A stretch of DNA of 64,000 nt from assembly GCA_964016885.1 (NCBI GenBank), contig OZ024751.1, forward strand, positions 19,220,001 through 19,284,000, given 5' to 3'. How positions within the stretch are numbered: position 1 is the stretch's first letter; every line of letters starts with the position of its first letter. Shown here in pieces: positions 1 through 64,000 of this stretch. The notes under the pieces were generated by a model. That model did not search any database, was not told where the DNA came from, and worked only from the letters and a program-made list of their open reading frames with translations. Origin of the DNA: Eledone cirrhosa (lineage: Eukaryota). Position numbers and translations under genes: made by a program.

Positions 1-11012: not shown

Positions 11013-12222
11013 CGGTGGATTGGCAGTATTGGTAGAGGGTTGGACACCATGCTTCGAAGCATAGAGTTACGTCCCTTTATGATCTAAGCTCAAATCCCGC
11101 CGCGGTTAACTTTGCCTTTCATCCTTACAGGGTCGATAAAATAAAGTACCAGTCACGCACTGGGGTCGATTTAATCGACTTTCCCCTCCCCCAAATTTGC
11201 TGGCCTTGTGCCTATATAAAAAATCATTTCAACATATTACGGTGGATTGGCAGTATCGGTAGAGGGTCGGACGCCATGCTTTCCAGCATAGTTATGTCCC
11301 TTTACAATCTGAGTTCAAATCCCGCCGAGATTGACTTTGCCTTTCATCCTTACGGGGTCGATAAAATAAAGTACCAGTAATGCACTGAGTAATTGCTGGC
11401 CTTGTGCCTGAAGTAGAAACAATTATTTCAACATATTACAGGGTGGAGGATTAGACTAATCGGAAGAGCTTTGGACAACATGCTTTGTGGCATATAGTTA
11501 CGTTCCTTTACGTTTTGAGTTCAAATCCCGACAAAGTTACTTTTGCCTTTATCATGACAGGGTCGATAAAATAGAGTACCAGTAACACACTTGGGTCAAT
11601 TTAACCGATTTTCTCCGCACCTTCAAATTTATGGCCTTGTGCCAAATGTAGAAACAATTATTGTAACATATTACAGGGTGGAGGGTTAGAGTAATCGGTT
11701 GAGCATCGGACAACATGTTTTGTGGTATATAGTTACGTCCCTTTATGATCTGTGTTCAAATCCCACCGTGGTTAGCTTTGCCTTTCATCCTTTGAGGGTC
11801 GATAAAATAAAGTACCAGTCACGCACTGGGGTCGAAGTATCGACTTTCCCCTAACCCCAAATTGTTGGCCTTGTGTCTAAATCGGAAACCTGGCAGTACC
11901 GGTAGAGCGTCAGACACCATGCTTTCCAGCATAGTTACGTCCCTTTACGATCTGAGTTCAAATCCCGCCGAGGTTGACTTTGCCTTTCATCCTTACGGGG
12001 TCGATAAAATAAAGTACCAGTAATGCACTGGGATAATTGCTGGCCTTGTGCCAAAAGTAGAAACAATTATGTAATATATTACAATGCGGTGGATTGGAGA
12101 ATCGATAAACCATCGGACAAATCTCTTTGATGTATTTAGTTGCGACATTCTACATTCTGAGTTCAAACCCCGCTGAGGTCAACTTTACCTTTCATTATTC
12201 CGGGGTCGATAGAATAAAGTAC
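11013..12222 (+). mobile_element. Head-to-tail cluster of 6 tRNA-derived SINEs (Deu/Nin-like central domain)
   Basis: Each unit has an A-box-like TGGCAGTATCGGTAGAG, a B-box GAGTTCAAATCCC, GCCTTTCATCCTTACGGGGTCGATAAAATAAAGTACCAGT and a tail TGGCCTTGTGCC. Starts near 11013, 11241, 11441, 11677, 11891 and 12087. Confidence 0.9.
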
Positions 12223-12541
12223 GAGAAAGAAAGTTATTACTGCTTATTACACTCTTCACAGCTAATGCTACCATCTACAGAATATGTTTGTGTATGGACT
12301 TGAAATTCCTGGTGGAGTCGTAGAAGAGCCGTCGTGACATACACAATGTCTTGGCCATATTGTATGTAGTGGAGTCTATACTCTCCCAAGGCCGGAAGAC
12401 ATCTGGTATTTCCTGGGAAGCTGACAGAGAGAGAGAGCGAGAGAGAGAGAGGGGGGGAACGAGAGAGAGAGATGCAAGAATAGAAAGAAAGAGAGAGAGA
12501 GAGAGAAAGAGAGAGGGTGAGAGAGAGAAAGAGATGGATGA

Positions 12542-12587
<46 letters not shown>

Positions 12588-12901
12588 TGAGAGAGAGAGA
12601 GAGAGCGAGAAATGGAGGAATAGAGAGAAAGAGATGGATGAATAGAGAGAGAGCGAGAGAATGAGAAAGCGAGAGAGTGAGAGAGAGATGAAGGAGTAGA
12701 GGGGGGGGGGGAGAAATGTAGAAGAAGAATCGGTCAGAAGGTAGGACTGATATTTTATTTAACGACTTGAAAAACATATAAAGCAAAACTGACCTCGGTG
12801 GGATTTGAATTCAAAGAGACCAGACATCCACAGTGTATATTGCAAGAGACTCTGCCAATTCACCACACACACACGCACAATCTGTATACATATATATATA
12901 T

Positions 12902-13094
12902 ATAGGAAAAAGTATGACCCCGACGGCAGAGCTCGAGGCGTTTCGACGGCTATTTCTGAACTAATAGCCGTCGAAACGGCTCGAGCTCTGCCGTCGGGGT
13001 TATACTTTTTCCTATTTCCCACTCTACTGCCCTAAGTATTGAGTACTCTGGTGCGTTATGGTCCATCTGGTTCCTTACCACCTGGTTCCTTTGT

Positions 13095-13096
<2 letters not shown>
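12902..13096 (+). mobile_element. Family B fold-back element in (TA)n
   Basis: Palindrome 12902-13015 with an 8-nt loop, followed by the tail ...agtattgagtactctggtgcgttatggtcca.ctggttccttacca...; TA runs on both sides. Confidence 0.85.
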
Positions 13097-13125
<29 letters not shown>

Positions 13126-13352
13126 GGGATAACAAGTTATCGTTATAGGTAATCCAGTTAGAGGTCGTGAATACTCTGTATTGTGGATAGTTTTAGCGTA
13201 CGGCGTTGTTTCACTCAACAAGGGGTTTCCTTAGGTAGCGAGTATATAAGTTCTCGGGAGTTCCTTTGTAAGTTAATCTTGGAGTATATAATACTGTAAA
13301 TAAAACCCTTTTTGTACTGTTGACCATGTTATTCTTCACTCTTTCACTATAT

Positions 13353-13425
<73 letters not shown>

Positions 13426-13428
<3 letters not shown>

Positions 13429-13458
13429 CGAAGGAAATGTGGTAAGGAACCAGGTGAA

Positions 13459-13462
<4 letters not shown>
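13426..13462 (-). mobile_element. Family B terminal fragment
   Basis: aacgaaggaaatgtggtaaggaaccaggtgaaccata between two (TA)n tracts. Confidence 0.75.
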
Positions 13463-13494
<32 letters not shown>

Positions 13495-13497
<3 letters not shown>

Positions 13498-13670
13498 AGT
13501 ATCGAAGTTTGCGTTGAAAAAGTCATAGGAGTGAAGAGTGCTCTATGTAAGTACCAGAGCAAAATTTAATGTATAATAAACAATACAATATAATTACCTC
13601 ATTACCAGAGGTTTCCCGAATAAGACGAATACGAAAAACGTCCTCATTCGTTCGTCGGACAAGGCAATTT
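13495..13670 (-). mobile_element. Family C element, diverged single-arm copy
   Basis: aaaagtc...aagagtgctctatgta.gta.cag.gc...taataaacaa...ttaccag.ggtttc is shared with 26720-26835. Confidence 0.7.
13597..13664 (-). ncRNA. Degenerate hammerhead (core CCGACGA)
   Basis: Minus strand reads CCTTGT-CCGACGA-ACGAATGAGGACG...CGTCTTATTCGG-GAAA-CCTCTGG-TA-ATGAGG. All three stems can form but the core is mutated. Confidence 0.55.
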
Positions 13671-14086
13671 AAAACATAGTGAAATATTTGAAAAGTCTCA
13701 TCAAGTAATGCAAAAAATATATAAATAAAAGTAATGTAAGAGATATATAAAAAAAAATATATAAAAAAAAAAATATATATATATATATATAACATAGTAT
13801 TAATACTATACACTATAGTACATAGTAGTATTGCATCATACAACATACTGTTACTGCTAAACATTACGTAACACGAAGTTGTTGTACACTGCATTATTAC
13901 ATGGAGAAATTTCCACACACTACATCACACGTGTGCGTGTGTATATATATATATAAATATATATATATAAATATACACATTCATATATGTATACATATAT
14001 GAATATATTTATATATGTATGTATATATATATATGAGGTGTGTGTATATATATATATATATATACATTCATATATGTATACATATA

Positions 14087-14149
<63 letters not shown>

Positions 14150-14190
14150 TTATGTATATGTGTGTGTGTGTGTGTATATATATATGTATG

Positions 14191-14270
<80 letters not shown>

Positions 14271-14559
14271 CAATTTGTGAAAACTTTTCCCTATAGAATA
14301 CTCGTCGGTGGAAAATAAAATAAAATAAAATAATATTTAAAATTTAAAAAAAAACAAAAAGACTTATGACATGGAATCAATTTTTATAACTGAAACATAA
14401 TGTAAAGTTGAAGATTCAATTATCTCAGCTAGATAACATTGACACTGGCGGTTAAAACATATTTAATCTGTGAAAAGGGGGAAAAAATTACACCGAGGAA
14501 GCGAAACCATTATATAATTCTTTTCTATTAATTCAGTTTGTTAACAATCATGTAGTCCT

Positions 14560-15520
14560 AACGTACGTGGTGCTGAATAAATCTCTCAGGTGGTAGAAAA
14601 ATTTGTTGAAAATAGCAGCAACTAAATCTGCCTCAAATTATTACCTACCCACTTTATAAATTAACGGACATATTGAATCTATATTTAATCCTATTTGGTA
14701 CTACATACACGTATACTACATATACTAGGGTCATGCTGAGACTGTCCTGCAGGGAACCGTACAAAGAAGGAGGAAGAAAGTCAGATAGAGAAAGAGATGT
14801 GAGGACAACATCCCGAAATGGACAGGCATAAGGCTTGGTGCAACCATGAGGAAGATGGATAGGCGAGAGGAATGGCAGGAGTTGGTTGCTAGGTCATCTG
14901 TGGCGTCCCAAAGATCTACCAGACTGAGGGACAGATGAGATAAGATACTATAATAGTGTTACTAAATTTTCTAAAAGTATCAAATAAATACGTCTCAAAT
15001 TATACCCTTCCCACTTTAGAAAAAGTAGGATATAGGGGATCCATATTAGTCCTAGATATATTATGCTATAGTCGCTAAATCTTCTTAAAAACAGCAACTA
15101 AATATGCCTCAAATCATGTCCCAGCTTATTTTAAAAATTAAGCTATATTGAATGCATATTTGATCTTACGTCTTTTAAGTTTGAAAAGAAGATGGGGGTG
15201 TCATGGCTGAAGTGCCACTGATAATATGTCTCCTAAATCAGCATTGACTAGGTGCTAAATACCAACAACACTTTTACCACAAAGAGACAAACCAACAGTG
15301 AAAAAATATATGAGGTAAATCAACATGCTAAAGAGAACAGTCACATATCTTTCAAATCATTCTTCCTCTATAATTTAGCAAAGAGCTACAACTTAGATAA
15401 TGTATGTATAGAAACATTTTGCTTATTGAGAAAATTGTATAATCATGGCTGAAACGCCTTCGACCATAGACCTTCTACCACAGCGCTGAATTAGCAGCTA
15501 AACGACAACCAACGAATTGA
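14560..15520 (+). repeat. Several decayed fragments of an interspersed repeat
   Basis: cagcaactaaat.tgcctcaaat at ~14616 and 15092, a related motif at 14985, and tcatggctgaa at 15201 and 15443. Confidence 0.5.
14729..14947 (+). mobile_element. RTE-clade LINE 3' end fragment
   Basis: Translates AETVLQGTVQRRRKKVR*RKRCEDNIPKWTG...DRREEWQELVARSSVASQRSTRLRDR*, resembling the RTE ORF C-terminus; short GATAA tail. Confidence 0.8.
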
Positions 15521-15620
15521 AAAATGAAACGATGCCAACCATAGACCATATTCTAATAAAAACATTAGAACAACAATCACCACACCACCAATACAACAAC
15601 TACCAGGAACACCATCACAC

Positions 15621-15801
15621 TGCCAATCGGTAGAGGGTCGGACGTCATGCTTTGCAGCAAAGATTTACGTCCCTTTACGGTCTGAGTTCAAATCCCGTCG
15701 AGGTTAACTTTGCATTTCATCCTTACGGGGTCGATAAAATAAAGTACCAGTAATATACTGGGTATTTGCTGGCCTTGTGCGAAACAGTAGAAACAAATAT
15801 T
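15621..15801 (+). mobile_element. tRNA-derived SINE (same family as the 11013 cluster)
   Basis: B-box, central domain and TGGCCTTGTGC tail present. Confidence 0.9.
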
Positions 15802-15921
15802 ACAACACCACCACATCACCAACAACACTACATCACCAACACCAACACCACTAACAACAATAACAACAACACGACCATCATCACTATGACAGACACTACT
15901 GCTTCAACTGTACTTACACGC

Positions 15922-15966
15922 TCTTTCTCTCTCTCTCTCTCTCTTTCTCCCTCTCTCTCTCTCTCC

Positions 15967-16002
<36 letters not shown>

Positions 16003-16013
16003 TTCTCTCTTTG

Positions 16014-16063
<50 letters not shown>

Positions 16064-16065
16064 CC

Positions 16066-16099
<34 letters not shown>

Positions 16100-16108
16100 T
16101 TCTCTCTT

Positions 16109-16148
<40 letters not shown>

Positions 16149-16200
16149 TCTCTCTCTCTCTTTATCCCTTTATCCCTCTCTCTCTCTCTCTCTCTCTCTC
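15922..16200. repeat. (CT)n microsatellite
   Basis: Directly visible. Confidence 0.97.
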
Positions 16201-16689
16201 CAAGCTAGCTTCCAATCGAGCTTCACCAACCTACCCACACATTCGCACTCACTAACCTACCCACGCACATACACTCACAACGCCCCCCCCCACCCCCACC
16301 CAACCACCTACACTCGCTAACCTACCCAACCACAATCACTTACCAGCTTCCCCCACCAGTAGCCACACTCACCAAGCCTCCAACCCACCAATTTACTCAC
16401 CAACATCATTCACGTTAAAAAACGCGGGAAACTTTTATGTAAAAGAGATTTATATCGCTGGAGTTTTTATTGTCGGTCGTCTTAACGAGTGTCCTGGGAT
16501 ATCCCCGCGGTAATCTCGTCCATTGAACTATCACTGCCACTATCTATACTACCACTACTAGCATCGCCGCCACCACCATTATCATCACCACCACCACCAC
16601 CACCATCATTATTACCAACACCATCTCCACTGCCCCTACTACCGCCTTAAAAACACTACAGTCACCACCATTACCACCACCATCTCCAC

Positions 16690-17200
16690 GTTCACTACTA
16701 CTACTACTACTACTACTACCACAAACACCACCACCACCACCATCATCAGCTACCCGATCACTACTACTACTACTACCAGAAACACCACCACCGCCACCAT
16801 CTACCCGATCACTACTACTACTACTACCACAAACACCACCACCACCATTATCAGCTACCCGATCACTACTACTACTACTACCAGAAACACCACCACCGCC
16901 ACCATCTACCCGATCACTACTACTACTACTACCACAAACACCACCACCACCACCATCAGCTACCCGATCACTACTACTACTACTACCACAAACAACACCA
17001 CCACCATCACCTACCCGATCACTACTACTACTACCACAAACAACACCACCACCATCTACCCGATCACTACTACTACTACCACAAACACCACCACCACCAT
17101 TATCTACTACCCGATCACTACTACTACTACTACAAACAACACCACCACCATCACCTACCCGATCACTACTACTACCACAAACAACACCACCACTACCATC
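16690..17200. repeat. ~40-bp minisatellite with core CTACCCGATCACT between (ACT)n/(ACC)n runs
   Basis: Core recurs about 9 times. Confidence 0.9.
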
Positions 17201-17229
17201 ACCACCATTCTTATACTAACAATAACAAT

Positions 17230-18034
17230 AACATCACCACAGCCACCACCACTACCACAACCACTACCACAACCACTACCACAACCACTACCCCTATCAA
17301 ATAAAGCTCTACCTACACCACTTCCAACACCTCCACCACTACTACTATAAGCCCCCACTATTGCTGCACCTCACCACCAGGACCAATATCGTCACCACAG
17401 CCACCACCACTACCATCACCACAGCCACCACCACCACTATCACCATCACCACCACTATCACTACCACTACCACCACCACCACCACCAGCACTACCTCCAC
17501 CATCACCCCAACCACCAACACCACCACTATCACCACCACCACCACTACCACCACCACCAACACTACCTCCACCATCACCACAGCCACCACCACCACCACC
17601 ACTATCACCACAGCCACCACCACCACTATCACCACAACCACCACCACCACCACTATTATCACCAGAGCCATCACCAGCACCACTATCACCAGCAGCACCA
17701 CCACCATCACCACTATCACTATCACATAATGCTGTCCCTACCACCGCTCCCATTAATGCTGATAGTAACAACATCGTCTCGTCTAATGCTAGCACAACCC
17801 CCCCCCCTCCTCCCTCTATGTTTCACTGCCACCACCACCACCACCTCTACACCCCACCACCACCACTTCCTTATTACAACTTAACACTATCATTAATATC
17901 ACATAAAACTACTACTACTCCTGCTAATACTAACAACAGCAGCAGCATTTCCATCTGCATCACAGCAGACATTTCCTTACCACCACCACCACTACCACCA
18001 CCACCACCACTACAAGTACTACTACTGCTACTGC

Positions 18035-18073
<39 letters not shown>

Positions 18074-18114
18074 CACCACCACCACCACTACAAGTACTAC
18101 TACTACTGCTACTG

Positions 18115-18160
<46 letters not shown>

Positions 18161-18330
18161 CACTACCACCACCACCACCACTACAAGTACTACTACTACT
18201 ACTGCTACTGCTACTACTACTACTACTACTACTAACACCACCAGCACCACCGCCACCACAGCTACCGCGTTTGCTGCTGCTGCTGCTACAACTACTGCTA
18301 CTACTGATGTTGCTATTACTCCTACTACAC
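17230..18330. repeat. (ACC/ACT)n trinucleotide-derived low-complexity region
   Basis: Directly visible. Confidence 0.9.
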
Positions 18331-18554
18331 CCACGAGGAAGCCTTTATATGGTCAAAATTATGCATATATAGATATATACATACATATATGCATACATAT
18401 ATACATACACACATACATACGTACACACATACTTATACACACATATACACGCATACATACATATGTACATACATATATACGTACACACATACATACACGT
18501 AGATGGATTGGTCATGGCTAGAATATCTTTGATAGTAGCTGTAAAGTAAAAGAC

Positions 18555-18753
18555 TCCTCCCTGGACAGGACGCCAGTCCATCGCAGGGTTAAACTCCTTG
18601 CTATTGCTCAAATTATTTTCAGCTGAATACACTGAAGCGCTGTGAAATGAAGTATTTTGCTCAAGAACACAAAACACAACCCAGTTCAGAGATCGAACTC
18701 ACGACATTATAAACGTAATTCCATCACACTTACCACTAGACCACGCGCCTCCA
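18555..18753 (-). mobile_element. tRNA-derived CORE-type SINE
   Basis: Minus strand has GGCGCGTGGTCTAGTGGTAAG (A box), GAGTTCGATCTC (B box), TGTGTTCTTGAGCAAAATACTT (CORE-like) and CCTGCGATGGACTGGCGTCCTGTCCAGGG. Confidence 0.8.
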
Positions 18754-19094
18754 CTCGCGATGATATAGAACAAAAAAGTTCAAAGGATTTTAGGGCAATG
18801 CCGGACGTTACCCCCATCATACCAACACACACACATACACACAGGGGCATTCATTTCCACAATAACTACTATACACACAATATCACCAACACTACCAGTA
18901 TCACCACCTCCTATATTAATGACAATTTCACAGCAGATCGTCAGATGTACAACAACGTTTAAACACTGTATCACCCTCCACATATACTCACTCCTACATA
19001 ATAGTAATATTAACAACGTTTCTTTACAGACAGACAATTGCACCTATATTGACAGAAAATATATCACAACAAATACACCAATAAAGATACTGCA

Positions 19095-19322
19095 CACCCC
19101 ACACCAACCAAGAGACGGCACACCCCACACCATCGAAGAGACGGCACATCCCACACCATCGAAGAGACGGCACATCCTCCCACACCATCCAAGAGAGGGC
19201 AATCCCCACACTATCTAAGAGACGGCACATCCCACACCATCCAAGAGACGGCAAGCCCCACACCATCCAAGAGACGGCAAGCCCCACACTATCCAAGAGA
19301 CGGCAAGCTCCACACCATCCTA
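19095..19322. repeat. ~23-26 bp minisatellite (cccacaccatccaagagacggca), ~9 copies
   Basis: Directly visible. Confidence 0.92.
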
Positions 19323-19665
19323 TTGACTGCTTACCCTACACCAAACAAATAACATAAAATACACAAAACATGCAGATGTTTGCAATATATTATCTTAACA
19401 ACCATTTCACCACATCTGAATCAAACAAACAAATAACACATCCTAAGCAATTAAGACTTGGTGTTTATTTGGAAATAGATTGCTATATTTCTGGGTCTAT
19501 ATGAGCATTTCACTGTACACACATAAACATACAGACATACACACACATACATACACACTCACAAACACGAGCACAAGCGGACACACATATATACACAGAT
19601 ATCCATATATACAAACGCATACGTATATATATATTATATATAGAGTATATTATTTGATTATCTTC

Positions 19666-19767
<102 letters not shown>

Positions 19768-19786
19768 TATTATTTGCTTATCTTCG

Positions 19787-19848
<62 letters not shown>

Positions 19849-19934
19849 TGTGAGGCTGCGAGGCTATATATATATTTCTTTACATGAACATTTCGTATAT
19901 GATTCAATATACAGCCCCATTTACATACACACAC

Positions 19935-19989
<55 letters not shown>

Positions 19990-20249
19990 ACAGCAGCCGT
20001 CACGCATAATCGAGCATGTAGCATGCTTTCGCTAAGGGTGTTAGGTGCCCATGCACCCGCGAGCATACACGGATATTATCTCAATTCTCCTTCCCTTAAT
20101 CCTACGGAACATCCAGGGTGTGGCAGAGGAAAGGAAAGGAAAGGAGACTTGTATTTTCTTTATCCACCCAGAAAGCTGGCTGCGACGAGATTTGAACTTA
20201 GAATGCAGAGACCTGGAATAAATATCCAACATTCTGACTCTACGAAATC

Positions 20250-20396
20250 AAAGAGTCAGGACACCGACGGCTGAGCTCCGACCGTTTCGACAGCTAGATC
20301 CAAACTCAGGGTCCTGACTTTTTCCTATTACCCATTCTACTACCCTAAGTTTCTGGTGCGTTATGGTCCACCTGGTTTATTACCATATTTTCTTTG

Positions 20397-20400
<4 letters not shown>
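20250..20400 (+). mobile_element. Family B copy with partially deleted palindrome
   Basis: Left arm gacaccgacggctgagctc..ccgtttcgacagcta is present; the right arm is reduced to gggtcctgactttt; family B tail follows, then (TA)n. Confidence 0.75.
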
Positions 20401-20440
<40 letters not shown>

Positions 20441-20447
20441 AAAATAT

Positions 20448-20636
20448 AATTGTTTCTACTTTTGGCACAAGGCCAGCAATTACCCAGTACACTACTGGTA
20501 CTTTATTTTATCGACCCCGTAAGGATGAAAGGCAAAGTTAACATCGGCGGGATTTGAACTCAGAATGGCAAGGGCCGTAACTCTATGCATCAAAGCATGG
20601 CGTCCAACCCTCTATCGATACTGCCAATTCACCGCC
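20448..20636 (-). mobile_element. tRNA-derived SINE, near full length
   Basis: Reverse complement of the 11013 family. Confidence 0.9.
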
Positions 20637-21089
20637 CTTATATAAAGAAAATATAATAAGGGTTTAGATCGATATACAATGATTTCGATCTCGTTACTTA
20701 TTTGCTCAACAAATCGATTTGGAGCACCCGCATAGGATCAATTGTACGATGATGAAGATATACTGAAATTACCTGACAAACTGCCACGGATCGTTCATGC
20801 GGATAGCCATCTTCATTTCGATGGACGTAAAGAAGGAGGTGTTTCGAAAACTAAGAACGCTAAATGTATCCACTGCTGTGGTTTCGACCAGAAATCTTTC
20901 AGAAAAAAGTGGGTATTTTGTCTGCTATATTTGTCTCTGATCTTTAGATAGAGTTTCTTTTGGAATGTCCTAATGCCGATTAGTTTTGCAGGCTTTTAGA
21001 TTGGAGTGACTATTTCTTTAGCATATGGGCTTCCATAACTTGCAATATTAAGAAGTTTGGTGGCAGTTCAAATCAAGACAACGTCAACG

Positions 21090-21375
21090 AATTGGCAAAG
21101 CCATTAGAGGTATCGGATTAAAAATGGCTCAGTCTTTTTTCGGCTCTTTGCGCACTGAGTTCAAATAGCGCTGTGGTCAACTTTACCTATCATCCTTTCT
21201 AGCTCGATAAATTAACTAAGCAACCAGTCTGTGTCATTGTGTCATTGTTTGGAAGAAATAAGTTCAGTTCCAGCTATCTGGGCTCTGAGTTCAAATCTCA
21301 ATGTGGTCAACTCAACTCTGCCTTCTATCCTTTCGAGGTGACAATCAATAAACAGTCCAAGAACGGTGGATTGGC
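21090..21375 (+). mobile_element. Two decayed SINE heads
   Basis: ctgagttcaaat...gtggtcaact...atcctttc at ~21155 and ~21285. Confidence 0.6.
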
Positions 21376-21504
21376 AAATATGTTTGAAAATGGATCACTA
21401 TGTAGATTAAGTTAAACCCAACTCACGAAAGGATTTCAGTGTCTCAACATACTTTTCTTTTATTTAGAGTAATTTGAACATTTAAGGGGTTAAATTTGAA
21501 AATA

Positions 21505-21660
21505 TTGATCCATGAGCTTGGCTGGTCACGCTTGGAGATCCAGTTGGATAAGTTGGAGACGGTTGCTTCAGACAGGACCCGCTGGAAGGAGTGTTTGAGG
21601 ACTCTGTCTCCCCCCCCCCCCCCCCATGACCCTCTCAGAAATAAGTGGGCTAAAAAGAAG
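21505..21660 (+). mobile_element. RTE-like LINE extreme 3' fragment
   Basis: ...LDKLETVASDRTRWKECLRTL resembles the A.DR..W motif that ends RTE ORFs. Confidence 0.55.
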
Positions 21661-21665
21661 TATAA

Positions 21666-21708
<43 letters not shown>

Positions 21709-21745
21709 TTTATATATATATATATTCATATATATGTATTTTTGT

Positions 21746-21777
<32 letters not shown>

Positions 21778-21839
21778 AAGAAGAAGAAGAAGAAGAAGAA
21801 GAAGAAGAAATCCAGATCCGGGTTTTAATTATTACATTT

Positions 21840-22245
21840 ATACCAAGGCAACTTTTGGTACACATTACTTTTGGCACACACAACTCCTGTCTCACCTCTC
21901 CGACACATGTTATTGTGAATCTGGCAGCATCTATATTCCAACTTCTTTACACATTGCAGTTGATCATCGCTGTTATCATATCAAAGAAGTGGGTATAACA
22001 ATTTTTGAGATGTTGAGGCAGAGGCATGTTATACAAAGAATAAGGAATCTCTGATTTAGAGGGACAGATGAAACATTTCGTGGTGGATTTTCTGACTCTA
22101 GCTGCTAGGAGGAGGATAACATTGTAAAACAGTGATAAACGCCATTATTGTTTCTACAGTTCTTTATATATACATACAAAGAACAAAGAGAATGTCTGCA
22201 ATGAACCCTGTTTCTCTTTGGACACCAGCAACACTAGATGAACTG
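21840..22245 (-). pseudogene. Decayed RTE-like reverse transcriptase fragment
   Basis: Minus-strand peptides IADILFVLCMYIKNCRNNNGVYHCFT (compare T.D.IF.LR...EKCRE....LY.CFID) and VRQELC (compare GVRQGC). Confidence 0.55.
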
Positions 22246-22422
22246 ATTCATATATCTATATAAATATGAATACATTTATGTAAATATATGTGTGCGTATA
22301 TATAAATATGTATATACATATACATATATATAGAGAGAGAACCATATACGTATACATACATATATATATATATATATAAAACCGTTTATGTATACGTACA
22401 TATATATATAGAACTATATATG

Positions 22423-22466
<44 letters not shown>

Positions 22467-22659
22467 CATATATGTATACATATGTATATATATATATATA
22501 TATATAAATATGTATATACATATACACATATATACAGAGAGAGAACCATATACGTATACATACATATATATATATATAAAACCGTATATGTATACGTACA
22601 TATATATATAGAACTATATATGTATATATATATATATATATAGAACCATATATGTATAC

Positions 22660-22730
<71 letters not shown>

Positions 22731-23051
22731 AACATATATACATCCATACAAACATACATACCTAGACAAATAGATCGATAGATATAACCATATAAATGTA
22801 TGTATATGTGTGTGTGTGTGCGTCTGTGTGTCTGTGTGTTTGTGTGAGTGTATGATTGTATGTGTATGCGTGTGTGCATTTTTGTGTGTGTGTGTGTATG
22901 TGGTATGTGTGTGTAGTTGTGTGTGGAAACATAAACAAAACAAAGACAACATCACCAATTTTTCCCTACCTCTGTTCCTCTTTGCATGAATGAGTCTGGG
23001 CATATGTTATCACATTGTAAACTTGACATTGTCATCACAACATAAAGCAGC

Positions 23052-23082
<31 letters not shown>

Positions 23083-23456
23083 GCAACAACAACGGCAACA
23101 GTAACAACAACGAGAACAACAACAAATGACATGTGCGCACCAGTGCGCGCTCGAACGCGTGGACATGATTGTCTGCCCGTGTGCAAACTCGTGTGTGTGT
23201 GTTTGTGACATTGTATATGCACGCGTGTGAGTGTGTGTGTGTGTTGTGTGTGTTTTGTTGATTTCTCTGTCAGTTCCTGTGATCCTACACACACACACAC
23301 ACACACACATACAGACACACTTACATACACCCACCCACGCATACATAATACATACATGTAAGCATACATACGTACATATATACACACATATAATATACAA
23401 GTATGTATGCGTGTCTATATTTTTATGAATATCTTCATGAATATCGTTATGTATAC

Positions 23457-23502
<46 letters not shown>

Positions 23503-23516
23503 GTATACACACACAC

Positions 23517-23553
<37 letters not shown>

Positions 23554-23608
23554 TATATATATATATATATATATGCATATATATATATTTATATTTATAT
23601 TTATATAT

Positions 23609-23727
<119 letters not shown>

Positions 23728-23894
23728 TGTGTGTGTATATGTACATATATGTACATAAATATGTATGTATATCGATATTTTATGAGATTTCAAATCACAC
23801 ACTCCCAGGTTTAGAGACGTACGCCACTGTTATACAAACTGGTATATTACCCGTTTGTATTGAATCAATATATGATGAGTAATAATAAGGCTTT

Positions 23895-24996
23895 CTGAAT
23901 TAGGCACAAGGCCACCAATGTGATGGAGTGGGGAAAATCTATTTAATAGACCCCAGTGTATTACTGGTACTTTATTTTATCGACCCTGTAAGGAGGACAG
24001 GCAAAGTTAACCTCGGCTGTATTAGAACTAAGAACGTAAATGGATGTAACTCTATGCTGCAAATGAAGGTTTTTGACGCTCTACCCATATTGCCAATCCA
24101 CCGCCTTTCGTTTCAGATTTAGGCACAAGGCCAGCAATTTGGAGGAAGGGTAAAAGTCGATTGATTCGATTGCAGTACATTACTGGTACTTTATTTTATC
24201 GAACCCGTAAGGATGAAAGGCAAAGTTAACCTCGGCGGGATTTGAACTCAGAACAGAAAGGGACGTAACTATATGCCGCCCCAAAAAAATGTTTTCCGTC
24301 GCTCTACCGATTCTGCCAATCATAATAATTATTATTTCTGCTTTAGAGACAAGGCCAACAATTTTTAGGGGAAGGAAAAGTCGATTAAATCGATCCCCAG
24401 TACGTTACTGGTATTTTATTTCATCGATCCCCGTAAGAATGAAAAGCAAAGCTAACCTCGGCGGGATTTGAACACAAAATATAAAGGGTCATAACTAAAT
24501 ACCGCAAAGCATTTTGTCAGACACTCTACCGATTCTGCCAATCCACCAAATAAGTGTTTCTACTTTGGGCACAAGGCCAGCAATTACGCCAGTGTATTAC
24601 TGGTACTTTATTTTATCGACCCCGTAAGGATGAAAGGCAAAGCATAGTGTCTGACGCTCTACTGAAACTGCCAATCCACCACCATAATGGTAGTAGTAGT
24701 AGTAATAATAATTGTTTCTACTTTTGGCACAAGGCCAGCAATTACCCCAGTGCATTACTGGTACTTTATTTTATAGAACCCGTAAGGATGAAAGGCAAAG
24801 TTATGTAGTAATTAATTGTTTCTTCTTTGGGCACAAGGCCAGCAATTACCCCAGTGTATTACTGGTACTTTATTTTATCGACCCTGTAAGGATGAAAGGC
24901 AAAGCTAACCTTGGCGGGATTAGAACTCTGAACGTAAAGGGACGAAACTATATGCCACAAAGTATGTTGTTCGACACTCTACCGATTACTGCCACC
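23895..24996 (-). mobile_element. Head-to-tail cluster of ~6 SINE copies, some internally deleted
   Basis: (ggc)acaaggcca...tactggta.tttattt.atcga.cccgtaag.atgaaa.gcaaag repeated 6 times. Confidence 0.9.
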
Positions 24997-25689
24997 GAGA
25001 TTAATAATTCTGAAAATATGTGAGAAGCGGAAGAATGATACACAGCATATAATTAAATATATGTGTGTGTATGTCGTTGTTCGTATGTGTATGTGTATGT
25101 GTGTATATGTGTGTGTGTTCGTTTGTCTGTCTGTGTGTAAATGTATATATGCGATTGTGGATGTGTGTATTTATATATAAATACGTATGTGTGTGAAAGT
25201 GTGTGTGTGTGTGTATGTGTATGTGTGTACATGTATATATGTGATTGTGTATATATGTGATTCTGTATGTGTGTGTGTATTCATATGTCGATATGTGTGT
25301 GTGTGCGTGTTTGTTTGTTTGTGTGTGTGTGTAAGCTTTTCTCTGTGTATATAAGTATATATGTGATTGGTGTGTGTGGGAGTGTGTGTGTATATATATA
25401 TATATGTATGCGTGTATGTATGTGTGTATGTGGGTGTATATATATATATATATATGTGTATGTATAATATACGTGCGTGTGTGTGAAATTGAGTGCGAAT
25501 GTGTGTGTGCTGGTGTGTACTATCCACCTAATTATAGTGACACGTGACCTTCCAACATACCCCCCCCCCCTCCTCCGTCGTCTGAACCGGTCATTCATAA
25601 GACTCATAAGAACGGTGTTTGATACATAATTTATTGATGGTCAGATAGATAGATGAATGGATGGATATGAAGGGTGTGGATGAATGGTC

Positions 25690-25773
<84 letters not shown>

Positions 25774-25800
25774 GGAGGGAGGGATGGATGGATGGATGGA
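25690..25800. repeat. (GATA)n/(GGAT)n tetranucleotide repeat
   Basis: Directly visible. Confidence 0.97.
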
Positions 25801-25855
25801 CAGATATCTTTCTTTATTTGCCACAAGGGCGTACAAGAAATGGGACATTACATTA
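25801..25855 (-). mobile_element. 3' tail of the Tx1-like LINE family
   Basis: Reverse complement tgtcccatttcttgtacgcccttgtggcaaataaagaaagatat matches 3570-3617. Confidence 0.7.
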
Positions 25856-25984
25856 TGTGGCTGCTAATTCTTTCTAACGGTCTATGCATCTATCTCACTG
25901 TTGATCTGTCTGCATTCACACAGGTACCATAAACACACCATATATATGTATGTATGTATGTGTGTATGTGTGTACGTGTGTGTG

Positions 25985-26170
25985 TAAAAAGTATACGGAA
26001 GCAACAAAGCAAACAACACAGTACAAGGAAGAAATACATCAGTCAAAGATTGATATAGTAGAAAAAGAGAATTTACTTTTCGGACACTAGTCCTTTAACA
26101 GAAAATGGAATGAGGAATAAAAGATAAAATAGAAAGAACAGAAAAGGTTTTGGAGAACACGCACGTGTGT
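25985..26170 (-). mobile_element. Family D copy 2 (HHR core decayed)
   Basis: Homologous to 995-1200. Confidence 0.6.
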
Positions 26171-26200
26171 AATTTATATATATATATATAAATATATATA

Positions 26201-26292
<92 letters not shown>

Positions 26293-26333
26293 ATAGTAAT
26301 AAATGGAATGTATATCACTATAGCATCATTATT

Positions 26334-26393
26334 TATTTCGTTATATATATTTCAGGGATGCTAAATCATAGTATGCCTTCTTCAGACAAAATA
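26334..26393 (-). ncRNA. Type I hammerhead motif
   Basis: Minus strand reads TATTTTGT-CTGAAGA-AGGCATACTA-TGATT-TAGCATCCCT-GAAA-TATATATA-ACGAAATA. 8-bp stem I (one G:U); stem II has two mismatches. Confidence 0.7.
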
Positions 26394-26461
26394 CAACATT
26401 AGATGTATAGAGTGTTATGTGGCATACTCGTAAAAGACACCGCATGCGATAAATTCAAAAC

Positions 26462-26555
<94 letters not shown>

Positions 26556-26630
26556 GGTTATTGTCTTCAACCCATGAATGTTGCTGCTACCTCCGGTTTC
26601 AAACGCTGCATGGATGCTAGATTGTGCTTT

Positions 26631-26715
<85 letters not shown>

Positions 26716-26814
26716 TATATGAAGTAATTCCGTCGGAAAAGTCCAGGAAAAAAAGAGTGCTCTATGTAGGTAACAGGGCTTAATAGTTATGTAATAAACA
26801 ACATAAGGCAATTA

Positions 26815-26874
26815 TTCCATTTACCAGTGGTTTCTTAAAAGCAAAAAATGTTGCTTTCAATCATCAGAATGAAA
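26815..26874 (-). ncRNA. Type I hammerhead ribozyme (left arm of family C palindrome)
   Basis: Mirror image of 26956-27015. Confidence 0.8.
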
Positions 26875-26955
26875 AAAATCCTGGTCTATTTATTGATATT
26901 GGATTTTAAAATAAGTTTTTTTTTAAATCCAATATCAATAAATAGACCAGGATTT

Positions 26956-27015
26956 TTTCATTCTGATGATTGAAAGCAAAATTTTTTGCTTTTAAGAAAC
27001 CACTGGTAAATGGAA
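26956..27015 (+). ncRNA. Type I hammerhead ribozyme (right arm)
   Basis: TTTCATT-CTGATGA-TTGAAAGCAAAA-TT-TTTTGCTTTTAA-GAAA-CCA-C-TGG-TA-AATGGAA. Intact core and all three stems; predicted cleavage after GTA (27008). Confidence 0.85.
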
Positions 27016-27047
27016 TAATTGCCTTATGTTGTTTATTACATAACTAC

Positions 27048-27078
<31 letters not shown>

Positions 27079-27178
27079 TATCTGTGTGTATATGTGTACG
27101 TGGGTTATCCCCTTGAACCTATCTCATGTTAATAGCGTCGGTCATCTTTGTTTATAGTTGCCTAAAAGATAACTGGGC

Positions 27179-27223
<45 letters not shown>

Positions 27224-27367
27224 TTTACTCTGCATGTCACTCGTGGAATGAGAGAGAATAAGTTTCAATACCGTTCAATAAGAAAAATAGATATATTCTT
27301 AACAACTGTTCCATTCTTATATGAACAACTGCATGTTGTTTCTTCAGCAACTATAAATAATGGTTTC

Positions 27368-27577
27368 TTAAATAGGCACAAGGCCAGCAATTTTGGGGTG
27401 AGGGAAAAGTCGATGAAATTGACCCCAGTGCGTGACTGGTACTTTATTTTATCGACCCCGTAAGGATGAAAGGCAAAGTTAACCTCGGCGGGATTTGAAC
27501 TCAGATCATAAAGGGCCGTAACTCTATGCTGGAAAGCATGGCGGGCGTCCGACCCTCTACCGATACAGCCAATCCAG
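27368..27577 (-). mobile_element. tRNA-derived SINE, near full length
   Basis: Reverse complement of the 11013 family. Confidence 0.9.
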
Positions 27578-27614
27578 TCTCCCGAATGAAACAGTTCTAG
27601 CCCTGTAGAAGCCA

Positions 27615-27617
<3 letters not shown>
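27578..27617 (+). mobile_element. Family A arm fragment
   Basis: cgaatgaaacagttctagccctgtagaagccatt. Confidence 0.7.
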
Positions 27618-27675
<58 letters not shown>

Positions 27676-27677
<2 letters not shown>

Positions 27678-27872
27678 CGGAGGAAATGTGGTAAGGAACC
27701 AGGTGGACCATAACGCACCAAAGTACTCAATACTTAGAGTAGTAGAGTGGGTAATAAGAACGAGTAGGACCCCGACGGCTGAGCTCAAGCCGTTTCGACG
27801 GCTAATTCTGGACTCCAGAATTAGCCGTCGAAACGGCTTGAGCTCAGCCGTCGGGGTCCTACTCGTTCCTAT
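27676..27872 (-). mobile_element. Family B fold-back element in (TA)n
   Basis: Perfect palindrome 27758-27868 centred on 27813, plus the unique tail 27676-27757. Confidence 0.9.
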
Positions 27873-28157
27873 ATATATATATATATGGGGATATGGGGCG
27901 GGCACGCATGTGTATGTGATATGTGTGTGTAATTTAAGCGAAAGTGTAAGCCAAAACCACGAACCTGAATATTTCGCCTTTGGGCATGTCATATATGTAT
28001 ATCTGAGTGACTTCATAAACAACCATCATATAAGGTTATCCACATTCTCCATCATCCATGGATGTAAATAAAAGTTAGCAAAGAAAATTATATCATCGCC
28101 TCATATATTAGATTTTGGTATTTTAGTTTTCTTCACTCTACGTGGAAATATAAATAA

Positions 28158-28232
<75 letters not shown>

Positions 28233-28265
28233 TGTGTGTGTGGGGTGGGGGGTGTATGTGTGTGT

Positions 28266-28307
<42 letters not shown>

Positions 28308-28360
28308 GTATGTGTGTGCGTGTGTATGTGTGTGTATGTGTGTGTATGTATGTGTGTGTA

Positions 28361-28399
<39 letters not shown>

Positions 28400-28440
28400 G
28401 TGTGTATGTATGTGTGTGTGTGTGCGTGTGTGTGTCTGTG

Positions 28441-28483
<43 letters not shown>

Positions 28484-28570
28484 CTGTGTCTGTGTGTGCG
28501 TATGTGTGTGTGTGTATGTGTGTGCGTGTGTATGTATGTGTGTGTATGTGTGTGTATGTATGTGTGTGTA

Positions 28571-28601
<31 letters not shown>

Positions 28602-28675
28602 AGGTGTGTGTGTGTGTGTAGGTGTGTGTGACTGTCTGTGTGTGTCTGTGTGTGTGAGTGTGTGTGCGTGTGTAT
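28158..28675. repeat. (GT)n degenerate microsatellite
   Basis: Directly visible. Confidence 0.97.
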
Positions 28676-28835
28676 GCATGTTCTGCTTCAGTGCAGATGT
28701 GCGTATGCGTACGTATGAGCATGTAGGCGTATGTACATAACTCTCTATATGTACTATTTCAAATATGTATAAAAAATGTCTACGCATCTCCGGCAGCAGT
28801 AACATGACATCCACGTCACGTATGCATATGTGAAT

Positions 28836-28943
<108 letters not shown>

Positions 28944-28946
28944 GTA

Positions 28947-29003
<57 letters not shown>

Positions 29004-29004
29004 G

Positions 29005-29128
<124 letters not shown>

Positions 29129-29142
29129 TATATATATATACG

Positions 29143-29236
<94 letters not shown>

Positions 29237-29277
29237 CTCACCCAAATATTTATATATATATATATATATATATATAC

Positions 29278-29486
29278 GTAGGTCCCGGGTTGAGTCGGGG
29301 ATAACCACAGTAAGTAAGGTACTCAATACATGGCAGAGTAAAAATTTTTTATTCTTATTTTTTTTTAATTTTATAGAAGGAGCTTCTACAGGACTAGTAC
29401 TGTTTCATTCAGATGAAATCTTCAGGAGCTTCCTGAAGATTTCATCTGAATGAAACAGTACTAGTCCTGTAGAAGCTCCTTCTATA
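29278..29486 (-). mobile_element. Family A fold-back element in (TA)n
   Basis: Perfect palindrome 29372-29486 (56-bp arms, loop GCT) plus the terminus ggtcccgggttgagtcggggataaccacagtaagtaaggtactcaatacatggcagagta. Confidence 0.9.
29425..29479 (+). ncRNA. Type I hammerhead-like motif (family A)
   Basis: GGAGCTTC-CTGAAGA-TTTCATCTGAAT-GAAA-CAG-TACTAGTC-CTG-TA-GAAGCTCC. 8-bp stem I; T.T at the base of stem II. Confidence 0.75.
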
Positions 29487-29558
29487 TATATATATATATA
29501 TATATATACTCACCCAAATATTTATATATATATATACACTCACACAAAAATTTATATA

Positions 29559-29595
<37 letters not shown>

Positions 29596-29948
29596 TCACC
29601 GAAATATTTATATATATATACACTCACACAAAAATGTATATATATATATATATATATGTATATGTATATGTTCTTTCACACATAAGTGTTCATATCTCTG
29701 TACGTGTGTGTGTACATACACCTCTGTTCTATGTTACCGAGTGTGTGCCTGTGTATGTGTGTAGGAAAGCATTGTGTGTGTGGTGGTGGTGGTGGGGGTA
29801 GTGACCTTACTCTATTGGAAGCGCTTCATTTATTTCAGTAATACCGTTGGGACAAGACATCCACGTGCACTTGTCAGCATCTCATCTCTCGTCTCCCTAT
29901 AAATATCTTATGTTTCATCATTGTATATAAATACATACATACACATAC

Positions 29949-30014
<66 letters not shown>

Positions 30015-30016
30015 TT

Positions 30017-30068
<52 letters not shown>

Positions 30069-30084
30069 TTGTATATAGATACAT

Positions 30085-30166
<82 letters not shown>

Positions 30167-30259
30167 GATTGTGTGTGTTTTTGCAAACACTTTTATGTGA
30201 ATACACGTAAAGTATATGTCATATAAGTGTGTACATATATTTACGTACTGGTATATACA

Positions 30260-30352
<93 letters not shown>

Positions 30353-30378
30353 CATATATATATATATATATAAGTATA

Positions 30379-30413
<35 letters not shown>

Positions 30414-30665
30414 TTATATATATACATATATATATATATACACATATATATATATATATATACATCAACTTTTCTAATTTTTGTATAAATGTTACCTGAT
30501 ATATGTGCACGTGTCTGTGGCATGGGGGGAGTAGCGGTTGCATCTATAAGACTTTCTATATGGAAAGTTTTAGCGTGAATATATGTCCAACATTTGCAGG
30601 AACATATTATATATATATATATATATATATAAATATATACATGTATTTATACATGTATATTTATG

Positions 30666-30738
<73 letters not shown>

Positions 30739-30873
30739 TTGTTTGTGAGTGTGTGTGTGTACGTTCGTTTTAATTGCTCATATTTCTTTTATGAGTTTAT
30801 AAAAAAATAAAAGTCATGTTGTTGTTACCAAGATGAAGTTATTAATTTCAAATGTCCATGCCAACATTATTAA

Positions 30874-30927
<54 letters not shown>

Positions 30928-31079
30928 TTTTAATTTATTTTCAAAGGTAGCCCTATCTTATCTCTTATCTATATAATGACTTCATTTCAGAATAAAATAT
31001 GATTTATATTGGCAAACATGCTATATATCTATATATATTATTGGAATTATTGGGTTTGCTTGTGTTTGGTGCGTATGTA

Positions 31080-31572
31080 TATTGTGTTTGTCAGTGTTTC
31101 TGTGTGTTTGTGTGTCTGTGTTTCCATGTGCATGTGTGCGTATGTGCCTATATGTGTTAGTGTGCGGGTTTGTGAGTGCTATGTCTATGTGTGTTAGTGT
31201 CTTCTTACGTGCATTTGTGTGTGTGTGTCTATGGTTGTTTGTGTGTGTGTGTGTCTATGGCTGTTTGTGTGTGTGTGTGTATGGGTGTTTCTGTGTGTGT
31301 CTATGGCTGTTTGTGTGTGTGTGTGTGTCTATGGCTGTTTGTGTGTGTGTGTGTGTATGGGTGTTTCTGTGTGTGTCTATGGGTGTTTGTGTGTGGCTAT
31401 GCATGGTTGAGTGTGTGTGTGTGTATGTTTGTGTGTGTTTGTTTTTCCATGTGCGTGTGTGCATGTCTGTCTATGTGTGTTAGTGTGTGGGTTTGTGTTT
31501 TTATGTGTGTTAGTGTCTACTTGCATTTGTGTGTGTGTGTGCGTGTATGTGTGTTTTTGTGTGTCTATGTAT

Positions 31573-31648
<76 letters not shown>
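31080..31648. repeat. GT-rich low-complexity region
   Basis: Directly visible. Confidence 0.9.
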
Positions 31649-31649
<1 letters not shown>

Positions 31650-31831
31650 TTATGCAGGGATTTTTTTCTTTCCATTGATTTTCGTATATAAAACCGAGTG
31701 GAATGGAAGGAGGTTAGCTAAAGTTTGTTTAAAGCACTTTCTATCTGATATTTCATGTTTATTACTATTACTATTATTATTATTATGTTGCTTTTATGTA
31801 TATGTAATTTCAATATAGTTTTATATTATTA

Positions 31832-31875
<44 letters not shown>

Positions 31876-31955
31876 TTTTTCAACGATATGATGCAATTAT
31901 TTTTAAAGGCTTTCTATGAAACATAATCTTTTTTGTTTCTATTCATTAAATTGTC

Positions 31956-31986
<31 letters not shown>

Positions 31987-32297
31987 TCTCTCTCTTTCTC
32001 TTTCTCCCCCTCTCTCTCTGTCTCTTTCCATCTATTTCTCTCTATTTCTCCCTCTCTTTCTCTCTATCTATCTATCTGTCTCTAACTCTCTTTATCTTGC
32101 ACTTCCAGGTACAGTAGTTTTTGTCATTGTTGTTATTGTTGATTATGACCATGTCACCCCTGACAGAGAACACCTAGGATCAAAGACATTCCATCCGGTC
32201 TCATCAGTGCTAAAACGTATGAAGTCCTTTACATGAAATAATTTCAATCATCAAAATATGTAGTTAAGATTTTTGGATTACGTCGACGTAAAAATAC

Positions 32298-32710
32298 AAC
32301 ACTGATTTAAGCGCCCTCTCTCGACAGAAGAGAGAAGTCAGTCTCAAACGCCATCTATCGTCAGAGTGTGACATAATCGCTATATATATTGATATGGCTG
32401 AAAATGAAAGACTTCAGCGCTGTCTATCGACAGAAGAGAAAAATCAGAAACTCAAGCGCCATCTATCGACAGAGTGTGAAATTAGAGACATAAGCGCCAT
32501 CTATCGCCAAAGATGAAAATCACTGACTTAGGTGCTATCTGTTGACATATGAGAAAATCATAGATTTAAGCGGTGTCTATCAACACAGAGGGGGAAATGA
32601 GACTCTCAAGCGCCGTTTATCAAGACAGTTTAGAATCAGAGACTTGAGCGCCATTTACCAACGGAGTTGAAAAAATCAGTGACTTAAACGTCGTCTCTCA
32701 GCAGAGTTTA
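32298..32710. repeat. Diverged ~38-bp tandem array with conserved core AGCGCCATCTATCGACAG (CTCF-like)
   Basis: Cores at 32311, 32348, 32417, 32456, 32494, 32532, 32570, 32610, 32648 and 32688, plus a decayed one near 32377. Confidence 0.85.
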
Positions 32711-32846
32711 ATGTTTGTTTTCTGATCTGTACAAACATATATCGAAATAAATGGGTTGAGTTCTGTTTCAAGAACATCATTCACACAGATAAACAATATG
32801 TCAAATATATCTATCACTTCACTTCACTTAACTTTGTGTCTGTATA

Positions 32847-32932
<86 letters not shown>

Positions 32933-32965
32933 TAGAGAGACAGACAGACAGACAGACAGACAGTC

Positions 32966-32996
<31 letters not shown>

Positions 32997-33009
32997 TATA
33001 GATGCAAAC

Positions 33010-34237
33010 ATTTCAGCCTTCCGGGGACGATAAAATATTACACCAGTCAAGTACCAGAACCTATAAAATACCAGTCAAGTACCAGAACCTATAAAGTACC
33101 AGTCAAGTACCAGAACCTATAAAGTACCAGTCAAGTACCAGAACCTATAAAATACCAGTCAAGTACCAGAACCTATAAAGTACCAGTCAAGTACCAGAAC
33201 CTATAAAGTACCAGTCAAGTACCAGAACCTATAAAGTACCAGTCAAGTACCAGAACCTATAAAATACCAGTCAAGTACCAGAACCTATAAAATACCAGTC
33301 AAGTACCAGAACCTATAAAATACCAGTCAAGTACCAGAACCTATAAAGTACCAGTCAAGTACCAGAACCTATAAAATACCAGTCAAGTACCAGAACCTAT
33401 AAAATACCAGTCAAGTACCAGAACCTATAAAATACCAGTCAAGTACCAGAACCTATAAAATACCAGTCAAGTACCAGAACCTATAAAGTACCAGTCAAGT
33501 ACCAGAACCTATAAAATACCAGTCGAGTACCAGAACCTATAAAGTACCAGTCAAGTACCAGAACCTATAAAATACCAGTCAAGTACCAGAACCTATAAAA
33601 TACCAGTCAAGTACCAGAACCTATAAAATACCAGTCAAGTACCAGAACCTATAAAATACCAGTCAAGTACCAGAACCTATAAAGTACCAGTCAAGTACCA
33701 GAACCTATAAAGTACCAGTCATATACTGGAATCGACTTAAACGGATTTCACCTCCTTCCAAAATTGCTGGCCTTGTGACTAAATTAGAAATGATTATTAA
33801 AGTATAATGTAGGGCGGTGTATTGGCAAAATGGGTAGAGCGTCGAGCAACATTCTTTGCGACATGTAGTTACCATCCTTTAGGTTCTCAGTTCAAATCCC
33901 ACCGCGGAGTCGGTGACATAAAGTACCAGTAACGCGCTGGGGTCGATTAAATCGAATTTCATCTACCCAAATAGTTGGCCTTGTGCCTAAATGAGAAACC
34001 AGTAGATTGGCGATATCGGTAGAGCGTCGGACACTCTGCTTTACCGCATATAGTTACGGCCCTTTAGGTTCTGAATTCAAATCCTGACGAGGTTAACTTT
34101 AGCTTTCATCCTTACGGGGGTCGATATACTAAAGTACCAGTCACGTAGTGGGGGCTCGATTTAATCGACTTTCTCCCCCTCCGCCTTCACCTCCTCCTCA
34201 TCCCGAATTGGTGGCCTTGTGCCTAAATCAGAAATCG
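33010..34237 (+). mobile_element. Cluster of 3 SINE copies; the first is expanded by the 28-bp minisatellite
   Basis: tggccttgtg tails at ~33768, 33976 and 34212; B boxes at ~33890 and ~34074. Confidence 0.85.
33043..33720 (+). repeat. 28-bp minisatellite, ~24 copies (ataaa[a/g]taccagtcaagtaccagaacct)
   Basis: Period of 28 measured from 33061 to 33089; lies inside a SINE body. Confidence 0.97.
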
Positions 34238-34568
34238 TTATTTGAGTTTTATGTGTGGGGTGCGGTGGCGGGGTGGGGAAAAACTGAACAGCTGTGAGCT
34301 GAATAAATAAACAGATAAACAAACAAGTAAATAAATAAACAAACAAGTAAATAAATAAACAAACAAGTAAATAAATAAGAGGGAAGGAGGGAGGGAGAGT
34401 AGAAAAGAGAATGACTTGGTCTTTGTGTGTGTGAGTGTGTGCACACGTGTGTGAGTCAGTGCATGTGTGAGTGTGTGTGTGAGTGTGTGGGAGTGTGTGT
34501 GTACGTGTGTGTGAGTGTCTGTGCACGGGTATGTCTGCGTGTGTGTGTGTGTATGAGTGAGTGTGTGA

Positions 34569-34599
<31 letters not shown>

Positions 34600-35057
34600 T
34601 ACACGTGTCTGTATGAATGTGAGCACGTGTGTGTACGCGTGTGTGTGTGTGTGTGTGTGTACGCGTGTGAGTGACTGTGTGTGTGTGAGTGTACGTGTGT
34701 GAGTGTACGTGTGTGCGTGTATGCACGCGTGTGAGTGTGTGTGCACGGGTCTGTCTGCGTGTGTGTGAGTGAGTGTGTGAGTGAGTGTGTGTGTGTGTGT
34801 GTGTACACGTGTCTGTATGAATGTGAGCACGTGTGTGTACGCGTGTGTGTGTGTGTGTGTGTCTATGAGTGAGTGACTGTGTGTGTGTGTGAGTGTACGT
34901 GTGTGCGTGTGTGCACGCGTATGTGTGTTTGTGTGTGAGTGTGTGTGTGTACGCGGGTGTGTGTATGTGTTTGTGTGTGTGTGTGTCTTCGTATGTGTGT
35001 GTGTATGTGTGTATGTGTCTGTGTGTGTGTGTGTCGGTGCCTATGTATGTGTGTGTG

Positions 35058-35886
35058 TGTGTCCATGTGTGTGTGTGTGTCCATGTGTGTGTGTGTGTCC
35101 ATGTGTGTGTGTGTGTCCATGTGTGTGTGTGTGTGTCCATGTGTGTGTGTGTGTGTGTGTCCATGTGTGTGTGTGTGTGTGTGTGTGTCCATGTGTGTGT
35201 GTGTGTGTGTGTCCATGTGTGTGTGTGTGTGTGTCCATGTGTGTGTGTGTGTGTGTGTCCATGTCTGTGTGTGTGTGTCCATGTGTGTGTGTGTGTGTGT
35301 GTCCATGTGTGTGTGTGTGTGTGTCCATGTGTGTGTGTGTGTGTGTCCATGTGTGTGTGTGTGTGTCCATGTGTGTGTGTGTGTGTGTGTGTGTGTCCAT
35401 GTGTGTGTGTGTGTGTCCATGTGTGTGTGTGTGTGTGTCCATGTGTGTGTGTGTGTGTGTGTGTGTGTCCATGTGTGTGTGTGTGTGTCCATGTGTGTGT
35501 GTGTGTGTGTGTCCATGTGTGTGTGTGTGTGTCCATGTGTGTGTGTGTGTGTGTGTCCATGTGTGTGTGTGTGTGTGTGTCCATGTGTGTGTGTGTGTGT
35601 GTGTCCATGTGTGTGTGTGTGTGTCCATGTGTGTGTGTGTGTGTGTGTCCATGTGTGTGTGTGTGTGTGTCCATGTGTGTGTGTGTGTGTGTGTCCATGT
35701 GTGTGTGTGTGTGTGTGTCCATGTGTGTGTGTGTGTGTCCATGTGTGTGTGTGTGTGTGTGTCCATGTGTGTGTGTGTGTGTCCATGTGTGTGTGTCCAT
35801 GTGTGTGTGTGTGTGTCCATGTGTGTGTGTGTGTGTGTGTGTCCATGTGTGTGTGTGTGTGTGTGTGTCCATGTGTGTGTGTGTGT
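35058..35886. repeat. (GT)n punctuated by CCAT every ~14-30 bp
   Basis: Directly visible; about 38 CCAT interruptions. Confidence 0.97.
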
Positions 35887-36167
35887 TATGTAAGTGAATT
35901 ACGACACCACAGTGACTGTTGTTTCGTTATCTTCCGTCCATTATTAATACGAAAATATCCGATGTCGGATTGAACCTGCTGACCGATAAGTCGTGAGATC
36001 GATTCGCGTCACTGACTGTTGCTGACAACGCTACATAATGCTGCAGCAATGCTGCAATATTGCTGCACTACGTTGTGAGCCCGTGGGGGCCATGAGTTGA
36101 CCTTCAGCTGACTCACTGACCCGTCCTCGTCCGTTTGTTGGGAGGAATTGATGAATATATGACAGTT

Positions 36168-36822
36168 TGGTGGTGGTGGTGGTGGTGGTGGTGGTGGTGG
36201 TGGTGGTGGTGGTGGTGGTGGTGGTAGACGAGAGGTGAGGAACGGTGGTTGCAGTTGTTGTCATTGTTGTTGTTGGTGGTGGTGGTGGTGGTGGTGGTAG
36301 ACGAGAGGTTGCAGTTGTTGTCGTTGTTGTTGTTGTTGGTGGTGGTGGTGGTGGTGGTGGTGGTGGTGTTGTTATTGTTATTGTTGTTGTTAGTATTATT
36401 ACTGTTGTTACTGTTATTGTTATTGTTATTAATAATGTTGTTATTGTCATTGTTGTTGCTGTTATTGTTTTTGTTAGTGTTGTTATTGTTATTGTTGTTG
36501 CTGTTATTGTTTTTGTTAGTATTATTGTTGTTGTTGCTGTTATTGTTTTTGTTAGTGTTGTTATTGTTATTGTTGTTGCTGTTATTGTTTTTGTTAGTGT
36601 TGTTATTGTTATTGTTGTTGCTGTTATTGTTTTTGTTAGTGTTGTTATTGTTATTGTTGTTGCTGTTATTGTTTTTGTTAGTGTTGTTATTGTTATTGTT
36701 GTTGCTGTTATTGTTGTTGTTAGTATTATTGTTGTTGTTGCTGTTATTGTTATTGTTGCTGTTATTGTTGTTATTGTTGTTGTTGCTGTTATTGTTGCTG
36801 TTGTTGCTGGTGGTGGTGGTGG
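36168..36822. repeat. (GGT)n/(GTT/ATT)n with a ~42-bp higher-order unit
   Basis: Directly visible. Confidence 0.92.
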
Positions 36823-37398
36823 GGAGAAAGGTGGGGTTTAAGGTCTACAGTGAAGCCACGATTGCTGTAGCGGTGATGAGAGGTAGATGAGTTAATGAGT
36901 GATATTAGATGAGAGTGATGGTGGTAGTAGTGGTAGTAGTGGTAGTAGTGGTGGTGGTGGTGGTGGTGGTGGTGGTGGTAGCGGGACAGGGGGTGAGGGG
37001 ATGTTATTGGTGCTAGTGTCGGTGGAATGGATAAGGTCCAGAGTTTACATTGCTGCTAATAATAGAATGAGGTAGTAAAATAGTAACGTGTTAATGAATT
37101 GTGTGGTGTGGTGTGGTGTGGTGTGGTGTGGTGTGGTGTGGTGTGGTGTGGTGTGGTGTGGTAGAGGTAGCCGAAAAAAGTGTTCTTAGTGCTGTTGTCG
37201 ATATTATAGTTATAGTATAGTATCAAAAGTTTTTATAGCGTATTTCATAGCGTATTTCATAGGATAGATTTATTGTTTGACGATAATAATGTTTGTGTTA
37301 AACCTAGTGGCTGTGAATTGTTTGGTGAAGCCATGGGTTCCTACGATGACGCTGAAGTTTGTGAGTTTTAGGATTGTACGTCTTAGACTTATTTAATA

Positions 37399-38297
37399 CT
37401 AGCAGTAAAGCCCGGCGTTTCTCGGGGTCGCTCAGTAGCTGTGTTAAAGTTACAATGTTAAGTTTCTTTATTGGCTTAAAAACTGTAGTGTCTACTGTGC
37501 AGACTTGCATGTGGTGTTTTTTATTAATATTCCCTCAACCAACAATATGCCTTATGAAGTGAAGAAAACATAACGATAACCCGAATGTTATAACAAAAGA
37601 GGATGCTGGGGATAAAAACTGCACTGGTTATTTATTAACAAAGATCGAAAATGTAAACACTGCAACGCAGAGAAAAACATTAGCGTAACCAAATTATCAG
37701 TTATGTCTGTCTGCACGCCTATATCACCTCTCTGCACGACTATCTGTCTGCACGCCTATATCACCTCTCTGCACGACTGTCTGTCTGCACGCGTATATCA
37801 CCTCTCTGCACGACTGTCTGTCTGCACGCCTAACGACGAAATATTTGCTTGTTTTACGTAGTCTTTAAATAGACTTGTTTTCAAGTAAAAATATTGTTTT
37901 AAAATGCTTTTAAATGGAAATGAAGCAAAACGGAAGCTTAGTGTTCGAACTGATGAATTTTGCAGGTCAATATTTTGCTGGCTTTACAACTGTCTGTTCG
38001 TGTATTGTGTTAATGTCATTTTAAACGCTGAGAAAGCCAGCGTAATTTTTTACGTAAGACGCTCAATGTAAACAGAACAAAGGGAAATAACTGATAACTT
38101 ACGCTCAAAAATCGATACATTATATTCGATTTCGTCACATAGGGTGGGTCAATTTGAAATTTTTTTTTTCCGATGTCTTCGCTAGGGCTCAATGTACAAG
38201 TATAGCAATTTCGGTGCAATTCCGTGAGAGATTCTAAGAGGAGATGTGTGCCAAAAATCGATAGACAGACAGACAACCACAGTTTTATATATATAGA
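37399..38297 (-). mobile_element. Non-autonomous Helitron-like element (~900 bp)
   Basis: Minus strand starts A|TCTATATATATAAAA and ends with the GC-rich hairpin CCCGAGAAACGCCGGG followed by CTAG|T. No target-site duplication; (CTGT)n near the 5' end; internal ~37-bp triplication at 37703-37830. Confidence 0.75.
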
Positions 38298-38627
38298 TTG
38301 AGTTTCTACACAGCAGACTTTTTGCTCTACCTTGATGATGGACCTTCTTATGAAGGAATTATTCCATATATTCAAGTAAATAATTTCATCTATATAACTC
38401 TAGAATTAGAGCGACTAAATATTGCCCTTATTGTAAAAGATAACGTGAAATTGTAGCATATTAATAGAAGTTCCAGCAAACCTACGAAAACCCTTACAAA
38501 TTTAACACATAATATTAGTGAATATAAATCTAGTTTGTCCTCTGATGAAGCGTTGTTTAATCATGGTTTTACTGGGCCCGGTTTCGAACTGTGTAAATAG
38601 AGATAACACACAAACATAAGTATACTT

Positions 38628-38709
<82 letters not shown>

Positions 38710-38776
38710 TTATGTCCCAAAGTTCTGATACCATCAACACTATAAATACAGAGCTGGCATATCTGAGAACTGACTA

Positions 38777-38832
38777 ACTGCCTGATGAGGTCATAGCCAT
38801 TCAATGGCTATCATCGAAATATATATAGCAGT
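38777..38832 (+). ncRNA. Type I hammerhead motif (family F)
   Basis: ACTGC-CTGATGA-GGTC-ATAGCCAT-TCA-ATGGCTAT-CATC-GAAA-TATATATA-GCAGT, followed by AATAAA. Confidence 0.8.
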
Positions 38833-38873
38833 AAATAAAGGATTATGAGTTCATGCAATTGACTTATGTTTCG

Positions 38874-38972
<99 letters not shown>

Positions 38973-39272
38973 TTATATATATGTAATTGCACATTAATAC
39001 ATACATAGAAATACATATACATACAAATTTTGAATACATACATAGATACGATAATACATGCATACATACATATTTACGTACACACATACATACACGCATA
39101 TATATGTGTGAGTGTGTGTGTGTCTGTAAGTATGTGTATACAATATATGCATACATGTAGCCTTGCTTGCATGTAAAGTCTGAGTGAATGAATGACATTG
39201 AAAAGTCAAGAATGCACCATCAACACTTTTGATAAATGGATGAGATAAAACAAGGGACACATGTCTCTCTCG

Positions 39273-39372
<100 letters not shown>

Positions 39373-39584
39373 TTATCTATCTGTTTGTCTATCTCTTTAA
39401 CTCTCTCCACGAAACCCTGTCTCATGTATAAATATAAATATATTTCTCTGTGTGTGTGTATACATATATATATATATGTGTGTGTATGTATATATATATA
39501 TATATATATACGTTTGTGTGTGTGTAACAATCTTTCATTCTCTTTGCGCTTCTATCAATATTTCTCTATCCCTCCCCCGCTATC

Positions 39585-39670
<86 letters not shown>

Positions 39671-39892
39671 TCTCTCTCTCTTTCTCCCTCTGCTTCTTCC
39701 TCTCGGCTGGCTAGCATTTATGTTTGCATCGTGTGTTGTCCATGCCGTGGTTATTGTTGTTATGTTTGTTGTTGTTGTTGTTGTTGTTGTTATGGTTGTT
39801 GTTGTTGTTGTTGTTGTTGTTACTGTTTTGCTTGTTATTGGAATTAAGAGTTTTTTTACTTTAACCTCTTAAGCTTCGCCAACCTTAACGAT

Positions 39893-39952
<60 letters not shown>

Positions 39953-40489
39953 ACACACACACATACACACACAAACACACACTCTCACACACGCATGCAC
40001 CACCCATTACACACACACCACAAGCATACATTTAAAACACTAAAATTCCACACATATACACACACTCACTCATTAAATCAGGTTATAAACACACACATTA
40101 AACATAGTATATACACACCGCACCTACCATATATACACCTAACACACTAAGTATATATCTCAGACCCCCATACATACTAAACACACCATATATACAGCAC
40201 ACTCACACACACACACAAACACACCATATGAACTCTTTTCGCACCATATATACAGCACACACACACACGCACATACACTAAACACACCACATCCACACAT
40301 AAACACACCATATATACAAAACACTGCAAACACACGATTTAATCACCAAACACACCATCTCCACACATAAACACACACTAAACTTACCATATACACTCTT
40401 TACACACCATATATATATATATACAGTCTTACACACTATATATATATATACACTCTTACACACTATATATATATATATATATACACTCT

Positions 40490-41290
40490 TTACACACCAT
40501 ATCCATATAGAAACCCACACTAAACCCACCATATACACACCATATATAAACCCACACTAAACCCACCATATACACACCATATAGAAACCCACACTAAACT
40601 CACCATATACACACCATATAGAAACCCACACTAAACCCACCATATATAAACCCACACTAAACCCACCATATACACACAATATATAAACCCACACTAAATC
40701 CACCATATACACACCATATACACACCATATATATAAACCCACACTAAACCCACCATATACACACCATATATAAACCCACACTAAACCCACCATATACACA
40801 CAACATATAAACCCACACTAAACCCACCATATACACACCATATATAAACCCACACTAAACCCACCATATACACACCATATATAAACCCACACTAAACCCA
40901 CCATATACACACCATATATAAACCCACACTAAACCCACCATATACACACCATATATAAACCCACACTAAACCCACCATATACACACCATATATAAACCCA
41001 CACTAAACCCACCATATACACACCATATATAAACCCACACTAAACCCACCATATACACACCATATATAAACCCACACTGAACCCACCATATACACACCAT
41101 ATATAAACCCACACTAAACCCACCATATACACACCATATATAAACCCACACTAAACCCACCATATACACACCATATATAAACCCACACTAAACCCACCAT
41201 ATACACACCATATATAAACCCACACTAAACCCACCATATACACACCATATATAAACCCACACTAAACCCACCATATACACACCATATACA
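40490..41290. repeat. 37-bp minisatellite (catatataaacccacactaaacccaccatatacacac), ~21 copies
   Basis: Directly visible. Confidence 0.96.
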
Positions 41291-41439
41291 GCAGACACAT
41301 ACCATATCCATACAAACACATCTAGTCACGTCCTCTACCAATCTGGAAAAAACCGTCCTCGCCTGCTGAATTAACTTCCGGTTGACATTTTTTTTTCTGT
41401 GTAACTGAAATGATGTTGTTTTTATTATTGTTGTTGTCG

Positions 41440-41489
<50 letters not shown>

Positions 41490-41492
<3 letters not shown>

Positions 41493-41615
41493 TAATTTAA
41501 TATATCAACTAACATAAGCGCACAGATGCACGCCCATGCCAGCAAATACACAGGTTATGTCATAGTACCTAGGTGGTTCATTTTTTTAAAAAATATTTTC
41601 TTATTTTACGTCCTT

Positions 41616-41617
<2 letters not shown>
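41490..41617. mobile_element. Family E element in (TA)n, internally deleted
   Basis: 41490-41580 is the reverse complement of 55253-55343; one palindrome arm follows directly. Confidence 0.8.
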
Positions 41618-41653
<36 letters not shown>

Positions 41654-41723
41654 ATATATTATTTCTGTATTTTAGATTTTTAATGTTTGTTAGTTCGATA
41701 CTTTATATTGCTTAGTTGTTTAA

Positions 41724-41818
<95 letters not shown>

Positions 41819-41821
41819 GTA

Positions 41822-41868
<47 letters not shown>

Positions 41869-41970
41869 ATATATATATATGTATATATATATATACATAT
41901 ATTTAAATATATATATATACATACATACACATACAAACACGCACACACACATATATATATATATATATAC

Positions 41971-42061
<91 letters not shown>

Positions 42062-42301
42062 TATAAAATAAGTAAGTCAAACATGTAAAATTTGGCTTCG
42101 TTTATTATAAATTATGGATATACTGTTATATATATTTCGGTGACAGCCATTATTTGCTGTGACTTCTTCAGGCAGTCCGAATTGGTGTGGAAAAGACAGG
42201 TACACATGTTGTTGAAGTGTGTTCCTCTCTGTCAATACATCGATATGTCCAGCTCCTGGGTGTGTTGTTAGTCCTCCGAGGAACTGGAATCATATATGAT
42301 T
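42062..42301 (-). mobile_element. Family F element
   Basis: Reverse-complement homolog of 48983-49222; ends just past the palindrome axis aatcatatatgatt. Confidence 0.85.
42122..42176 (-). ncRNA. Type I hammerhead motif (family F)
   Basis: Minus strand reads ACTGC-CTGAAGA-AGTCACAGCAAATAATGGCTGTCACC-GAAA-TATATATA-ACAGT, with several stem mismatches. Confidence 0.7.
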
Positions 42302-43306
42302 GTTGTTGCTATTGTTGGTGGTGGTGGTGGCTTTTGTTGGTGTTGTTGTTGGTGGTGGTGGTGGCTTTTGTTGGTGTTGTTGTTGGTGGTGGTGGTGGTG
42401 GTGGCTTTTGTTGTTGTTGTTGGTGGTGGTCACTTTTGTTTTTGTTGTTGGTGGTGGTGGCTTTTGTTGTTGTTGTTGTTGTTGATGTTGGTGGTGGCTT
42501 TTGTTGTTGTTGTTGGTGGTGGTGGCTTTTGTTGTTGTTGTTGGTGGTGGTGGTGGTGGTGGTGGTGGTGGTGGTGGTGGTGGTGGTGGTGGTGGTGGTG
42601 GTGGTGGCTGTGGTGGTGGTGGTTGTGGTGGTGGTTGTGGTGCAGGAGGAGGAGGTAGTATGGAAGAGAGGACTACAGAATCTATTTCACCATTACATTT
42701 CACTACTGCTGTTGGTGGTGCTGTTGCTGTCGTTTCTATTACTGCTGCTGCTGCTGTTGCTGCTGCTGCAGTAGCCATAATTGTTTTTTGTTGTTTGCTG
42801 TACTTGTTGGTTAAAGAACGGATGTTGTTGGTTTTGTTATTGTTGCTGTTGTTTTATTGTTGATAATATTGTTGCTAATGGTGGAGGTGATGATGATGAG
42901 GAGGAGGGGTGGGTGGAGGGGGAGTAGGAGGAGGCGGATGAGGAATGGGAGGGGGTGAATGGGAGGGGTAGTAATAGTAGTAGTAGTAGTACTAGGAAGA
43001 GGAGGAGGAGGAGGGGGGGCAAAGTAGGCGGGTAGTAGTAGTAGTAGTAATAGTAGTAGTAGTAGTAGTAGTAGTAGGAGAAGGAGGAAGAGAAAGCGGG
43101 AGGTTATTATTAACTTTATAATTATTATTATCAGTAGTAGTATTGTTGTTGTTGTTGTTGTTGCTGTTGTTGATATTGTTATTATTGATATAGTTGTTGT
43201 TGTTGTTGTTGTTGTTGTTTGGGATGATGAAGAAAGGTCTGGGGATGGGGATTATGACGATGAAGATGATAATTGTGGTGGTGATGGTGATAAAGATGAT
43301 GACGAC

Positions 43307-43343
<37 letters not shown>

Positions 43344-43750
43344 CTGCTGGTGACGATAAAGATGATGATGATAACGATGATGATGATAGTGATGATGGCA
43401 ATGAAGATGATGATGGTGATGACGATGATAATAATGAAGATGATGATGGTGATGATGATAATGATGACGATAGTGATAAAGATGATTATGGTGATGGTGT
43501 TGAAGGTAATGATGATGGTGATAAAAATGATGATGATGATGATGATGATGATGATGGTGATGAAGAAGATTAGGTGATGGTGATGAAGGTAATGGTGATG
43601 ATGATGATGGTGATGAAGAAGATTAGGTGATGGTGATGAAGGTAATGATGATGATGATGATGATGATGGTGATAAAGATGGTGATGATGGTGGTGGGGAC
43701 AATAGTGATCATGGCCATATGGATGAGGATGATGGTTATCATGATCCTGA
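42300..43750. repeat. Mixed trinucleotide repeats (GGT, GTT, AGT, GAT)
   Basis: Directly visible. Confidence 0.92.
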
Positions 43751-44256
43751 TGACAATCTTTCAATGTTGTTGTGGCGGCTGCTGGTGTTCCATTTTACAA
43801 AGTAATGTTTCGAACTTCCGCTAACGATAAAACCGGAAGTTGTTCGGTGATCTCACGAATTACTTTCAGAACAACCCTAATCTTTTGTCTGATCAACAAC
43901 GAAACAAAATAAAAATAATAAAAAGGAAAAACAAAAACAAAAACGAATCAACACAAAAAATAATTAAAAAAAAAGAAAAAGTGAAACAACAAAAAAAAAG
44001 AAAAAGTGAACAAAAAATAAAAAAATATAAAAAAACCGAAACAACGAAAACAAATAATTAAATAATTAAATAATTAAATAAACAAATAAACAAATAAATA
44101 AATATATATATTGAACAACAGCAATAGAATACCTTAAATGTATTAACAGTGGAGGACTCGGGTGATAGAGTGTGGTGGATAGTGTAGTTTTACTGTAGTG
44201 AATACCGGGAAACAATTGGTCACATTGTCTTAGTCTCTCTAATGTTGGGTTCATCA

Positions 44257-44335
<79 letters not shown>

Positions 44336-45159
44336 GAGAAAGAGAAAGTGGGCTAGAGAGAATGGAGTGAGTTAGGATAAGAGGGAGAGAAAGGGGAGAG
44401 AGGGGGTGGTGAAAGAAAGTCAATGAGTGAGAGTGAGCAGAGAGAAAGAGAGAGAGAAAAGCGGGTGATATAAAGTGAGAGAACGAGAGAAAAGAGAGAC
44501 TGAGAATGAGAGAGAGAGTGGGAAAGAAAGAAAGAAGTAGAGCGGAGAGAGAGAGAGAAGGAGAGTGTAGAGCCAGACAGACAAACAAACAGAAACAGGT
44601 AGATAGAGACATAGGTAGGCAGGCATAGAGACTAAGAGAAAGAGACAGTGGCAGACAGGCAGACAGGCAGACAGAAAGCGTGAGGCGGGCAGAGAGACAA
44701 ACAGAAAGACAAAGACAGAGAGACAAAGACAGAGAGACAAACAGAGAGACAGACAGGCATGACCAATTAAGAAGCTGTACTCTAAGTGTGCAATATGTAG
44801 ACACTAGTAAAATAAGAAAATACAACCAAAGATCATAAACAGCTAATTTGAAACTGACACTTAAAAAATCAAATATATATAAAGCAAAACAAAAATCAAA
44901 CAAAATGACCCTCTTCACAATATTCTGGTATATCTGCCTATATAAACTGATAGGGGACATTAATGGTATCTAATACAGACATCATTGTTAAGGGCACGGT
45001 TTGTAAAAAGAAGGGTCTCTTTATCAAGATATATCTCTCTCATCAGTCCTCTTCTTTGACCTGAAACATCGATCGGAAGGACGTAAAAGTTAACTATGGA
45101 AACAAAGACGTTGACAATAGTGATAAACATTGAAAGCAAGTTTGCAGCTTCCATCATTG

Positions 45160-45417
45160 CTCTTGTTGTTGTTGTTGTTGTTGTTGTGGTGGTGGTGGTG
45201 GATGTTAATTGTTCTTGTAGATGATGATGATGATGATGGTGATGGTGGTGTTTGTAGTTGTAGTGGTGGTGGTATTATTGTTGTTGTTGGTGGTGGTGGT
45301 GGTAGTTGTGATAGTGGTGTTTTTGTTGTAGTGGTGGTGATGGTGGTGATAGTGGGGTGGTTGTGGTGATGGTGGTTGTGGTAGTAGTGGTGATGGTGGT
45401 TGTAGTAGTAGTGTTGG

Positions 45418-45448
<31 letters not shown>

Positions 45449-46265
45449 GGTGGTAGTGGTGGTGGTAGTGGGGTGGTTGTGGTGATGGTGGTTGTCGTGG
45501 TGATGGTGGTTGTAGTAGTAGTGGTGGTGGTGGTGGTGATGGTAGTGGGGTGGTTGTGCTGATGGTGGTTTTCGTAGTGATGGTGGTTGTAGTAGTAGGG
45601 CTGGTGGTGGTGGTAGTTGCAGTGGTAGTGGTGTTATTGTTGTTGTTGGCGGTGGCAGTTGTGATAGTGGTGTTTTTGTAGTGGTGGTGGTTGTGGTGGT
45701 GGTGGTGATAGTGGGGTGGTTGTGGTAGTAGTAGTGATGGTGGTTGTAGTAGTTGTGCTGCTGGTGGTGGTGTGGTGGTTGTAGTGGTGAGTGTGGTGGT
45801 TGTAGTGGTTGTCGTGGTGATGGTGGTTGTAGTAGTTCTGCTGGTGGTGGTGGTGGTGGTGTGGTGGTTGTAGTGGTGGGTGTGGTGGTGATGGTTGTAG
45901 GAGTGATTGTGGTTGTAGTGGTGGTGGTAGTCGTAGTCGTCGTCGTTGCATTGCTGTTGTTGTTGATGTTGATGTTGCTTTTGAAGTTGAGGTGGTTGAT
46001 GTATTTGTTGGTAGTAGTCGTGATGGTGGCGGTGTTGTTGGTGGTGGTAGTGGTGGTGGTGGTGGTTTCATTACTGCTGTTGTAGTTGTTGTCCTTGGTA
46101 GTGGAGTGATGGTAGTGTTGATGTTGTTCTTCTTGTTCGTGGTGGTAGTGATAGTGGTAGTTGTAGTAGTTGTAGTAGTGGTAGTTGTCGCGGTCGTCGT
46201 CGTCGTCGGAGCTGGTGGGAAGCATCGGTGGTGTTGGTGACAGTGATGGCAGCAGTGGTTGTGGT
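45160..46265. repeat. (GGT/AGT)n low-complexity region
   Basis: Directly visible. Confidence 0.92.
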
Positions 46266-46713
46266 GATGTTTCAGAAAATCTATGACCGAAGTCGTTTCA
46301 CCGACCCTACAATGGGGCCCAGGTTTGTTGAACCCTCGTTGTGGACCCTGGAAACTGATCACTAATCTCTGATATCGATCAGGAGAACGGCAACAACATG
46401 AGACCATTCCATATCCAAAAGGAAGACATCTGCCATCGTGTCGTTTGTTCTTTCTTTTTGTTTTAACTTTTTCTCCTTTGTTTCTGACAGTATATATGGA
46501 CCCGTGGGGGTAATCTGACGGAGCCTATCTCCTCTCCAGGTCTGAATACAGCAGATTATTTCAAGAGAAGGATAGAGGGAGTGAGAGAATGGAAGTGAGA
46601 AAGAGATATGGAGGAAGAATCAACCCCAGTACTAAACTGGTACTAGACTCAACCGTGAATGGATGAACGGCAAAGTTGATCTCGGCGGTGGGATATGAAC
46701 TGAGAGAGTACAG

Positions 46714-46920
<207 letters not shown>

Positions 46921-46925
46921 TCAAC

Positions 46926-47037
46926 AATAATTGTTTCTACTTTTGGCACAAGGCCAGCAATTACCCAGTGCATTACTGGTACTTTATTTTATCGACCCTG
47001 TAAGGATGAAAGGCAAAGTTAACCTCGGCAGGATTTG
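46926..47037 (-). mobile_element. 5'-truncated SINE; a second fragment lies at 46620-46705
   Basis: ggcacaaggccagcaatt...aaggatgaaaggcaaagttaacctcggcaggatttg. Confidence 0.85.
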
Positions 47038-47396
47038 CAGCAACAACAACATTAACAGTAACAAAAACAACAACATTAGCATCAACAACATCAACAACGG
47101 CAACAACTAGACCGAAAACAACAACAACAACAACAACAGCAACAGCAACAACTAAACGAACAGCAACAATAACAAAAACAACGGCATCAACAATGAAAAA
47201 CAACAACACCAGTAACAATAAATAACTGCAGCAACAACAGGAATAATAAAAAACAATAACAACGGCAACAACAACACCAACAACAACGACAACAACATCA
47301 ACATAACAACAACATCAATAACAACAACAGCAACATAACAACAACAACAAGATGAACAATAACAACAACAGCATCAACAATAAAAAGAACAACACC

Positions 47397-47437
<41 letters not shown>

Positions 47438-47557
47438 GATAACAACTTGACAAGTTAGTCAATCCTTCATGACACGATTGTACGAAATATTTCCATTAGT
47501 GGCTTGGTCTGTGTTTTAACGACTCCATCTTATCATATAACTTGTGCGCTGCATACA

Positions 47558-47631
<74 letters not shown>

Positions 47632-47848
47632 TATATATATATATATGTAACTATATATATATATATATATATAGTATTGCATATATGCACATATATATGC
47701 ACACATACACGTACAATAATACACATACATGCACATGTGCATTCATAGACATGTGCATGTATATATATACATTAATATAAATCATATATATATATTTATA
47801 CATACTTATATATATATATATGTATATATATTTATATATATATATATT

Positions 47849-47971
<123 letters not shown>

Positions 47972-48102
47972 TTATACGTATACTGGATTACATGGACAGG
48001 CGCGTGCACACATATATACACGTGCATATCTATATGCAAATATACACGCTTATATATACATGCATATGCAAACACGCACACACACACACACATGCACACA
48101 CT

Positions 48103-48134
<32 letters not shown>

Positions 48135-48371
48135 CGTTAGCCAGTATATAAACACACGCACATACATATATATATATATATACGTTAGCCAGTATATAAA
48201 CACACACGCACATACATATATGCACATAATCAAACTACATATTTCCCCTTAGTACATACGCACACAAATAAAATCCTATTACACACTTCTAAGCAGATTT
48301 ACACGCATACACACATATACACCGACATATAAACATACGCACCGACAGACACACACGCGCGCGCGCGCGCG

Positions 48372-48402
<31 letters not shown>

Positions 48403-48548
48403 TGACACACATATAAACATACATGTGTTATCAAATGGACATGCAGCCGTATACAAGTGTGTCGATGAAATACCAACGCATAAATATACACACAAATATA
48501 CAACTACGTTCAAATATATACACATACACCCATGTATTTAAATATTTA

Positions 48549-48617
<69 letters not shown>

Positions 48618-48651
48618 TTATATATATGGATATGTTTGTCTGTGTATAAAG

Positions 48652-48736
48652 AGTAGTGTGCTCATGCGCGGAGATGTTATGAAAATTCTTTTAAATTAAG
48701 CTACTTTATAGCATCACCACGCATGAGCACACCACT
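48652..48736. other. ~85-nt imperfect hairpin
   Basis: GTGTGCTCATGCG.GG.GATGTTAT pairs with ATAGCATC.CC.CGCATGAGCACAC. Confidence 0.7.
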
Positions 48737-48800
48737 TTTTATATTAACTTTACCCCCTTAGCGCTACGTAAAAGTCCGAGAGATCCGTTACGCATATATA

Positions 48801-48879
<79 letters not shown>

Positions 48880-48883
<4 letters not shown>

Positions 48884-48945
48884 AAGTATGACCCCGACGG
48901 CAGAGCTCAAACCTTTTCGACGGCTATTTCTGGACTAAATTAGAA
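48880..48945. mobile_element. Family B single arm abutting a family F element
   Basis: gaaaaagtatgaccccgacggcagagctc...tttcgacggctatttctggact matches 12906-12962. Confidence 0.8.
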
Positions 48946-48951
48946 TTTTTA

Positions 48952-49222
48952 GCCTGGTGTTGTTATTTCTCTGGGGAACTGGAATCATATATGATTCCAA
49001 TTCCTCAGAGAAATAACAACACATACCAGGAGCTGGACATATCGATGTATTGACGGAGTAAAACACACTTCAACAACATGTGTACCTGTCTTTTCCACAC
49101 CAATTCGGACTGCCTGAAGAGGTCACAGCCAATGATGGCTGTTACCGAAATATATATAGCAGTATATCTATAATTTATAATAAACGAAGCCAAATTTTAC
49201 ATATTTGACTTAATTATTTTAT
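48952..49222 (+). mobile_element. Family F element with a 5' inverted segment
   Basis: Palindrome 48957-49022, then an HHR, AATAAA and (TA)n. Confidence 0.85.
49109..49163 (+). ncRNA. Type I hammerhead ribozyme (family F)
   Basis: ACTGC-CTGAAGA-GGTCACAGCCA-ATGA-TGGCTGTTACC-GAAA-TATATATA-GCAGT. Canonical G-C pair at the base of stem II. Confidence 0.85.
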
Positions 49223-49544
49223 ATATATATATATACATAAAACCATGCCCAAATAAGGAAAATGATCGCACATGCAGTGGGAGCTAGTATAAGAACAACA
49301 TTGAAGAGACATATATATATTCAAACTCAATTTTAAAACTTATATCCGTAAAATCAGCATTGCTGGTGGCGTGGTCAATCTATTTATAGTACGGGCAGGA
49401 GATTCAATGGACGCCTATATAGAGCTCTCCATAGCCCTAAATATCTTCTTACGTTAAGTTGCTGATATTACTATACTAGTAAAGGCCCTTCTCCCACAAA
49501 AAATATTCCGGACCTACAGATAAACAACATGGCGAGCATCCAGT

Positions 49545-49640
49545 AAAAATAGACCCCAGTACTAGGATTTGAACTCAGGGAGAGGAGAGCCGGAACGAAT
49601 ACCACAAAGCATTCTATCTGAGGTTCTAACGATTCTGTTA
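49545..49640 (-). mobile_element. Decayed SINE fragment
   Basis: gaccccagt...ggatttgaactcag...ctaacgattctg. Confidence 0.55.
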
Positions 49641-49819
49641 ATTCTGTTTACATTATTAGTTATCAAATTATTAATTAATTCAATAATTATTCATTTCAAA
49701 GAGTGACTAATCTTAACCTGCAATGCATGCAAAAGCAATGATAGGATTTTCAACCGACTATATGTATATGCATATGTGTGTGTGTGTTTGTGTGTGTGTG
49801 TGTATGTGTGTATGTGTGT

Positions 49820-49910
49820 ATCCCGAGTTCAATCGGGGGTAACCACAGTAAGGTACTCAATACATAGCAGTGTATACATATTCAATATAACCATTTCTAT
49901 ATTAAATATA

Positions 49911-49951
<41 letters not shown>

Positions 49952-50012
49952 AAGGAAGTGTGGTAAGGAACTAGATGGACCATAACGCACCAGAGTACTC
50001 AATACTTAGGGT
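49820..50012 (-). mobile_element. Family A terminus (49820-49875) and family B terminus (49948-50012) separated by (TA)n
   Basis: cccgagttcaatcgggggtaaccacagtaaggtactcaatac; gaaggaagtgtggtaaggaactagatggaccataacgcaccagagtactcaatac. Confidence 0.8.
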
Positions 50013-50023
50013 AAACATTTTCG

Positions 50024-50054
<31 letters not shown>

Positions 50055-50488
50055 TCGTGGTATGTCAAGCGTTAAACTAATATATTTCTGCCATGTACTG
50101 TGCCGTTTGTTTTGTTATTTTTGTTATTTACCTTTACCTTTTATATACATATAGATAGACATATATGTAATACATACATACCTACATACATACACGCACA
50201 TACATACATACATACATACATACATACATACATACATACATACATACATACATCATACGTTTCTTTTATTTCATTATTTTCATCTTAAGTCTGTCCTTAT
50301 AGCGGTGTAGAAACCGTGACTTGATACCACTCAATCTTTTCCATTTTAAATAAGACCCTTCAGTATGTTTGGTAAAGAGAAAAAAATAAAATTGTAGTTC
50401 AATGTCAATACTATTTTACAATAGAATATACACCCATCACCTGTATATATATGAGAATATATAGTTACACATATACATATATTGTTTC

Positions 50489-50535
<47 letters not shown>

Positions 50536-50577
50536 TAATGTACACACACAAACATATATCTATCTATCTCTATGCTT

Positions 50578-50683
<106 letters not shown>

Positions 50684-64000: not shown

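What the first reader, a model, noticed from the sequence alone, without database searches (positions are those of the whole stretch)
12902..13096. Family B: palindromes of two half-hammerheads folded at stem II
Three intact copies (12902, 27758, 54113) have on each strand only the 3' half of an HHR: GAAAC-GGC..GAGCTC.GC[C/T]-GTC-GGGG, i.e. stem III with a self-complementary GAGCTC loop and a GTC cleavage triplet. The symmetry axis lies in what would be the stem II loop and the CTGANGA half is absent. Inference: cDNA folded back on the stem II hairpin and self-primed second-strand synthesis. The axes differ slightly (TCTGAACT, C in GGACTCC, C in GACTCAGTC), implying independent events.
Basis: partly seen in the sequence, partly recalled or inferred. 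Interest (0 to 1): 0.72.

Follow-up and report, generated by a model that had tools for sequence, protein, structure and literature searches.

The report
Head-to-head Penelope retroelement stubs
These palindromes are two back-to-back copies of the last ~60 bases of a very abundant Penelope-like jumping gene lying in TA repeats, each arm keeping only the second half of that element's hammerhead-like RNA motif; the mirror copy was likely made during insertion, a layout already known for these elements.

Summary
In detail: three ~115-bp near-perfect palindromes, each arm reading GAAAC–hairpin(GAGCTC)–GTC–GGGG, with different centres and no CTGANGA. They are not a new device. The arms are the 3' end of a 3.3–5.5 kb Penelope-like element (PLE) with a 710-aa reverse transcriptase + GIY-YIG ORF. 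Full-length copies carry the missing half: ACCCC–YTGANAA–helix II, about 53 nt upstream of GAAAC. This is a hammerhead-like three-way junction with A at core position 8 (98 of 100 copies), the U3–A8 variant already described in PLEs. No Rfam hammerhead model matches.

The genome holds about 43,000 arm/tail junctions, about 90% in (TA)n. Two-armed copies always have the 78-nt "tail" on exactly one side (32 of 32). Both arms belong to the same subfamily (50 of 50). Most arms stop at the same depth (46–48 of 67), at 20 or more depths. So each palindrome is likely an independent insertion event copied from one RNA.

One extra result: arm ends pile up exactly at the predicted cleavage site (548 symmetric axes against 2 and 19 nearby). 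Known kind, new member.

The parts
12886..12904 (.). (TA)n flank left of copy 1
   Evidence: (TA-rich inverted pairs I2-I8)
12905..12954 (+). copy 1, tail-less arm (reverse complement of the PLE 3' end, outer end GGAAAAAG...)
   Evidence: matches arms of long PLE copies
12955..12962 (.). copy 1 centre (8 nt between the arms)
12963..13012 (+). copy 1, tail-side arm in sense: GAAAC 12973-12977, helix III hairpin 12978-12992, GTC 12993-12995, predicted cleavage between 12995 and 12996, helix I 3' strand GGGG...TTCC
   Evidence: motif assignment from the long parent
13013..13096 (+). copy 1 'tail' (one-sided extension, ends ...TTTGTTA at the (TA)n)
   Evidence: 42,686 arm/tail junctions in the genome
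13097..13125 (.). (TA)n flank right of copy 1
27675..27756 (-). copy 2 tail (element lies on the - strand)
27757..27869 (-). copy 2 palindrome (arms meet at 27813, 1 nt between)
   Evidence: 40 of 40 scored genome matches are full length at 96-100% identity
54112..54228 (+). copy 3 palindrome (arms meet at 54170, 1 nt between)
54229..54310 (+). copy 3 tail
20243..20399 (+). older copy: long tail-less arm joined directly to a tail-side arm that begins at AGGGTCC (20308), i.e. at the predicted cleavage site; tail follows, then (TA)n
   Evidence: same junction class as L195, L201
48874..48938 (+). tail-less arm running on into the long-form pLTR sequence (partial longer insertion)
49945..50013 (-). 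5'-truncated copy consisting of tail only, (TA)n on both sides
13424..13463 (-). 5'-truncated copy: last ~38 nt of the tail between two (TA)n runs
2589..2626 (+). old diverged single arm (GAAAC-GGCCGGAGCTCAGCC-GTC), (TA)n-rich flank

Best explanation
Family B is the 3' end of a Penelope-like retrotransposon (PLE) present twice, head to head, inside (TA)n microsatellites. The two arms were likely reverse-transcribed from one RNA molecule, primed from the two cut strands of the target at two neighbouring start sites, both running to the same 5' end of that RNA.

Shown directly:
- The arms are the terminal ~60 nt of 3.3-5.5 kb elements that carry a 710-aa ORF with RT (YRDDGL) and C-terminal GIY-YIG motifs.
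- In the sense strand the order is ORF, about 1.2 kb of UTR/pLTR, ACCCC-YTGANAA-helix II-GAAAC-helix III-GTC-GGGG...TTCC, then a 78-nt tail, then (TA)n.
- The palindromes keep only the part from inside helix II outward, so each arm is half of a hammerhead-like motif and cannot cleave.

Inferred:
- Each palindrome is one insertion event.
- The arm with the tail started at the outer RT start site and the arm without it at the inner one.
- A minority of templates would begin exactly at G1.1 because the parental motif (or something else acting at that bond) cuts after GUC.

My odds: identity as PLE stubs 0.9; one RNA copied twice 0.5; ribozyme cleavage as the cause of the G1.1 pile-up 0.5.
For: Identity:
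- Long copies have the same arms as the ends of inverted repeats of 514 bp (98.1%), 537 bp, 830 bp and 1,866 bp (98.6%).
- L112 holds an open 710-aa frame. Its relatives reach E = 6e-176, and look-alike clusters carry RVT_1 and GIY-YIG.
- Published PLE traits all match. Craig 2021 (PMC8557442, passages): strong 5' truncation, an inverted 5'-truncated copy, a tail at one end, hammerhead in the pLTR, (TA)n preference. Cervera 2014 (PMC4209133, parts 1-2 read): U3-A8 core variant, G10.1-C11.1, palindromic loop 3, dual motifs on opposite strands.

Parent motif:
- The box is YTGANAA in 5,342 matches.
- The unconstrained MFE of the 112-nt parent is the hammerhead three-way junction in L174 (ddG 0.0). 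It is within 0.8 and 2.0 kcal/mol in L160 and L135.

Target:
- (TA)>=3 lies next to 60 of 67 tail-less arms and 80 of 86 tails, and around 30 of 30 best copies.
- (TA)>=6 covers 10.3% of the window.

Coupling of the arms:
- Exactly one tail in 32 of 32 two-armed copies of an arm-anchored sample.
- Same AATT/ATTT subfamily on both arms in 50 of 50 listed sites.
- Centre loop <=4 nt in 46-48 of 67 two-armed copies, at depths 17-69.
- With noisier parent-based depths, 27 of 65 have |dL-dR|<=3 against a shuffle mean of 15.4; 2 of 10,000 shuffles reach 27. At unusual depths, 7 of 24 against 1.5 expected.

Cleavage-site pile-up:
- Symmetric axes GACCCC-N0-3-GGGGTC number 548 sites (control 53). That compares with 2 sites three bases deeper and 19 sites six to seven bases deeper.
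- Of 53 distinct (TA)n-abutting short arms, 21 begin exactly at G1.1 (26-28 counting stubs and fillers). At most 4 begin at any other position from depth 15 to 26.
- 13 of 30 D-GGGG loci and 9 of 30 GVC-GGGG loci are true junctions at G1.1.
Against: - No Rfam hammerhead model matches the arms or the long parent, even at E<=10.
- Local Pfam gives no family for the ORF at E<=10 and PDB gives none. RT and GIY-YIG rest on motifs read by eye plus the relatives' families.
- 19-21 of 67 two-armed copies are asymmetric. Full-length copies have very unequal arms. So a shared 5' end is not a rule.
- Core position 8 is A. 24 of 100 parents also have C at position 3, which cannot pair with A8.
- Arms with the outer variant seen on those C3 parents are not visibly depleted among G1.1-ended copies (by eye). 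That weakens the ribozyme reading of the pile-up; a transcription start or another nuclease at that bond is not excluded.
- The MFE of one parent copy with a mutated helix I (L069) is not the hammerhead fold, and z is only -0.9. The C3 copy L131 and the diverged L147 need 5.3 and 6.3 kcal/mol.
- No RNA data could be laid.
- 40 near-identical copies share one centre, so some short units may also be copied as units.
Confidence: 0.6

Rival explanations
1. One reading: one cDNA is made by target-primed reverse transcription. Its 3' end then turns back on itself (snap-back or copy-back) and primes the second arm, so the palindrome is built from a single first strand.
For: It explains automatically why both arms share subfamily (50 of 50) and depth (46-48 of 67), and why centres differ between copies. 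Copy-back by polymerases is an established phenomenon (recalled, not from a call).
Against: A self-primed hairpin should leave an unpaired templated loop of about 3 nt or more, but 43 of 48 symmetric centres have 0-2 nt by the centre-finder. The extra central bases continue the tail-side arm, the other arm, or neither (by eye). It does not explain why the second arm always ends exactly at the arm/tail boundary (one tail in 32 of 32), nor the 19-21 of 67 asymmetric copies. In vitro, a PLE protein cuts and extends both strands and starts at two internal sites (PMC11167929).
Confidence: 0.25
2. The short palindrome-plus-tail unit is itself a non-autonomous element. It would be transcribed as a hairpin RNA and copied whole by the PLE machinery, with centre variants arising rarely and then amplifying.
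For: All 40 scored genome matches to copy 2 are full length, 96-100% identical and share its centre. Some odd centres recur, e.g. L094/L106 and L157/L173/L178.
Against: The same centre types recur in different subfamilies (AATT and ATTT, different outer 8-nt variants). Every main short subfamily has a matching long ORF-bearing subfamily. There are 20 or more depths among 48 symmetric copies. Solo arms share the same preferred 5' ends (L078, L098).
Confidence: 0.1
3. A DNA-level origin: a MITE or foldback element moved by a DNA transposase into TA sites, or post-insertion hairpin-driven symmetric deletions creating the different centres.
For: There is a perfect palindrome, TA-rich flanks and high copy number. 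Palindrome centres are known to be unstable (recalled). Some copies show direct-repeat deletions, e.g. L065 and L070.
Against: The ends are not symmetric, with one 78-nt tail (32 of 32). The long partners encode RT + GIY-YIG, not a transposase. Tail-only 5'-truncated copies retain the exact 3' end (window 13424-13463 and 49945-50013). Some flanks repeat 10-14 bp of imperfect microsatellite rather than a fixed TA (L006; L119, L159). Arms longer than the common form cannot come from it by deletion (L059, L070, L100).
Confidence: 0.05

Closest known systems
Insertions of endonuclease-bearing Penelope-like elements: pLTR, inverted 5'-truncated copy, one-sided tail (Craig et al. 2021, PMC8557442; Frangieh et al. 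2024, PMC11167929)
   Same: An RT + GIY-YIG ORF in long copies; heavy 5' truncation; an inverted copy abutting the main copy; a tail at one end only; a hammerhead-type motif in the terminal repeat; AT-rich/(TA)n targets; tens of thousands of copies.
   Different: The tail is about 78 nt here against the 30-40 bp described. Here both copies are usually cut down to about 17-70 nt, and mostly to the same depth. The (TA)n bias was described for N-terminal-EN Naiads, whereas this ORF has the EN at the C terminus. The clade was not determined.
PLE minimal hammerheads, including the U3-A8 core variant of Schistosoma Cercyon elements (Cervera and de la Pena 2014, PMC4209133)
   Same: Location in the PLE terminal repeat; a short helix I (5 bp); a long helix II with unpaired bases at its 5' end; G10.1-C11.1; a palindromic loop 3 (UGAGCUCA); U3-A8 in place of C3-G8; dual motifs on opposite strands; most copies truncated.
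   Different: Helix III here is a stable 6-bp hairpin, not the 0-2 bp of min-HHRs. Helix II carries an insert of about 37 nt. 24 of 100 parents have C3 with A8. No Rfam model matches. Activity is untested. The Family B arms hold only the 3' half.
L1 twin priming (inverted/truncated LINE-1 insertions; recalled, no call)
   Same: Both strands of the target prime cDNA synthesis, giving an inverted segment joined to a 3' segment in one insertion.
   Different: Twin priming inverts a different, more 5' part of the RNA. Here the two arms are duplicates of the same 3' end, starting at two fixed sites.
MITEs / foldback DNA transposons with a TA target
   Same: A short, abundant, palindromic element in TA-rich DNA.
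   Different: A one-sided tail, RT-encoding parents, 3'-anchored truncation series, and variable centres.

Membership tests
EN+ Penelope-like element insertion | Full-length relatives encode a reverse transcriptase fused to a GIY-YIG endonuclease | tested here: met
   L112 has a 710-aa open frame with YRDDGL and VIYQCNV...AYIGLT...R..H motifs (read by eye). 403 relatives at E<=1e-5. Look-alike clusters carry PF00078 and PF01541. Caveat: local Pfam has no hit at E<=10.
EN+ Penelope-like element insertion | Terminal repeats (pLTR), direct or inverted, from an adjacent 5'-truncated copy | tested here: met
   Inverted repeats of 514-1,866 bp at 98-99% identity in 4 of 5 long loci (L111, L112, L114, L115); L113 showed only a short terminal match, not a clean self inverted repeat.
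EN+ Penelope-like element insertion | Tail extension at one end only | tested here: met
   32 of 32 two-armed copies have exactly one tail. Long copies L111 and L112 have the tail only at the sense 3' end.
EN+ Penelope-like element insertion | High degree of 5' truncation with a fixed 3' end | tested here: met
   Of 90 tail-anchored copies, 67 are short two-armed, about 10 are long, and the rest are solo truncated arms. Tail-only copies lie in the window.
EN+ Penelope-like element insertion | AT-rich / microsatellite target | tested here: met
   60 of 67 and 80 of 86 flanks have (TA)>=3 within 12 nt.
Hammerhead ribozyme (the parental motif in the long pLTR) | Three helices around the core C3 U4 G5 A6 N7 G8 A9 / G12 A13 A14 / A15.1-U16.1 / H17 | tested here: inconclusive
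   10 of 12 constrained positions are met. Positions 3 and 8 are U and A in 75 and 98 of 100 copies, a covariation reported for PLE hammerheads. The MFE equals the three-way junction in 1 of 5 copies and is within 2 kcal/mol in 3 of 5.
Hammerhead ribozyme (the parental motif in the long pLTR) | Match to a curated hammerhead covariance model | tested here: not met
   No hammerhead family among 39 matches at E<=10 on L069, L081 and L061, nor in the window.
Hammerhead ribozyme (the parental motif in the long pLTR) | Self-cleavage after H17 | not testable with these tools
   There is only an indirect footprint: arm ends pile up at G1.1.
Hammerhead ribozyme (the Family B arms themselves) | Presence of the C3-A9 box and the 5' strands of helices I and II | tested here: not met
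   Absent from all three window copies. Only 61 of 65,353 arms have any CTGANGA 6-40 nt upstream, and those are heterogeneous.
MITE / foldback DNA transposon | Symmetric terminal inverted repeats, a transposase-encoding parent, a fixed short target duplication | tested here: not met
   One-sided tail. Parents encode RT/EN. Duplicated imperfect-microsatellite stretches of about 10-14 bp occur at some copies.
Non-LTR retrozyme | Tandem head-to-tail repeats each with a complete hammerhead | tested here: not met
   The copies are dispersed, inverted and hold half a motif.

The most novel reading that the evidence does not exclude
The tens of thousands of stubs are a fossil record of the Penelope insertion reaction. 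The sharp pile-up of arm ends exactly at G1.1 after GUC records in vivo self-cleavage by a hammerhead that has A, not G, at core position 8. The three rules (exactly one tail, same-template arms, same depth) show that a dimeric PLE particle copies one RNA twice, from two start sites, off the two strands of a cut (TA)n.
Probability: 0.35. Interest if true: 0.65.

Novelty: new member of a known kind. Interest (0 to 1): 0.4.

Why it matters
How Penelope-like elements insert is still poorly understood. The papers read here say that the tandem/inverted structures and the tail come from "still undefined features" of the cycle (PMC8557442). [quoted passage not shown]

This genome offers about 43,000 natural insertion products of one family. 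The one-tail rule, the same-template arms, the shared depth and the end pile-up at the predicted scissile bond are simple, countable constraints. An in vitro system could test them directly. For genome annotation, these stubs explain a large class of perfect hairpins in (TA)n that would otherwise be called MITEs or miRNA-like hairpins; Rfam's weak hits here are all miRNA precursors.

Tried and rejected
- Rfam at gathering score on the whole window gave 0 matches. At E<=10 on 53800-54400 and on three long parents it gave only generic miRNA-type hairpins and AT-repeat hits, no hammerhead.
These are loop mutants and chance junctions, not a family. The real parent was missed because its box is YTGANAA and lies about 53 nt upstream.
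- Pfam (local copy) on the ORF found nothing at E<=0.01 or E<=10. PDB by sequence found nothing at E<=1.
- Helitron reading: the ends do not fit the 5'-TC / CTRR-3' convention. That convention is recalled; the ends were read.
- RNA evidence: no RNA holder was listed. Only four contig-kept runs of one study hold the stretch, so nothing was laid.
- The MFE fold of the parent in L069, a copy with a mutated helix I, is not a hammerhead fold and has z = -0.9.
- Parent-based depth estimates are noisy, because the palindrome lets an alignment run a few bases into the other arm. I therefore report the direct centre measure beside them.
- Earlier-notes look-ups by place and by sequence returned nothing.
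- Literature: two full-text searches listed no paper reporting arm ends at the hammerhead cleavage site of PLE copies. I read listings only for most hits, so this is not proof of absence. Supplements of the papers were not opened.

Full report
**1. What is at the coordinates**

The three copies are real.
- One search gives inverted arms of 53, 59 and 61 nt at 96-98% complementarity, with 8, 1 and 1 nt between them.
- Read towards its outer end, each arm is CGAAAC, a GGC...GCC hairpin whose loop holds GAGCTC, then GTC, then GGGG. None contains CTGANGA.
A conserved non-palindromic tail of about 78-84 nt sits on one side only (13013-13096, 27675-27756, 54229-54310). (TA)n lies on both sides.
- BLAST inside the window finds five more partial copies.

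**2. How common it is**

- The window is C11:19220001-19284000 of a 2,995,841,428-base assembly.
- Copy 2 has 1,427 first-look candidates. All 40 scored are full length at 96-100% identity. All 30 that I printed sit between (TA)n runs.
- The arm pattern occurs 32,836 + 32,517 times, against 0 for the control.
- The arm/tail junction occurs 21,311 + 21,375 times.
- (TA)>=6 runs make up 6,612 of the window's 64,000 bases.
- Even so, 60 of 67 tail-less arm ends and 80 of 86 tail ends have (TA)>=3 within 12 nt.

**3. What the arms belong to**

I fetched an unbiased sample of 60 places taken in genome order from the arm hits.
- Many arms run on inward into a longer shared sequence.
- Pairs of opposite arms lie 2.5-5.5 kb apart.
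- Five such elements were fetched. Four of them (L111, L114, L115, L112) have inverted repeats of 514, 537, 830 and 1,866 bp at 98-99% identity; L113 did not show a clean self inverted repeat.
- L112 carries an open 710-aa frame. It has a YRDDGL reverse-transcriptase motif. Towards the C terminus it has a cysteine cluster followed by VIYQCNV...AYIGLT, a GIY-YIG signature (read by eye).
- Its relatives reach E = 6e-176. Look-alike clusters carry RVT_1, GIY-YIG and HTH_animal.
- The local Pfam copy and PDB give nothing.
- RT followed by GIY-YIG defines endonuclease-bearing Penelope-like elements (PMC8557442, passages).
- In the sense of the ORF, the arm plus tail is the extreme 3' end of the element. 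The inverted upstream copy has no tail.

**4. The missing half of the hammerhead**

- In long copies the sense strand reads GGAATTACCCC, a 7-nt box, GCTCGGCTA, about 37 nt, TAGCCGTC, GAAAC, the helix III hairpin, GTC, GGGG...TTCC, then the tail.
- The box plus its flanks occurs 2,671 + 2,671 times.
- Among the first 100 listed, position 3 is U in 75, C in 24 and G in 1. Position 8 is A in 98 and G in 2.
- So the canonical CUGANGA is essentially absent. U3-A8 replaces the C3-G8 pair in most copies.
- That covariation was reported for PLE hammerheads in Schistosoma. So were the long helix II with unpaired bases at its 5' end, G10.1-C11.1, and a palindromic loop 3 (PMC4209133, parts 1-2).
- For the 112-nt parent, the unconstrained minimum-energy fold is exactly the three-way junction in L174. 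There the 7-nt box, GAA and C17 are single-stranded.
- The hammerhead fold lies 0.8 and 2.0 kcal/mol above the MFE in L160 and L135. It lies 5.3 and 6.3 kcal/mol above it in L131 (C3) and L147.
- Against membership: no Rfam hammerhead model matches at E<=10. A copy with a damaged helix I folds otherwise.
- I therefore call it a hammerhead-like motif of the PLE U3-A8 type, with activity untested.
- The Family B arms begin inside helix II, so they are half-motifs and cannot cleave.

**5. The palindromes are insertion products, not a transposing hairpin**

The published picture of PLE insertions fits point by point: heavy 5' truncation, an inverted 5'-truncated copy next to the main copy, and a tail at one end. 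In vitro, an anole PLE protein cuts and extends both target strands. It also starts reverse transcription at two adjacent internal sites, and the spacing between those sites is the tail.

My counts add three couplings between the arms.
- (a) In the arm-anchored sample, 32 of 32 two-armed copies have the tail on exactly one side, 17 right and 15 left. Independent choice of start site cannot give this.
- (b) In 50 of 50 listed sites, both arms carry the same AATT or ATTT subfamily state. The variable outer 8 nt also match within copies.
- (c) In a tail-anchored sample of 90, 67 copies are short and two-armed. Of these, 46-48 have a centre loop of <=4 nt, at depths from 17 to 69. The centre-finder tallies 19, 18, 6, 3 and 2 copies with loops of 0, 1, 2, 3 and 4 nt. 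Two of these calls are off-centre and doubtful.

With parent-based depths, which are noisier:
- 27 of 65 have |dL-dR|<=3, against a shuffle mean of 15.4. Only 2 of 10,000 shuffles reach 27.
- At unusual depths, 7 of 24 are symmetric against 1.5 expected.

The same centre types recur in both subfamilies, so they arise repeatedly. Nineteen to 21 of 67 are asymmetric, and full-length copies are very asymmetric. A common end is therefore frequent, not obligatory.

**6. Mechanism**

The simplest reading has four steps.
- One RNA is used.
- The two 3'-OH ends of the cut (TA)n prime at the inner and the outer start site.
- Both cDNAs run to the RNA's 5' end.
- They are joined head to head with 0-2 extra bases.

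This is inferred; I give it about 0.5. It does not explain the fixed outer end of the second arm, and it fits 0-2-nt centres poorly; I give it about 0.25. Amplification of whole short units may contribute.

A DNA transposon is excluded for three reasons:
- the one-sided tail;
- the RT-encoding parents;
- the 3'-anchored truncation series, including tail-only copies in the window.

Some copies repeat 10-14 bp of imperfect microsatellite on both sides (L006; L119 and L159). That fits staggered nicks.

**7. A pile-up of ends at the predicted cleavage site**

- Symmetric axes exactly at GUC|G (GACCCC-N0-3-GGGGTC) number 548 sites against 53 for the control.
- At least 17 of the first ~35 listed coincide with tail-bearing copies found independently.
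- Axes three bases deeper number 2 sites. Axes six to seven bases deeper number 19.
- I collated 53 distinct short arms that abut a TA run from the first 100 rows. Of these, 21 begin exactly at G1.1, or 26-28 counting arm stubs and fillers. That compares with 2-3, 3, 3, 4, 1, 3, 1 and 4 at depths 15, 16, 18, 20, 21, 23, 24 and 26.
- Of 30 loci with a non-C before GGGG, 13 are true junctions, 11 are point changes and 6 carry an extra G.
- Of 30 loci with GVC before GGGG, 9 are 'GAC|GGGG' junctions and 18 are point changes.
- The window's own older copy at 20243-20399 is of this class.

This is what run-off on an RNA cut after C17 would leave. It would be indirect in vivo evidence, which the two PLE papers say is lacking. 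Three cautions apply.
- A8 (and C3 with A8 in a quarter of parents) should weaken catalysis.
- G1.1-ended arms with the outer variant of the C3 parents are not visibly rarer (by eye).
- A transcription start or another nuclease at that bond is not excluded.

I put the ribozyme reading at about 0.5.

**8. Verdict**

- The thing is a new, very large family of a known kind.
- Earlier notes of this scan reached the same filing for other palindromes of this genome. I saw them only after my own calls and do not count them as evidence.

Noticed in passing
window 53882-54060 (also 27578-27612, 63098-63211, 29372-29489): 'Family A': another near-perfect palindrome. Its arms read CTGATGA...GAATGAAAC...GTA with a canonical C3/G8 box on both strands. 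It lies just upstream of the (TA)n that holds Family B copies 2 and 3. There is no Rfam hammerhead hit at E<=10. It is probably a head-to-head stub of a second PLE family that keeps its whole motif.
   Followed up: partly
whole window: (TA)>=6 runs cover 6,612 of 64,000 bases in 240 runs. Several unrelated repeat families end at or straddle these runs, so (TA)n is a shared landing site in this genome.
   Followed up: partly
L005, L009, L067 flanks: Another palindromic repeat (...TTTATTATTATTAC-(TA)n-GTAATAATAATAAA...) has a (TA)n at its own centre. Family B copies have landed in that centre.
   Followed up: no
L052, L053, L058, L070, L090, L091 flanks: A repeat beginning with (CAT)n followed by ...CGTTTAACGTCC...CACGC.AGCATGGGTT... 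abuts the (TA)n next to Family B in 6 of 60 sampled places. In L052 it lies on both sides in inverted orientation.
   Followed up: no
window 48874-49030: A tail-less arm continues into the long pLTR form. It then mirrors itself around CATATATG at a depth of about 120 nt, and the outer part of the second arm is replaced by other sequence. This is an older, deeper head-to-head insertion.
   Followed up: partly
G000 C2:338328916, 338373142, 338417109, 338461877: Four identical junction-type copies are spaced about 44 kb apart. This suggests a ~44-kb tandem segmental duplication containing one copy.
   Followed up: no
L133 (C1:3670332): A palindrome whose tail-less arm directly abuts the end of another copy's tail (...CTTCGTTA|GGAAAAAG). 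This is a head-to-tail tandem of two units without (TA)n between them.
   Followed up: no
tail, e.g. window 13056-13079: The tail contains a degenerate third copy of the arm's outer ~24 nt (CGTTATGGTCCA.CTGGTTCCTTA against CGTCGGGGTC......TTCCTAT). Both RT start regions may share a recognition motif.
   Followed up: no

Follow-up and report, generated by a model that had tools for sequence, protein, structure and literature searches.

Short palindromes in the Eledone cirrhosa genome as probable insertion products of a Penelope-like retrotransposon carrying a hammerhead motif

The window analysed here is a stretch of 64,000 nucleotides of Eledone cirrhosa DNA (assembly GCA_964016885.1, contig OZ024751.1, positions 19,220,001 to 19,284,000 of the forward strand). 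Near 29, 54 and 63 kb it carries three short palindromes, each made of a long tail-bearing arm and a short arm, both ending in (TA)n. As a previous reading of the sequence alone had reported, the two arms of each copy are nearly identical: they match over 54 nt without a difference at 29 kb (29374-29427 with 29431-29484), over 74 nt with 2 mismatches at 54 kb (53893-53966 with 53974-54047), and over 58 nt perfectly at 63 kb (63094-63151 with 63158-63215). That reading had also found the copies to be unlike one another, and the three palindromes are indeed only 74-91% alike. They belong to three young subfamilies of one family, here family A: A1 (29 kb), A2 (63 kb) and A3 (54 kb). Searches of the animal's own genome recover these, together with older subfamilies, as many dispersed copies.

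At 29 kb, the tail-bearing arm (29277..29427, minus strand) runs from a hammerhead truncated inside stem I through an A-rich stretch to a tail of ~90 nt that ends at (TA)n. The tail-less arm (29426..29484, plus strand) opens with a G at 29426 that is not found in the parent sequence and is common to both arms, followed by an A at 29427, the putative +1. The insertion is flanked by a direct repeat on the plus strand (29237..29251 on the left, 29509..29523 on the right), either a minisatellite unit or possibly a target-site duplication, which would measure 50 nt with its TA runs. At 54 kb, the tail-bearing arm (53809..53966, minus) is cut short some 30 nt upstream of its hammerhead core. Its tail-less partner (53970..54051, plus) includes a TATAAATA box (53970..53977, plus) placed 29 nt upstream of the putative +1 (53999), and then a hammerhead (53999-54049) whose stem I contains a C.A mismatch. 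At 63 kb, the tail-bearing arm (63025..63157, minus) starts at the putative +1 (63157) and contains a complete hammerhead with an A-U variant of stem I, while the tail-less arm (63158..63215, plus) starts at the CTGA core. Three older remnants of family A complete the set: a rearranged copy (7690..7805, given no single strand) with its tail on the plus strand and the hammerhead 3′ half inverted, a fragment holding the hammerhead 3′ half (27578..27612, plus), and a tail fragment (49819..49889, minus).

A second family, B, is found in the window at 54111-54341, 27617-27870 and 12902-13125, with the palindrome, one-sided tail and (TA)n setting of family A. Its tail shares the GTATTGAGTAC motif with family A, and it has an apparent hammerhead 3′ half (GAAA, a 5-bp stem III, a palindromic loop and GUC) without the CUGANGA core. 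Two further short palindromes (26873-26958 and 48957-49022) belong to neither family, and at 46777-46902 a (GAT)n array flips to (ATC)n at a central axis, as a microsatellite fold-back. A 247-aa frame at 2589-3332 appears to resemble the 3′ zinc-finger end of a non-LTR retrotransposon. A general repeat search of the window is dominated by (TA)n, in which the 3.0-Gb genome is rich.

The plus arm of the A1 copy holds a type I hammerhead core (29427-29477), with a stem I of 6 bp, a stem II of 3 bp over a T.T, and a stem III of 4 bp closed by an 8-nt loop; the predicted cleavage site lies between 29471 and 29472. Stem I is also 6 bp long in untruncated copies, and the seventh pair (the G of GAGCTTC/GAGATTC) has no parent counterpart, the parent having C there. 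The sequence-only reading had proposed that stem I covaries. The change from C-G to A-U is real, but it is essentially a single event inherited by one subfamily: the A-U variant is present in 4 of 10 alignment rows, all from one lineage. As for the T.T at the base of stem II, it is found in 406 of 408 parsed cores (10.1/11.1), and it is not the atypical feature it had been taken for, since 14 of the 26 Hydra-clade Penelope-like rows in File S2 of Craig 2021 (PMC8557442) have it too. The near-palindromic stem III loop is TACTAGTC or TTCTAGTC in 380 of the 408 cores. Luense et al. are said to treat dimeric hammerhead variants of Penelope-like elements, and may describe the T.T variant.

Could the ribozyme then be a variant dimer, as first suggested? 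The palindrome itself cannot supply the dimer, because its two arms lie on opposite strands. Two A1 molecules cofold at -30.2 kcal/mol, against 2 x -9.9 kcal/mol for the monomers, with the hammerhead stems retained, whereas the cofold of A2 is not a hammerhead. Dimerisation through the stem III loop is thus plausible on folding grounds for A1 only. An Rfam scan returned no hammerhead among the best 150 of 360 rows, the top ones being hairpin and microsatellite matches below gathering scores. Subfamily A3 often has the C.A mismatch in stem I and has spread with it. Since the arms read through the predicted cleavage site, the template was uncleaved and cleavage is not needed for these insertions.

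The element behind these copies can be recognised from longer loci. Almost certainly, the palindromes are made of the 3′ ends of a Penelope-like retrotransposon (PLE), truncated on their 5′ side and consisting of hammerhead and tail. One locus (L304) has an open frame of 754 aa with RW, DKT, YRDD, CxCx5C, CxxC and CxH motifs, in which the reverse transcriptase (YRDD) is followed by C-terminal endonuclease motifs of GIY-YIG type (YIG..T/CxxC). At the 5′ end of this locus stands an inverted copy lacking the tail, and at its 3′ end the hammerhead with the tail. Its ORF of about 2.2 kb is accompanied by a long AT-rich 3′ region with secondary insertions; Hydra-clade elements are shorter than 3 kb. 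In two other loci (L318, a tandem copy, and L331) the tail runs on into a short 5′UTR and the ATG of the ORF, forming a partial tandem of pseudo-LTR (pLTR) and ORF. The protein motifs suggest membership of the Hydra clade, with RWR in L304 and L331 where that clade has RWK. Atlas neighbours of the ORF stand at 0.96-0.99, some of them with GIY-YIG or RVT_1, and a Pfam search of three ORFs gave no usable match. Naiad and Chlamys elements, which have an N-terminal endonuclease and no canonical hammerhead, were ruled out, as the endonuclease motifs here are C-terminal and a hammerhead is present. A non-LTR retrozyme consists of direct tandem non-coding units; the copies here are dispersed and inverted, and their parent is coding.

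A TA array lies within 32 nt of 265 of 282 tail ends. There are 1440 exact genome matches to one A1 30-mer, and 9 family A loci were counted in 60 evenly spaced 10-kb stretches (600 kb), which extrapolates, with a wide error, to roughly 45,000 genome-wide. Other Hydra-type ORFs of different families are nested in the same (TA)n arrays (L094, L112, L120, L288 and L318), and the genome holds many Hydra-type families. At L287, three tandem units of about 1.06 kb each contain an A1 palindromic insertion with its flanks, as a later segmental amplification.

Were the palindromes inherited as such, or built one by one? The sequence-only reading had favoured inversion at insertion, on the grounds that arms match while copies differ and that the axis lies at variable distances from CTGA. 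The distance does vary, the axis at 54 kb being 35 nt upstream, but those at 29 kb (4 nt) and 63 kb (3.5 nt) fall in the same hot spot. The check set beforehand was the distribution of axes among genome copies. In a set of 72 palindromes, not selected on their junction and purged of copies that junction queries had also found, there are 55 distinct junctions, 51 junctions being 20 nt or shorter. The axes are nevertheless not free: they pile up closely at the 5′ border of stem I, and some junctions recur. Both arms belong to the same subfamily in 154 of 156 cases, and a loop variant of A2 occurs on both arms 15 times and never on one alone, where 21.5 would be expected under independence. A CpG site in A3 is discordant between arms, as mutation after insertion would make it. 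Junction diversity and arm concordance make it very probable that the palindrome is made at insertion.

It might be argued instead that the palindromes are small non-autonomous elements in which every subfamily has one fixed axis and palindromic masters are copied whole. One A2 junction is indeed seen 23 times among 47 palindromes, most of them returned by a query biased towards it; several A1 junctions turn up 3-5 times. However, the 39 A1 palindromes have 27 distinct junctions, and the recurring A2 junction is found with either loop variant and next to short arms that end at different points, so that such masters are a very improbable source. Perfect palindromes are also a known artefact of long reads. 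Fold-back sequencing or assembly chimeras would mirror the flanks, which do so in only 4 of 148 insertions, and would not leave the tail on one side; arm-specific mutations increase with subfamily age, and related axes are spanned in contigs from three public runs, although these come from one sample that may be the assembly's own, which makes their independence uncertain. The chance that the palindromes are chimeras appears negligible. Direct repeats flank 8 of the 148 insertions, against 8 of 438 shuffled pairs, a weak signal; most target-site duplications cannot be made out inside (TA)n.

Of 156 palindromes, 154 carry the tail on one arm only, one on both arms and one on neither, a count in which tail-less pairs are under-sampled because most queries required one tail. 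The short arms end 3-22 nt past stem I, inside the A/T-rich stretch. Arm lengths can be very unequal: at L282, L286, L340 and L341 the tail arm stops inside the tail or the A-rich stretch and the short arm starts at +1. At L188, L205, L302, L303 and L320, the junction holds templated duplications of nearby element sequence, like scars of polymerase theta or template slippage. The near-perfect one-tail pattern and the variants shared between arms suggest one coordinated intermediate.

A single cDNA could in principle yield this pattern, if a tail-primed strand snapped back, primed itself, copied itself as far as the A/T-rich stretch and joined the other target end. Perfect concordance of the arms and a one-sided tail would follow, many axes do show short microhomologies, and self-priming has already been proposed for PLE junction palindromes (PMC3846280). 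It is the lengths of the arms that speak against it. In 43 of 134 short-junction palindromes (a figure including junction-selected sets; about 16 of the 72 unselected ones by eye), the tail-less arm retains more 5′ sequence than the tail arm. A tail-primed hairpin takes its loop from the tail arm and an inner-primed cDNA cannot make the tail, and therefore at least these 43 copies call for two cDNAs. Some junctions, moreover, have both arms complete with one base between them, which is too tight for a hairpin. Snap-back is thus decidedly unlikely as the general route, although it may be the source of a share of the copies; two cDNAs per palindrome are the likely rule, and both were probably copied from a single RNA template.

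What fixes the 5′ end of the arms? Hot-spot arms were taken as the first 100 of the 1440 exact matches to the A1 30-mer that starts at the A opening stem I, and compared with a clean parent. Among these arms containing +1, 41 of 100 end at +1 or -1, only 6 between -2 and -29, and 53 are long. Upstream, the TATAAATA box keeps its spacing (with 27-32 allowed in the search pattern): 29 in 55 of 55 A1 copies, 30 in 6 of 7 A2 copies and 29 in 20 of 21 A3 copies, the spacers themselves being different. At the ends, a G often stands at -1 that is absent from both parent and flank; in untruncated copies the A opening stem I is preceded by C. Counted by eye, the first 100 of 377 A/T-flanked ends include 44 with this G, 5 of the 44 being ambiguous and possibly derived from the other arm, against 2 in the first 100 of 404 at register +4 (Fisher p 1e-13). 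The other bases at -1 in the same 100 ends are C (23), T (26) and A (7). The 43 A1 ends with G comprise 33 in which one G follows an A or a T, 9 whose join runs through complementarity within stem I, and 1 other; for A2 and A3, the extents of 7-8 in the junction parse are inflated by one or two non-parent rows in the parent sets. The sequence-only reading missed the parent element, the one-sided tail, the TATA box and the extra G.

The position of the ends and their extra base would fit transcription starting at the stem I A and the G stemming from the RNA cap, a reading that the sequence pattern makes moderately probable. A second origin has to be weighed, in which the palindromes are still made at insertion but hot spot and G both come from the hammerhead. 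Once reverse transcription had finished the 5′ strand of stem I, the cDNA end would pair with the earlier 3′ strand copy of that stem, add one or more templated bases, and then be released or switch template, with no transcription start involved. The G does always extend stem I, adding one pair to it in each of the three A subfamilies; besides the 9 of 43 A1 ends, copies such as L212 and L349 are joined through stem I; and family B, without such a stem, has little G. Yet stem I templating predicts GG onward, and 33 of the 43 A1 ends stop after one base. Neither would it account for a TATAAATA spacing conserved across three different spacers, nor for the ends of family B, which also cluster about 29 nt below a TATA-like box. 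On this balance the hammerhead is an unlikely origin of the hot spot and the G. In the older subfamily A4, usable ends are too few to separate cap from stem I templating.

Family B offers a parallel of lesser sharpness. It was followed through 103 arms among the loci examined, with at least 2919 matches genome-wide. Its ends cluster 29 or 31 nt below the TATA-like box, scattered across some 15 nt. The extra G was not reproduced at the tested register (2 in the first 100 of the 2919 matches), a count diluted by parent-derived and slipped T runs.

Taken as a whole, the best explanation, and a reasonably probable one, is that the palindromes are stumps of a Hydra-type PLE, made at insertion from two cDNAs, both running off a sense RNA at its capped 5′ terminus, the RNA being uncleaved. 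The pseudo-LTR promoter would start transcription at the A that opens stem I, making the hammerhead the first ~50 nt of the RNA. The endonuclease would nick both strands of a (TA)n target; one target end would prime at the end of the tail (~+150), and the other in the A/T-rich sequence that immediately follows the hammerhead (~+55 to +75). Both cDNAs would then reach the cap, often gaining a C, and their 3′ ends would be joined by 0-6 nt of microhomology or by way of a few extra bases. The anchoring of ends at a start site, the G and the strict one-tail rule are a testable lead rather than a demonstrated mechanism. More tentatively, and short of an even chance, one capped uncleaved sense RNA, beginning with the nucleotide that opens the hammerhead, may have been primed twice, at the tail and at the inner site, from the two target strands, with both cDNAs copying the cap, so that the thousands of mini-palindromes would be fossils of a single asymmetric PLE intermediate. 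If true, this would account for the PLE hallmark of an inverted copy with one tail and argue against antisense self-priming, and the hammerhead would take on a new role, positioned so as to remove the cap from the RNA of its own element.

The anatomy of PLE insertions is already known (PMC3846280, PMC2377424, PMC4209133, PMC6765202, 10.64898/2026.07.22.740005), and by its sequence the element appears to be a new family in the known Hydra clade. An inverted 5′-truncated copy with a one-sided tail is typical of PLEs, and Craig 2021 (PMC8557442) names the formation of their inverted and tandem insertions as open; Arkhipova 2013 (PMC3846280) leaves the choice between sense and antisense templates undecided. 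No cap-G or twin-priming account for PLEs, nor start-site anchoring, the G or the strict one-tail rule, was found in the freely readable literature covered. The family offers thousands of young, nearly identical products with base-level junctions and, if every insertion builds its own palindrome, would preserve in the genome a trace of the way PLEs copy themselves. Should the start-site and cap reading hold, it would give in vivo support to a two-start-site chemistry known in vitro, and a substrate of about 150 nt for a direct test; should it fail, what is left is an ordinary new Hydra-type family.

Among described elements, those of the Hydra clade (Penelope-13_HM, Hydra-1_Obim; PMC8557442) come closest, sharing the reverse transcriptase with C-terminal endonuclease, the DKT, CxCx5C, CxxC and CxH motifs, a type I hammerhead with T.T near the 3′ end, (TA)n targets, and an inverted 5′-truncated copy at the 5′ end. 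Family A differs in RWR against RWK, in a stem III loop of 8 nt against 1-3 nt in the listed Hydra hammerheads, and in its mass-produced palindromes of ~200 nt anchored at one base, which do not figure in the part of that clade's description consulted. Canonical PLE insertions (PMC3846280; Schostak 2008, PMC2377424) have the same head-to-head junction, tail on one arm and promoter in the pLTR, for which a putative TATA and Inr are noted in Pen2a_Av, but their tail measures 30-40 nt against about 70-80 nt in family A. The D. virilis Penelope has a TATA-less internal promoter, unlike family A with its TATAAATA box. Where PMC3846280 reads junction palindromes as self-priming, possibly on antisense RNA, the G of family A favours a sense template with a cap. 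Dimeric PLE hammerheads and non-LTR retrozymes (PMC4209133; 10.64898/2026.07.22.740005) share the type I hammerhead and the palindromic stem III loop; retrozymes form direct tandem arrays, whereas family A is inverted, dispersed and tied to an autonomous ORF, with a stem III of 4 bp.

Two systems bear more directly on the mechanism. The PAc (Poseidon) protein nicks and extends both strands of AT-rich DNA in vitro, using uncleaved RNA and two internal start sites by which the tail is delimited (Frangieh et al. 2024, PMC11167929). It belongs to another clade, the putative start sites of family A abut TA microhomology with the target, and palindrome formation and the cap are not addressed in the part of that work covered. 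L1 twin priming (PMC11702581) likewise primes a second time from the opposite end of the target, shows microhomology where the inversion is joined, and has an extra G at ends reaching the 5′ terminus of the RNA; at full-length L1 junctions this G has been ascribed to the cap (PMC11702581, PMC4038843). L1 inversions, however, are made of non-overlapping parts of the RNA, whereas both arms of family A copy the same 50-70 nt.
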